Below, piece after piece: positions 1-42,236 of a stretch of DNA of 42,236 nucleotides (positions are counted from its first letter, which is position 1; every line of letters starts with the position of its first letter). The notes beneath the pieces are model-generated. The model had not been told where the DNA came from. It saw only the letters and a program-made list of their open reading frames with translations, and searched no databases. The translations under genes were made by a program, and so were the position numbers. This stretch comes from a virus. The stretch covers positions 1-42,236 of the IMG/VR virus record IMGVR_UViG_3300014201_000005; one strand, 5' to 3'.

Positions 1-123
1 ATATCCTCCTCGTGAACGTTCCAAGCATTATTTTTCGCCTCTTCTGCTCTCTTTTTAGCGATAGTAACCTCTAACATATCCTTAAATGAATTAAGCAAAC
101 CAATTAGTTCTTCTTTCCCACTC
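1..123. repeat. Terminal direct repeat, left copy (identical to 42114..42236); circular closure or terminal redundancy
   Basis: Base-by-base comparison shows 1-123 equals 42114-42236. Confidence 0.95.
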
Positions 124-125
124 AT
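1..125 (-). CDS. 5' end of the wrap-around gene (same gene as 41801..42236), duplicated by the assembly overlap
   Basis: ATG at 125..123 lies 7 nt after AAGGAG. It reads MSGKEELIGLLNSFKDMLEV, in frame with the ORF truncated at the right edge. Confidence 0.6.
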   Translation of the reverse strand, partial: MSGKEELIGLLNSFKDMLEVTIAKKRAEEAKNNAWNVHEED

Positions 126-141
126 CTTCTTACTCCTTAAA

Positions 142-369
142 TTAATAACCAATGTTTTCGAATATACGCTTTATTTTATTCATAATTGCTAAAATAACAG
201 GGCTTAATAAACGCATCGTGATCCATATATACGCAAGAAGTGCCGATCCTATTAGAATAATAATCAACCAAGGGGGTAAAAAATTATTTGAGATTGCCCA
301 AGGTAAATTTAATCCATACATATATAATGTAAGCATGAGCCAAACAATAAATCTAATTAGGTTTTTCAT
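142..369 (-). CDS. Small membrane protein (75 aa, two predicted TM helices)
   Basis: Hydrophobic stretches FIVWLMLTLYMYGL and WLIIILIGSALLAYIWI. The ATG lies 17 nt inside the 3' end of the SPFH gene, suggesting coupling. The track start at 423 would overlap the SPFH gene deeply. Confidence 0.55.
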   Translation of the reverse strand: MKNLIRFIVWLMLTLYMYGLNLPWAISNNFLPPWLIIILIGSALLAYIWITMRLLSPVILAIMNKIKRIFENIGY

Positions 370-1177
370 TGCCGATATCCACGAAAGGTGTCGCGCTTCC
401 TGTAACTTTTGGCAAATGACCATCCCATCTTGTTACGCCTAAATATTGCACATACTCTGGCGTTAATGATGCCTCAATCATTTGATTAGCTTTTGCCTGC
501 GCTGCTGCTGTTACTAATAGCTTTTGTGCTTCTGCTTGCGCTAAAGCTACTTCATTCTCAGCACGCATTGCATTCTGGGTTGCTTGAATCTTTGAATTGA
601 TAGAATCAATTACCGTTTGTGGCAATCTAAACGTACCGATTAAATATACTTTATCAACGTCTATACCAGAATTTGCAGCTTGTGCTTTTACAAGATTATT
701 TACTTCTCCGATAAATTTCTCTTTTTGTAGTCCATATAATTCATCAATGGTCATGGTAGATGCAACTTGATTCATTGCATCACGCACCATATTACGCAGG
801 AATGTATTCGTAATCTCATCAACACCTAAACGATAATGCTGAAATACTTTTACAACATTATCCGGCTGTATTTGATAAGTAATACCAACATCGGTATTAA
901 TTGATAAACCTTCGGACGTCTGCATAGTAATCGATTCATCATTACCAATATCCTGATTATCATTAGAATTATCCATCCAAGTATAATTTTGCAGAAATGT
1001 AGGAAACAAATACATTTCGCTATTCCACCCTAGGTAGTATCTGCCAACGCCATAAAGCTGGTCAGATACCCCCTTATCAGAGCCATACAGATTAACCATA
1101 ACGCCTTGATAACCCGCTGGAACCTTTGTACATCCTGCTAATAGTAATGTTGCTAGTATTAATGATCTTCTATTCAT
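353..1177 (-). CDS. SPFH/band-7 (prohibitin/HflKC-like) lipoprotein
   Basis: [16 protein letters not shown] is a signal peptide plus lipobox. The body is SPFH-like with an Ala/Gln-rich coiled-coil tail ([25 protein letters not shown]). The start overlaps the csrA stop (ATGAATAG). Confidence 0.7.
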
Positions 1178-1403
1178 TTCCTGGTTCCTTAAATTCTTCT
1201 TCATCTTGATATAATGGATCTTTCTCCATTTTTGCTTCACGTTCTTTTTGAATCTTTTCGTAAATTTCTAGGCGATGAACTTCAACGTTTTGTGGTGCGG
1301 TTATGCCTATACGCACTTGGTTCCCCTTCACCCCAAGAACTACAGCCGTGATATCATCGCCGATGGTTAGCACCTCTCCGACGCGTCTGGTCAAAATAAG
1401 CAA
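1170..1403 (-). CDS. csrA: CsrA/RsmA-family RNA-binding translational regulator with acidic C-terminal tail
   Basis: [51 protein letters not shown] matches the CsrA signature. TTG start lies 8 nt after AAGGAG. Confidence 0.85.
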
Positions 1404-1457
1404 GATCAATACTCCTTTTTTAATTTATCCATACGACAAGGTCGTAATCCGTGTTTA

Positions 1458-1784
1458 CTATGCAATATCGCCATCGCCAGAGCCATCGCCAGAGCCATCG
1501 CCAGAGCCATCGCCAGAGCCATCGCCAGAGCCATCGCCATAGCCATAGCCAGAGCCATAGCCATAGCCATCGCCAGAGCCAGCGCCAGCGCCAGCGCCAT
1601 AGCCAGAGCCATCGCCAGAGCCATCGCCATAGCCAGAGGCAGCGCCATCGCCATAGCCATCGCCATAGCCAGAGCCAGCGCCATAGCCAGAGCCAGCGCC
1701 ATAGCCAGCGCCATGGCTATCGCCAGAGCCATCGCCATAGCCATAGCCATCGCCATAGCCATACCTAGGAATTATGCTGACCAT
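1458..1784 (-). CDS. Low-complexity (Gly-X)n protein, X = Tyr/Asp/Ser/Ala (108 aa); frame call uncertain
   Basis: The ATG overlaps the stop of the upstream gene (ATGGTCAGCATAA). The reading is GGC-NNT hexamers. An alternative (Ala-Met/Leu)n frame, 1406..1762, is also open. Confidence 0.4.
   Translation of the reverse strand: MVSIIPRYGYGDGYGYGDGSGDSHGAGYGAGSGYGAGSGYGDGYGDGAASGYGDGSGDGSGYGAGAGAGSGDGYGYGSGYGYGDGSGDGSGDGSGDGSGDGSGDGDIA
1466..1764. repeat. Tandem hexanucleotide array, about 50 units of GCC-A[T/G][C/A] (plus strand)
   Basis: Direct reading. The first six units have period 12 (atcgccagagcc), followed by mixed hexamers. Five of six frames stay open across it. Confidence 0.9.
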
Positions 1785-2053
1785 ATTTTTACGCTCTTGA
1801 TCGAATTTTTAGCTTTATCGGTAACGTCTAATATTTCAATTGCTTGCAATAATTCTACGCGTTCAACTTCACATGGAAATTTGCAGTTTTCCGGTTTAGA
1901 TGTTCCTTCCATTGCTAATTGTGACAAACTAGCTGCACCATCCCAATACCATATACGTCGTGCATTTTTTAATACTACTTCTTGACCATTTTTGGACTCT
2001 AATTCTCCAGCAAACACACCTGCTGAATAAGTTCTTACAATTACATATTTCAT
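1772..2053 (-). CDS. Hypothetical protein (93 aa)
   Basis: ORF with GGAG upstream, in the leftward early operon. Confidence 0.6.
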   Translation of the reverse strand: MKYVIVRTYSAGVFAGELESKNGQEVVLKNARRIWYWDGAASLSQLAMEGTSKPENCKFPCEVERVELLQAIEILDVTDKAKNSIKSVKIWSA

Positions 2054-2129
2054 TTAAGCTCTCCTTATTTAATTGCATCAATTTCAAGATGATACAGTCC
2101 TATAGTTATCCCTATTAATATTGCCAGCA

Positions 2130-2366
2130 TCATAATTTTGTAATCGCTGCGTCAACAACATCCTCAACTACTGGCACAACAAATTTAGAAACAATGCTTT
2201 GGAAAGCACCTTGTTGAATATTAGTAGTATTGGTTTGTGTTGCGAGTCCTGCAAAATGAGTCAAGATTGCTGAAATTTCTGGCAAGCTTAAACTATTTGT
2301 AGGGGTGCAGCTAAGATTGCCGTTTGTGGTGTCTACGCTAATTGTGATAATTGGTGTTACTGCCAT
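2130..2366 (-). CDS. Hypothetical protein (78 aa)
   Basis: ORF preceded by AGGAG (taggagatttatatcATG). Confidence 0.55.
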   Translation of the reverse strand: MAVTPIITISVDTTNGNLSCTPTNSLSLPEISAILTHFAGLATQTNTTNIQQGAFQSIVSKFVVPVVEDVVDAAITKL

Positions 2367-2424
2367 GATATAAATCTCCTATGTTGGTTAAATAATTAAA
2401 AAGGGTATCAAGAGACATTCCATT

Positions 2425-2874
2425 CTAAAAGGGAATATCCGTGTCATCGAAGTTGAGTGCTTCTGCTGTTTCTGCTGTCTTCTTAGGCGCATTGGGATCA
2501 GACGGTAAATAATCTGTAATACGGTTTTTATCATCATATTGGCCGCTCTTATCAACTTCGACACCTACTCTTACGCGCAAGGTGCGTACTTTCTTTGCTA
2601 TCTCTGCTGACAAGAAACCAGCTTCATACTCATTCTCTAAGCCATTCGCATAACAGAAATGCCGTACTTTATATGCAAATCCCTCGATAAACATTAAGTA
2701 ATCATGAATAATATGGGGTTTGCCAGTTTTGGAATAAACCTTAAGCATGAAATGAATAGTTTGATTACCATTCTTTGATACTTCATCTTTAGCGTCTAAC
2801 ATCTCTGCGTCGTAATCACCACGCTCTAGGAGCGGTGGCTTTAAATCTTTTTCAGACAATGGGTTAAATCTCAC
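2425..2874 (-). CDS. DUF669-like protein (SSB-like partner commonly found next to Sak4)
   Basis: Size, acidic C-terminus (ALNFDDTDIPF) and position just downstream of a Sak4-like ATPase, overlapping it by 4 nt. Confidence 0.5.
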   Translation of the reverse strand: MRFNPLSEKDLKPPLLERGDYDAEMLDAKDEVSKNGNQTIHFMLKVYSKTGKPHIIHDYLMFIEGFAYKVRHFCYANGLENEYEAGFLSAEIAKKVRTLRVRVGVEVDKSGQYDDKNRITDYLPSDPNAPKKTAETAEALNFDDTDIPF

Positions 2875-3725
2875 TTCGTTTCTCCTTTAATTAATTTCTC
2901 TAAATAATCAATGCATTTTTGCACATCAACACCTTTCATGTCTGCAAAAGATTCTGCGTGCGCTTTGGCTAACCATTTATCTGTATCTTCTGTAGGTATT
3001 TTTAATAAATCAACTAATCTCGTAAGCTCTGCAACTTGTGCAGGATCTGCAAGTATTTCTGGCACAGCATCGCGCTCTAAAACATCTCTACCATAACGAT
3101 TAGCAATTTCATCATAGCAAAAAGGGAATACATCAAATTCATGAAAAGCTTCTAATCTGGATTTTTTTACAACACCAACACGCTTTTCACCACGTTTTTG
3201 TACTTCGAAGACTAAGTCAAAAAGATAATCCAGCTTTTTATAACAATCATAAGTTTCGCCAAGCTTAACGAGCTTATCACCGTATTCAGTTTTAGAATGC
3301 GAAGTAATAATAACGTTCATATCAAGACGCAATAATAAATTAAGTAATGATTTAATTTGGGTATTTGCATGCTGAACATGGCGACCGAATCCTGTGCCGA
3401 TGGCTTCATCCGCGCCAGCTATATCGATTAAATCATTATAGATAATAGTGAGCGGGTCAATAATCAATGTTTTATATTCATGCTGCTCAGTGAGTAATGA
3501 CAATACTTCTTGTTTTAATTCAGCAAAGTTTGACGTTTGAAATATGACACCGCCAGCTTTATTTAATAGCTCAACATATGATTTATTTTCAGCGCCTCGC
3601 TCTGTATCAATAAGATATGGCCTTGGGAACTGAATAGCTGCCGTTGTCTTGCCGGCGCCGCTTTGTCCATAAAATAATGCTTTTAATCTTTTCTCTACTA
3701 ATTCCGGTTTTTTAGCTCTCAACAT
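2871..3725 (-). CDS. Sak4-like RecA-fold ATPase (AAA_24 type, recombination/annealing)
   Basis: Walker A in LFYGQSGAGKTT. Walker B-like LIIDPL. About 280 aa, the typical phage Sak4 size and context. Confidence 0.7.
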   Translation of the reverse strand: MLRAKKPELVEKRLKALFYGQSGAGKTTAAIQFPRPYLIDTERGAENKSYVELLNKAGGVIFQTSNFAELKQEVLSLLTEQHEYKTLIIDPLTIIYNDLIDIAGADEAIGTGFGRHVQHANTQIKSLLNLLLRLDMNVIITSHSKTEYGDKLVKLGETYDCYKKLDYLFDLVFEVQKRGEKRVGVVKKSRLEAFHEFDVFPFCYDEIANRYGRDVLERDAVPEILADPAQVAELTRLVDLLKIPTEDTDKWLAKAHAESFADMKGVDVQKCIDYLEKLIKGETK

Positions 3726-3737
3726 TTGAGTTTCTCC

Positions 3738-3995
3738 TTAAATAGGCTCTTGTCTAAATTTCATTTTACTACCTTTTTCTCGATATAATCCGGTAATCTT
3801 ATCGGCATGTTTAGCGCACAAATGCTGTTTAAATTCCTCATCAAAAGGATTCTTGTCGTAACCTGACACTAAATAATCAGCCATATTACTGCACATTGCG
3901 CATACATGCTTACTAGACTTATGTCGCATACGTTCCTCCATATAATATTGATGCAGTTGTTCCTCTATAAAATTCCATTGCTGCATGTTACGCAT
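3738..3995 (-). CDS. Hypothetical Cys/His-containing protein; start uncertain (3995 or 3986)
   Basis: ORF. Candidate ATGs flank the stop of the upstream gene. Confidence 0.5.
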   Translation of the reverse strand: MRNMQQWNFIEEQLHQYYMEERMRHKSSKHVCAMCSNMADYLVSGYDKNPFDEEFKQHLCAKHADKITGLYREKGSKMKFRQEPI

Positions 3996-4188
3996 TGACA
4001 ATACTCCATCCAAACAAAGGTAGCGCAATCGATACTAATTGCAATAAACAAAAAATTACGCACATCCAATAAGCCCCGGCTAAATAAGCTGAATAAATTG
4101 CGGCAATAAATGCGACATTTAAGGCGAGCACCAGAAGGCTCATTATGAATATAAATAAATTATCTGCCGATAAAAATTTGCGCATCAT
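3988..4188 (-). CDS. Small membrane protein (66 aa)
   Basis: Two hydrophobic helices. ATGA-type overlap with the upstream gene. Confidence 0.5.
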   Translation of the reverse strand: MMRKFLSADNLFIFIMSLLVLALNVAFIAAIYSAYLAGAYWMCVIFCLLQLVSIALPLFGWSIVNA

Positions 4189-4400
4189 AAATCCCTCATC
4201 AATTGCGCCTGTGATTGCACAGTCTTTTGCGCAAGATTATATTCATGTTGTGCCTGCAATAATTGCTCATGCATTTTTGTTTCGTGTTGCTGCAATGATT
4301 TATATATCCTATATTGCTTATGCATTTCAGTGACGTGCAAACCTTTAACCTTATCCCTGATCCATACTTTGTAGCCTATTGCATAATCCCTCATAATCAT
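4185..4400 (-). CDS. Hypothetical protein (71 aa)
   Basis: ORF with 4-nt overlaps on both sides. Confidence 0.5.
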   Translation of the reverse strand: MIMRDYAIGYKVWIRDKVKGLHVTEMHKQYRIYKSLQQHETKMHEQLLQAQHEYNLAQKTVQSQAQLMRDL

Positions 4401-4606
4401 GACTGTTGCCCTCCTAGTAATTTCTCAATAATCTGTAAAGTTTGTATTTCCCTGTTGCGTGATTCAACTACGTGCTTAAATAATTCTTGATAATCTTTTT
4501 CGAGTAATGCAACTTTATTGGACAAGATACGAAGTTGTTCTTGCGTCGAAAAAGTATAAGATGGCTTTTCTATAATCATCTCGCCAGTATGTTCAGACTC
4601 AATCAT
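4397..4606 (-). CDS. Hypothetical coiled-coil protein (69 aa)
   Basis: ORF preceded by GGGGAG. Confidence 0.5.
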   Translation of the reverse strand: MIESEHTGEMIIEKPSYTFSTQEQLRILSNKVALLEKDYQELFKHVVESRNREIQTLQIIEKLLGGQQS

Positions 4607-4685
4607 TTTTATTTCTCCCCAAATAACAGCAATATAAGCGATAAAATTTTCTGAACTTGAGATTGCAAGTTAATGTGACACACTA

Positions 4686-5099
4686 TTATCCATTAGATTT
4701 CTCCAGTTCGCGTTTATCATCGCCAAGCTTTGCAGCGATATTTTCAGGTGTATTGAGTTCTTCGATTCGATCTTCTAAGTCAGATCGAATCTGAGTATCA
4801 TAGTAAGAAGTAACATTCTCTTCTAAATAAGTAAGGAGAAGAATTGACCATTGCTCTCTAAGATCTGGATTATCTGTGCGCATATATTCGCCGATACAGC
4901 GTAATAAATCTCGAGGATTAGGGAAGAAAAAAGGATCAAAATTTTCATCGTTAGGATTTTCGTCGATATCGATTAAGACTTGTAAACCAGCTAAAGTTGT
5001 AAGACGCTTTCTGAGAAGTTCTTCGCGCCATAAAGGTTCGTGCGTGTGCGCTAAATCGGCTATTTGTCCCTGATATTCTGATTTGTTACTCATATCCAT
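4686..5099 (-). CDS. Hypothetical acidic protein; start 5099 or 5093
   Basis: GGAAGGGAG lies upstream of the MDMSNK start. The track start at 5138 overlaps the upstream gene. Confidence 0.55.
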   Translation of the reverse strand: MDMSNKSEYQGQIADLAHTHEPLWREELLRKRLTTLAGLQVLIDIDENPNDENFDPFFFPNPRDLLRCIGEYMRTDNPDLREQWSILLLTYLEENVTSYYDTQIRSDLEDRIEELNTPENIAAKLGDDKRELEKSNG

Positions 5100-5115
5100 G
5101 TCTCCCTTCCAGTTG

Positions 5116-5322
5116 TTAGCTACGTAAAATATTCCCATTAGACACTATGCTAAGTTTTATAAAATTGTTATGGTATTTTTCCCAGTACAGGCGGGCATCT
5201 TCATAAGTGTCAAAGTCTTTTACGAATTTGCCCGAAACTGGTTTTGTAAAATATAAATCTGCAATAACGTACTTCTTTGTACTGCACTCTGCATTGTTAA
5301 GTGTAAAGTAAAACTTGTTCAT
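5116..5322 (-). CDS. First gene of the leftward early operon (68 aa)
   Basis: AAGGAG lies 7 nt upstream, about 35 nt downstream of the predicted leftward promoter. Confidence 0.55.
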   Translation of the reverse strand: MNKFYFTLNNAECSTKKYVIADLYFTKPVSGKFVKDFDTYEDARLYWEKYHNNFIKLSIVSNGNILRS

Positions 5323-5364
5323 CGTAGTACTCCTTGTGTTTTGAAAACTTCCAGTGTTGGGATA

Positions 5365-5393
5365 AATTTAGCACCGACACGGTGATATGTCAA
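5365..5393 (-). promoter_or_regulatory. Leftward early promoter with an operator in the spacer
   Basis: Minus strand reads TTGACA (5393..5388), 17 nt, TAAATT (5370..5365). The inverted repeat CACCG-ACA-CGGTG (5373..5385) sits in the spacer. Confidence 0.55.
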
Positions 5394-5409
5394 TAGCTAT
5401 TTTTTATCA

Positions 5410-5438
5410 TTGCAAATATATTTTTATTTGCCTATTGA
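5410..5438 (+). promoter_or_regulatory. Candidate rightward early promoter
   Basis: TTGCAA, 17 nt, TATTGA. The flanking inverted repeat is GCAAAT..ATTTGC. The -10 is weak. Confidence 0.3.
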
Positions 5439-5468
5439 CTACTAAACCTTATAGATCAAGGATTATAT

Positions 5469-5738
5469 ATGAAAGAAGCATTAGAACGAGCAATTACATT
5501 GGCAGGCAACGCGCATAGATTAGCTAGGCTGTGTGAGGTTGCGCCTCAGCAAATACCAAAATGGCTTAAGTCTGGCAAAACACCCGCGCATAGATGCATT
5601 CAAATAGAGCGCCTTCTAAAAGAAGCCATCACAAGATATGAGTTAAGACCTGATATATATCCACCTGAAGATTATAAGCGAAGGAGAAACCCGAAAATTG
5701 TTCTTATAGAGAAAGATAAAGAAGATATACCGTTATAA
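5469..5738 (+). CDS. Cro/YdaS-like helix-turn-helix regulator
   Basis: AITLAGNAHRLARLCEVAPQQIPKWLKSGKTPAHRCIQIERL matches the YdaS/Cro-type HTH pattern. It is the first gene of the rightward operon. Confidence 0.7.
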   Translation: MKEALERAITLAGNAHRLARLCEVAPQQIPKWLKSGKTPAHRCIQIERLLKEAITRYELRPDIYPPEDYKRRRNPKIVLIEKDKEDIPL

Positions 5739-5761
5739 GGTTACATATAAGGTAAGAAAAG

Positions 5762-5792
5762 TGCTCAAGTCTTCTCGCGTAAGACTTGAGCA
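5762..5792. terminator. 12-bp perfect hairpin, possibly a bidirectional terminator
   Basis: tgctcaagtctt / ctcgcgt / aagacttgagca. T-rich tracts follow on both strands but are not contiguous. Confidence 0.4.
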
Positions 5793-5820
5793 TTGCTTCA
5801 TTTTAGTTACGATAAGTCTC

Positions 5821-5975
5821 AAAAACATCACCGCAATGGTAACGCAATTGTAATACAGAAACTGCACCGCAATTGTAATGCAAAAACTGCACCTCAACGG
5901 TAACGCAACTGTAATACAAAAACAGCACCGCAACTTGTTACGGACTATCAGTTAAAACATCACCGCAACGGTACA
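5821..5975. repeat. Iteron array (putative replication origin)
   Basis: Five copies of AAAAC[AT][TG]CACC[GT]CAA start at 5826, 5862, 5887, 5923 and 5958. Nested GGTAACGCAA[CT]TGTAATAC sub-repeats. Each copy follows an A-tract. The array lies just upstream of the replication gene. Confidence 0.65.
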
Positions 5976-6058
5976 CAATATGACACTGCTGTAAGCCTTT
6001 GTCAATTGTTTACTTCTGCGGATTAATTAATTTTTTAATCTATTAAGGAAGTAAATTT

Positions 6059-6904
6059 ATGACTATGTCTTGGTGTCGCTTTTACGATACAGACCTTCAT
6101 GATCCTCGTATTCAATCAATGCCAGAAGCTATGCAGCGACGTTTCTTTATGCTTAGGCTACTTCATATAGACAATAAAATTGATCTCTATAATGATGATG
6201 ACATAGCTTTTGCTCTTCATATTACCCCTCAAGAAGCTGCCATCACTAAAGCACTTTTTCTTGAGAAAAAATTCATTACTCCTACATGGCGATTGATTGA
6301 ATGGGATAAGGAGCAATGCCCTTCTGATTCTTCCAAAGAAAGGATGAGAAAATTACGAGAAAAAAGGAAAAGTGACGGCACTGTTCGTCACATGTGCGCG
6401 AACAGTGCAAAAAGCGTGACGGATAGATCAGATCAGATCAGATCAGATCAGAACAGATCAGAGAAGATAAGAAGTACTACCGTAGCTGAGTCTGAAACAA
6501 GATTAAAAAACATTACTAACGTAGCAAGCAACGCGCGCGAAAACCCGCCGTCGCTTTTTAAAAATAATTTTATGATAGTTTTGGCAGAACTTTTCGGAGA
6601 CGGTGCTATCGCCCATCCTCACACAGCCCACAAAATTGCGACGATGTGTTCAGTCTGGGAAAGTGGGGGGGTGACCGATGAACATATTCGCGGGGGGTAT
6701 GCCAAAGCGCTTGAGCAAAAAGGTCGGGGATCGTTCGGGGCGTTGTATTTACAAAACATCGTTCTCGAAATTGCAAACCCTGTGCAGCCTAAAAAATCAA
6801 CAGGTGGTGGATGGCGCGGCCCGACTGACGCGGAAAAGGCGGAAAATCTAGCGTGGATGCATGAGGAGTTTGCAAGGATGAAAGAACGTGGGGAGGTTTC
6901 ATAA
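6059..6904 (+). CDS. Putative replication initiator/organiser (DUF1376/YdaU-like N-terminus)
   Basis: Position after the iterons. The N-terminus WCRFYDTDLHDPRIQSMPEAMQRRFFMLRLL resembles DUF1376-type phage replication proteins. It has a basic linker. Confidence 0.5.
   Translation: MTMSWCRFYDTDLHDPRIQSMPEAMQRRFFMLRLLHIDNKIDLYNDDDIAFALHITPQEAAITKALFLEKKFITPTWRLIEWDKEQCPSDSSKERMRKLREKRKSDGTVRHMCANSAKSVTDRSDQIRSDQNRSEKIRSTTVAESETRLKNITNVASNARENPPSLFKNNFMIVLAELFGDGAIAHPHTAHKIATMCSVWESGGVTDEHIRGGYAKALEQKGRGSFGALYLQNIVLEIANPVQPKKSTGGGWRGPTDAEKAENLAWMHEEFARMKERGEVS
6426..6459. repeat. GATCA pentanucleotide repeat (six GATC sites in 34 nt) inside the replication gene
   Basis: gatca x5, then gaaca, then gatca. 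It decays into gagaa gataa gaagt. It encodes DQIRSDQNRS. Confidence 0.9.
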
Positions 6905-7326
6905 TGCAACCAGGTGACTTTCTCAAATTTCAAGAGCACATGTATGTGCTGGGGCACACCTACAAAACTGACGGTGGCCAGATAGGAAAGATGTATTTTA
7001 AATCGTTGGTTAGACTCACAGTTGAGCAGGTTGAACAAGGTATTGTGCGCTGGCTACAAGACCCGAAAAAATGCGCATATTTACCAAAACCTGGCGACTT
7101 GCTGGCGTACTTTCCCGAGGATAAAACCACGCAAACACAGGTTCAAACTTGCGTAGAATGCAAGGAATTACCTAGTGAAATGACGAATGCCGGAAAGGCG
7201 TTGTGCATGGATTGCTACCACATTCATTTTTGGCGACCGAGGGCTGAGTACGAAATCCAGTTTCTCAACGCAAAATGTCGAGCGGTATGGGAAAAGCGCC
7301 TAAAAGATCGAATCCTACCCGGGTAA
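6904..7326 (+). CDS. Hypothetical protein with a CxxC...CxxC zinc motif
   Basis: CVECKE...CMDCYH. The ATG overlaps the upstream stop (ATAATG). Confidence 0.55.
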   Translation: MQPGDFLKFQEHMYVLGHTYKTDGGQIGKMYFKSLVRLTVEQVEQGIVRWLQDPKKCAYLPKPGDLLAYFPEDKTTQTQVQTCVECKELPSEMTNAGKALCMDCYHIHFWRPRAEYEIQFLNAKCRAVWEKRLKDRILPG

Positions 7327-7434
7327 AGTAGGGGGTACATTGAACGATCTATGAAAAGTAATACCATTACGGCGGGTAGAAAAAATAATCGCTTCACGGG
7401 CTTTAAAATCGGTTTTACAACTAAGGGGGTTTGG

Positions 7435-7725
7435 ATGAACAAGCAGCAAAATTTGAGTGAGCTGGATGCCAGGATTCACGAAGAAGATATTCAACGCATG
7501 GCGGTAAAAGTTTACAAAGAAATGAAAAAAGAAATGGCAAAATATAAATTACGGGTCGATTACTTTTCCGCCTACTCGTTGGCACACTTGCACACAATCT
7601 TGCTCGTACTGGCTGCTAACGAGATGGAGACATTCGCTAAGTCGCCTAACCTGTCGATGGAAATTATAGGCTATGTGAAGCGATTTATCGAGAAGCAGGA
7701 GGAGAAGTTTGCAACTAAACACTAA
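7435..7725 (+). CDS. Hypothetical protein (96 aa)
   Basis: GGGGG lies upstream of the MNKQQN start. The longer track ORF lacks an SD. Confidence 0.5.
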   Translation: MNKQQNLSELDARIHEEDIQRMAVKVYKEMKKEMAKYKLRVDYFSAYSLAHLHTILLVLAANEMETFAKSPNLSMEIIGYVKRFIEKQEEKFATKH

Positions 7726-7773
7726 CCATTTTGTTGACGCCAACAAAATGACCATATTGCCGAGGTCGGAAAA

Positions 7774-8175
7774 ATGATGAGGCTGGTAGCTAGCGAAGCT
7801 CAAGAACAGATTGCCTTAATGAAATGGGCTTGCCTTACCAAGCTGTCTGGGATGTCCATAGGCACATATTTGTTCCACATCCCTAATCAGGGCAAGCGAT
7901 CCAAAATGGGCGGTCACCAGCTCGTTCGGATGGGGCTTAAAGCGGGTGTGCCAGATCTGTTTCTGGCTTATCCGAAATGGCATACCTACTTGCTGGGCTA
8001 CCCAGGCATGTTTATCGAGATGAAACGCCGTAACCTCAAAAACACTCCCGATGGTGGTTTAATGCCTGAGCAAAAAGACATGCTAAACCTACTTGATTCT
8101 GTGGGGTACAAGTGTATAGTTGCCTACGGTTGGGAAGAGGCAAGAGACGCAATTTTGGAGTATTTGAGTGTCTGA
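7774..8175 (+). CDS. VRR-NUC domain nuclease
   Basis: HIPNQGKRS...GVPDLFLAYP...MFIEMKR...PEQKDMLNLLDSVGYKCIVAYGWEEA fits the VRR-NUC PD-(D/E)xK pattern. Confidence 0.75.
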   Translation: MMRLVASEAQEQIALMKWACLTKLSGMSIGTYLFHIPNQGKRSKMGGHQLVRMGLKAGVPDLFLAYPKWHTYLLGYPGMFIEMKRRNLKNTPDGGLMPEQKDMLNLLDSVGYKCIVAYGWEEARDAILEYLSV

Positions 8176-8383
8176 TAATTTCACCCCTATAAGACGAACT
8201 AAATTAAACGATGCTTTAGTGCATAACCTCGAACAATTAATCCGCGAAGGTGTTAAACGAATTGGATTAAAACCATCACAATTTCAATTACTGCATGATT
8301 CGATATGTGATGCGTTAAAAGTACATCACAAAACAGAAATTCCTTTCGAGGGCGCAATTATTTATAAACTGGAGCCAAGATAA
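8168..8383 (+). CDS. Hypothetical protein (71 aa, GTG start)
   Basis: ORF overlapping both neighbouring genes. Confidence 0.45.
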   Translation: MSDNFTPIRRTKLNDALVHNLEQLIREGVKRIGLKPSQFQLLHDSICDALKVHHKTEIPFEGAIIYKLEPR

Positions 8384-9222
8384 TGCCGATATATATTAAT
8401 AAAACATTGATACCCGAGATTAGATTTCCTGGTGGAGAATGTCATATAGCGCTTGACAATATTCTTCAATATGAACTTGATGGCTATACAAAAGTTTATG
8501 GAAAGTGCACGTGTAAAGCATTTCTTTACAATTCCGATGACATTATGCGCTTGTTGTTAACTATCGATGCTATTCGCCGTATAAGCCCAAAAATTCGTAT
8601 AAAACTTGAAATTCCTTATTTTCCATACGCAAGACAAGATCGGGTTTGTAATTATGGGGAAGCCTTAAGTATTAGGGTCATGGCTGATTTAATTAATGGT
8701 TTGAATTGTGAGAGTGTCCTAATTCATGATCCACATTCAGACGTGGTGGGTGCATTGGTGAATAACTGCCGTATCGAGCCTATTCATAATATTATTAGAT
8801 TCACTTCATTAGGTAAGTTTATCAAAGATCGTAATTATGATTTAGTTTCACCAGATGCAGGGGCAGAAAAGAAAGTACGCACAACAGCTTCAATTCTTGG
8901 TAGAGGCGCATATTATGCATATAAATCACGCAATACACTTACTGGCGAAATAACTTCAGTTCGATTCGACGATGATGTCTTAGGCAAGAACTTATTAATC
9001 GTTGATGATATCTGCGATGGTGGCAGAACATTTATTCAATTGGCCGATAGATTAATGCATAACGGTGCAGTAAATGTTTGCCTATATATTACACACGGTA
9101 TTTTCTCAAAAGGGTTAGCTATATTACGCCCACATTTAAGTCATATTTATTGCTATCATACATTTTTGCCTTATTGCGATTTTGATCGAGATTTTCTAAC
9201 CATATTAAGCAAGGAAAATTAA
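8383..9222 (+). CDS. Ribose-phosphate pyrophosphokinase-like enzyme (Prs family); candidate ADPR-pyrophosphate synthetase (Adps) of NARP1
   Basis: Prs motifs PYFPYARQDR and LLIVDDICDGGRT. At 279 aa it is shorter than housekeeping Prs. It abuts the NAMPT-like gene. Confidence 0.75.
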   Translation: MPIYINKTLIPEIRFPGGECHIALDNILQYELDGYTKVYGKCTCKAFLYNSDDIMRLLLTIDAIRRISPKIRIKLEIPYFPYARQDRVCNYGEALSIRVMADLINGLNCESVLIHDPHSDVVGALVNNCRIEPIHNIIRFTSLGKFIKDRNYDLVSPDAGAEKKVRTTASILGRGAYYAYKSRNTLTGEITSVRFDDDVLGKNLLIVDDICDGGRTFIQLADRLMHNGAVNVCLYITHGIFSKGLAILRPHLSHIYCYHTFLPYCDFDRDFLTILSKEN

Positions 9223-10707
9223 ATGTATATTAATCCATTAACCGCAATTGATTTCTACAAAACCGATCATCGTAGACAATATCCAGAAGGTACAACTGAG
9301 GTTTATTCAAATTTTACAGCGCGTAGCAGCAGAATGGGAGGAGTTAAGGAAGTAGTATTTTTTGGATTGCAATATTTTATTAGTGATTTTTTAATTAATA
9401 CTTGGCGTGAATCATTTTTTGAGATCCGCAAACGATATGTATTAGAAGATTATAAACGTCGTATGGACAATGCTTTAGGTAAAGACAGTATTAATATCGA
9501 TCATATCGCAGCACTGCATGATTTAGGTTATTTACCTTTAAGAATTAAAGCTCTACCAGAAGGTACGCTCGTACCAATTGGCGTACCAATGTTAACAGTC
9601 GTTAATACCCATCCAGATTTTTTCTGGTTAACTAATTATATCGAAACAATTATGTCGTGTTATCTGTGGAAGCCCATAACCTCCGCAACGATTGCTTTTG
9701 AATATAAAAAACTATTAACTAATTACGCGAAGACAACTTGTATAGATAAAGATTTTATTAAATATCAAGCGCACGATTTCTCTTTTCGCGGTATGTCATC
9801 ACCACAAGATGCAGCAATTTCCGGTGCGGGTCATTTATTATCGTTTGTAGGCACTGACACAGTGTTAGCAATTGATTTACTCGAAGATTATTATTTTGCA
9901 AATGCTGAGAAAGAATTAATCGGTTGCTCAGTACCCGCAACTGAGCACTCATGTATGTCAATGGGAACAGAGAATAATGAGCTATATACATTTAGGCGAT
10001 TAATCACTGAACTATACCCGACAGGGATTATATCTATCGTATCTGACACTTGGGATTTCTGGCATGTCATTAACATGTATTTGCCCATGCTTAGACCCGA
10101 TATCATGGCTCGCAATGGCAAAGTCGTAATTCGCCCAGATAGCGGCGCTCCGGTAAAGATTATTTGCGGGGATTTACTTGCGCCAAAAGATTCATCCCAA
10201 TACAAGGGCGCTGTCGAATGTCTCTGGGATATCTTCGGGGGCACAATAAATTCAAGGGGCTTTAAAGAACTAGATCCACATATCGGCCTAATCTACGGTG
10301 ACTCAATTACTCTCAATCGCGCCAGTATGATTTTAGAGCAATTAGAGGCTAAAGGCTTTGCCTCTAACAACATTGTCTTTGGTGTTGGCTCATATACCTA
10401 CGAATACGTCACTAGAGACACGTTCGGCTTTGCTATGAAGGCAACTAGTGGGGTCGTAAATGGCGAGCGTAGGGATATCTTTAAATCCCCTAAAACAGAT
10501 GACGGCGAGAAAACATCTGCTAAAGGATTGTTGCGCGTTAAGCGTATTGAGAATAAATTACTTCTCGAACAACAAACCGATGAAGTTTCGGAAGCTGGCG
10601 GAGAATTGCGCACCGTTTTTATGGACGGTCAATTGGTTAGAAAAACTAACCTGCAAGAAATTCGCGAACGTCTTGATAATGAATTACGAGGTAAATGTTA
10701 TGGCTGA
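9223..10707 (+). CDS. Nicotinamide phosphoribosyltransferase-like enzyme (NadV/NAMPT family); candidate Namat of NARP1
   Basis: 494 aa with NAMPT-type motifs (FRGMSS, GVGSYTYEYVTRDTFGFAMKAT). It starts 1 nt after the Prs-like stop. Confidence 0.8.
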   Translation: MYINPLTAIDFYKTDHRRQYPEGTTEVYSNFTARSSRMGGVKEVVFFGLQYFISDFLINTWRESFFEIRKRYVLEDYKRRMDNALGKDSINIDHIAALHDLGYLPLRIKALPEGTLVPIGVPMLTVVNTHPDFFWLTNYIETIMSCYLWKPITSATIAFEYKKLLTNYAKTTCIDKDFIKYQAHDFSFRGMSSPQDAAISGAGHLLSFVGTDTVLAIDLLEDYYFANAEKELIGCSVPATEHSCMSMGTENNELYTFRRLITELYPTGIISIVSDTWDFWHVINMYLPMLRPDIMARNGKVVIRPDSGAPVKIICGDLLAPKDSSQYKGAVECLWDIFGGTINSRGFKELDPHIGLIYGDSITLNRASMILEQLEAKGFASNNIVFGVGSYTYEYVTRDTFGFAMKATSGVVNGERRDIFKSPKTDDGEKTSAKGLLRVKRIENKLLLEQQTDEVSEAGGELRTVFMDGQLVRKTNLQEIRERLDNELRGKCYG

Positions 10708-10894
10708 GAAGTGGACACAAAAACTTGATATCAAAAAAGGCGCTCTTCGCGCTAAAGCAAAGAAAGCTGGTGGTATGAATAAAGAAGGTAAAATCAAAGA
10801 ATCATTTATCGATAAAGAAGAACATTCGAAAAATCCGCGCACTAAAAAACAAGCTGTGCTAGCCAAGACATTTGCAAAGATGAGGAAGAAATAA
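10700..10894 (+). CDS. Small lysine-rich protein (64 aa)
   Basis: The ATG overlaps the end of the NAMPT-like gene. MAEKWTQKLDIKKGALRAKAKKAGG. Confidence 0.45.
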   Translation: MAEKWTQKLDIKKGALRAKAKKAGGMNKEGKIKESFIDKEEHSKNPRTKKQAVLAKTFAKMRKK

Positions 10895-11035
10895 ATGGCT
10901 GCTAAAAAATGCGTAACTGAGAAAGAATTCTCTAAATACAAGAAGGAAGACAAAAAGGATGATAAGAAAATGGCTGAAAAAGTTGTGCGAAAAAATGCGC
11001 ATACAAAAAGAAAGCGTACCGGTAAATATTCTTAA
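10895..11035 (+). CDS. Possible small lysine-rich protein (46 aa)
   Basis: TAAATG junction with the upstream ORF. Below the track threshold. Conflicts with the 5' end of 10959..11405. Confidence 0.3.
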   Translation: MAAKKCVTEKEFSKYKKEDKKDDKKMAEKVVRKNAHTKRKRTGKYS

Positions 11036-11405
11036 CCAACAAGAGCAACAGGCCGACCAGGCTTATCATGATTATTTAACAGGTAAGAGACAGCTTGGGA
11101 ATATTTTGATAGATAACCAAAGCGGCGGCGTAAATGTCTTCCAAAGCAATACTTATGGGCATAATGCCGTTACTATGGCGGCATTAATGCAACAAGACTC
11201 GCAAGCTGCTAGAAATGTATATGTGGAGGGCATGCTAAATACTGTTGTATGCCCCTCTCTTCGAAATTCTACATTGGTAAATGTAACTTCTGGAGAGAGT
11301 AATACTTTTATAGGTACAAAATACCCTGAACCACCTAAAGATTATGTCGATGGCGAATTTGAAGTAGTTGAACCACTTGTGGCTAGTATTGATCTGGATA
11401 AATAG
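10959..11405 (+). CDS. Hypothetical protein; start uncertain (10959 or 10995)
   Basis: Long ORF with no recognisable motifs. Confidence 0.45.
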   Translation: MIRKWLKKLCEKMRIQKESVPVNILNQQEQQADQAYHDYLTGKRQLGNILIDNQSGGVNVFQSNTYGHNAVTMAALMQQDSQAARNVYVEGMLNTVVCPSLRNSTLVNVTSGESNTFIGTKYPEPPKDYVDGEFEVVEPLVASIDLDK

Positions 11406-11408
11406 TGA

Positions 11409-11633
11409 ATGTCATCACACAAATACAAATGCCCTAATTGCGGCGCGCCTATGTGGAAACATGGCACATTATTCTACAAAACTATCAATAAAACATTCGT
11501 CCGCTATAAATGTTCAAATTGTGAGTGCAAAGCTACCTATAATGAAATTGCCTTGGATAGATTTTCCGGAACAACTCAATATTGTGAACATTGTAAACAA
11601 CCTATTCTGGCGACTCGCGTGCTGAAGTATTAA
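11409..11633 (+). CDS. Zinc-ribbon protein (74 aa)
   Basis: CPNC...CSNC...CEHC motifs. Last gene of the rightward early operon. Confidence 0.55.
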   Translation: MSSHKYKCPNCGAPMWKHGTLFYKTINKTFVRYKCSNCECKATYNEIALDRFSGTTQYCEHCKQPILATRVLKY

Positions 11634-11763
11634 CGCTATTAAATTTATCGATGTAGTTGATATAGCAGAATAACAATTGTAATGACCTCAATTATCCACG
11701 CATGATTTAACATCCCGAGACCCATAAAAGCGCCATTAAGAGTTGCTATCGCAATTGTTCCCA

Positions 11764-11943
11764 TTATCTCTTAAACACCGTATAACCATGCTGCGCAAGA
11801 TCAGATCGATTATTCTGCTGTGCACGCAGTGGCTCTAGCTCATTGCCAAGACTCTCATACAATACCTCTCCCGGAATGCGCGGCTTGCGTTTGAATAGCT
11901 TACATTGAGCGTAATTTGCGGGTTTATCAGTTGGTTGTTGCAT
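11764..11943 (-). CDS. Possible small protein (59 aa)
   Basis: Translated by hand. TAACATG junction with the upstream gene. Below the track threshold. Confidence 0.3.
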   Translation of the reverse strand: MQQPTDKPANYAQCKLFKRKPRIPGEVLYESLGNELEPLRAQQNNRSDLAQHGYTVFKR

Positions 11944-11944
11944 G

Positions 11945-12337
11945 TTAGTTGCTCGTTACTAGTTTAAATGGACACATCAATACAGTGGATTCAGTGCATG
12001 TGTAAGTATTATAGGGGGCGGTAAACCAATAACTATTGCCATGATTAAGATTAGGGGTATAGGTTCCGTATGAAACTATTTCAATCCCGGGTGTATTGCT
12101 AACAGTATTATAGGCGCAACCTAAGAGATTGCCGGGAGCATCAAAAACAGCTTGTTTAAAGAAAAAAATACTCACCTTGTTAATCATGGGGGGGGATGCT
12201 ACATGAAAAGTGGGTGGGAGAGTTTGACAATCTAATGGGCTATTGCAAATAATAGCTTGCGGACAATAAATATTACCGCCAAAAGCTGCAAAACTACTTA
12301 ATAATAATGTACTACCTATCAATAATTGCTTAATCAT
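11945..12337 (-). CDS. Secreted Cys-rich protein (signal peptide, six Cys)
   Basis: MIKQLLIGSTLLLSSFAAFG is a signal peptide. Six cysteines in the mature part. Confidence 0.6.
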   Translation of the reverse strand: MIKQLLIGSTLLLSSFAAFGGNIYCPQAIICNSPLDCQTLPPTFHVASPPMINKVSIFFFKQAVFDAPGNLLGCAYNTVSNTPGIEIVSYGTYTPNLNHGNSYWFTAPYNTYTCTESTVLMCPFKLVTSN

Positions 12338-12340
12338 TTT

Positions 12341-12565
12341 TTAATCTCCAAAAAAAGTTTCTGCGAATTGAGTTTGTATTTCTTCTAATATCTCATGTTG
12401 TATCTCGGATAATTCTTTATGCTTCCAATTGCGCCGTAAAAACTCCGAAAAATGCTCAATAGCAATGTGCATTTTCTCGGCTTTACAATGAATCTCAAAT
12501 TTGTCCTTATCTTCCGGCTCGTTTAAATCAAATGATAATGTTGCGTTCATTCCACTAACTCCCAA
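12341..12565 (-). CDS. Hypothetical acidic protein (74 aa)
   Basis: ORF in the leftward accessory operon. Confidence 0.5.
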   Translation of the reverse strand: MGVSGMNATLSFDLNEPEDKDKFEIHCKAEKMHIAIEHFSEFLRRNWKHKELSEIQHEILEEIQTQFAETFFGD

Positions 12566-12753
12566 TCATCATCGTCGAATGATGCGAATTCTATTTTAAC
12601 GGGGTTAAAATGCTGATTAACTAAACACTTTCTTTTTTTGTCATTGCTATAAATTAACTCATATATTGTGTATCGAAAGTAAACAGCTGGATTCTGTATT
12701 CGAGCTATTCGCTTACCATCTTTTAATGCTAGTAATGCCTCTATAATATTCAT
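12547..12753 (-). CDS. DUF2829/Tad2-like small protein, paralogue 1
   Basis: N-terminal IIEALLALKDGKRIAR and C-terminal DDDDWELVE match the DUF2829 end motifs as I recall them. At 68 aa it is shorter than typical members. Confidence 0.45.
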   Translation of the reverse strand: MNIIEALLALKDGKRIARIQNPAVYFRYTIYELIYSNDKKRKCLVNQHFNPVKIEFASFDDDDWELVE

Positions 12754-12932
12754 TCTGCTACCTCCCAGTTATCCTTAAATAAATCTCCTGCAAAAATATT
12801 AACAGGCTCATCATTTTGATTGTGAATGCGCCCATGTGATCCAAGATAATAATATTCATTCTTGGGTGAATTTATTCTTCTAATTTTTACGGTTTTATGC
12901 AGTAATGCATCTAATGCTTCCACAATGGTCAT
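12750..12932 (-). CDS. DUF2829/Tad2-like small protein, paralogue 2
   Basis: IVEALDALLHKTVKIRR ... DLFKDNWEVAE. In tandem with paralogue 1, overlapping by 4 nt. Confidence 0.4.
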   Translation of the reverse strand: MTIVEALDALLHKTVKIRRINSPKNEYYYLGSHGRIHNQNDEPVNIFAGDLFKDNWEVAE

Positions 12933-13189
12933 TATGGTATTTCCCTCAATATATTCTGCGGCAGTTTGTTCTCAATCATCTCAATATCATCTTCGCTCAA
13001 TAATCTATTTCTAAAAGATTTTGGTGGTAATTCATCAACTGCAACTTCTAGGCTGCATGTATTTCCTACACGCTCTGTACTTAATTTTAAGGCTTTATCC
13101 AATGCTTGCTCATAATCATTAGCCTCTACTAGACAACACCCTAACCATTTATGTTGTGCCGTACCAAGATAAAAAAACCACCAGCTCAT
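12932..13189 (-). CDS. Hypothetical protein (85 aa)
   Basis: ORF with a 1-nt overlap to the downstream gene. Confidence 0.5.
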   Translation of the reverse strand: MSWWFFYLGTAQHKWLGCCLVEANDYEQALDKALKLSTERVGNTCSLEVAVDELPPKSFRNRLLSEDDIEMIENKLPQNILREIP

Positions 13190-13226
13190 TATTTAGCCTC
13201 CTTTAAATCAAATAAGAATAGTACGT

Positions 13227-13289
13227 TCATTCCACTAGCTCCCAGTCATCGGCATATAAATCTTCATATGATAAATACCCTACTTCGCC
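13227..13289 (-). pseudogene. Remnant of a third DUF2829-like gene (C-terminal 20 codons, no start)
   Basis: It reads GEVGYLSYEDLYADDWELVE*. The 26 nt at 13225-13250 match 12545-12570 with 2 mismatches. Confidence 0.4.
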
Positions 13290-13729
13290 TCATTCAGATA
13301 CATTATCCATCGTACACCCATATTCGGTATTTTCTCCTGACGCAATTTCAAACATATACAATGGGGTGGTGCAGGTAAATCAAAATAATCAAAAAACCCT
13401 GTCATCTGAAATATCCCATTATTTGCCGAATATTTTGAAATTTTAACCGAATAAGTAATATACTCTTCTAAGAACTCAAAAATAATCGCATTATTTTTTT
13501 TGGAGTAGTGTGGCAATACATAATTGTAAGGATGCCCCAGATCTTTATTTAACAGTTCAGTAATTCCCTTATTCATCGCAAATACTATTCCTTTACTGTT
13601 TTTCACACGATACACCGTCATCATAGGTGCTTTGTGTCGCTTATTTAACGCCATGCTCACTTTTAGATCTGACCAGTCACTCGTTTCTACATCATCATAA
13701 ACTCGTGCTCGTACTGTGCTGCCTTTCAT
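13280..13729 (-). CDS. Hypothetical protein (149 aa) directly downstream of Ro60
   Basis: AAGGAG lies 7 nt before the MKGSTVRARV start. It overlaps the Ro60 3' end by 35 nt. Confidence 0.55.
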   Translation of the reverse strand: MKGSTVRARVYDDVETSDWSDLKVSMALNKRHKAPMMTVYRVKNSKGIVFAMNKGITELLNKDLGHPYNYVLPHYSKKNNAIIFEFLEEYITYSVKISKYSANNGIFQMTGFFDYFDLPAPPHCICLKLRQEKIPNMGVRWIMYLNEAK

Positions 13730-15182
13730 TTTTAATCTCCTTCTGCTCATTAATTAACCAATCAACAACTGAACTAGAAAACCCGTCAATATGGGTAAAC
13801 TGTCCATAACCAACACCATTACGCGCACTAGCCACGTTAATGATATATCCTTTCGTTCCAGGCAATACCGATCCAATACCATCGGATGATTGCTCGTCAG
13901 TAATTACAATTAATGTGTCGTACATACCCGCACCAGCGCCAATAACTATTTTATTTAAGTGAGCGATAGCTTTAGCTAATTCAGTGCTGGCATGCCTCTG
14001 ACTATTTACAATAGCATCACGCAAAGCAAAACCTTTGCGTGGTGGAACGGCAACAAACCCCGACGAAAATGTCCAGGTAAATGGAACCTCAATAGTTAAT
14101 TCACGGATCAATATAGCAACCGCACATGCAGCGTCTAATCGTGTCATATCTGATTTACTAGATAGTCTCTCATCCATAGAACCAGAGACATCGATTAATA
14201 ATGCTATTTTTCCTTGCAACTTTGGCATTTTCTCAACACATCGTGCCATCATCGTCTCAAGCATCGGTTCACATTGCGGAACTGCCTTTGCCGCTGCAAT
14301 AAATTGATATGGCAACATCCTGTCGACTTTGCAAATGGTGGAATAAGACCTAATCTCAGAAATAGAGACTCTAGCTTCTACCATGTTTCTTAAATTACGC
14401 AAAAAGGCGATTGTTCCTAGCTTATTTTCTAACATTAAGCTCGTGAATACTTCGTGCTTATCTTTACCTGCCGACAAAGCAACTTCCCATGTGTCAGGAG
14501 TGGTTAGCGTGCGATCAACTATTTTTTTGTAAAGTAATTCATTAGGCGTGAAAACTTGCGTAGCATCTTGCTCTAAATTAATTAATTTTAACAAACGTCT
14601 CTCTGCTTTAGTAAAGATAGGCGCATCTTTGCCCTTATCTTTTGGCTTTGAATGCGATAAAAATAATGCATCACGTAATTTAACTTGATTATCTCTGTCG
14701 TATTTAGCAAATTGATACTCATTAAACTTACGAAACGCAAATGCTAAGCCTTTTTTAACTTGGTGCGATAATGTGCGCTTTTTAGTTTTTCCAGACATTT
14801 TATTTTCGATATTTGTAGACCAATACAACGCCAAAAAATCCGTAATCTGATCAGGGCGCGTAATTATCCTAGACAATGTCTTAGCTACAAATTTTTTATG
14901 GCTAGCATATCGCGCCATTTCACGCACAATTAATAATGGTGCATGCCTCAAATTCGCACGTTCACTGGCATCTATGGCAAGTTGCACACACTGGGCAGGC
15001 TCAACCAAGGGTACAAGCTTTGCGATGCGTGCGCCTATCTCCTCGCCGTCCTCGTAGAACTCTTTCTCAAACAACATGCAGCTCATTACTGATCTGCGCA
15101 ATTGTAAATATGGGGATATGGTGCAAGCGTTGCCACCTTCGTGGGTTTTTAAGCCGCCAGAGGCTTGATTTAATCGTGTCAT
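13695..15182 (-). CDS. rsr: Ro60/Rsr orthologue (TROVE domain plus vWA domain)
   Basis: The N-terminal region is typical of bacterial TROVE proteins (HEGGNA...FEKEFYEDGEE). The C-terminal vWA has the MIDAS motif LLIDVSGSMDE. Y-RNA-like elements lie immediately upstream. Confidence 0.8.
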   Translation of the reverse strand: MTRLNQASGGLKTHEGGNACTISPYLQLRRSVMSCMLFEKEFYEDGEEIGARIAKLVPLVEPAQCVQLAIDASERANLRHAPLLIVREMARYASHKKFVAKTLSRIITRPDQITDFLALYWSTNIENKMSGKTKKRTLSHQVKKGLAFAFRKFNEYQFAKYDRDNQVKLRDALFLSHSKPKDKGKDAPIFTKAERRLLKLINLEQDATQVFTPNELLYKKIVDRTLTTPDTWEVALSAGKDKHEVFTSLMLENKLGTIAFLRNLRNMVEARVSISEIRSYSTICKVDRMLPYQFIAAAKAVPQCEPMLETMMARCVEKMPKLQGKIALLIDVSGSMDERLSSKSDMTRLDAACAVAILIRELTIEVPFTWTFSSGFVAVPPRKGFALRDAIVNSQRHASTELAKAIAHLNKIVIGAGAGMYDTLIVITDEQSSDGIGSVLPGTKGYIINVASARNGVGYGQFTHIDGFSSSVVDWLINEQKEIKNERQHSTSTSL

Positions 15183-15199
15183 GATATTTCCTTACTGTA

Positions 15200-15279
15200 C
15201 TGGAACAAACGAGCTGGGTACGAAGGGGACATCGTCCCCACCAAATTTAAAGTTTGAAGTAACCCACCTCTACGCCAAG
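15200..15279 (-). ncRNA. Y-RNA-like module 3 (about 80 nt)
   Basis: The closing stem is UUGG/CCAG, then the internal loop CGUA vs GUUUGUU, then helix GAGGUGGGU/ACCCAGCUC with one mismatch. The inner hairpin is GGGGAC-GAU-GUCCCC. It ends 17 nt before the rsr ATG. Confidence 0.55.
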
Positions 15280-15293
15280 TTATAAAACAATCG

Positions 15294-15347
15294 CTGGAAC
15301 TAACAATCAGGGTGTTTTCTAGAGAAGTAACCCCAATATTCGCCAAG
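15294..15347 (-). ncRNA. Y-RNA-like module 2 (about 54 nt)
   Basis: It shares the 5' arm CUUGGCGAAUAUUGGGGUUACUUC and the 3' arm UGAUUGUUAGUUCCAG. Its inner helix is short (GGGGU/ACCCU). Confidence 0.45.
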
Positions 15348-15361
15348 CTATAAAACTATTG

Positions 15362-15484
15362 CTGGAACAAACGAGGAAAGTGTTTAGCGCTCTACCCGCT
15401 GAGCTACGGCGTAATTTCTACACCGGACGGACTCGAACCGCCGACCTCTTCATTACAAGTGAAGTAACTTTCCTCTACGCCAGA
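15362..15484 (-). ncRNA. Y-RNA-like module 1 with a tRNA-like domain (YrlA-type)
   Basis: The closing stem is CUGG/CCAG plus a perfect 9-bp helix GAGGAAAGU/ACUUUCCUC. It encloses a T arm (GGCGG-UUCGAGU-CCGUC), a capped acceptor hairpin (CGGUGUA-GAAAU-UACGCCG), a D arm (GCUC-AGCGGGUA-GAGC) and an anticodon-like hairpin (CUUCA-CUUGUAA-UGAAG). Confidence 0.7.
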
Positions 15485-15491
15485 CTATTTT

Positions 15492-15641
15492 CTATTCAAA
15501 AAACTTGTGAATCTTAAACTCTGTTAATCCACCAACAATAAAACCAATTGCAAAACCAATTCCTAAACTACCAAAACCTATCTCCATTAAAAATGATAAA
15601 TGCGTAACAATCGTATTAGGTGCTAATGTTGCAATTCCCAT
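15492..15641 (-). CDS. Possible small membrane protein (49 aa)
   Basis: Translated by hand. TAATG junction with the upstream gene. Gly/Ile/Phe-rich hydrophobic core. Confidence 0.35.
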   Translation of the reverse strand: MGIATLAPNTIVTHLSFLMEIGFGSLGIGFAIGFIVGGLTEFKIHKFFE

Positions 15642-15835
15642 TATTTACCATCCACTGTAATAGCGGCTGTATGCCCAAACGGTACAATTGTTAATAATTC
15701 GCCAGTATTGTTGCTTATTGTTAAGGGGGGTACGTTCTCCAATGCTGAGACTCTTTTTTCAATATTATTAATTTGGTGTATCAGTATATCGAGCGCATCT
15801 TCTAGCGGTGCCAAGACATATTTGAAGTCCGTCAT
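15641..15835 (-). CDS. Hypothetical protein (64 aa)
   Basis: AAGGAG lies upstream of the ATG. Confidence 0.55.
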   Translation of the reverse strand: MTDFKYVLAPLEDALDILIHQINNIEKRVSALENVPPLTISNNTGELLTIVPFGHTAAITVDGK

Positions 15836-15846
15836 TTAATTACTCC

Positions 15847-15963
15847 TTAACTGCGATAATAAGCAAAAGCTTCGTCAAATGTCTTAAATTGCGCAAGCAC
15901 TAACTCAACACACGTGCTTCGCACTTCCCATAAATGCGTCATACTATTATATTTTATCGTCAT
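15847..15963 (-). CDS. Possible small protein (38 aa)
   Basis: ATGA overlap with the upstream gene. It fills an otherwise empty gap. Confidence 0.3.
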   Translation of the reverse strand: MTIKYNSMTHLWEVRSTCVELVLAQFKTFDEAFAYYRS

Positions 15964-16169
15964 AATTGAACCTCGACGTCGTCAATGTATCCCAGATATA
16001 CCCATCTATAACGTTCAGCAATGGCGTTATATGATTTTTCTTCGTCTCTTATTCGAATAAATATTTTATCTTCTCTAATTCTATAGTTTCTTGCGCCATA
16101 TCTTCCACGCAATGAAAGTCTCAAGGGGCTATTTCTACTATAAGATGATAATTTACATAGGGTGGTCAT
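15960..16169 (-). CDS. Hypothetical basic protein (69 aa), first gene of the leftward accessory operon
   Basis: GGAGA lies 6 nt before the MTTLCK start. The track start at 16208 has no SD and abuts the leader U-run. Confidence 0.5.
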   Translation of the reverse strand: MTTLCKLSSYSRNSPLRLSLRGRYGARNYRIREDKIFIRIRDEEKSYNAIAERYRWVYLGYIDDVEVQL

Positions 16170-16210
16170 AATATTTCTCCAAGTGATTAAAAGTTTCCCA
16201 TATTTCATTT

Positions 16211-16257
16211 TAAAAAATGACTTTCCTCAATCCCTTCCCAGAAACTGAGGAAGTCAT
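16211..16257 (-). terminator. Leader intrinsic-terminator-like hairpin (candidate attenuator)
   Basis: Minus strand reads ATGACTTCCTCA, a 16-nt loop, TGAGGAAAGTCAT (12 bp, one bulge), then TTTTTT. It sits between the promoter at 16314-16342 and the first gene. Confidence 0.5.
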
Positions 16258-16313
16258 CAACACCGTTTTTATGAACTTATCTTGTTATTCATATTGCCGT
16301 TGTTATGGTCTAT

Positions 16314-16342
16314 AGTATCACCGATACGGTGGCATAAGTCAA
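16314..16342 (-). promoter_or_regulatory. Leftward accessory-operon promoter with an operator in the spacer
   Basis: Minus strand reads TTGACT (16342..16337), 17 nt, GATACT (16319..16314). CACCGATACGGTG at 16319..16331 is nearly identical to the operator at 5373..5385. Confidence 0.5.
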
Positions 16343-16360
16343 GCGGGATTTTCAATTATT

Positions 16361-16389
16361 TTGCAAATAGTTTTAAAAAGTTGTATAAA
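16361..16389 (+). promoter_or_regulatory. Rightward (late/structural operon) promoter
   Basis: TTGCAA, 17 nt, TATAAA. It lies 24 nt upstream of the first ATG. Confidence 0.5.
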
Positions 16390-16412
16390 TTCCACAATTT
16401 CAAGGGGTTAAC

Positions 16413-16643
16413 ATGCGTTGCAAATTATGTAATGGTGGCAAAAAAATTATTGGAATGGGTTGCATGGAGCAATCTTGTCCAGAATGTGACGGAAAAGGTG
16501 TTCAGCCAGAACAAAAAGAAGTAGCAAAAGAGGTTGAGATTGTTAAACCACCATATAAAAGGCCATCAAGAGCTAACAGTAACTTGCAATCACGCATCAA
16601 GAACGGTGAACCATTAAAAGTGGCATTACAAAATGCGAAATAA
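16413..16643 (+). CDS. Small protein with a DnaJ-type CxxCxGxG zinc finger
   Basis: CKLCNGGK and CPECDGKG motifs. AAGGGG SD. Confidence 0.55.
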   Translation: MRCKLCNGGKKIIGMGCMEQSCPECDGKGVQPEQKEVAKEVEIVKPPYKRPSRANSNLQSRIKNGEPLKVALQNAK

Positions 16644-16758
16644 ATTTAGTCCCAAAGGCTCACTAGGCAAAGGATGGGCGAGACCAATAAAACAAAATAA
16701 AATCGCTGAACAATTATTACGAAAGCAGTTGCATAAAATGTGGAATTTAATTAAATGA
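16633..16758 (+). CDS. Possible small basic protein (41 aa)
   Basis: It overlaps both neighbours (ATGA at its 3' end). Below the track threshold. Confidence 0.3.
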   Translation: MRNKFSPKGSLGKGWARPIKQNKIAEQLLRKQLHKMWNLIK

Positions 16759-16976
16759 CTGATACAATCTGGTCGACTGAGTTGTTTAAACATCGCAAAT
16801 TGAATGCTGAAGGTCATCAAAGAGTGTACGAATATATAATATTAGCCGAAACGATGTTGGAATTGATTCATGAGAATAAACCATCGCGCGATTTATCCTT
16901 AGCATTAACAAAACTAGAAGAAAGCGTAATGTGGTTTACGAAAGGTATTTCCGATATTAAGGAATTTCAGGAATAA
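16755..16976 (+). CDS. Hypothetical protein (73 aa)
   Basis: ORF upstream of terS. Confidence 0.5.
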   Translation: MTDTIWSTELFKHRKLNAEGHQRVYEYIILAETMLELIHENKPSRDLSLALTKLEESVMWFTKGISDIKEFQE

Positions 16977-16983
16977 AATATGT

Positions 16984-17457
16984 ATGCCATTAGACGAAAA
17001 CGGTTTAACTCCAAAACAAGCTAAATTTGTGGAAAACTATTTGACTAATGGATATAACGGCTCAAAGGCGGCAAGAGATGCAGGATATAGCAAAAGATCA
17101 GCTGCAGAGATAGCCCAAGAGAACTTAATGAAACCCCTGATAAGGTCATGTATGCGCGAAAGAATGCAAAAAGCAGCCGAAAAAGCAGGATTAACGCCAG
17201 AATTTCTAGCAGAGAAAATGCAATTAGGAATTAATGTTGCAGCAGATCATATAAAAACCACATATAAGAATAACAAAGGCAAAGTTACCCATACCGAATT
17301 TAATCACGATGCTGCAAATTCAATGCATAAATTATTAGGCGAAGCGCACAGAGTTCTAGATTTATACCCAGAAGAAAAGAAAGCAGCAGAATCAACTGTT
17401 AATGTGAATATGCAACCTGTTAAAGAAGAACTAGATAAGGCAAGGGGAAAGTTTTAA
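16984..17457 (+). CDS. terS: Terminase small subunit
   Basis: LTPKQAKFVENYLTNGYNGSKAARDAGYSKRSAAEIAQENLMKP is the Terminase_2-type HTH motif. Confidence 0.8.
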   Translation: MPLDENGLTPKQAKFVENYLTNGYNGSKAARDAGYSKRSAAEIAQENLMKPLIRSCMRERMQKAAEKAGLTPEFLAEKMQLGINVAADHIKTTYKNNKGKVTHTEFNHDAANSMHKLLGEAHRVLDLYPEEKKAAESTVNVNMQPVKEELDKARGKF

Positions 17458-17487
17458 TTAATTTATTAACCACTGGAGGAAATAGCA

Positions 17488-17634
17488 ATGCGTAAAGAAA
17501 TGAAAAAAGAAATGGGCAAGAAAACTTTTAGTTCACCTGCTAAACATAGCAAGAACTTAGGACAAACAGCATTTATGAAAGAGAGCAAAGAATCGCACAA
17601 TGGCAACATGGGCGGGAAGGGGAAGAAAAAATAA
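17488..17634 (+). CDS. Possible small lysine-rich protein (48 aa)
   Basis: GGAGGA lies 7 nt upstream. MRKEMKKEMGKK...GGKGKKK. Confidence 0.4.
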   Translation: MRKEMKKEMGKKTFSSPAKHSKNLGQTAFMKESKESHNGNMGGKGKKK

Positions 17635-17777
17635 TGGCACACATCGGACATTTTGCAAGTAAATCACGCAAGAGTGCAAAACCTATGAGGTTACAAGCTG
17701 GGCAAAAGGATGAAGGTTCTGCTAAGCCTAAAACTCACATGGTTAAACGAAAAGGTATGATGAAAAAAGGTAAGTAG
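17634..17777 (+). CDS. Possible small lysine-rich protein (47 aa)
   Basis: TAATG junction with the upstream ORF. MAHIGHFASKSRKSAKP...KRKGMMKKGK. Confidence 0.35.
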   Translation: MAHIGHFASKSRKSAKPMRLQAGQKDEGSAKPKTHMVKRKGMMKKGK

Positions 17778-17783
17778 AAATGT

Positions 17784-19358
17784 ATGCAGGTAACTTCTGA
17801 AGAACGAGACGAGATTCTAGGCTCACTACTCAAGTTCACCTGCGTATTTTATAAGTTATTAACGAATAGAGAATTTCTAATCTCGCGCCCAATTGGACGT
17901 GAGCCAATGCAGATCACAGTAGCTCGCGCTCTCATGGAGTGCGAAGATCATCAAGTTAATCGCAGACAAATACGCACTCCACCTAGATACGGCAAAACGA
18001 TCATGGCTGTTTGCTTTATTGCATGGACATTAGCCAGATGGCCTGATTGTAATAACATCTATGTTAGCTATGCGCATTCATTGGCTCGCAAGCACACTGG
18101 CCTCGTTAAAGAAATAATGATGCTGCCTCAATATCAGCATATGTTCGATGCCCGCATTAAGCGTGACGCGAGCGCTAAAGATAACTTCGAGACTGTACAA
18201 GGTGGCTCAGTGTATGCGGTAGGTTCAGGCGGTACGATTACAGGGCGTGGCGCAGGCATTCAAGGCTTGCCAGACGATTACAAAGCAGGCTTAAAGGATG
18301 TATCGCGTTATGGTGGTTGCATTCTCATAGACGATATTCATAAGCCTGACGAGGTTTTTAGCGATACTATTCGCCAAGGTATTTTAGAATGGTATTTCAA
18401 TACGTTATCAAGTCGCGTTAACTCACCGCATACGCCTATCATTGCTATATGGCAGATGTTGCATGAGGATGATCTAGGCTCGAATCTAGGCGAGGGAAAC
18501 AAGGATGTAGTACCTTGGGATGTGATATCGCTACCTGCGCTTGATGGGGCTGGGAATGCGCTAAATCCAGCCATGCATGATGTTGCTCGGCTAAAAGAAA
18601 TGCAGCTTAAGATGCCGTATGAGTATTCGTCTCAATATCAGCAAAAACCAACGCCAGCAGGTGGATCGGTATTTAAGCGTGAATGGTTCATGATATTGGA
18701 CAATGAGCCTGAGATTATTGCTACATTTGTCACGGCAGATACCGCGGAGACTGACAAGACTTGGAATGATCAAACTGTGTTCTCATTCTGGGGGCTGTAT
18801 CGCATCCAAGTTGCAGGCATGGACACCGAGTTGTATGGTTTGCATTGGTTATCGTGCGAAGCTGATTGGATTAATGCAGGTGATTTGCATAGTAGATTTA
18901 TGAGCTTTTATTCAGGCTGTATGCGTCATCCTATTAAACCGCGACATATTGCTATTGAAGCTAAGTCTACAGGCGTAACATTGCGCGAAACGTTAAAAGA
19001 TGTGCAAGGGTTGAATATATTAGAAGCTGAATGTTTAAAGCCTGGCGTGTCAAAAGCTGCTAGATTTATTAAATGTCAGCCAATAGTTACCGAAAAGTTG
19101 ATCTCATTTCCAGCCGATGCAAAACATGTTGAGCCATGCTTGAGTCATTTAGAAAAAATCACATTAATTGACTCGCATATGCTTGATGATATTGCAGACA
19201 CGATGGCAATTGCTATACAGATTGCGTTATTGGATAAAGTAATAGTGAATATGAATATATCAATTCCGAAGCAAAATAAAATGCTTGAGGAATTAATGGG
19301 CGGAATGAGAGCGGAACAAAAGGCGCGTAATATCGTACATGGCACATATCAGAGGTAA
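17784..19358 (+). CDS. terL: Terminase large subunit
   Basis: Walker A-like PPRYGKT, Walker B ILIDDIH, a C-terminal nuclease-like region, and position after terS. Confidence 0.85.
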   Translation: MQVTSEERDEILGSLLKFTCVFYKLLTNREFLISRPIGREPMQITVARALMECEDHQVNRRQIRTPPRYGKTIMAVCFIAWTLARWPDCNNIYVSYAHSLARKHTGLVKEIMMLPQYQHMFDARIKRDASAKDNFETVQGGSVYAVGSGGTITGRGAGIQGLPDDYKAGLKDVSRYGGCILIDDIHKPDEVFSDTIRQGILEWYFNTLSSRVNSPHTPIIAIWQMLHEDDLGSNLGEGNKDVVPWDVISLPALDGAGNALNPAMHDVARLKEMQLKMPYEYSSQYQQKPTPAGGSVFKREWFMILDNEPEIIATFVTADTAETDKTWNDQTVFSFWGLYRIQVAGMDTELYGLHWLSCEADWINAGDLHSRFMSFYSGCMRHPIKPRHIAIEAKSTGVTLRETLKDVQGLNILEAECLKPGVSKAARFIKCQPIVTEKLISFPADAKHVEPCLSHLEKITLIDSHMLDDIADTMAIAIQIALLDKVIVNMNISIPKQNKMLEELMGGMRAEQKARNIVHGTYQR

Positions 19359-19360
19359 TC

Positions 19361-21589
19361 ATGCAAAATCCAACTAGCAATGTAAGTTTCGACAATATTG
19401 ATCCCAATAAATTGAGCAAATTAGATGAATTAAAGGCATATGTAGTCGCGTGGCATAATTATTACAAGGACAATAACGATAGATTTCACGCACAACGCAG
19501 GTTTGTGTTCAAGTCATCCCTGAATGATCAGCAGAAGCAGGAATTGGAAAAGCTTGATCGCTTGCCGTTTGAATTTAACGTGCTTGAGGCATATTTATCT
19601 AGGCAGATAGGCGAGTTCGCAAAACAGGAACCTGGCTTTACTGTGCAACAAATGCCAGATAGCCAAAAGAACAATCCGCAATTACCTGAAATCATTGAAG
19701 GTCATTTCAAAGCTATTTTGTATAAGACAAAGAAAGATCAATTTGAGGAAAATACATTTTCGGATATTCAATCGGGTGGATTTTCAGCATTTAAAGTTGA
19801 TCACGAGTACGCATCGCCATATACATTTAATCAAGATATTACCTGGCGTAAATGCGTTGATCCTACGATGTGTGGCTGGGATGTATTAGCGAGATTGCCG
19901 CATAAAGGTGATGGTGAATTATGCTTTGAATTAGTGCCAATGACTAAAAAGATGCTTAAAGAACAATTCCCGAAAGCGAATATAAATAATATTACTTATA
20001 GAACATTGGGTGGCTTTAATTGGGGCTATAAGTATGGTTCGGAAGATATAATTTTAGTGTGTCGGATGTATCAGAAGCAGAAAAAGAAAAAATGGTTATT
20101 ATTCCTTGCGGATAATACTGCAATGTTAGAAGCTGATTATGCGGAATTATTAGTACGTTATGCAGACGAGAATCGCACAGAACAGCCGCCAATTGTTAAA
20201 TGGCGACGTAAAACAACTATTACGAAGATTAAAGAATATAAATTCATTGCAACAGATATTTTAGAGGAGAATGACACGATATTTACTGAGTTACCGATCA
20301 TATTTGTGAATGGTAATTCGAAATTATTGCGTGATGGTGGCGAAGGCTCAGAGATGATTGAGTTCACTCGTGCTGCATTTTATCAGGCAATGGATGCACA
20401 GAAGCTTAAGAATATTGCAGGTCAGGCATTAGCCAATGAATTAGAAATGCTCGTGCAGCATAAGTTTATTGCGCCACTGGAAGGCATACCGGAACAAGCG
20501 GGATATATTGAAGCATATAAAAAACCACAGAAAGCAGCGACATTGATTTATCGGGCATTTAAGGAAGATGGTATAACGCAGATTGAGCCACCACGAGAGA
20601 TTGTGCGTCCGCCAATTCCGCCAGAAGTTGCGGGAACATTTACGCAGACTGATCAGAATATCCAAAACATTTTGGGTGCATATAATCCGCAGCCTGAGAT
20701 GCCTAATCAATTATCTGGTGCTGCAATTGCGCAAGCTGCTATACAGTCAAGCGCAAGTGAAATGCCATACATTAATAATTACTTAGCCTCATTGAACCAA
20801 GCTGCGAAACTATCACTCGATATGTTCCCTAAGATTTACTATAACGCCAGATCGATTATGATAATTGATAAGGAGCAGAAACAAACCTGGGTACCTATTA
20901 ACGGGTTCGCCGGATCCGATCTCTCAATGAAGTACAAAGATTCGTCTATGGATGTCACGATCGAGGCTGGCGTTAATTTTGAGGTACAAAAGCAATTTGC
21001 TGTGCAGAATATGATACAGGTAGCGCAAGTTGTACCAGCTTTTGCACAGTTGCTTAATACTGGAGGCTTAATAGTATTGCTTGATAACTTAGACTTTAGA
21101 GGTGCAGATCAATTGCGCACAATGGCTGAACAGATGCAGAAGCAAGCACAGCAGAAGCAAGCTTCGCAGCCACAGCCTCCAGATCCTAATACCCTTAAGC
21201 AGATGGATATACAAATGCGCGCACAAACTGCGCAGCAGGAAATGCAGCAGAAGGCGCAAGTTGAGCATGGCAAACTACAGATTGAAGCTGGCAAGTTGAT
21301 GCTACAGAAACAAGAATTGGAAGTTGATAAGCTGAAGATTGCGCTAGAAGCTGAGAAAGCCAAAGTACAGGCTAAGATTGATACGCAGCGTGATCAGGAT
21401 GACAAGCAAGTTGAGCTTGCTAGATTGCATTTAGATGCTAGAGACATGGCGCATGACCATGCTGTAGAGACGCATAAGCAGCATATCGATGAGAAGCGAA
21501 TGCATCATGAGCATGTAATGAGCGAACGTGAACAGGATCATGCGGAAAAGGAAGTGAAGAAAGAGCCTAAGAAGGAGAACAAACAATGA
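19361..21589 (+). CDS. Portal protein with a long C-terminal Gln/Lys/Glu/His-rich helical extension
   Basis: 742 aa immediately after terL. The last roughly 150 aa are coiled-coil-like, resembling a P22-type barrel. Confidence 0.8.
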   Translation: MQNPTSNVSFDNIDPNKLSKLDELKAYVVAWHNYYKDNNDRFHAQRRFVFKSSLNDQQKQELEKLDRLPFEFNVLEAYLSRQIGEFAKQEPGFTVQQMPDSQKNNPQLPEIIEGHFKAILYKTKKDQFEENTFSDIQSGGFSAFKVDHEYASPYTFNQDITWRKCVDPTMCGWDVLARLPHKGDGELCFELVPMTKKMLKEQFPKANINNITYRTLGGFNWGYKYGSEDIILVCRMYQKQKKKKWLLFLADNTAMLEADYAELLVRYADENRTEQPPIVKWRRKTTITKIKEYKFIATDILEENDTIFTELPIIFVNGNSKLLRDGGEGSEMIEFTRAAFYQAMDAQKLKNIAGQALANELEMLVQHKFIAPLEGIPEQAGYIEAYKKPQKAATLIYRAFKEDGITQIEPPREIVRPPIPPEVAGTFTQTDQNIQNILGAYNPQPEMPNQLSGAAIAQAAIQSSASEMPYINNYLASLNQAAKLSLDMFPKIYYNARSIMIIDKEQKQTWVPINGFAGSDLSMKYKDSSMDVTIEAGVNFEVQKQFAVQNMIQVAQVVPAFAQLLNTGGLIVLLDNLDFRGADQLRTMAEQMQKQAQQKQASQPQPPDPNTLKQMDIQMRAQTAQQEMQQKAQVEHGKLQIEAGKLMLQKQELEVDKLKIALEAEKAKVQAKIDTQRDQDDKQVELARLHLDARDMAHDHAVETHKQHIDEKRMHHEHVMSEREQDHAEKEVKKEPKKENKQ

Positions 21590-21855
21590 TGAATAAAACT
21601 GATGAAGAGGTTAATAGAATAGTTTTAGGCGAGAAAGAAACCGTCAATCACCCAAAGCACTACAATACTCTTCCAGCAGTTTGCAGAGAATGTAATCTTA
21701 ATATTGAGTGCATAGATGTAGTGCGCCACATGAATTTCAATCTAGGAAATGCAATCAAATATATCTGGCGCGCTGATAGCAAAGGGAAGCGGCTTGAGGA
21801 TTTGCAAAAAGCCATATGGTATTTGAACGATGAAATTGGGAGATTAGAGAAATGA
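21586..21855 (+). CDS. DUF3310-family protein
   Basis: NHPKHYN...ECIDV...LGNAIKYIWRA...EDLQKAIWYL fits the DUF3310 pattern. Confidence 0.6.
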   Translation: MMNKTDEEVNRIVLGEKETVNHPKHYNTLPAVCRECNLNIECIDVVRHMNFNLGNAIKYIWRADSKGKRLEDLQKAIWYLNDEIGRLEK

Positions 21856-22187
21856 CAAATTTAGGCTGGGAATGTCCGAGGTGTCATAGATGCTATGCGC
21901 CTTATATGCCTGACTGCAGCCAATGCAATGCTCAGCCCACTAAACAAACCATGAAATACCCGTGGGAAACATACGAAGAATGGATTCTAAGGATGAGCGC
22001 CCATCTAAATACATCACAGTATGTGCCACCGCTTAACACGCATCTAAATACATCAAATGCATTACAAGAAGCTGGCGCTAACGCAGTTGCTGGGGGATTT
22101 CAACCTGATGTGTGGGGCGCTACCTTAGTTCACACTTCAGTTTTGGATTGTATGCCAAAAGAGTTTCGTGACAGCATCAATCTATAG
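21852..22187 (+). CDS. Hypothetical protein with an N-terminal CxxC...CxxC zinc motif
   Basis: CPRCHRC...CSQC. Its 3' end overlaps a tRNA-like fragment on the other strand. Confidence 0.45.
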   Translation: MTNLGWECPRCHRCYAPYMPDCSQCNAQPTKQTMKYPWETYEEWILRMSAHLNTSQYVPPLNTHLNTSNALQEAGANAVAGGFQPDVWGATLVHTSVLDCMPKEFRDSINL

Positions 22188-22226
22188 GATCAAAACCTAT
22201 TGTCCTACCATTAGACGACCCTTGAA

Positions 22227-22311
22227 TGGTGGGTAGGGTAGGATTCGAACCTACGAACCCAGAGGGAAAAGATTTACAGTCTCCGCGCTTTAACCGCTTG
22301 CATACCTACCC
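22227..22311 (-). tRNA. tRNA-Tyr (anticodon GTA), class II, CCA encoded
   Basis: Acceptor GGGTAGG/CCTACCC. 3-bp D stem. Anticodon arm GGAGA-CTGTAAA-TCTTT. 13-nt variable arm. T arm GTAGG-TTCGAAT-CCTAC. ACCA at the 3' end. Confidence 0.9.
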
Positions 22312-22318
22312 ATAACTT

Positions 22319-22358
22319 AAAAAAAAGCCCCAATGCTGGAGCCTACCAAGCATTGAGG
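22319..22358 (-). terminator. Intrinsic terminator on the minus strand, just upstream of tRNA-Tyr
   Basis: Minus strand reads CCTCAATGCT, an 11-nt loop, AGCATTGGGG, then TTTTTTTT. Confidence 0.55.
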
Positions 22359-22434
22359 CTAATCACGGAAAAATGAAAGTAAAACCGTGATGTCTTGCGC
22401 ACAACTAACATTTAAAGAGGAAACAATTATATGC
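22319..22434 (-). ncRNA. Candidate small RNA of about 115 nt, bounded by a promoter and a terminator
   Basis: It lies in a 300-nt ORF-free gap. It contains the hairpin TCACGG..CCGTGA plus the terminator hairpin. The only internal ORF is 22 codons and has no SD. Confidence 0.25.
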
Positions 22435-22440
22435 GGCGCT

Positions 22441-22470
22441 AATTTACCGCTGACCATCCTATTAAGTCAA
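22441..22470 (-). promoter_or_regulatory. Candidate minus-strand promoter
   Basis: TTGACT, 18 nt, TAAATT. The -10 is the same as in the early leftward promoter. Confidence 0.3.
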
Positions 22471-22615
22471 CCCCACATAATCTTGTCATAGCAAATTTAT
22501 TCATAAAGTCATTAAATCCGCCCTAGGTCACTCAACCGTTAAATGAGCGTCACCACGACGTTAACTGAGGTTTTGCTACCGTGACGGGGTCAACAGTCAA
22601 CAATAAGGGTATTAA

Positions 22616-23302
22616 ATGACAGCAGAGAATAGTGATGTTCAGGCCGCATTGTCTAAAATAGAGGGTGAGGCTGCAAGTCCAGCTGCGGGTATCTCGCAGG
22701 AGAAGGTAACGGAAATAGTACGCGATGCATTCAATCGTGGACGCCAAAAAGGTTTAAGCGAGTCGAGTATCGGAATGGGCGGAATGTCTGCTCAGCCTGC
22801 ACAACACGCGCCTATAGACCAACAAGCCGTTAGCAAGTTAATTGGTGAGGAGTTTTCCAAGCACAAAGCCGAATATGAGCGCACGCAATTAGAACAAGCG
22901 CAACGAGTAGAAGGCGAACGCCAGCTTAGAATGCTTAAAACCAAAGTGGATGCAGCAGCAGCGAAACACCCCGATTATGACGAAGTTACCAAGCAACACA
23001 ATTGGGAGCAGATGCCGGAAGTATTGCACTATGCTAACACTGTCGATAATGCTGGTGACGTACTGTATGACTTAGCAAAAAATCCTTCAAAGATAGCAAC
23101 GATTAGAGGATTGCCACCCGCAAGCGCAGCGTTAGAGATAAAGAAATTGTCAGATTCTATTAAGCAGAATGAGACAGCGTCTATAGATGCAACCAAACCC
23201 CCACCTGTACCAGGCAGTCAATTAAAACCCTCGAACTTAGCAAGTGACAAGCAGCCGTCTACTGCAAGCGAATATGCCGCAAGGTATAAAGGCCGAGGTT
23301 AA
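22616..23302 (+). CDS. Scaffolding protein (putative)
   Basis: 228-aa helical, charged protein between the portal region and the capsid gene. Confidence 0.6.
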   Translation: MTAENSDVQAALSKIEGEAASPAAGISQEKVTEIVRDAFNRGRQKGLSESSIGMGGMSAQPAQHAPIDQQAVSKLIGEEFSKHKAEYERTQLEQAQRVEGERQLRMLKTKVDAAAAKHPDYDEVTKQHNWEQMPEVLHYANTVDNAGDVLYDLAKNPSKIATIRGLPPASAALEIKKLSDSIKQNETASIDATKPPPVPGSQLKPSNLASDKQPSTASEYAARYKGRG

Positions 23303-23351
23303 CTAACGCGCTCTTGTCATTAATTCCTAATTTAATGATAGAGGGTGTGAA

Positions 23352-24620
23352 ATGGTTAATATCTTACAAGCTGTGCAGACTTATCAAGCCTCTGCACTTG
23401 GTTGGTTGCAAAATTTGTATTGTTTTATTAACACTTGCAACAATCGTTTTCGCAATTTCAATGACATGATTGCCAATTTAGGCGACACCGTCACTTACGA
23501 TTTACCTCCTAGAATGGCCGCTCAACCAGGTTTAGTTGTGCCACAGTTCCTTGGGGTGCAGCAACGTGTACGTTCATTGGTTTGCGGTGGTACAGATGCA
23601 CAAGGATTAGAGCAATCCTCTAACGTTCCCTTTGCTTTCACAGCACAAGAATTGATTTTCAACATCGATAACAATGATTATCGTGAGAAGTTCGAAATTT
23701 CCGCTATGACAGAGCTTGGCGCTCAGATTGAGGCGTCAGTTGCTTCTACTATTCTGACTGGACCTTACCGATTCTTTGGTGATGGCACTACTCAGATTAA
23801 TTCATTCGGTCAATTAGCTTCAGCAATGGCATTTTTCCGTAACTTCGGCTCAGTTAACTACCTAACTCGTGGTTATTTATCAGATTTAGCAGTTCCAAGC
23901 ATTGTAAACAGCGGTTTGAACCAATTTGCATTGAATCGTAATAACGAGATGGCGAATTCATGGGAAGTTGGACGTTTTGACAATACCGATTGGTATCGTA
24001 GTAACTTTTTACCTGTTCATACGTCTGGTAACACTGGTATTAACGGTACTGTTTTAACTGTTGTGAGCATTGATTCTACTGGCACACTCTTAACCGTTAG
24101 CGGTGCAACTGCCAATGACGCCTCGGCCGTATTAGCTAATGACTTGTTCCAGTTCCAAGATGGCGTAAGTGCTCAGCCTAACATGCGTTATTTAACATTT
24201 ATCGGTCACAAGCCTTCTGGTAACCCTGTTCAGTTCCGCGCAACTGCGACTGCTGCTGCAACTGGTGCTGGACAAGTGACGATCACTGTCGATCCCCCAT
24301 TAATCAGCCAAGCTGGCAACATCAACCAGAACCTAAACAATCCTATTGCTTCTGGTATGCAGATCAAGGGTTTGCCATCACATAGACGCGGGCTTATCTG
24401 CTCTGGTGATGCAATGTTCTTGGCTATGCCGCAATTGCCTGATCAAACACCGTTCCCAACTGCTAACAAAGCGGATGAGTTATCGGGTGCTGCGATTAGA
24501 TTTACCCAAGGTGCGACTTTCGGACAAAACCAAAACGGCTTCATTTTCGATGCTATTTGGGGAACTGATTTCGTTCCTGAATATTGTATGGCGTTTATTT
24601 TCCCATTATCACAAGGCTAA
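23352..24620 (+). CDS. Major capsid protein
   Basis: 422 aa, following the scaffold, with a strong SD (GAGGGTG). Its size and C-terminal features recall P22-type coat proteins. Confidence 0.75.
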   Translation: MVNILQAVQTYQASALGWLQNLYCFINTCNNRFRNFNDMIANLGDTVTYDLPPRMAAQPGLVVPQFLGVQQRVRSLVCGGTDAQGLEQSSNVPFAFTAQELIFNIDNNDYREKFEISAMTELGAQIEASVASTILTGPYRFFGDGTTQINSFGQLASAMAFFRNFGSVNYLTRGYLSDLAVPSIVNSGLNQFALNRNNEMANSWEVGRFDNTDWYRSNFLPVHTSGNTGINGTVLTVVSIDSTGTLLTVSGATANDASAVLANDLFQFQDGVSAQPNMRYLTFIGHKPSGNPVQFRATATAAATGAGQVTITVDPPLISQAGNINQNLNNPIASGMQIKGLPSHRRGLICSGDAMFLAMPQLPDQTPFPTANKADELSGAAIRFTQGATFGQNQNGFIFDAIWGTDFVPEYCMAFIFPLSQG

Positions 24621-24623
24621 TAA

Positions 24624-25325
24624 ATGAATACTGCCCAGTTGATATCTAATGCTTGGTATCTATCTGGCATCGTACCCCGCGCACTTGAAGGTGTTTCAGG
24701 TGAGCAGGGTACCGATGGCTTGATGCTGCTTAATTTTTTATTGAGCAGACAATCAATGACTGGGCGGTATATCCCATATTTTACGTATTACTTTTTCGAT
24801 GCTGTTGTTGGGCAAGAAGAATATTTCATACCCGCAGCGGTAACGCTTGAGACATGTACATTTAATATCGGTGTAGTTCGGTATCAAATGAATTTAGAAA
24901 ATCGTTCATATTATCGAGGCGCACCGCGTGTCGATAATATTCAGGCATTACCTTTTGACTGGTATTGGGAAACGGTTGTCGGTGGCGCAAATTTGTACAT
25001 GTATTTCTTGCCACAAGATATTTATCAAATGAAATTATCAGGCAAATTTGCATTAACGCAAATTACTGATCCATCGTTTGTATTAGATACGGTGCTCGAT
25101 TTATTTTATCAAGAATATTTAATGTTTTTATTAGCTGAATATATGTGTACTTGGTACAAGCTGACACCATCGCAAGATGTATTGATGAAAATAAAAGAAT
25201 TTAAAGACACATTAGCTGATAGAAATTACACGGATTTAACAATAGCAAAAGCAACTATTTATGGCAGTAGAGGCGCAGTAACTTATGCGCAAGCGAATTT
25301 AGGTAAAGGCTGGACATCACCATAA
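24624..25325 (+). CDS. Head-tail adaptor / tail structural protein (putative)
   Basis: Position directly after the capsid gene. Confidence 0.45.
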   Translation: MNTAQLISNAWYLSGIVPRALEGVSGEQGTDGLMLLNFLLSRQSMTGRYIPYFTYYFFDAVVGQEEYFIPAAVTLETCTFNIGVVRYQMNLENRSYYRGAPRVDNIQALPFDWYWETVVGGANLYMYFLPQDIYQMKLSGKFALTQITDPSFVLDTVLDLFYQEYLMFLLAEYMCTWYKLTPSQDVLMKIKEFKDTLADRNYTDLTIAKATIYGSRGAVTYAQANLGKGWTSP

Positions 25326-26884
25326 TGCAGCAAGCACAACAGCAATTACAGTTATCAGGCCCTTACGGGCAAATGTTTGCAGATTCACAGCAAATACCTC
25401 TGGATATTGTTGGCGCAAATGGTTTTGGAAGGTATGACGAAATCTCGATATCCGAAACATTTAATATGATTATTTCGGATGGTGCGTTGGTTAATTTTGC
25501 AGGCTATGAATTAGTTGCAAGCATTGCGCCTAATGGAGTTGGTCGCGGTGTTTATAATGTGATTATGTTAAATAAAATCGCCGCAGTAATTAATAACGGC
25601 CTTTATTTAATAGACACCAATAATGCTTTTATTCGTGGTGGCACATTAAATACTAATTCGGGAAATGTTTATTTTGCGGACAATGAAGCATCGCAAATAG
25701 GAATTGTTGACGGCACTTGGGTTTATATTTACACCTACAATGTTACCCCTCCAACATTTCAGGCATTTCAGATTTTATCGGCGATTGCAGGATTTACTTA
25801 TGCAGCGCCAGTTTATATCGATTATCAAGATGGCAGATTTATTATTGCAGATGGTAATAGCAATAACTTTATTTTATCTGCTGTTGGAAACGGTTTGATA
25901 TGGCCGCCTGGAACTGTAACGAGTCCATTGCCTTTTGCTAATGCGGTGGGGCAAATACAGACTAAGCCTGCGAAATGTATGGCAGCAGTTGCATTATCCA
26001 GAGAATTAATTGTATTCGGTCAAACGTTTGCAGAACCGTGGTATGACGCTGGATTACAAATATTTCCGTACCAGCGAGATAATTTCACGGCAATTGATTA
26101 CGGTTTAGTTAATCAATCAACAATTGGTAAATTGGATAATACAATTTGTTGGTTAGGCGTAAATGAGAAATCAAATATCTCTGTTTATATGATGTATTTA
26201 GATAATCAGCCGCAACGAATGTCAAATGATGGACTTGATTATATTTTCCAGAATTTAAAAGCGCCGACAGATTGCTACGGATTTATGTATCGTGAGGCTG
26301 GTCATCCTTATTATCAGCTCACCTTTGTTACAGATAATTTAACGTATTTATTTGATTTAAGTTCGCAGCCTGCGCAAGTGTTTTCATTAACCGATGACAT
26401 GATGAATTATCACCCTGCACGCAGAGTTGTTTATTTTAATGGTTCTAATTATTTCGTGAGTTTATTAGACGGAAATGTTTACAAGATGTCTTCGTCAATT
26501 ACCTCATATAACGGTTTAGTAATTCCACGTATTCGTACTTGTTCGAATATTCGCTGGCCTGATAATGCGCGATCAGTAATTCAAGCGGTGCATATCACAA
26601 TGGAGTCAGGAATAAATCAGAACTATATACCGACTGCGCAGAATTTGCCGGATAACACTACAACTAATTATTTATCGAACAGATTAGATACATCGTTATC
26701 GCAAGATGGTGGTTATACATTTTATAACGTTTCATCGATGGAATTGCCAAGAACTGGTATGCGCAGAAATGCATTACCGATTTATAACCTTGGTGCAACT
26801 GGTAACGATATTACGTTGCGGTTTAGGTGGAATACGCTCGGGCGAGTAGTTGTTTCGGGGGGCTTTATAAGTTTACGACGATGA
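25325..26884 (+). CDS. Tail hub/nozzle-type structural protein (putative)
   Basis: 519 aa. Gene order is podovirus-like. Confidence 0.45.
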   Translation: MQQAQQQLQLSGPYGQMFADSQQIPLDIVGANGFGRYDEISISETFNMIISDGALVNFAGYELVASIAPNGVGRGVYNVIMLNKIAAVINNGLYLIDTNNAFIRGGTLNTNSGNVYFADNEASQIGIVDGTWVYIYTYNVTPPTFQAFQILSAIAGFTYAAPVYIDYQDGRFIIADGNSNNFILSAVGNGLIWPPGTVTSPLPFANAVGQIQTKPAKCMAAVALSRELIVFGQTFAEPWYDAGLQIFPYQRDNFTAIDYGLVNQSTIGKLDNTICWLGVNEKSNISVYMMYLDNQPQRMSNDGLDYIFQNLKAPTDCYGFMYREAGHPYYQLTFVTDNLTYLFDLSSQPAQVFSLTDDMMNYHPARRVVYFNGSNYFVSLLDGNVYKMSSSITSYNGLVIPRIRTCSNIRWPDNARSVIQAVHITMESGINQNYIPTAQNLPDNTTTNYLSNRLDTSLSQDGGYTFYNVSSMELPRTGMRRNALPIYNLGATGNDITLRFRWNTLGRVVVSGGFISLRR

Positions 26885-27282
26885 TTATTCCTAATTTACC
26901 CAAAGAAAAATTATTAACGAGTGACGGTCACATGCATCCTGTTTGGCAAAAAATGTTTTCGCAATTATTAACGGTCTTAAATCAGAATAATTCTAATGAA
27001 GGCACAGTCTTACCGGCGCAGGGTGGAGATAATTTTACAACATTAAATAATTCTAATAATACCCAGCGCCTTATTTATAACTCAGACATGAATGCTGCAA
27101 TGGTAAACAACACGGGAACTTATAGCGCAATTGCAACTGCTGCTGGGGCGGTTGGTGTTACGACGCAAACAACGGTTGGAGCATCGGGTGCAGCATCTCC
27201 CACGCCTGCTGCGCCAGAAATGTACGAGTCTGTGAATATTAACGGTGTGCAATATGCGCGTCCTTTATACAAAGTGAGTTGA
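26881..27282 (+). CDS. Virion structural protein (133 aa)
   Basis: ATGA overlap with the upstream gene. Confidence 0.5.
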   Translation: MIIPNLPKEKLLTSDGHMHPVWQKMFSQLLTVLNQNNSNEGTVLPAQGGDNFTTLNNSNNTQRLIYNSDMNAAMVNNTGTYSAIATAAGAVGVTTQTTVGASGAASPTPAAPEMYESVNINGVQYARPLYKVS

Positions 27283-27289
27283 GGTTTCT

Positions 27290-27967
27290 ATGCAACAAGG
27301 TGGCTATGGTGGTTTTGGTGGAATGATGGGCGCAGGCGCGATGCTTGGGTCTGGGATTGCTGGTTTGAATATGCCTAATCCTGCCAACAATGCGATGCAG
27401 TACTACAACCAGATACCAAGCATTTTGAATGCCACTTATTCGCCATATATGGCGCAAGGTCAAAATGCAGGTAATCAACTCCAAGGACAAATTGGCAATT
27501 TGCTCAATAACCCGGGCGGATTTATTAACTCAATTGGGCAAGGATTCCAGGGGTCGCCACAATATGCATGGCAGGTACAACAAGCCACATTGGGTGCTAA
27601 CAATGCCGCTGCTGCGGGTGGCATGGCAGGTAGTCCAGCAGAACAGCAATCATTGGCAAGCACCATTGGTGGATTAGCGAATCAAAACTATCAGCAATAC
27701 ATACAAAACGCGATGGGGGCTTATGGTCTAGGAATGAACTCGGCTAACAACATATATGGCATTGGCGCAAATGCAGCTAATGAGTACGGTAGTAACATGG
27801 CACAGACATTATCTGGACAGGGTCAAACCGCCTACGCAGGTCAAGTCAATCAAAACGAAACGCAAGGTGGTGCTTGGGGTGGCATTTTAGGAGGGTTGGC
27901 CGGAATTTTGGGAGGTGGTGGGTCTGGTAGCAATAGTTTTGGCGGTCTTTTAAGTAAATATTTATAG
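27290..27967 (+). CDS. Gly/Gln/Asn-rich internal virion (ejection) protein, putative
   Basis: Glycine-zipper-like termini (GGFGGMMGAGAMLGSG, GGILGGLAGILGGGG). Confidence 0.5.
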   Translation: MQQGGYGGFGGMMGAGAMLGSGIAGLNMPNPANNAMQYYNQIPSILNATYSPYMAQGQNAGNQLQGQIGNLLNNPGGFINSIGQGFQGSPQYAWQVQQATLGANNAAAAGGMAGSPAEQQSLASTIGGLANQNYQQYIQNAMGAYGLGMNSANNIYGIGANAANEYGSNMAQTLSGQGQTAYAGQVNQNETQGGAWGGILGGLAGILGGGGSGSNSFGGLLSKYL

Positions 27968-27974
27968 GTAAAAT

Positions 27975-29330
27975 ATGAGTTATCAGTGGGAAGGCATAGA
28001 ACCTGAAACATTTGCACAAGCTAATCCCTTTTTAGCGGGGCTAAGCAATGCATGGCAGACTATGGGGCAATATGGCCAGATGCAACAACAACTTGCGCAA
28101 GGTCAATTGCAACAAGCACAAGCACAGTATGCCAATCCTATGGCGCAAGCGGCATTGGCTCAAGCCCAAGCGCAGCCAGCATTAACGCAAGCACAAGCCG
28201 CACAAGCGCTAGCGACAGCGGCTTATACGCAGCAAGGATTAACTCCAGAAGCAATAGCAGAAGCGGGCTATATTAATGGCGCGCAAACTCAAGAGGCTTT
28301 AGGTTCTGCGGCTCAGTCGCAAGGGGCTGCGCGGGTAAGTAATGTAGAGGCGGGTAATCCTGCGCTATTGGCTGGTGGGAATGCAGGGCAACTTTTTGGC
28401 TTTAATTCATTGGTCAATGGCGCTAATCAAAGCGCGCCGGGTGTACCAGCAGGTACGCCAAGTGGTCAAGCTTCTGGCTTTTCAACTTTGCCGCCTGCGT
28501 TAACGGGATGGCCGAATGTTCCGCCTCCTCCTACAGGCGGCAACCCCTTAGCGCCTGCTATCCAACAAAACAATCAATCCCCTATGGCAAGAGCTTACGC
28601 CATGATGCAGCAAATGAATGCTCAGCAAGCGGGATATGCGGCTAACGCTACGCAGAATATTACAGATTGGAATGCAGCGCAGAATGATGCAGCCGACAGA
28701 TCTAACAATGCCGCGCAAATGCAGCAGAATCTTAATAAATTCAGCGCAGAATATGATAAATCAAACTTAAAAGGTGCTTTTGAAGGTGAGATACCATCGA
28801 ATTGGTCAGGTAAAATTGCAAAGACTGTGCTTGATCAAAATGGTGATATTTCTCATGAGCAAAATGCGGATCAAGCATCAAGGAATTTAGCCGCTAATTT
28901 TGCTAATACGCTTCAGCCAAACACAACGGTAGAAGGTTTAAAAATATCTCCGCTGCTGAAACCAAGTCGTTTACTTGATCCTGACGCAAAAGCGGCGAGT
29001 GTGGATTCAATGCAAGCGTTTATTAACCGTCAACAGGAATATCAAACATTTCTTAATACAGCTCGGCAACGTGGGATAGAAAACCCGCAGGTAGCTAAAA
29101 CATTATGGAATCAATATCAAGCTGATAGGCCAGCGGTTGACCCATCTACAGGCTCAATAAATAAGCGTTACCAAAATACGTGGCCGGATTATTTAACCCC
29201 CCAAGCAATTATGCAGGCCACGGCTGGAATGCGTGCGACTGTGACACCTGTTGCGGCTGATTTAAAGAAGTATGGGGCGCTTCCTAATAGCAGCTCACAA
29301 AGTGTAGCTGATCCATTGGGGATAAGATAA
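27975..29330 (+). CDS. Gln/Ala-rich internal virion (ejection) protein, putative
   Basis: QAQAQ-rich N-terminus and position. Confidence 0.5.
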   Translation: MSYQWEGIEPETFAQANPFLAGLSNAWQTMGQYGQMQQQLAQGQLQQAQAQYANPMAQAALAQAQAQPALTQAQAAQALATAAYTQQGLTPEAIAEAGYINGAQTQEALGSAAQSQGAARVSNVEAGNPALLAGGNAGQLFGFNSLVNGANQSAPGVPAGTPSGQASGFSTLPPALTGWPNVPPPPTGGNPLAPAIQQNNQSPMARAYAMMQQMNAQQAGYAANATQNITDWNAAQNDAADRSNNAAQMQQNLNKFSAEYDKSNLKGAFEGEIPSNWSGKIAKTVLDQNGDISHEQNADQASRNLAANFANTLQPNTTVEGLKISPLLKPSRLLDPDAKAASVDSMQAFINRQQEYQTFLNTARQRGIENPQVAKTLWNQYQADRPAVDPSTGSINKRYQNTWPDYLTPQAIMQATAGMRATVTPVAADLKKYGALPNSSSQSVADPLGIR

Positions 29331-30989
29331 ATGAATATGGCCGATATTAGACAACAATACCCACAATATAGTGATCTTTCCGATCAACAATTGGCGGACG
29401 GCTTACACGCAAAATATTACTCAGATATGCCGCAACAGCAATTTTATAACAGCATTGGGTTTAATCCTGGCGCTCAACAACAGCCACAACAACCGTCGCA
29501 ATCGCCAAGCATATTGACGCAGGGTCAACAGATGATGGCACCTATTAATATTGGTGCTTCAAGATTCGGTGGAAACATTACGCAGGATATCGGTGCAGGG
29601 TTGGATCGAATTGGTGCAACAGCGCTTGGCAATAAACTTTATGGATGGGGATCGCAAGAAATCAATAATGCACCTTCTGTCTACGGTTCTCCATCACCTA
29701 CTGCTTTAGCGCCTAACTTAGTTGAGAATTTAGCGCAAGGCGCGCCTTATGCATTGCTACCCGGTGGTGCAATAAAGAATGTTTTAGGGGCAGCCTTATA
29801 CGGCGCAACTCAATCGCAACCAGGTCAAGCAGTTCAGGGAGCGGGCACAGATGCCGCAATCTCTGCTGGTCTCTCAGCTATTCCACTAGTAGGCGCAGGG
29901 TTAAAGTCTATTTATCAAGCAATTAGTCCTGAAACAAAAATGAATAATATTACTCAAGCGATTGGAAATCCTAACGGATTAGAAGCCAATGGCATATCGC
30001 TAGCAGCAGATGTGCGCGAGGCTTATGAGAAAGCTAAAAATGCAAGTGGTGAAGATTATCAACCTATTATGAATGCAGTAGGTAACAATAAAATTTATGA
30101 CGAAAACACTACGCAAAGTAAATATTTAGCTTTGCCTAAATCGGTAAATGATACTTTTGATACTGACACTAATGATCTGCATGAAAACTTTTTAAATAAT
30201 CCTACGTTTTCCAATGGTAAGGAATTATCAAGCCAATTTGGCGCGAATATTGGATCACTACAAAAAGCGCAACAACGTGGAATGCTTGATCAAGCAGGTA
30301 GTAATACACTATCAGCGCAAATAAAAGCTAAAAATGCGCTTGATGGGGATATGACATCATCTTTAAATAATTATGATTCAACAAATGGCACAAATTTTGC
30401 AAATCAGTATCAAACAGCAAAAGCTAATTACATTCAAAATGTAGTTCCTTATCGTATTGATCCGCCTTTGAATAAAATTGCAACCGGACAAATTAAAAAC
30501 CCTCAAAATGTCTCGAGTTATTTTGCTAATCCTGAAGATTCAACAAATAAAATAGCTAGTGATTTACCACAATCTTCATGGGATAAGATCATTTTTGATA
30601 AATTAGGTTCGCCTGCAGCCCAAAAAACGCCAGAAGCATTTAACAACGCGATAAATAATCTCGATAAACAAGGATTAACTTCATTTTTAACACCTTCTAC
30701 AAATAATATGATTGACAGTTTTAAAAATAGTTTAGCTGCAAAAGATGCAGTATCACACATGGCGGGCATGGCAGCCGGGGCGGTATTTGGATCGCATCTT
30801 GGTGAAGGTTCAGAATTACTAGGGGGATTAATTGGACAAAAAGCTTTGCCGTGGATATTAAAAAATTCAGGATTAGGAGCAGTCACATCATTAGTAGGCA
30901 AAGCAGCGGGTGCAACTGGAAGTGCTGCAAGTAAAGTTTATAAACCATCGTTATACGGCGCATTAGCAGCAAGAGGGCAGCAACAATGA
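29331..30989 (+). CDS. Internal virion (ejection) protein, putative
   Basis: 552 aa with C-terminal Gly/Ala hydrophobic segments. Position. Confidence 0.5.
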   Translation: MNMADIRQQYPQYSDLSDQQLADGLHAKYYSDMPQQQFYNSIGFNPGAQQQPQQPSQSPSILTQGQQMMAPINIGASRFGGNITQDIGAGLDRIGATALGNKLYGWGSQEINNAPSVYGSPSPTALAPNLVENLAQGAPYALLPGGAIKNVLGAALYGATQSQPGQAVQGAGTDAAISAGLSAIPLVGAGLKSIYQAISPETKMNNITQAIGNPNGLEANGISLAADVREAYEKAKNASGEDYQPIMNAVGNNKIYDENTTQSKYLALPKSVNDTFDTDTNDLHENFLNNPTFSNGKELSSQFGANIGSLQKAQQRGMLDQAGSNTLSAQIKAKNALDGDMTSSLNNYDSTNGTNFANQYQTAKANYIQNVVPYRIDPPLNKIATGQIKNPQNVSSYFANPEDSTNKIASDLPQSSWDKIIFDKLGSPAAQKTPEAFNNAINNLDKQGLTSFLTPSTNNMIDSFKNSLAAKDAVSHMAGMAAGAVFGSHLGEGSELLGGLIGQKALPWILKNSGLGAVTSLVGKAAGATGSAASKVYKPSLYGALAARGQQQ

Positions 30990-33364
30990 CACCATTATCA
31001 GCACAATACGTATGGCTTCCTACACTAGAAGCATATTTCGTTGATAAGGACACAGGGTTGCCCTTGGCAAGCGGCTACATATTATTTTATGAAGATACGC
31101 AGCGCTCAGTTGGAAAACCTGTTTTTCAATTAACAGGATCGCCACCTGATTATGATGTCATTGAATATGGTTTTTATAATCTGACTGGTGCATGGCAAAT
31201 TACGCTTGATGCTGACGGTACAATTGATCAGCCTATATATTTTTATCCTTATGATTCGAATGGAGATGTGCAGAATTATTTTATTCAGATTTATAATTCT
31301 GGCGGCGTATTACAACGTTCACTTGAGAATATCCCGAATATTCCAGGTGGTGGAACGGGTGGTACTACTGTCACGAGTAATTTAGTAGCTAATCCGCAGT
31401 TCTCAATTAATTATCCGCAAAATGCTGAGCCTGCTAATCCTGCATTAGTTGCTGGAACTATTCCGCTCGGGCAAGCAATGACACCAATTGCGCCAGGTGG
31501 TTGGACGTTTGAGCAATCGGCTGGCTCTACAGCGATTAATATAATTACATTTACTGAGCCTGGATACATACCTACTACACCGCCAAGCAATCCTAAGTTC
31601 ATATTAAATTATCAATCGATGTCACCTGACTCTGCGGATTCGGTAAAAGATATTCGTTTAAAATATTACAATGTGAATAAATTCGCATCGACTACGCAGA
31701 TGTACACATTCGGATTTTTCGGCACATTAAATACAGGCACATCACTCACCGCGCAATTATATTTAATTAAGTATTACGGAACAGGTGGATCGCCAACTGC
31801 TACCAGCACTACATTGTTAGGCACACTTCCTTTTACAAATTCATATATGAATATTAATATTCCCGGGTTTTTGTTCGGTGCAAATTCTGGCACGACCTTG
31901 GGTACGAATAATGATGATTATGTGCAATTAGCGATTCGCTTTCCGAATTCTGTTTTTAATTTATCAATGACGGATTTTGTGTTGGTAGAAGGTACTATCA
32001 ATGATCCAATACTTCCTGATTTACCTGAGTATGTTTATTCTACAGATTCACTTGCCGGATATTTTCCGCCGCAATCTCCTGCATTAGGGAGTGATCTAGG
32101 ATTGCCTGTGATAAATGGCATTACTGGTTTTATTCCTGATTATTCTATTGTTGGTAGTTTTCGCGAGAGCTTAGCGTCAAGTATGTATGGGTATCTGCCT
32201 TGTACGGGTCCAAGTTATGTTGCTAATTACGCTTACGCTGCTAGTTCTACTGACAATATACCTTACTCGCGATTAGGCAATCTGTTGTGGAATCCCCACT
32301 ATAATTGTTATTTATTCGGTGGCGGAAAACCCTGGGTAACTGCATATATTCCAATTACTGCATCATTTAATTTTTTAACATTAACTACCAATCAAAATGG
32401 TTCTGTAACAAGTTCAGCCGATGGAACGCCTGCAACTGGATTTACATTTTCAACACAGCATGGCGCAACATTTAATACCGACGGCTTGTATGCCGGATTA
32501 AATGCATTTTGGTTGTTAACACATAATGAGGGATCGCTTGCTGCTGCTGCTGCTGGCACTAGTGGATTTAATGTTGAAAATTACACACAAGTACCAACCG
32601 CAACAGCGGATAAAACAAACGCATTAATATTTACTAATGCAGGAAATGTCGTACCACAATCTAGTTATTGGACATTTTCGACAAGTACAACTAACTATTA
32701 TGTTTGGCAAAATATTGATGGTGGCGGAACTGATCCCGCACCAGGTGGTACAGGTATAGAAGTACAAATTAAATCCACTAATTCAAATATCGATGTCGCA
32801 ATTGCAAATGCTCAAGCAGTTAATGGCGATCAATTCACATTTATTACAACTGTTGCAGCAAGCGCAATTCCTGCTGGCGCTAATTTTACATTTTATGCAG
32901 GGAGCGCGGGAACAACTCAATTCTATGTCTACTACACAAAGGCAGGAGTTGGGACACCTCCAACAACTGATACAACTAAATTAGTAACGGTAGCATTAAC
33001 AGGCGCAGAAACAGCCGCGCAAGTTGCATTATTAACGCAGATAGCAATTAATCAAGCTTATTACGCTGTTCCTGATTTATCTGGTTATTCGCTACGTGGT
33101 TATGATTATGGCGCAAATATTGATAGCGACGCATTAACTCGCTGGAACAGAAACAACATTAATCCTACCACAAATGCCGTGGGTTCTTATGAATTCGACA
33201 CGTTTCTTCAGCATTACCACGGTTACGAAACGCCGCCTGCCGGAGTTGTTGCCGCTGGAGCTGTGTCGGGAGTTGCTGCGCCATCAGGAGCAAATACAAC
33301 AGTTACAGGTTTTGGGGAAACTCGCGGAAAGAATTTTGCAGTAAATATATTTATTCATTATTAG
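30986..33364 (+). CDS. Tail fibre protein with a C-terminal phage tail-collar-like motif
   Basis: VPDLSGYSLRGYDYG...H.HGY resembles the tail-collar PDLRGR motif. Confidence 0.65.
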   Translation: MTPLSAQYVWLPTLEAYFVDKDTGLPLASGYILFYEDTQRSVGKPVFQLTGSPPDYDVIEYGFYNLTGAWQITLDADGTIDQPIYFYPYDSNGDVQNYFIQIYNSGGVLQRSLENIPNIPGGGTGGTTVTSNLVANPQFSINYPQNAEPANPALVAGTIPLGQAMTPIAPGGWTFEQSAGSTAINIITFTEPGYIPTTPPSNPKFILNYQSMSPDSADSVKDIRLKYYNVNKFASTTQMYTFGFFGTLNTGTSLTAQLYLIKYYGTGGSPTATSTTLLGTLPFTNSYMNINIPGFLFGANSGTTLGTNNDDYVQLAIRFPNSVFNLSMTDFVLVEGTINDPILPDLPEYVYSTDSLAGYFPPQSPALGSDLGLPVINGITGFIPDYSIVGSFRESLASSMYGYLPCTGPSYVANYAYAASSTDNIPYSRLGNLLWNPHYNCYLFGGGKPWVTAYIPITASFNFLTLTTNQNGSVTSSADGTPATGFTFSTQHGATFNTDGLYAGLNAFWLLTHNEGSLAAAAAGTSGFNVENYTQVPTATADKTNALIFTNAGNVVPQSSYWTFSTSTTNYYVWQNIDGGGTDPAPGGTGIEVQIKSTNSNIDVAIANAQAVNGDQFTFITTVAASAIPAGANFTFYAGSAGTTQFYVYYTKAGVGTPPTTDTTKLVTVALTGAETAAQVALLTQIAINQAYYAVPDLSGYSLRGYDYGANIDSDALTRWNRNNINPTTNAVGSYEFDTFLQHYHGYETPPAGVVAAGAVSGVAAPSGANTTVTGFGETRGKNFAVNIFIHY

Positions 33365-33372
33365 AGGTTGTT

Positions 33373-33726
33373 ATGACTACAAAATTATTGTTGGGAAAAG
33401 ATTTAAACGGGAACGTGACGTATCAAATTCCATTTACTGATACTGGCTACGAGACGACTTTAGTAGCTGGGGTCGCACAGAGTCTAGTTGTGCCAGCAAA
33501 TTGTACGAGTGCATGGTTTTCGTATTCCTCTGGTATCGATGTATTTGTTGATCCGCTTCACACAGCAACATTGCCTGGTGCAGTATTTGCATCGACAACT
33601 GCTGACATGAATCCTGTTGCGCGCTCAGTTGTGCCAGGATCGACATTGTCATTTATTAGTGACGCGGCAGGGTATGTGAAAGTTTCTTTTTACGAAATAG
33701 CTGGTTATTGGACAGGACAATCGTAA
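33373..33726 (+). CDS. Hypothetical tail-associated protein (117 aa)
   Basis: ORF between the fibre genes. Confidence 0.5.
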   Translation: MTTKLLLGKDLNGNVTYQIPFTDTGYETTLVAGVAQSLVVPANCTSAWFSYSSGIDVFVDPLHTATLPGAVFASTTADMNPVARSVVPGSTLSFISDAAGYVKVSFYEIAGYWTGQS

Positions 33727-33920
33727 TGAGTGGGCAAAATGATAGATCATACTTTGGTAAGGCAGATATTGGTAATACGCGCCAATACGCTAATAGAATT
33801 TATAACGCGAATAATGAAGAAGGTGGTGGAGTTGTTCCTCCAACCGAAGGATTTTTAATTCAAGATAATGGTTTTTATATTTTACAAGATAATGGATCAT
33901 TTATTTTATATACCGAGTAG
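33726..33920 (+). CDS. Hypothetical protein (64 aa)
   Basis: TAATG junction with the upstream gene. Confidence 0.4.
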   Translation: MSGQNDRSYFGKADIGNTRQYANRIYNANNEEGGGVVPPTEGFLIQDNGFYILQDNGSFILYTE

Positions 33921-33939
33921 TTTTAAATAGAGGTGGTAA

Positions 33940-36900
33940 ATGCCTAATTCAACTATTACAGATTTACCTACAGGGTCGCCTTCGTTAACTGACAATTTAG
34001 TTTTTGATACAGTTGGTGGTGGTGAAACTGAAACTTGCACAAGGTTAGTAGATATATCATTTACACAAAACCAATTAGAAACACAAAATATTGTTGGTAC
34101 TGATTTATCGCCGCTGGGTTTAATTGTTGTATCGCCTGCCAATACGCAAACGGGGGTATCATACACTTATGCAGATTCAGACGATGGCACAACAATAATA
34201 AGAAATAATATATCTTTTAGTCCGATGACAGATACTTTGCCAGATGGCTCAACGTTCTATCTCGGGTATTTTATTGTTGTACAAAATATAGCTATTTTAA
34301 ATACATTAACGATTAATTGTCCTACCGCATTAATTAATAATTCATCATCATTAGTAATAAATGCGGGTGATGCAGCTCGAATTGCGTGTGATGGTACAAA
34401 TTATTGGGCACAAGTTTGGACGTCTTCTGCTGATATTCCTAGTCCTAGCGCAACTATTATTGATCTTGATGACTCTTATCAAATTGCATCGCCTGTTGTG
34501 CCTTATTCTGGCACAAGTATTTCATATACAGATGACTTGCGCGGTCTAACAGCAACGCGCACTAATTCTGGCACAGCAATGATAGATACATTACCGCAGG
34601 CTGGTGGTGCAAGTGAGTTTATTGATGGTTGGGAAGTATATGTGCAAAATATTGATGCGAGTGCAAACCTAACAATTACACCAACTATATCAACAATTAA
34701 TGGTATAGCCACTCTCGTTATTACAGCCGGGCATGCTGCGCGAATTGTTTCAGATGGCACGAATTACTGGGCGCAATTCAACCAGGCTGCAAGTAGTGGT
34801 GCAACATTAGCGGCTACTGCTGTTGGATATGGTAGTGCTACAAATACGCTAACTGGTGATGCCACAGATTTTAATTGGATTGACACAACGAGTGTATTGA
34901 CAATAAAGGGTCACACGGCACAACTTGCGCTAGGCGATCCCAATCTAAATACAATTGTCGGTGCTAATATTCCGGTAACCGCAAATGCTGCAACAGACTC
35001 GTCGCTGTTTGGGAATGCTGCAGGTGCAGCCCTAACTACTGGATCTGCAAATAACTGCGCTTATGGCTTTGATGCTTTAAACAAATATACACAGTCAAAT
35101 AATTGCGCATTCGGTGCAGGTGCAGCCGCAACACAAGTCACTGGGATTGGTACAAGCGCATTCGGGTATCACGCATTAAACGACTCTACGGTTGCAGGTG
35201 ATGCATTCGGGTTTCTAGTGCTGCAAAATAATACCACTGGTGCTAATAACGCAGGATTTGGTAATCAGACATTATCGACTAACACTACCGGCGTAGCTAA
35301 TTCTGGGTTCGGCTATCAATCATTGTTTGGCAATTTATCCGGTGGGAGTAATTCTGCATTCGGTTATTTGTCAGTAAATAATAATTCAAGCGCGAGCAAC
35401 CTCTCTGGTTTTGGTGCTAATACGCTAAAAGTAGCGACGTCGGGTCCAAACGATGCGTTTGGTAGTGGTGCTCTCGCAAGTGTTGTGTCTGGCACAAACA
35501 ATTGTGCTTTTGGTACTTCAGCACTAGCTGCTAATACTGCTGCGGCAAACAATGCATTCGGCTATGCCGCTCTGGCGAGCAATACCAGCGGTACTGGAAA
35601 TTCTGCCTTTGGTTATCAATCTGGTATGGCAAATACGACTGGTATTCAAAACGTATTCGTGGGCTATAACAGTGGTGCGGCCAATATAGCGTCTTCCAAC
35701 AATACATTTATTGGCTATGCAGCCGGCCTCGTTAATAGTTCTGGTGCTAACAATACTTTCATTGGTTTTCAAACTGGACTTGCCAATGTATCTGGAAGCG
35801 ATAATGTGTTTATCGGTTACGAAGCAGGGCGTGCCAATACTGCATCTAGTAACATATTTATCGGTAACAGTGCAGGCTTAAACAACGTTTCTGGAATCCA
35901 GAACGTATTTGTAGGCGATTCTGCCGGATTAACCAATACTGCTTCTAGCAACACGTTCCTTGGTTTTGAAGCTGGCGAGCTTAACTCATCGGGCGCTAAC
36001 AACACCTTTATAGGCTCACAAAGCGGCACGGCGAATACCACCGGAGCATCTAACTTATTTGCAGGCTCTCTGAGTGGTTATACCAATGGTGCTGGATCAT
36101 CCAACGTTTATTTAGGGGAAGCATCCGGTCAGTTAGGAACATCGGGAAGCTCTAATACTTACGTAGGACAGGGAAGCGGCACAACCAACGTTATCGGATC
36201 GCATAACTGCGCTTTTGGTACGGGCGCATTAGCTGCTAACACTGTCACTGGGCTTTCTGCGTTTGGTTATCAGGCGCTAACAGCCAATACCACGGGAACA
36301 GGCAACGTAGCGTTTGGCTCGACCGCATTAGCGTCCAATACCTCCGGTACAAATAACGTTGCAATAGGTAATCAGGCACTACAATCAGCGGTCACGCTTA
36401 GCTTTAATACGGCTTGCGGCGCTGCTGCGTTGCTGACCAACACTTCAGAAACCGGAAGTACGGCCGTTGGATATCACGCCTTAACGTTATCTAATTCTGG
36501 GCAGACAAACGATGCTTTCGGTTATTTAGCGCTAGCGTCAAACACCTCTGGCTATAGCAACGTTGCGGTTGGCTATAGTGCGGGATCGGCAAACACTACA
36601 GGTGTAACAAACGTATTTGTCGGTACGCAAGCAGGTTCAAGCAATATAGCGGGCAATTCAAATACTTTTGTAGGTTATTTTGCGGGGCAGGCAAATACTG
36701 CAAACAACAATACTTTTATTGGCTATAACGCAGGGTCAGTGAATGTTGGCGGATCACAAAACGTATTTATAGGTTCTGCTGCGGGAAGTTCTAATGTTAC
36801 TGGTAGCTCTTGTACATTTGTGGGATATGAAGCAGGGCAAGCGAATACCTCGGGTGCTAGCAATTCTGCATTTGGTAGCAGTGCAGGTGTCGCTATTACG

Positions 36901-38127
36901 ACGGGTTCTGCGAATACTGCATTCGGTTATCAAGCATTAAATCATAATTCAACCGCGAGCAACCTCTCTGCTTTTGGGGCTAATGCACTACAATTAGCAA
37001 CAGCGCCAAACGATGCGTTTGGTAGTGGTGCTCTTGCAAGTGTGGTGTCCGGCACAAGCAATTGTGCCTTTGGTACGGCGGCTCTTACAGCATGTACGGG
37101 ATCGTTAAATACAGCCGTTGGATATCAAGCAGGACTTGGTGTCACGTCCGGCGCTGGAAATACTTTTGTTGGAGCAAGTTGCGGTGGGGCTGTCACTATC
37201 CAGGCTGGCAACACTTTCATGGGCTACGGTGCTGGTAATAATGTTACGTCTCCGAACAATACCATTATTGGCTATGAAGCTGGCTATAGCGCCACTTCAA
37301 ATGGTTTAAATACATATCTAGGTTCGAATGCTGGTTACTTTATAACTTCCGGCCAGCAAAATGTTTGTTTAGGTTATAGTGCAGCATCCGGATCACTATC
37401 GAATATATCTAGCGGAATGGTAGTTATAGGTTATGAAGCTGCCAGTGCTGTTAACTCTGGTGGCAGTTTAGTCGCTATAGGTTTTCAAGCGGCTCAAAAT
37501 TATACGGGTTCTAACGGTACATATGTCGGTTATCAAGCAGGTCAAAACGATGCGACCGCGAGCAATACATATATTGGTAAATCTTCAGGTGGGGGAGCCG
37601 CCCCGAGTGGTTCTGGTTTAAACACCGCGGTTGGTTATAACACTATGGTGAATTTAACCTCAGGTGCATTTAACTCGGCATTAGGCGCATTAAGCGCTAG
37701 TGATTTAACGTCCGGTGTTCATAATACGATGGTCGGTTATGGGGCTGCTCAAGTGCTAACGACCTCGTCTAATGGTACATATATCGGTTATCAGTCTGGA
37801 AATGGTTTTAGCACAGGCGATGATAATAACGTTTGTATAGGTGCTAGTTCCGGTTTTAATCTAACTGCTGGCGGCAACAACGTCATCATTGGCTATGAAG
37901 CAGGAGCCGCAAGCGCATCCTCGTCATTCGATAACTGCATTATTATTGGTTCGGAAGCGCAAGCGACGGCCAGCAGTCAATTAGTTTTAGCCAGCTCGAC
38001 ATTTCCATTAAATACAGCAACAAGCGCGACGGCGGGTACCAATGGAGCATTACCTCTACAGGTCGCTTTATATTTAGATATTGTGCTAAATGGCACAGCT
38101 TATAAGATCCCTTTATACAATCCATAA
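33940..38127 (+). CDS. Giant tail fibre/adhesin (1395 aa): two N-terminal ~85-aa modules plus about 1000 aa of YadA-head-like repeats
   Basis: The motif N-[TNS]-x-[FVI]-G-[YFS]-x-[AS]-[GL] recurs every 14-15 aa from about aa 340 to 1330. The C-terminus is YLDIVLNGTAYKIPLYNP. Confidence 0.75.
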   Translation: MPNSTITDLPTGSPSLTDNLVFDTVGGGETETCTRLVDISFTQNQLETQNIVGTDLSPLGLIVVSPANTQTGVSYTYADSDDGTTIIRNNISFSPMTDTLPDGSTFYLGYFIVVQNIAILNTLTINCPTALINNSSSLVINAGDAARIACDGTNYWAQVWTSSADIPSPSATIIDLDDSYQIASPVVPYSGTSISYTDDLRGLTATRTNSGTAMIDTLPQAGGASEFIDGWEVYVQNIDASANLTITPTISTINGIATLVITAGHAARIVSDGTNYWAQFNQAASSGATLAATAVGYGSATNTLTGDATDFNWIDTTSVLTIKGHTAQLALGDPNLNTIVGANIPVTANAATDSSLFGNAAGAALTTGSANNCAYGFDALNKYTQSNNCAFGAGAAATQVTGIGTSAFGYHALNDSTVAGDAFGFLVLQNNTTGANNAGFGNQTLSTNTTGVANSGFGYQSLFGNLSGGSNSAFGYLSVNNNSSASNLSGFGANTLKVATSGPNDAFGSGALASVVSGTNNCAFGTSALAANTAAANNAFGYAALASNTSGTGNSAFGYQSGMANTTGIQNVFVGYNSGAANIASSNNTFIGYAAGLVNSSGANNTFIGFQTGLANVSGSDNVFIGYEAGRANTASSNIFIGNSAGLNNVSGIQNVFVGDSAGLTNTASSNTFLGFEAGELNSSGANNTFIGSQSGTANTTGASNLFAGSLSGYTNGAGSSNVYLGEASGQLGTSGSSNTYVGQGSGTTNVIGSHNCAFGTGALAANTVTGLSAFGYQALTANTTGTGNVAFGSTALASNTSGTNNVAIGNQALQSAVTLSFNTACGAAALLTNTSETGSTAVGYHALTLSNSGQTNDAFGYLALASNTSGYSNVAVGYSAGSANTTGVTNVFVGTQAGSSNIAGNSNTFVGYFAGQANTANNNTFIGYNAGSVNVGGSQNVFIGSAAGSSNVTGSSCTFVGYEAGQANTSGASNSAFGSSAGVAITTGSANTAFGYQALNHNSTASNLSAFGANALQLATAPNDAFGSGALASVVSGTSNCAFGTAALTACTGSLNTAVGYQAGLGVTSGAGNTFVGASCGGAVTIQAGNTFMGYGAGNNVTSPNNTIIGYEAGYSATSNGLNTYLGSNAGYFITSGQQNVCLGYSAASGSLSNISSGMVVIGYEAASAVNSGGSLVAIGFQAAQNYTGSNGTYVGYQAGQNDATASNTYIGKSSGGGAAPSGSGLNTAVGYNTMVNLTSGAFNSALGALSASDLTSGVHNTMVGYGAAQVLTTSSNGTYIGYQSGNGFSTGDDNNVCIGASSGFNLTAGGNNVIIGYEAGAASASSSFDNCIIIGSEAQATASSQLVLASSTFPLNTATSATAGTNGALPLQVALYLDIVLNGTAYKIPLYNP
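35351..35516 (+). repeat. Intragenic direct repeat, copy 1
   Basis: About 165 nt, close to identical to 36914..37076 apart from scattered substitutions and one 3-nt indel. Confidence 0.8.
36914..37076 (+). repeat. Intragenic direct repeat, copy 2
   Basis: Matches 35351..35516. The copies are about 1.56 kb apart and in the same frame. Confidence 0.8.
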
Positions 38128-38145
38128 CATGTAGGAGTATGAAAA

Positions 38146-38850
38146 ATGTCACAAGGCAATGCAACAGCAGTTTCAAACGCAATACGACCATGCTTGTTAC
38201 CTATCATGGCGTTGGTCGGCACATCATATAATTATGCACAACAAACCAGTGCGACTTTTCATTTAGGCACTGATTACATTGGGCAACAGTTCAATCGTTC
38301 GAATGGTGGTGTTGCGATGACAGACTCATTGCCTGCCCCTGCTGTGACGTTTGGCGATCAGGCAGCGTTACCCAATGGCTGGAATATCTACGTTAATAAC
38401 ATAGACGCAACTGCCGCTATTACCTTAACGCCTGCATCACCTACTACTATTAATGGTGTTGCTACGTTAGTGATTCCGGCTGGCTCATCCGTGTTTATTA
38501 GCACCGATGGCAATAACTATTTTTCAAGATCAGCATCCCAAGTAGGTGGTACGGCTATAGCCCCTGTAACAGCTGTAACAGGCTCACCTATTGCGCTTGG
38601 CACTTATGCAAGTGGTTCTATTATTGAGCGTTCAAATAGCACTACTGCTATGTCTGACACATTGCCAAACGCTAATACATTACCCAATGGTTGGTGGATT
38701 GAAGTTTTTAATATAGATGCTAGCGCAAGTGATACTATTACGCCTGCAACATCAACGATTAACGGCGCATCAACACTGGTTATTGCCTCTGGTAAATCGT
38801 CAATAATTCGCGGCGATGGCACTAATTACAGAGCAACCACCCCTAACTAA
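38146..38850 (+). CDS. Tail protein made of two copies of the ~85-aa DTLP/NIDASA module
   Basis: RSNGGVAMTDSLP..NGWNIYVNNIDATAAITLTP..TINGVATLVIPAG..DGNNY, with a second copy at aa 155-230. Confidence 0.6.
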   Translation: MSQGNATAVSNAIRPCLLPIMALVGTSYNYAQQTSATFHLGTDYIGQQFNRSNGGVAMTDSLPAPAVTFGDQAALPNGWNIYVNNIDATAAITLTPASPTTINGVATLVIPAGSSVFISTDGNNYFSRSASQVGGTAIAPVTAVTGSPIALGTYASGSIIERSNSTTAMSDTLPNANTLPNGWWIEVFNIDASASDTITPATSTINGASTLVIASGKSSIIRGDGTNYRATTPN

Positions 38851-38884
38851 TATTTTACTATTTCTACAATTGGAGATTATACAG

Positions 38885-39268
38885 ATGACTATTTACAATA
38901 CTGGCGCACAATCCTATCAACCTTTGTATCAATACAAGTGGCGTCCGGCAACTAATGTTGTTGGCACTAATGTCGTTTATAATTATCAAAATGGCGGCCA
39001 ACTTATTAATCGTTCTAATGCAACCGTAGCAATGGCCGATACTTTGCCAGCGCTAATTAGCTCGGCCGATAATGAACCAGGTGCTATTTTTAATGGCTGG
39101 CTTATGGATATTAAGAATACTGACGCTAGTGCTTCGTTGGTTATTTCCGCCCCTGCTGGTAGCCTTATTAATGGCAGTGCGTCCATTACGTTAACCTTTG
39201 GGCAAGCAACAAGCATTTATTACGATGGTGCTCTTAATAACTACTATACCTGGTTGCCTGCTGTATAA
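38885..39268 (+). CDS. Tail protein with one copy of the ~85-aa module (127 aa)
   Basis: The GGAG SD supports the start at 38885. NRSNATVAMADTLP..NGWLMDIKNTDASASLVISAP..INGSASITL. Confidence 0.55.
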   Translation: MTIYNTGAQSYQPLYQYKWRPATNVVGTNVVYNYQNGGQLINRSNATVAMADTLPALISSADNEPGAIFNGWLMDIKNTDASASLVISAPAGSLINGSASITLTFGQATSIYYDGALNNYYTWLPAV

Positions 39269-39287
39269 CAGGTGTTCCACATAGAAC

Positions 39288-39512
39288 ATGTCTGCAAACA
39301 CGGTGAGGATGTTTATAATCTTTAGCATCCTCATGTGTATAATGGCTATTATTATATTCATCGGGATAGGTAATGTTGACGGTCAAGAGTATGGGATCGT
39401 GAGCGTAGTGGCAGGTGTACTTGTACGCGAGTTACAAACTATTATTGATTACTACTTTAAGGATTCACCAAAGAATGGCGATATCGACAGCAGCGCGGAT
39501 AGTTCTAAATGA
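39288..39512 (+). CDS. Holin (putative)
   Basis: 74 aa with TM segment(s) (FIIFSILMCIMAIIIFIGIG) and a charged C-terminus, directly upstream of the lysozyme. Confidence 0.55.
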   Translation: MSANTVRMFIIFSILMCIMAIIIFIGIGNVDGQEYGIVSVVAGVLVRELQTIIDYYFKDSPKNGDIDSSADSSK

Positions 39513-39906
39513 GCAGCTAGAACAGATGGAAGGTTATAGGCAATATATCTATAAAGACATTAAAGGCCATGACTCTATCGGTATTGGCCGTAATCTGGAT
39601 GCAAACGGAATTTCACGCGCTGAAGCATTATACCTACTAAATAATGACATTGATAATGCAGAAGAAGAACTTGCTAAAAATATATCGTTCTACAATGATT
39701 TAGACGATGTTAGAAAGATTGTATTAATTAACATGTGTTTTAATATGGGCATAGGTGATTTAATGCAGTTTAAAGCAATGTTAACTGCATTAGGTGCAGG
39801 GAATTATGCGCAAGCGGCTGACGAAATGATGAAGTCAGAATGGTCAAAACAAGTGCCGACAAGAGCCGCTACGCTAGCGCATATGATGGACACGGGAACA
39901 TATTAG
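39475..39906 (+). CDS. Endolysin, T4-type lysozyme (GH24)
   Basis: EGYRQYIYKDIKGHDSIGIGRNL parallels T4 lysozyme [23 protein letters not shown] (catalytic Glu/Asp). The start at 39475 overlaps the end of the holin gene. Confidence 0.85.
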   Translation: MAISTAARIVLNEQLEQMEGYRQYIYKDIKGHDSIGIGRNLDANGISRAEALYLLNNDIDNAEEELAKNISFYNDLDDVRKIVLINMCFNMGIGDLMQFKAMLTALGAGNYAQAADEMMKSEWSKQVPTRAATLAHMMDTGTY

Positions 39907-39932
39907 TGTACATCTCTATGTCACATGTACAC
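39906..39932. terminator. Hairpin at the convergent junction of the late and early-left operons
   Basis: GTGTACAT, an 11-nt loop, ATGTACAC. Confidence 0.4.
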
Positions 39933-40212
39933 GCTTTCTAGTATTCCGTAGACATCCTTCACGTAAACTAATTAAAAATGCCAAAGCGCTATCGTAGCTT
40001 CCCCATCCGTTTGTTGGATTAAGTTTCTCAAGCGTTTTTGCATTCTCGTGAAAATAATCAATTGCATTTCTCAAAAAGCTAGCCGCGCATTTACCCGTGC
40101 AATTATCGAGGACGTATATTCCTTCCTCGTCATCAAAAGCCAAGTGAAACATTGTTGAACAATTGTATGTGTAATTGAACCACTCATCGCCGATGCTAAT
40201 GTCGTAACTCAT
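39916..40212 (-). CDS. Hypothetical protein (98 aa), last gene of the leftward early operon
   Basis: ORF with a 4-nt overlap to the upstream gene. Confidence 0.5.
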   Translation of the reverse strand: MSYDISIGDEWFNYTYNCSTMFHLAFDDEEGIYVLDNCTGKCAASFLRNAIDYFHENAKTLEKLNPTNGWGSYDSALAFLISLREGCLRNTRKRVHVT

Positions 40213-40442
40213 GCTTTTTCCTCTTCAGGCCAATTACAACCTGGACATTTATTTGGTTTTGATATCTCACACCACGAATGACCATTACTGCAACGATAAT
40301 CTGTCATTAAAGTATTTCCATCATGATCATGATAAACGCCTTCTTTATCCCAATACGGGTCAAAGCCCATCAGTGTAGCTGTGCACCTTCCTAGACGAAC
40401 AGTGCTTTTTTTGCCTTCCTTTTTACACTCTTCGCAGATCAT
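40209..40442 (-). CDS. Zinc-ribbon protein (77 aa)
   Basis: CEEC...CSNGH...CPGC. ATGA overlap supports the start at 40442. Confidence 0.5.
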   Translation of the reverse strand: MICEECKKEGKKSTVRLGRCTATLMGFDPYWDKEGVYHDHDGNTLMTDYRCSNGHSWCEISKPNKCPGCNWPEEEKA

Positions 40443-40882
40443 GCTTTCTTCCTTGGTGATTGCATATTTCCCCAATGGGGTGACTCAGGCGCTACAAATT
40501 CATATTCGCTACTATCATCATCGTCAGTAATTGGTGGCGAGGGAGACGGCGCAACTGCCGCAGGCATAAAAAAACCATTCCATTTATGATAACCAGGGCT
40601 ATTACTCAATTGCATAACATGGCATTCATCTTCTAGTAAAAATTGTTGAAACGATTTAGATAAGATTTTGCAATTAATAAACACAGAATCAAAAAAACTT
40701 GTTTCGCGACATTTATTGCCTCTAAATTTACAGCCATAAAATACACAGTTGTATAATTCTAGTTCTGAAAAATCAAAATTCTCGAAATCAACATTAACAA
40801 ACATTTCTTTTCTGATAACAATATTGTCGATGCCGATGGCTTTATGGCGTTTAATTTGTGCAATCAGTTCGTCGAGTGTCAT
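40439..40882 (-). CDS. Pentapeptide-repeat protein
   Basis: VDFENFDFSELELYNCVFYGCKFRGNKCRETSFFDSVFINCKI shows a 5-residue periodicity of hydrophobic and F/L/C centre residues. Confidence 0.55.
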   Translation of the reverse strand: MTLDELIAQIKRHKAIGIDNIVIRKEMFVNVDFENFDFSELELYNCVFYGCKFRGNKCRETSFFDSVFINCKILSKSFQQFLLEDECHVMQLSNSPGYHKWNGFFMPAAVAPSPSPPITDDDDSSEYEFVAPESPHWGNMQSPRKKA

Positions 40883-41202
40883 GGTCGTAAATCCCTAAAA
40901 GTTGTGCCATTTATAGCAAGCGGACTTTTGGGTTCTCTGCTAATAGGTGGCGATGCTTGTAGCGGTGCACTAGCAGCAGTAACAATTCTATCTGTAGTTG
41001 AGGGTGTGCGCTCAATTCGTACATCTTCTTTATGTGGTTTATCAGTAAAAAAACAGCAAAATATTTGTTTGCACATAGTAGTTTCCTCGTCAGTATCATA
41101 AAGTGGTTCAGTTTGAGACTGTTTCCTCAATAAACTGCTCTCACTAGATTTAGTTTTATTGCGTTTAGTTTCCGCTAAATATTCGCCCATAAAACCATTC
41201 AT
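40879..41202 (-). CDS. Hypothetical protein (107 aa)
   Basis: ATGA overlaps at both ends. Confidence 0.5.
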   Translation of the reverse strand: MNGFMGEYLAETKRNKTKSSESSLLRKQSQTEPLYDTDEETTMCKQIFCCFFTDKPHKEDVRIERTPSTTDRIVTAASAPLQASPPISREPKSPLAINGTTFRDLRP

Positions 41203-41420
41203 TTTAGTAATTCCTCTTTAATTTCATTGAGCGCAGATATAACCCTATCTTGCGCTTGTAATTCCATGCCAGCATCGGCAATACCGTGTGAGTCTTTTAA
41301 TTCATGATATAAAGTTACCATGCTAAAAGTTAATTCACGGCATCGTTTTGATTTTTTGATGCGCTCATCAATAATACTGATTATCGCATCCTCTAATGCA
41401 TTCGGTTGTGTTTTTGCCAT
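41199..41420 (-). CDS. Hypothetical protein (73 aa)
   Basis: AGGAGA lies upstream of the MAKTQP start. Confidence 0.45.
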   Translation of the reverse strand: MAKTQPNALEDAIISIIDERIKKSKRCRELTFSMVTLYHELKDSHGIADAGMELQAQDRVISALNEIKEELLK

Positions 41421-41427
41421 AAGTCTC

Positions 41428-41811
41428 CTAGAAAGCAACATTAGTCATGGGGTCATTATGTTTATTTTTTTCGATAAAATCCATTTGTCCTTTAAGATTA
41501 GCCAGTTTGTCAATAAAATAACTAATCATTATTTTTTTATATTCTGTATTTTGTTCTGCAGATAATGCAGAGGCATACATTCCAACAATAAATCGTAAGA
41601 AACCAAAAAAAATCAAGTCAGCAATGATCGCATGACTTATTCCTTCAAGATCTTCCGATAGATCATCTTTTGCATGCATAATTGCATTCGCAATGCCATT
41701 TGATCGATATAACAACTTATCAAATTGTTCCTGATTCTTATAACTCTTTCCGAACTCATTACACTCTATTTCACCATGTTTAGAATAATCAATAAGAGGT
41801 TTATTGTTCAT
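41428..41811 (-). CDS. Hypothetical protein (127 aa)
   Basis: The MNNKPL start overlaps the upstream stop by 11 nt. Confidence 0.5.
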   Translation of the reverse strand: MNNKPLIDYSKHGEIECNEFGKSYKNQEQFDKLLYRSNGIANAIMHAKDDLSEDLEGISHAIIADLIFFGFLRFIVGMYASALSAEQNTEYKKIMISYFIDKLANLKGQMDFIEKNKHNDPMTNVAF

Positions 41812-42236
41812 GATCGCATCCTTTAGGTTTAAAATCGGCATAATATTCTTCACCTGCTCTTGTAAAAAGACATCCTAATCTTTTTAAAATAGACTCTTTA
41901 TAGGATAACAACATATCTTTAGGCAGGTCGTTACTGTCAATCGCGTGAACGTACAGAATCGTGCCAAAAAATAGTAGCGCAGCTATATCGCGATTTTTAA
42001 TACCTCCATTTTTTTCTAAAAATTTGTGAATTACTTTATCTATATGAGGAACAAGTTTTCGTCCATATTTAAAAAGCATATTTTTCTGCGCTTCTTCATC
42101 TGGGCTTTCCTCCATATCCTCCTCGTGAACGTTCCAAGCATTATTTTTCGCCTCTTCTGCTCTCTTTTTAGCGATAGTAACCTCTAACATATCCTTAAAT
42201 GAATTAAGCAAACCAATTAGTTCTTCTTTCCCACTC
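41801..42236 (-). CDS. Hypothetical protein, truncated at the window edge (true start wraps to 125..123)
   Basis: The ORF continues through the terminal repeat. The SD and ATG are visible only in the left copy. Confidence 0.55.
   Translation of the reverse strand, partial: SGKEELIGLLNSFKDMLEVTIAKKRAEEAKNNAWNVHEEDMEESPDEEAQKNMLFKYGRKLVPHIDKVIHKFLEKNGGIKNRDIAALLFFGTILYVHAIDSNDLPKDMLLSYKESILKRLGCLFTRAGEEYYADFKPKGCDHEQ
42114..42236. repeat. Terminal direct repeat, right copy
   Basis: Identical to 1..123. Confidence 0.95.

Follow-up and report, generated by a model that had tools for sequence, protein, structure and literature searches.

NARP1 is an NAD+-rebuilding system that has already been described in phages, and it is carried by approximately 4% of the sequenced ones. 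The system consists of Adps and Namat, and the biochemistry of homologues of both enzymes has been reported (10.1101/2024.02.11.579819). The determinants that set Adps apart within the PRPP-synthetase (Prs) fold include a remodelled PP loop and donor site (Cys215-Ser220 and the Phe221 lid in the enzyme of Vibrio phage ICP1), loss of the alpha11-alpha12 filament module, and a degenerate allosteric RF loop (PMC13586617). Within the Nampt fold, Namat is recognised by the SCH clamp motif and by an Arg, Lys, or Tyr at the third position of the SCL for stacking (Arg40 in SPbetaL1), and Namat enzymes keep PRPP-to-NMN activity in vitro (PMC12774641). A Namat gene is present in the immediate vicinity for 97% of the Adps clade (Osterman et al.). 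In bacterial chromosomes, an NrtR-regulated prs-nadV operon was described in 2008, with a second prs copy dedicated to it for which no explanation was given (Rodionov et al., PMC2330246). Besides NARP1, the NARP2 system (NadV and NatV of KVP40) rebuilds NAD+ in infected cells by means of a Nampt-fold enzyme, but it needs a phage NMNAT and has no Adps partner.

The pair of genes described here is located in the window, i.e., the whole stretch of 42,236 nt that was analysed (IMG/VR record IMGVR_UViG_3300014201_000005), and is predicted with good confidence to constitute a functional NARP1 module that rebuilds NAD+ after NADase immunity. The window carries a 123-nt exact direct repeat at its ends, and a contig from another sample spans the end junction of the phage genome, which is therefore complete at a length of 42,113 bp. 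The phage is an uncultured podovirus of approximately 42 kb with a P22-type portal, and its large terminase shares no more than 33% identity with those of cultured phages. The adps-namat pair had no match in a megablast comparison with deposited phages; at the DNA level, this phage is new. A composition signal of recent transfer was sought in the pair and not found, as its GC contents (0.355 and 0.393) and GC3 fall within the range of the other phage genes.

Table 1. Coordinates of the adps-namat pair and of associated features in the window.
Feature	Position	Strand	Description
adps	8383..9222	+	279 aa, Prs-like; predicted ADP-ribose pyrophosphokinase (ADPR-PP synthetase)
namat	9223..10707	+	494 aa, Nampt-like; predicted nicotinamide ADPR-transferase
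adps-namat junction	9211..9225	+	AAGGAA at 9211-9216, TAA at 9220-9222, ATG at 9223-9225; read from the sequence
Rightward early-type gene block	5469..11633	+	holds adps and namat; ORF, PHROG, and Pfam calls
Cro/repressor-like HTH gene	5469-5738	+	in the early-type block
Replication initiator-like gene	6059-6904	+	in the early-type block
VRR-NUC nuclease gene	7774-8175	+	in the early-type block
Small ORFs	within 5469..11633	+	no assigned function; share the block with adps and namat
Acb2/Tad1 hairpin-domain gene	16755-16976		39.4 bits (cutoff 27)

Both open reading frames have the coordinates and lengths given in the preliminary description (Table 1), but the 1-nt spacing that it reported is in fact a gap of 0 nt, the stop codon of adps directly abutting the start codon of namat. 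The AAGGAA upstream of the latter is Shine-Dalgarno-like, and adps and the ORF before it have 1 nt in common (TAATG, 8381-8385). From 6059 to 10894, same-strand genes overlap or lie at most approximately 50 nt apart; wider gaps in the block occur only from 5738 to 6059, after the HTH gene, and before 10959. The sole strong terminator-like hairpin upstream is found at 5760-5794. The arrangement of adps and namat implies that the two genes would be co-transcribed, and their translational coupling is probable. Moreover, we infer that the rightward block is expressed early.

The Adps-like protein contains PYFPYARQDR and LLIVDDICDGGRT, and matches Pribosyltran_N (45 bits) and phrog_619 (256 bits). 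Of the Prs models it passes only the broad TIGR01251, with 138.7 bits (cutoff 113) as compared to 98-119 bits for known Adps enzymes and 423 bits for E. coli Prs. It stays below the curated Prs thresholds of NF002320 (117 bits, cutoff 297) and NF002095 (111 bits, cutoff 296), and its best Prs match in the PDB scores 77 bits. The protein is 279 aa long, versus 315 aa for canonical Prs, and lacks both the N-terminal helix and the C-terminal alpha11-12 module, its C-terminus ending approximately 20 residues short of that of canonical Prs; the RF loop is shortened and devoid of the RRxRS basic run. Judged by these thresholds and this architecture, it does not appear to be a housekeeping class I PRPP synthetase.

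The comparison with characterised Adps enzymes was made on sequences alone, with the Felix-O1-like phage allfine as a proxy for the Bas63 family. In its PP loop, DDICDGGRTF, the protein matches the Felix-O1/Bas63-type Adps exactly and comes close to ICP1 (DDICDGAASF), whereas canonical Prs has DDM(I/V)DT(G/A)GTL. Equivalents of the ICP1 residues F18, R87, H121, D161, K185, D212, D213, D216, and F221 are all kept, and DPHSDV, which is shared with ICP1 and the Felix-O1-like phages, replaces DLHAEQ. The hairpin lysine in YKSRNTLTGEI aligns with ICP1 K185 (Lys162 in SPbetaL1), and the hairpin, K-x-R-N-x-x-TGEI, conforms to the K-x-R-(D/N)-x-x-TG-x-I common to all Adps enzymes compared. Among the adenine contacts, F18 and R87 are kept but are also present in canonical Prs, and Phe92 of ICP1 is a Cys here, at a position that is variable or gapped in other proven Adps enzymes. 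Identity to characterised Adps is low (34% to ICP1 and to the Felix-O1-like phages, 30% to SPbetaL1, and 26.5% to FADO, versus 23-26% to canonical Prs), and the assignment therefore rests on motifs and tree topology, which put the protein on the Adps branch within the PRPP-synthetase fold.

The Namat-like protein matches NAPRTase (145 bits), NAMPT_N (40 bits), NF006629 (588 bits), and phrog_448 (670 bits), and these Pfam, NCBIfam, and PHROG matches, together with those of its neighbour, agree with the Prs-family and NAMPT-family assignments of the preliminary description. The NCBIfam model NF006629 was considered as a discriminator between Namat and Nampt and rejected, as KVP40 NadV (508 bits) and the Nampt of Cronobacter phage leB (460 bits) also pass its cutoff of 405. 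The protein scores 578 bits to the crystal structures of SPbetaL1 Namat (9w5x/9w5w), versus 253 bits to human and 236 bits to Xanthomonas Nampt; in the reciprocal control, KVP40 NadV scored 401 and 359 bits to the Nampts, versus 240 bits to Namat. Its SCH motif, GSYTYEYVTRD, fits GSX-Phi-X-Phi-X-Phi-TRD with Tyr at positions 3, 5, and 7, whereas GG(G/A/Q)LLQxxxRD occupies this site in all five Nampts compared. In the SCL, ARSSRMGGV aligns with PRTSRVEDI of SPbetaL1 and places an Arg in the Arg40 column, for which stacking is predicted from the alignment. Ser190 and Ser391 are of the Namat type, and the catalytic core (F189, R192, D215, R306, D308, the catalytic His, D13', and Y15') is identical in the alignment. 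Identity amounts to 55% with SPbetaL1 and 52% with FADO, and to 42-71% across the Namat side, versus 31-33% with Nampts. By its sequence, the protein thus lies on the Namat branch within the Nampt fold. The comparison of active-site residues, here on alignments, found the published specificity determinants in both proteins, except for the Cys at ICP1 Phe92.

Neighbour-joining trees of 25-28 sequences are in agreement with this assignment. The Adps side was split from the outgroup, which consisted of three proteobacterial class I Prs only, with 100% bootstrap, and the Namat side from five Nampts with 100% bootstrap (200 replicates), the proteins of the window falling inside the Adps and the Namat side, respectively. 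Both therefore cluster with characterised Adps and Namat rather than with housekeeping Prs or true Nampt, as the NARP1 reading put forward in the preliminary description had anticipated.

Among described NARP1 systems, that of SPbetaL1 (Osterman et al. 2024) resembles the pair in gene order, abutting genes, type of SCH motif, SCL arginine, and catalytic core, and its Adps shows the same truncations and catalytic lysine. It differs in the PP loop, DDLSSFGGT, as opposed to the Gram-negative type DDICDGGRT of the window, and it resides in a 134-kb SPbeta-like phage, unrelated in host and phage type to the podovirus of approximately 42 kb. The Namats of the Felix-O1-like coliphages (46.5% identical) have an insertion of approximately 100 aa that is absent here, and that of ICP1 is 50% identical. 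The order adps-namat is found in SPbetaL1, FADO, ICP1, and the Felix-O1-like phages as well. Pairing is kept in the sister phage L015, in the 42.6-kb podovirus MW202524, and in all characterised NARP1 phages retrieved, and it is present in 63 of 80 bacterial loci; the adjacency of the two genes is therefore not due to chance.

The genome was also inspected for other routes to NAD+. Precomputed Pfam calls for the called genes genome-wide, taken from tables of near-identical contigs of the same phage, contained no cytidylyltransferase and neither of the PnuC-like and NadR-like families by which NARP3 would be recognised. Searches for NMNAT by tblastn and phmmer --max yielded nothing better than E = 0.06, whether the query was the phiN3 cytidyltransferase or the C-terminal portion of the NMNAT from Synechococcus phage B3. 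The pair does not correspond to NARP2 either: an NMNAT was not detected, and its Nampt-fold member differs in type from KVP40 NadV, a true Nampt that has GGGLLQQLDRD and no clamp and shares 33% identity with the Namat of the window. The earlier statement that the genome holds no NMNAT is thus upheld for the complete genome as far as sequence searches reach. The argument built on it, that this absence favours NARP1, is weak when taken alone because a phage could pass NMN to the host NMNAT, and the weight of the assignment is carried by the motifs and the phylogeny.

[quoted passage not shown] Namat would then exchange the pyrophosphate of ADPR-PP for nicotinamide and thereby form NAD+ directly, with neither NMN as an intermediate nor a need for NMNAT. 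As TIR, SIR2, and SEFIR NADase effectors release the two substrates of the module as their products, it would act only when host immunity cleaves NAD+. The podovirus could thereby replicate in hosts equipped with Thoeris, DSR, SIR2-HerA, and similar systems. The early rightward operon position and the co-resident sponge gene of the Acb2/Tad1 family would fit such an anti-defence role.

The sequences closest to the pair are not the characterised phage enzymes but bacterial chromosomal prs-nadV pairs beside NrtR. The pair nests in a bacterial subclade (100% and 95% bootstrap) that comprises more than 572 chromosomal loci, with NrtR in 60 of the 80 examined, and its relatives there include Geminocystis, Coxiellaceae, Rickettsiales, and Chitinophaga, among others. 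The closest of these are 59-71% identical to the Namat-like and 50-56% to the Adps-like protein, identities of the latter ranging from 32 to 54% across the bacterial genome survey. The phage pair and these loci have the same gene order, and the latter possess SCH motifs of the Namat type and PP loops of the Adps type. Operons of this NrtR-regulated kind, reported for Shewanella, Acinetobacter ADP1, Chromobacterium, and Cytophaga (Rodionov et al. 2008), have historically been read as PRPP synthetase plus Nampt. They differ from the phage pair in being chromosomal and flanked by NrtR, sometimes by NMNAT, neither of which the phage has. The pair has probably been exchanged between phage and bacteria. 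With such nearest relatives, NARP1 family membership, as claimed in the preliminary description, stands, but the anti-defence role attached to it is drawn from the phage context and is not implied by the family alone.

The same kinship is a ground for a reading in which the chemistry from ADPR and nicotinamide to NAD+ is unchanged but serves general NAD+ homeostasis during infection, the pair being an auxiliary metabolic module that derives from the bacterial NrtR regulon and recycles the ADPR of ordinary NAD+ turnover. Housekeeping roles for bacterial NARP1 are allowed by Osterman et al., but this reading is considered unlikely for the phage. All phages put to the test, namely Bas63, FADO, and an SPbetaL1 knock-in, displayed a defence-specific NARP1 phenotype (Osterman et al.), and in the absence of a depleting system NARP1 brought them no rise in NAD+; moreover, little ADPR is available unless an NADase is active, and the phage also carries the gene of the Acb2/Tad1 anti-defence family. 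Finally, a Bacteroidota-type NrtR box is not kept in the window. A clear operator, TTTGCGTAAAATTTACGCAAA, lies ahead of Adps-type genes at 11 Bacteroidota loci, with a median score of 33, and retention of this ADPR-inducible operator by the phage pair was discarded, as the best match in the window scored 15 and the lax threshold admits approximately 2.5 chance matches.

Classical salvage, in which a dedicated PRPP synthetase and a true Nampt would convert ribose-5-phosphate and nicotinamide to NMN, is the annotation-level reading of both genes. The last step, from NMN to NAD+, would be borrowed from the host NMNAT (NadR, NadM, or NadD via PncC), in a NARP2-like manner. Bacterial prs-nadV operons have classically been understood in this way, as Prs and NadV of salvage pathway II (PMC2330246), an NMNAT homologue lies near 21 of the 80 related bacterial loci, and the activity of Namat enzymes on PRPP (PMC12774641) makes NMN production by the Namat-like protein possible. 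This reading is nevertheless very unlikely, as the second gene product has an adenine clamp in place of the GGxLLQ-type sequence of the five Nampts and sides with Namats in its identities, and the first is without the regulatory and filament modules of Prs and has a remodelled donor site. Furthermore, the control reaction with SPbetaL1 Adps in Fig. 2D, of which the legend specifies ribose-5-phosphate as substrate, yielded no product (Osterman et al.), and true Nampts of phages travel with their own NMNAT (94%) and never with Adps (10.1101/2024.02.11.579819).

Nothing specific points to the pair being decaying or non-functional passenger genes. Adps diverges faster than its neighbours (70% aa identity with the sister phage, versus 88% for Namat), but the passenger reading is effectively refuted already by the conservation data, as both frames are intact with all catalytic residues conserved, dN/dS relative to the sister phage is 0.25 for adps and 0.13 for namat, indicating purifying selection on both, and in at least three of the seven samples found, contigs carry identical copies.

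The assignment to NARP1 adds a pair to a known system, and its presence in this phage is unsurprising given the frequency of NARP1 among sequenced phages. It replaces two misleading labels of this genome, 'PRPP synthetase' and 'nicotinate phosphoribosyltransferase', by a specific prediction of counter-defence, and suggests that the host lineage uses NAD+-depleting immunity. Moreover, the residue rules of 2026 (SCH/SCL clamp of Namat; PP loop and truncations of Adps) prove directly applicable to phages from metagenomes. The frequent occurrence of Namat/Adps-type pairs beside the ADPR sensor NrtR in bacterial chromosomes bears on the origin of NARP1 and on the annotation of thousands of bacterial genes. 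There appears to be an even chance that the NrtR-linked prs-nadV operons of bacteria really encode Adps and Namat, and form an ancient, widespread housekeeping circuit that phages captured without its regulator. If so, ADPR would derepress the operon via NrtR and would also be the substrate that the operon consumes, the 'phage-specific' framing of NARP1 would be overturned, and hundreds of bacterial 'Prs/NadV' genes would be re-annotated.

The best 'phage' match to the pair, 'Acinetobacter phage MD-2021a', would have favoured classical salvage when read as a phage prs-nadV-NMNAT cluster. This reading was dropped because the contig is a bacterial chromosome and the protein labelled 'bifunctional NMNAT/ADPR pyrophosphatase' on it is NrtR, its 255 aa comprising NrtR_WHD (78 bits) and NUDIX.

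The reading of the gene pair as NARP1, the two-gene pathway (Adps plus Namat) that rebuilds NAD+ from ADPR and nicotinamide after NADase immunity, is supported. The adjacent Prs-like and NAMPT-like open reading frames (ORFs) claimed in the preliminary description were found at the positions listed in the table, including the peptides PYFPYARQDR and LLIVDDICDGGRT, but the 1-nt gap proposed between them proved to be 0 nt, as the TAA at 9220-9222 abuts the ATG at 9223-9225. This second ATG is preceded by AAGGAA (9211-9216, read from the sequence), and the start of gene 1 shares one base with the end of the upstream ORF (TAATG). In profile searches, gene 1 matched Pribosyltran_N (45 bits), TIGR01251 (138.7 bits, cutoff 113), and phrog_619 (256 bits), and gene 2 matched NAPRTase and NAMPT_N, NF006629 (588 bits), and phrog_448 (670 bits). 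Among the genes that precede the pair in its rightward block are those for a Cro/repressor-like HTH protein, a replication-initiator-like protein, and a VRR-NUC nuclease; between 6059 and 10894, adjacent genes either overlap or are separated by no more than approximately 50 nt, and the pair is kept in the same place in a sister phage (L015, ~89% DNA identity).

Coordinates and loci of the gene pair and of the palindrome found at bacterial relatives
Feature	Position or loci	Strand	Description
gene 1 (adps)	8383..9222	+	279 aa, Prs-like ORF
gene 2 (namat)	9223..10707	+	494 aa, Nampt-like ORF
TTTGCGTAAAATTTACGCAAA palindrome	L044, L046, L050, L053, L059, L064, L071, L092, L095, L100, L102		upstream of Adps-type genes

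Lan et al. (PMC12774641) define Namat by three features: a retained Nampt-like core, an adenine 'selectivity clamp' helix (SCH) motif, GSX-Phi1-X-Phi2-X-Phi3-TRD with X aromatic, and a clamp loop (SCL) that provides a stacking Arg, Lys or Tyr. Alignment of gene 2 revealed the SCH motif GSYTYEYVTRD, an Arg in the SPbetaL1 Arg40 column of the SCL (ARSSRMGGV versus PRTSRVEDI), Ser residues of the Namat type at positions 190 and 391, and conservation of all core residues, the catalytic histidine among them. The Nampts used for comparison, five in all (Xanthomonas Nampt, KVP40 NadV, and three more from phages), have the sequence GG(G/A/Q)LLQxxxRD, and in each of them positions 190 and 391 are Gly. 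Against solved structures, gene 2 scored 578 bits with SPbetaL1 Namat (9w5x/9w5w) and 500 bits with a second Namat-side entry (9ke8), versus 253 and 236 bits with human and Xanthomonas Nampt, respectively, while the pattern was reversed for the proven Nampt KVP40 NadV, used as a control (401 and 359 bits with Nampts, 240 bits with Namat). Identity was 55% to SPbetaL1, 52% to FADO, 50% to ICP1, and 46.5% to Felix-O1-like Namat, and 31-33% to all Nampts compared. A neighbor-joining (NJ) tree was built from 28 sequences (487 columns) with the five Nampts as root; it placed the window protein inside the Namat side, whose separation from the Nampts had 100% bootstrap support. As a separate observation, Namat homology in ICP1 isolate 2017_Dha_AB (L005, 2501-3958) begins ~140 nt 5' of the annotated start at 2639, and the long ORF is present only from 2579; the N-terminus of this Namat appears to be frameshifted or mis-annotated.

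For gene 1, overall identity is less decisive, amounting to 34%, 30%, and 26.5% with the Adps of ICP1, SPbetaL1, and FADO, and 23-26% with the Prs of E. coli, Legionella, and Burkholderia. According to Liu et al. (PMC13586617), Adps proteins are marked by a PP loop and donor site that have been remodelled, degenerate allosteric sites, a catalytic hairpin lysine (ICP1 K185, SPbetaL1 K162), and a lost C-terminal alpha11-alpha12 module; alignment showed every one of these signatures in gene 1. Its PP loop, DDICDGGRTF, is exactly that of Felix-O1/Bas63-type Adps (canonical Prs: DDM(I/V)DT(G/A)GTL), the hairpin reads YKSRNTLTGEI and includes the lysine (canonical Prs: DKRRPRAN), and DPHSDV stands in place of DLHAEQ. 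Moreover, the RF loop is shorter and lacks the basic run, the N-terminus has lost approximately 16 residues, and the protein stops short at the C-terminus (279 aa versus 315). Cys occupies the ICP1 Phe92 position, which varies or is gapped among other proven Adps. With TIGR01251, gene 1 scored 139 bits, proven or syntenic Adps 98-119, and E. coli Prs 423, and gene 1 fell far below all Prs equivalog thresholds in the profile search. An NJ tree of 25 sequences and 270 columns, limited by an outgroup of only three proteobacterial class I Prs, separated these canonical Prs with 100% bootstrap support and placed the window protein inside the Adps side. The NARP1 identity proposed earlier is supported by clamp and PP-loop residues, structure scores, and trees, and the pair shows cleanly that residue rules from the literature hold for metagenomic sequence.

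The earlier claim that the genome lacks an NMN adenylyltransferase (NMNAT) held for the complete genome. No cytidylyltransferase, PnuC, or NadR domain appeared among the precomputed Pfam calls listed genome-wide for its genes, which derive from near-identical contigs of this phage, the ~41-42 kb segment being seen only on a variant contig. Searches of all six frames by tblastn and phmmer --max, with phiN3 cytidyltransferase and a C-terminal portion of Synechococcus phage B3 NMNAT as queries, gave a best E-value of 0.06. By itself this absence is a weak argument, because a host NMNAT could serve.

SPbetaL1 Adps converts ADPR and ATP to ADPR-PP and yields no product in a control reaction (with ribose-5-phosphate, according to the Fig. 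2D legend), and Namat joins ADPR-PP to nicotinamide to form NAD+, preferring ADPR-PP over PRPP; Bas63 and FADO become more sensitive to SIR2-HerA and DSR2, respectively, when NARP1 is deleted, and a knock-in of NARP1 rescues SBSphiJ from Thoeris (Osterman et al., 10.1101/2024.02.11.579819). By homology, gene 1 would produce ADPR-PP from ADPR and ATP, which gene 2 would condense with nicotinamide to NAD+, and transfer of both the chemistry and the counter-defence role to the window pair is the best-supported reading. We consider it likely that the pair carries out ADPR-to-NAD+ reconstitution, and somewhat less so that counter-defence is its selected role. The dN/dS values versus the sister phage (adps 0.25, namat 0.13) are comparable to that of the terminase (0.15), and the base composition of the pair is unremarkable. 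A gene for a 73-aa Acb2/Tad1 hairpin-domain protein (16755-16976, +; PF24729, 39.4 bits, cutoff 27), with the small terminase gene directly downstream, is also kept in L015; it may act as a sponge for immune signals of the cyclic-nucleotide or gcADPR type, which makes it a candidate second anti-defence gene and fits a phage pressed by nucleotide-signalling or TIR immunity.

The pair is ordinary for phage biology, and its affinity to bacterial pairs of the NrtR regulon (NrtR being an ADPR-sensing repressor) is a modestly interesting evolutionary footnote. In a search of 5.8 billion proteins, its closest relatives were not phage enzymes: Namat-like (66-71% identity) and Adps-like (50-56%) matches are located on contigs of megabase length from Geminocystis, Cyanobacterium, Coxiellaceae, Arcobacter, and others, with the order prs-like, nadV-like, NrtR in Geminocystis NIES-3709. 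The phage-collection record that matched best, 'Acinetobacter phage MD-2021a' (L007, CAKLQF020000015.1; prs-like, nadV-like, nrtR cluster at 3093-6310), was rejected as a phage, being a bacterial chromosome with fepC, AraC, and TauE as neighbours, and its 'bifunctional NMN adenylyltransferase/ADP-ribose pyrophosphatase' is NrtR (255 aa, NUDIX plus NrtR_WHD, 78 bits). Namat-type genes with the SCH clamp are widespread in bacterial chromosomes, with more than 572 loci in a scan that took one genome from each species; among the best 80 (L024-L103, 59-71% identity, Rickettsiales to Bacteroidota), the Namat-type SCH motif is present in 79, an Adps-type gene within 4 kb in 63, NrtR in 60, and an NMNAT homologue in 21. 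Window and sister phage nest within this bacterial subclade in both trees (100% and 95% support). NrtR-controlled, ADPR-derepressed prs-nadV operons have been described, with the dedicated prs paralogue called unexplained (Rodionov et al. 2008, PMC2330246), and bacterial NARP1 copies are mentioned by Osterman et al. (10.1101/2024.02.11.579819) and Lan et al. (PMC12774641); in the literature library searched, no paper ties NrtR regulation to NARP1 chemistry. In Bacteroidota loci, the conserved 21-bp palindrome, with the GT-N7-AC core described for NrtR operators, lies 31-113 nt 5' of the Adps-type gene, which would fit a bacterial NARP1-like operon controlled in response to ADPR. The window, when scanned, contained neither an NrtR gene nor the Bacteroidota-type operator.

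The window is an uncultured podovirus-like phage encoding a P22-type portal, small terminase, 'phage stabilisation' protein, and lysozyme; no deposited phage has a large terminase that exceeds 33% identity to its own, and megablast of the pair against deposited phages gave no match. Both proteins recur at 100% identity on ~42-kb metagenomic contigs (JGI 3300014169, JGI 3300042090, and Logan SRR6183735). The exact 123-nt direct repeat at the ends (1-123 and 42114-42236) is an overlap left by assembly of a genome that is circular or terminally redundant and, together with a contig from another sample that spans the end-to-start junction, indicates a complete, circularly assembled genome with a unique length of 42,113 bp. 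In the leftward block, a CsrA-like gene (79 aa, PF02599) adjoins a Band_7/SPFH gene (274 aa, PF01145; 353-1409, -), and a CsrA encoded by a phage might point to the host lineage or to post-transcriptional takeover. Within the plus-strand structural block, a tRNA-Tyr(gta) at 22227-22311 (-) scored 48.8 bits with the Rfam tRNA model and was called by ARAGORN as well. Finally, a 495-aa TROVE-domain (Ro60/Rsr-like) protein is encoded at 13695-15182 (-; 48.9 bits), and just upstream on the same strand is a YrlA (Y-RNA-like) match (15371-15474; 32.6 bits, E = 6e-5, under the gathering score of 69), overlapped by an ARAGORN 'tRNA-Thr(tgt)' (15418-15487, -) just under the Rfam tRNA threshold (28.3 versus 29); together these look like a phage-borne module of Ro60 and a tRNA-mimic Y-RNA.

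What the first reader, a model, noticed from the sequence alone, without database searches (positions are those of the whole stretch)
13695..15484. Phage-encoded Ro60 (TROVE+vWA) gene fused transcriptionally to three tandem Y-RNA-like modules
Seen in sequence: ORF 13695..15182 (-) has a TROVE-like N-terminal region and a vWA domain with the MIDAS motif LLIDVSGSMDE, which is the Ro60/Rsr architecture. The 300 nt directly upstream on the same strand hold no credible ORF. They hold three consecutive units. Each is closed by the same pair of arms: a (C/U)UGG...CCAG clamp, an asymmetric internal loop (CGUA opposite GUUUGUU in modules 1 and 3), and an inner helix (9 bp in modules 1 and 3, only about 5 bp in module 2). 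Their interiors differ completely. That is the Y-RNA plan: a Ro-binding closing stem plus a variable effector module. The last unit ends 17 nt before the rsr start codon, so the RNAs and the mRNA are probably one precursor. Established knowledge: bacterial Rsr binds YrlA/YrlB-type Y RNAs, and the RNP tethers PNPase to degrade structured RNA. rsr/Y-RNA loci have been noted in a few phages, but no infection-stage function is known. Inference: the module sits in an attenuator-controlled accessory operon with Tad2-like genes, in a genome that also carries NAD+-reconstitution genes. This suggests a counter-defence or RNA-damage-management role, for example handling cleaved tRNA or rRNA, or acting as a decoy for tRNA-targeting immune nucleases.
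Basis: partly seen in the sequence, partly recalled or inferred. Interest (0 to 1): 0.85.

Follow-up and report, generated by a model that had tools for sequence, protein, structure and literature searches.

The report
Phage Ro60 gene with three Y-RNAs
An uncultivated phage carries a Ro60/Rsr RNA-binding protein gene preceded by three small Y-RNA-like genes, one of them a tRNA mimic; the call is correct, but this gene set is already known from many bacteria and phages, so it is a new example and not a new kind of system.

Summary
ORF 13695-15182(-) is a Ro60/Rsr orthologue. It passes Pfam TROVE, has an invariant MIDAS motif, belongs to PHROG 850, and its only PDB sequence match is the Thermus phage phiLo Ro60.

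The 300 nt upstream hold exactly three Y-RNA-like modules. Covariance models built only from other loci find all three (E 2e-26, 4e-12, 2e-10) and nothing else in the window.

Across 74 modules from Rsr-linked viral contigs, the closing stems covary strongly: 17 of 19 pairs show double changes, and 0 of 500 shuffles match.

- Module 1 is YrlA-type, a permuted tRNA mimic. ARAGORN's "tRNA-Thr" call here is this module.
- Modules 2 and 3 are shorter relatives.

The same arrays occur in bacterial rsr loci and in isolated phages (CcrColossus, Xanthomonas MET23-P3, crAss001, phiLo). YrlA RNAs next to rsr in 22 phages were published in 2014, and a phage Ro60/Yrl/PNPase complex in 2025. This is therefore a new member of a known kind.

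The counter-defence role is untested.

The parts
13695..15182 (-). rsr: Ro60/Rsr orthologue, 495 aa (TROVE ring region plus vWA with MIDAS DVSGS...T...D)
   Evidence: Pfam TROVE 7e-13. PHROG 850 'RNA-binding protein' 1e-38. PDB 9KOP/9L5Y (phiLo Ro60) E 1e-10 over residues 7-435. 40-56% identity to Rsr homologues in viral and bacterial contigs.
15183..15198 (-). Spacer with the Shine-Dalgarno AAGGA between module 3 and the rsr ATG
   Evidence: Read from the sequence. No terminator-like site on this strand.
15199..15280 (-). Module 3 (two-hairpin Yrl). Outer stem ACU[U]GG/CCAGU, GGCGUAG, inner helix GAGGUGGGU/ACCCAGCUC (one G-G mismatch), GUUACUUC (15256-15263), anticodon-arm-like hairpin UCAAA-CUUUAAA-UUUGG (15241-15257), hairpin GGGGAC-GAU-GUCCCC (15225-15239), 3' GUUUGUUCC.
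   Evidence: R1 41.7 bits, E 2e-10. R2 40.5 bits. Hairpin analysis.
15293..15348 (-). Module 2 (minimal Yrl, YrlB-like). Outer stem GCU[U]GG/CCAGC, GGCGAAU (canonical CGAA), inner helix 8 of 9 pairs, GUUACUUC (15324-15331), mini-hairpin UUC-UCUA-GAA, deviant 3' arm UUGUUAGUUCC.
   Evidence: R1 47.4 bits, E 3.8e-12. MFE.
15362..15484 (-). Module 1 (YrlA-type). CUGG/CCAG, GGCGUAG, 9-bp inner helix GAGGAAAGU/ACUUUCCUC, GUUACUUC (15461-15468), anticodon-arm-like hairpin CUUCA-CUUGUAA-UGAAG (15448-15464), AGGUC, T arm GGCGG-UUCGAGU-CCGUC (15426-15442), closed 7-bp acceptor stem (15407-15425), UA, D arm GCUC-AGCGGGUA-GAGC (15389-15404), 3' GUUUGUUCC (15364-15372).
   Evidence: Rfam YrlA 32.6 bits, E 2.6e-5, and Rfam tRNA 28.3 bits. 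MFE gives exactly this fold. R2 103.4 bits, E 2e-26. RNAalifold on 19 homologues recovers the stems. ARAGORN 'tRNA-Thr' at 15418-15487 is a partial false call.
15492..16208 (-). Three small upstream ORFs on the same strand (82, 64 and 49 aa). The stop codon of the last lies 8 nt before module 1. Probably part of the same transcription unit.
   Evidence: ORF list. No Pfam or PHROG hit. Operon membership is inferred from spacing.

Best explanation
The locus encodes a phage Ro60/Rsr protein and three Y-RNA-like non-coding RNAs, most likely on one leftward transcript.

Each RNA is closed by pairing of its 5' and 3' ends into the conserved Rsr-binding stem. That stem reads: outer stem, bulged U, GGCG(U/A)A on the 5' strand, and UGUUCC on the 3' strand.

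The RNAs are probably cut out of the precursor by host RNases and stabilised by binding the outer surface of the Rsr ring. Their apical parts then act as adaptors:
- an anticodon-arm-like hairpin alone (M2, degenerate)
- that hairpin plus a second hairpin (M3)
- a complete permuted tRNA-like domain (M1)

The adaptors tether Rsr to host factors, most plausibly PNPase or tRNA-binding proteins. In this way the phage re-programmes decay or handling of structured RNA during infection.

Shown here: the identity of the protein, the three modules, their family membership, and covariation of the stems.

Inferred from D. radiodurans, Salmonella, M. smegmatis and phage phiLo: co-transcription, processing, Rsr binding and PNPase tethering.
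For: Protein:
- TROVE hit
- phiLo Ro60 as the PDB match
- invariant MIDAS residues
- PHROG 850

RNAs:
- Rfam YrlA hit on M1
- The MFE fold gives a cloverleaf-like interior
- Independent models find M1, M2 and M3 and nothing else in the window
- 74 modules from Rsr-linked viral loci are 91.7% paired; 17 of 19 pairs have double changes; covariation is 0.715 against 0.205 shuffled; 0 of 500 shuffles match; sliding the 3' partners of the pairs by 1-3 columns collapses the signal
- The outer stem was not used for selection, yet it shows GC/CG/UA/AU mixes with no unpaired cells at two positions
- 76 of 121 5' arms find their own partner at 8 or more of 9 pairs, against about 11 when arms are swapped
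- 76 of 87 modules lie upstream of rsr on the same strand
- The same family occurs in 54 of 80 bacterial rsr loci and in CcrColossus, MET23-P3, crAss001 and phiLo

Literature:
- YrlA and YrlB lie upstream of rsr and come from one precursor in M. smegmatis; 22 phages carry YrlA (PMC4201824)
- phiLo Ro60 binds Yrl RNAs and host PNPase (PMC12135203)
Against: - There are no expression, processing or binding data for this phage.
- M1 is below the Rfam YrlA gathering score (32.6 against 69).
- The vWA Pfam models are below their cut-offs.
- MFE z-scores are not significant, and the whole 318-nt region gives z -0.15.
- The outer stems in this window are short (4-5 bp against 6-7 in most relatives).
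- M1 and M3 carry CGUA, not the CGAA shown to matter for phiLo Ro60 binding. An A-to-U change there cost about 4-fold in affinity (PMC12135203), although CGUA is the majority form in this clade.
- The host and its PNPase are unknown.
- In vitro the phiLo complex attenuated PNPase rather than enhanced it, so the direction of the effect is open.
Confidence: 0.82

Rival explanations
1. Anticodon-nuclease decoy or tRNA-damage management. The modules display tRNA-like anticodon arms, and M1 a whole tRNA body, to soak up or inhibit host tRNA-cleaving defence nucleases, or to direct Rsr/PNPase to cleaved tRNAs. This is compatible with the main explanation; it specifies the effector.
For: - 45 of 143 modules have a 7-nt loop on a stem built from the conserved CUUC, against 5.6 expected. 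Loop composition is C32 87%, U33 84%, NNN variable, R37 98%, A38 80%.
- M1's hairpin, AGGUC and T arm are collinear with tRNA positions 27-65. Both Rfam tRNA (28.3 bits) and ARAGORN respond to this.
- The same mis-call exists in GenBank for CcrColossus.
- In Salmonella, rsr-yrlBA sits in the RtcR operon, which is induced by cleaved tRNAs. The authors of that work suggest YrlA may competitively inhibit the anticodon nuclease (PMC7790460).
- The phage also carries its own tRNA-Tyr.
Against: - The same hairpin is found in chromosomal rsr loci of Acidobacteriota and Alphaproteobacteria, so it is not a phage-specific counter-defence device.
- The 'anticodon' triplets vary freely, and M3's UUA matches no sense codon.
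- By topology the hairpin sits where Chen et al. place a class-II-like variable arm (PMC4201824).
- No nuclease partner is known.
Confidence: 0.2
2. A cis-acting 5' UTR. The modules stay on the rsr mRNA and act as Rsr-binding operators that feed back on rsr translation or stability, and do not work as free RNAs.
For: - M3 ends 17 nt from the ATG, next to the Shine-Dalgarno sequence.
- There is no terminator-like site, and no promoter-like site in a workable position, between the modules and rsr.
- Most modules in relatives lie 20-80 nt upstream of rsr.
Against: - 10 of 87 modules lie downstream of rsr, and some lie 400-750 nt away.
- In phiLo and crAss001 the modules lie downstream.
- In studied bacteria the RNAs accumulate as discrete stable species bound by Rsr (PMC4201824).
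- The apical tRNA-like domain is conserved for no obvious cis purpose.
Confidence: 0.1
3. A tRNA-Thr gene or pseudogene plus unrelated intergenic repeats.
For: ARAGORN calls tRNA-Thr(UGU) at 15418-15487(-). The Rfam tRNA model gives 28.3 bits.
Against: - The score is below the tRNA gathering score of 29, and the match covers only model positions 6-65.
- The D arm lies 3' of the T arm, and the acceptor stem is closed by a loop, so there are no free acceptor ends.
- The family model fits the whole 130 nt at 103 bits.
Confidence: 0.02

Closest known systems
YrlA/YrlB with Rsr in bacteria and phages (Chen et al. 2013, 2014; Rfam RF02553)
   Same: - Rsr gene with one or more Y-RNA-like genes within a few hundred nt on the same strand.
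- A long 5'/3' stem carrying a GNCGAA-type motif.
- A tRNA-like domain ordered T arm, closed acceptor stem, D arm, with a further hairpin ('V') before the T arm.
- In M. smegmatis, two RNAs upstream of rsr cut from one precursor.
   Different: - M1 scores only 32.6 bits on RF02553 (gathering score 69).
- The motif is GGCGUAG in M1 and M3.
- The 3' strand (UGUUCC) is also conserved in this clade, whereas only the 5' strand is said to be conserved in Salmonella and M. smegmatis.
- There are three modules of three different sizes.
Thermus phage phiLo Ro60 with Yrl1/Yrl2 (NAR 2025, PDB 9KOP/9L5Y)
   Same: - A phage-encoded Ro60 with adjacent Y-RNA-like RNAs.
- It is the only solved structure that the window protein matches by sequence.
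- It forms a ternary complex with host PNPase.
   Different: - About 24% identity.
- The published Yrls were chosen upstream by the CGAA motif. The family model built here instead hits two elements downstream of the phiLo gene.
Caulobacter phage CcrColossus and 43-kb Xanthomonas phages (MET23-P3, Usme, Olaya and others)
   Same: Rsr homologues at 43-45% identity, each preceded by a 700-nt gap holding arrays of the same modules: 5 or more in MET23-P3 and about 8 in CcrColossus.
   Different: - The genomes are otherwise unrelated: no megablast match, and the best portal match in the phage collection is only 22-24% identical, to Vibrio-type phages.
- The arrays are larger.
- The RNAs are unannotated in GenBank, or mis-annotated as tRNA-Gln.
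Metazoan Y RNAs and nematode sbRNAs
   Same: The layout is shared: lower stem with a (C)CGA-type motif on the 5' strand and a UUG-containing 3' strand, an upper stem, then a GUUAUC-like motif at the 5' start of the loop. hY1 and hY4 5' ends read ...GUGAGUUAUCUC and ...GUGGGUUAUCAG (strings confirmed). The UUAUC motif is described in PMC4726728.
   Different: - No hit to Rfam Y_RNA even at E 10.
- Spacings differ by 1-3 nt.
- The effector domains differ.
- The literature regards the bacterial RNAs as not homologous to the vertebrate clades.

Membership tests
Ro60/Rsr (TROVE + vWA) | TROVE domain above the curated threshold | tested here: met
   PF05731: 48.9 bits against 23, E 7e-13.
Ro60/Rsr (TROVE + vWA) | C-terminal vWA domain recognised by a profile | tested here: inconclusive
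   VWA_2 scores 17.1 against 27, and vWA_Ro60 scores 14.7 against 27.7. Both cover residues 327-432.
Ro60/Rsr (TROVE + vWA) | MIDAS residues (DxSxS...T...D) | tested here: met
   D331, S333, S335, T400 and D429 are invariant in 23 homologues. The string was read.
Ro60/Rsr (TROVE + vWA) | Full-length similarity to a solved Ro60 | tested here: met
   9KOP/9L5Y (phiLo Ro60), E 1e-10, query residues 7-435.
Ro60/Rsr (TROVE + vWA) | Ring-shaped HEAT-repeat fold | not tested
YrlA (Rfam RF02553) | Score at or above the gathering threshold | tested here: not met
   32.6 bits against 69. E 2.6e-5 in a 501-nt search.
YrlA (Rfam RF02553) | tRNA-like domain ordered T arm, closed acceptor stem, D arm, inside a long terminal stem | tested here: met
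   MFE fold. RNAalifold on 19 homologues. Clade model gives 103.4 bits.
YrlA (Rfam RF02553) | Encoded within 4 kb of rsr on the same strand | tested here: met
   180 nt upstream on the same strand.
YrlA (Rfam RF02553) | GNCGAAN0-1G motif on the 5' strand | tested here: inconclusive
   M1 and M3 have GGCGUAG (one substitution). M2 has GGCGAAU. CGUAG is the majority form in this clade.
YrlA (Rfam RF02553) | Bound by Rsr; carries pseudouridine and dihydrouridine | not testable with these tools
   Needs RNA immunoprecipitation and modification mapping.
Rsr-linked Yrl module family defined here (models R1/R2) | Closing stem supported by covariation, and a significant match to a model built without the window | tested here: met
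Metazoan Y RNA (Rfam RF00019) | Match to the family model | tested here: not met
   No hit at E up to 10 in 15100-15600.
tRNA | Cloverleaf with paired free 5' and 3' acceptor ends, and a score above gathering | tested here: not met
   28.3 bits against 29, model positions 6-65 only. The acceptor stem is closed by a loop, and the D arm lies 3' of the T arm.
Tad2 (context claim) | PF11195 above threshold | tested here: not met
   One ORF only (12547-12753), 17.7 bits against 25, E 0.005.
NAD+ reconstitution pair (context claim) | Adjacent Prs-like and NAMPT-like genes | tested here: met
   8383-9222 hits Pribosyltran_N at 8.5e-12. 9223-10707 hits NAPRTase at 3e-42 plus NAMPT_N. Activity was not tested.

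The most novel reading that the evidence does not exclude
In this Rsr clade, both phage and bacterial, the Y-RNA-like modules are built around an anticodon stem-loop mimic. The invariant GUUACUUC supplies a UA hinge and the 5' strand of a 5-bp stem. That stem is capped by a 7-nt loop with the universal C32-U33-NNN-R37-A38 signature.

On this reading the YrlA-type members are complete tRNAs, circularly permuted at position 26/27, and do not lack the anticodon loop. The small members are a Ro stem plus an anticodon arm.

If so, the effector recruited to Rsr recognises anticodon arms. It could be an anticodon nuclease, a modification enzyme or a repair enzyme. In phages the array could then work as a panel of decoys or adaptors against tRNA-cleaving immunity.

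A side reading: GUUAC here and GUUAUC in vertebrate Y RNAs and nematode sbRNAs are the same ancestral element.
Probability: 0.25. Interest if true: 0.65.

Novelty: new member of a known kind. Interest (0 to 1): 0.32.

Why it matters
On its own the locus adds one more phage to a list that began in 2014, so its main practical value is better annotation. The three RNAs would be missed, or called a tRNA-Thr, by standard pipelines, as has happened in CcrColossus.

The comparative set gathered here is more useful than the single locus. It gives a sharp consensus for the Rsr-binding stem on both strands, and two working covariance models that find modules Rfam misses. It also shows that an anticodon-arm-like hairpin is a recurrent part of these RNAs.

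Together these make the long-open question of which effector bacterial and phage Y RNAs recruit more testable. They also give concrete mutants for testing whether phage Ro60 RNPs interfere with tRNA-directed immunity.

Tried and rejected
- Megablast of 13000-16500 against 50,697 phage records found no match. The portal protein is only 22-24% identical to any isolate, so neither the phage nor its host could be named.
- Rfam at gathering thresholds finds nothing in the region. Only the E-value mode shows YrlA.
- A tRNA-Thr gene was rejected on topology.
- The raw pattern GGCGTAG-N5-9-GTTACTTC in viral contigs returned at least 120 stretches. About 80 of the 138 pattern matches had neither an Rsr hit in the fetched DNA nor a 3' motif. 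I treat those as chance matches or fragments and did not use them.
- My module catalogue required 8 or more of 9 inner pairs, which biases the 'percent paired' figure for that helix. I controlled for this with the outer stem, which was not used for selection, and with arm swapping.
- The Sim and Wolin 2018 review and the supplement of the phiLo paper are not held. I therefore could not confirm the exact published Yrl1/Yrl2 sequences.
- 'Attenuator': one hairpin at 16252-16223(-), in a scan that found 3 sites against 5.1 expected. Not pursued.
Full report
**The observation**

The minus strand of 13500-15800 holds a 495-aa ORF at 13695-15182. Pfam places it in TROVE (48.9 bits against a cut-off of 23, E 7e-13). 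The two vWA models (VWA_2 and vWA_Ro60) match residues 327-432 but fall below their cut-offs.

The MIDAS string LLIDVSGSMDE is there. In an alignment with 22 homologues, D331, S333, S335, T400 and D429 are invariant. The protein belongs to PHROG 850, 'RNA-binding protein' (E 1e-38). Its only sequence matches among solved structures are 9KOP and 9L5Y (E 1e-10 over residues 7-435). These are the Ro60 of Thermus phage phiLo. The protein call is sound.

**The upstream RNA region**

Rfam at gathering thresholds sees only a tRNA-Tyr elsewhere in the window. With E-value reporting, the 500 nt around the region give two hits on the minus strand. YrlA (RF02553) matches 15371-15474 at 32.6 bits, E 2.6e-5, below its gathering score of 69. 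The tRNA model matches 15424-15479 at 28.3 bits, against a gathering score of 29.

ARAGORN calls a 'tRNA-Thr(UGU)' at 15418-15487. The minimum-free-energy fold of 15362-15484 explains both results. A terminal stem encloses four hairpins in this order:
- a 5-bp stem with the loop CUUGUAA
- after AGGUC, a T arm (GGCGG-UUCGAGU-CCGUC)
- a 7-bp acceptor-like stem closed by a loop
- after UA, a D arm (GCUC-AGCGGGUA-GAGC)

This is the YrlA plan, a permuted tRNA mimic, and not a tRNA gene. The free-energy z-scores of the three units are unremarkable (-1.5, -0.4, -1.9), so thermodynamics alone proves nothing.

**Comparative evidence**

A scan of viral contigs with the protein returned 11 loci with Rsr homologues at 27-50% identity. 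Their upstream regions show two to four tandem units of the same design. Every unit has GGCG(U/A)AG, six variable bases and GUUACUUC on the 5' side, and CGYYUGUUCC on the 3' side.

A pattern scan for the 5' half brought in at least 120 further stretches. Fifty of the 132 sources then held (131 loci plus the window) encode an Rsr homologue. The 3' motif accompanies the 5' motif in 41 of 54 cases in those loci, against 4 of 84 elsewhere.

In Rsr-linked loci I catalogued 87 modules in 42 loci. Of these, 76 lie upstream of rsr on the same strand. They fall in three size ranges: about 48-60 nt, 66-105 nt, and 105-125 nt.

I aligned the arms of 74 distinct modules, with the 5' arm and 3' arm joined by a dummy AAAA, and counted pairs:
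- 91.7% of cells are paired.
- 17 of 19 pairs show changes on both sides.
- The covariation score is 0.715, against 0.205 for shuffles. None of 500 shuffles reaches it.
- Sliding the 3' partners of the pairs by 1-3 columns drops pairing to 37-53%.

The inner helix had been used to select modules, so its pairing figure is biased. The outer stem was not used for selection, and it shows free exchange of GC, CG, UA and AU with no unpaired cells at two positions. As a further control, 76 of 121 5' arms find a partner with at least 8 of 9 pairs, against about 11 when arms are swapped among modules.

**Independent test of the three window units**

A covariance model built from 32 small modules of other loci finds M2 at 15289-15351 (47.4 bits, E 3.8e-12) and M3 at 15195-15283 (41.7 bits, E 2e-10). 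Nothing else in the window scores better than E about 1.

A model built from 18 YrlA-type modules of other loci finds M1 at 15358-15487 (103.4 bits, E 2e-26). The composite motif TTGGCGWA-N7-GTTACTTC occurs three times in the window, all here, against 0.04 expected.

**Corrections to the anatomy**

- The family consensus is: outer stem of 4-7 bp, a bulged U, GG paired to CC, a UU bulge on the 3' strand, C-G and G.U, an internal loop (UA opposite GYY), then a 9-bp inner helix whose last two pairs use the G and U of GUUACUUC.
- The window's outer stems are short (4-5 bp).
- M2 has 8 of 9 inner pairs in the family register, carries the canonical CGAA, and has a deviant 3' arm.
- The interiors are not unrelated. 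All three carry GUUACUUC.
- M1 and M3 both form an anticodon-arm-like hairpin, CUUCA-CUUGUAA-UGAAG and UCAAA-CUUUAAA-UUUGG.
- M3 adds a GC-rich hairpin. Other loci have this two-hairpin type as well.

**How general the family is**

A scan of one genome per bacterial and archaeal species found at least 573 stretches encoding relatives. The best 80, mostly from Acidobacteriota and Alphaproteobacteria, are 46-51% identical. Of these, 54 carry 1-4 modules of the same family on the rsr strand.

In the phage isolate collection, 88 records encode a homologue. They include crAss001, Rhizobium, Brevundimonas, Caulobacter, Xanthomonas, Gordonia, Streptomyces and Vibrio phages, and an archaeal virus.

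Xanthomonas phage MET23-P3 and Caulobacter phage CcrColossus each have a gap of about 700 nt upstream of rsr, filled with these modules. In CcrColossus, the GenBank 'tRNA-Gln' is the 5' part of one module. This is the same artefact as ARAGORN's tRNA-Thr here.

**What is already known**

- Chen et al. 2014 reported YrlA-like RNAs next to rsr in 254 bacteria and 22 phages, a GNCGAA motif, T, acceptor and D arms, and a fourth hairpin 'V' before the T arm. They also showed that M. smegmatis YrlA and YrlB lie upstream of rsr and come from one precursor (PMC4201824).
- The crystal structure paper notes a conserved UA that kinks the stem, and states that YrlA lacks the anticodon loop (bioRxiv 10.1101/312249).
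- In 2025 the phiLo Ro60 was shown to bind two Yrl RNAs and host PNPase, and to attenuate PNPase in vitro (PMC12135203).
- Hughes et al. 2020 suggested that the YrlA tRNA-like domain might competitively inhibit an anticodon nuclease (PMC7790460).

The window is therefore a new member of a known kind.

**Mechanism**

The most likely reading is that the leftward operon, 16208 down to about 11645 with tightly packed or overlapping ORFs, is transcribed through the module array into rsr. The stop codon of the 49-aa ORF lies 8 nt before M1, and M3 ends 17 nt before the ATG next to AAGGA. There is no terminator-like site on this strand in between.

Host RNases would release the three RNAs. Rsr would bind their closing stems. 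The apical domains would recruit host factors, with PNPase as the precedent. Everything after the sequence anatomy is inferred from other systems.

**Context claims**

- The window is a phage: P22-like portal and small terminase.
- It has an adjacent Prs-like and NAMPT-like gene pair.
- The 'Tad2-like genes' reduce to one ORF at 17.7 bits against a cut-off of 25.
- The 'attenuator' is one consensus hairpin, in a scan that found fewer sites than chance.

**What may be new**

Across 143 modules, 96 have a hairpin whose 5' strand includes the conserved C of CUUC. Of these, 45 have a 7-nt loop, against 5.6 expected from shuffles. The loop composition is C 39/45, U 38/45, three variable bases, purine 44/45, A 36/45. 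This is the anticodon-loop signature.

RNAalifold recovers this hairpin independently, with compensatory changes at two pairs. In YrlA-type members it is followed by AGGUC and the T arm, collinear with tRNA positions 27-65. By topology it sits where Chen et al. place a variable arm. Which helix stacks under the D stem cannot be decided here.

GUUAC also sits where vertebrate Y RNAs and nematode sbRNAs carry GUUAUC (PMC4726728; the hY1 and hY4 5' strings were confirmed). However, the Rfam Y_RNA model gives no hit. This remains a resemblance only.

**Verdict**

The context inferences are not established. Novelty is that of a new member of a known kind, with modest interest.

Noticed in passing
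window 15418-15487 (-); L213 631-698 (CcrColossus JX100810 109217-109284): tRNA finders mis-call the 5' part of YrlA-type modules as tRNA genes. ARAGORN calls tRNA-Thr(UGU) here, and GenBank annotates a 'tRNA-Gln' in CcrColossus. In both cases the anticodon-like hairpin, AGGUC and the T arm mimic tRNA positions 27-65.
   Followed up: yes
window 15448-15464 and 15241-15257 (-); 143 modules in L001-L211: Many modules, of all sizes, carry an anticodon-arm-like hairpin built on the conserved CUUC. 45 have 7-nt loops, against 5.6 expected, with the signature C-U-NNN-R-A and a variable triplet. The literature calls this hairpin a variable arm and states that YrlA lacks an anticodon loop.
   Followed up: partly
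window 15461-15468, 15324-15331, 15256-15263 (-): An invariant GUUACUUC sits at the top of the inner helix in all three modules and in nearly all relatives. It occupies the same position as GUUAUC in human Y1, Y4 and Y5 and the UUAUC motif of nematode sbRNAs. There is no Rfam Y_RNA hit, so this is a resemblance only.
   Followed up: partly
L214 2490-2554 and 2681-2759 (Thermus phage phiLo MH673673, about 29145-29414): The family model hits two module-like elements immediately downstream of the phiLo Ro60 gene (E 7e-8 and 0.03). They have GGGUACUUC, perfect 9-bp inner helices and UUUCC, and they overlap the annotated hypothetical CDS phiLo_25. The 2025 study chose its Yrl1/Yrl2 upstream by the CGAA motif. 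The model does not hit that upstream region.
   Followed up: partly
L215 2466-2548 and 2560-2636 (Bacteroides phage crAss001 MH675552): crAss001 has Yrl-type modules in the 900-nt unannotated gap downstream of its TROVE gene gp96 (E 5e-9 and 0.005). They are AT-rich variants with GUGUA and UUACUUC.
   Followed up: no
window 22227-22311 (-): A genuine phage tRNA-Tyr(GUA) gene with a long variable arm (Rfam 48.8 bits). It may be relevant if the host uses tRNA-Tyr-cleaving defence.
   Followed up: no
window 8383-10707 (+): Adjacent Prs-like (279 aa) and NAMPT-like (494 aa) genes. This composition matches published phage NAD+ reconstitution pairs. Function was not tested.
   Followed up: partly
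window 13695-13750 (-): The next gene (13280-13750, 156 aa, no family hit) starts behind a GGAG Shine-Dalgarno sequence, 56 nt inside the 3' end of rsr. The window Rsr is about 40-50 aa longer than most homologues (495 against about 445 aa). The extra residues were not mapped.
   Followed up: no
window 16223-16342 (-): A promoter-like site (TTGACT-17-GATACT) is followed by a 13-bp hairpin with a T-run, just upstream of the first ORF of the leftward operon. The scan found fewer such sites than chance, so it has no support as it stands.
   Followed up: no
L132-L211: The closest cellular Rsr homologues (46-51% identity) are mostly from Acidobacteriota (Terriglobales, 'Angelobacter') and Alphaproteobacteria genomes assembled from metagenomes, with 1-4 modules each. 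The clade is shared between phages and bacteria, which argues against a phage-specific function.
   Followed up: partly
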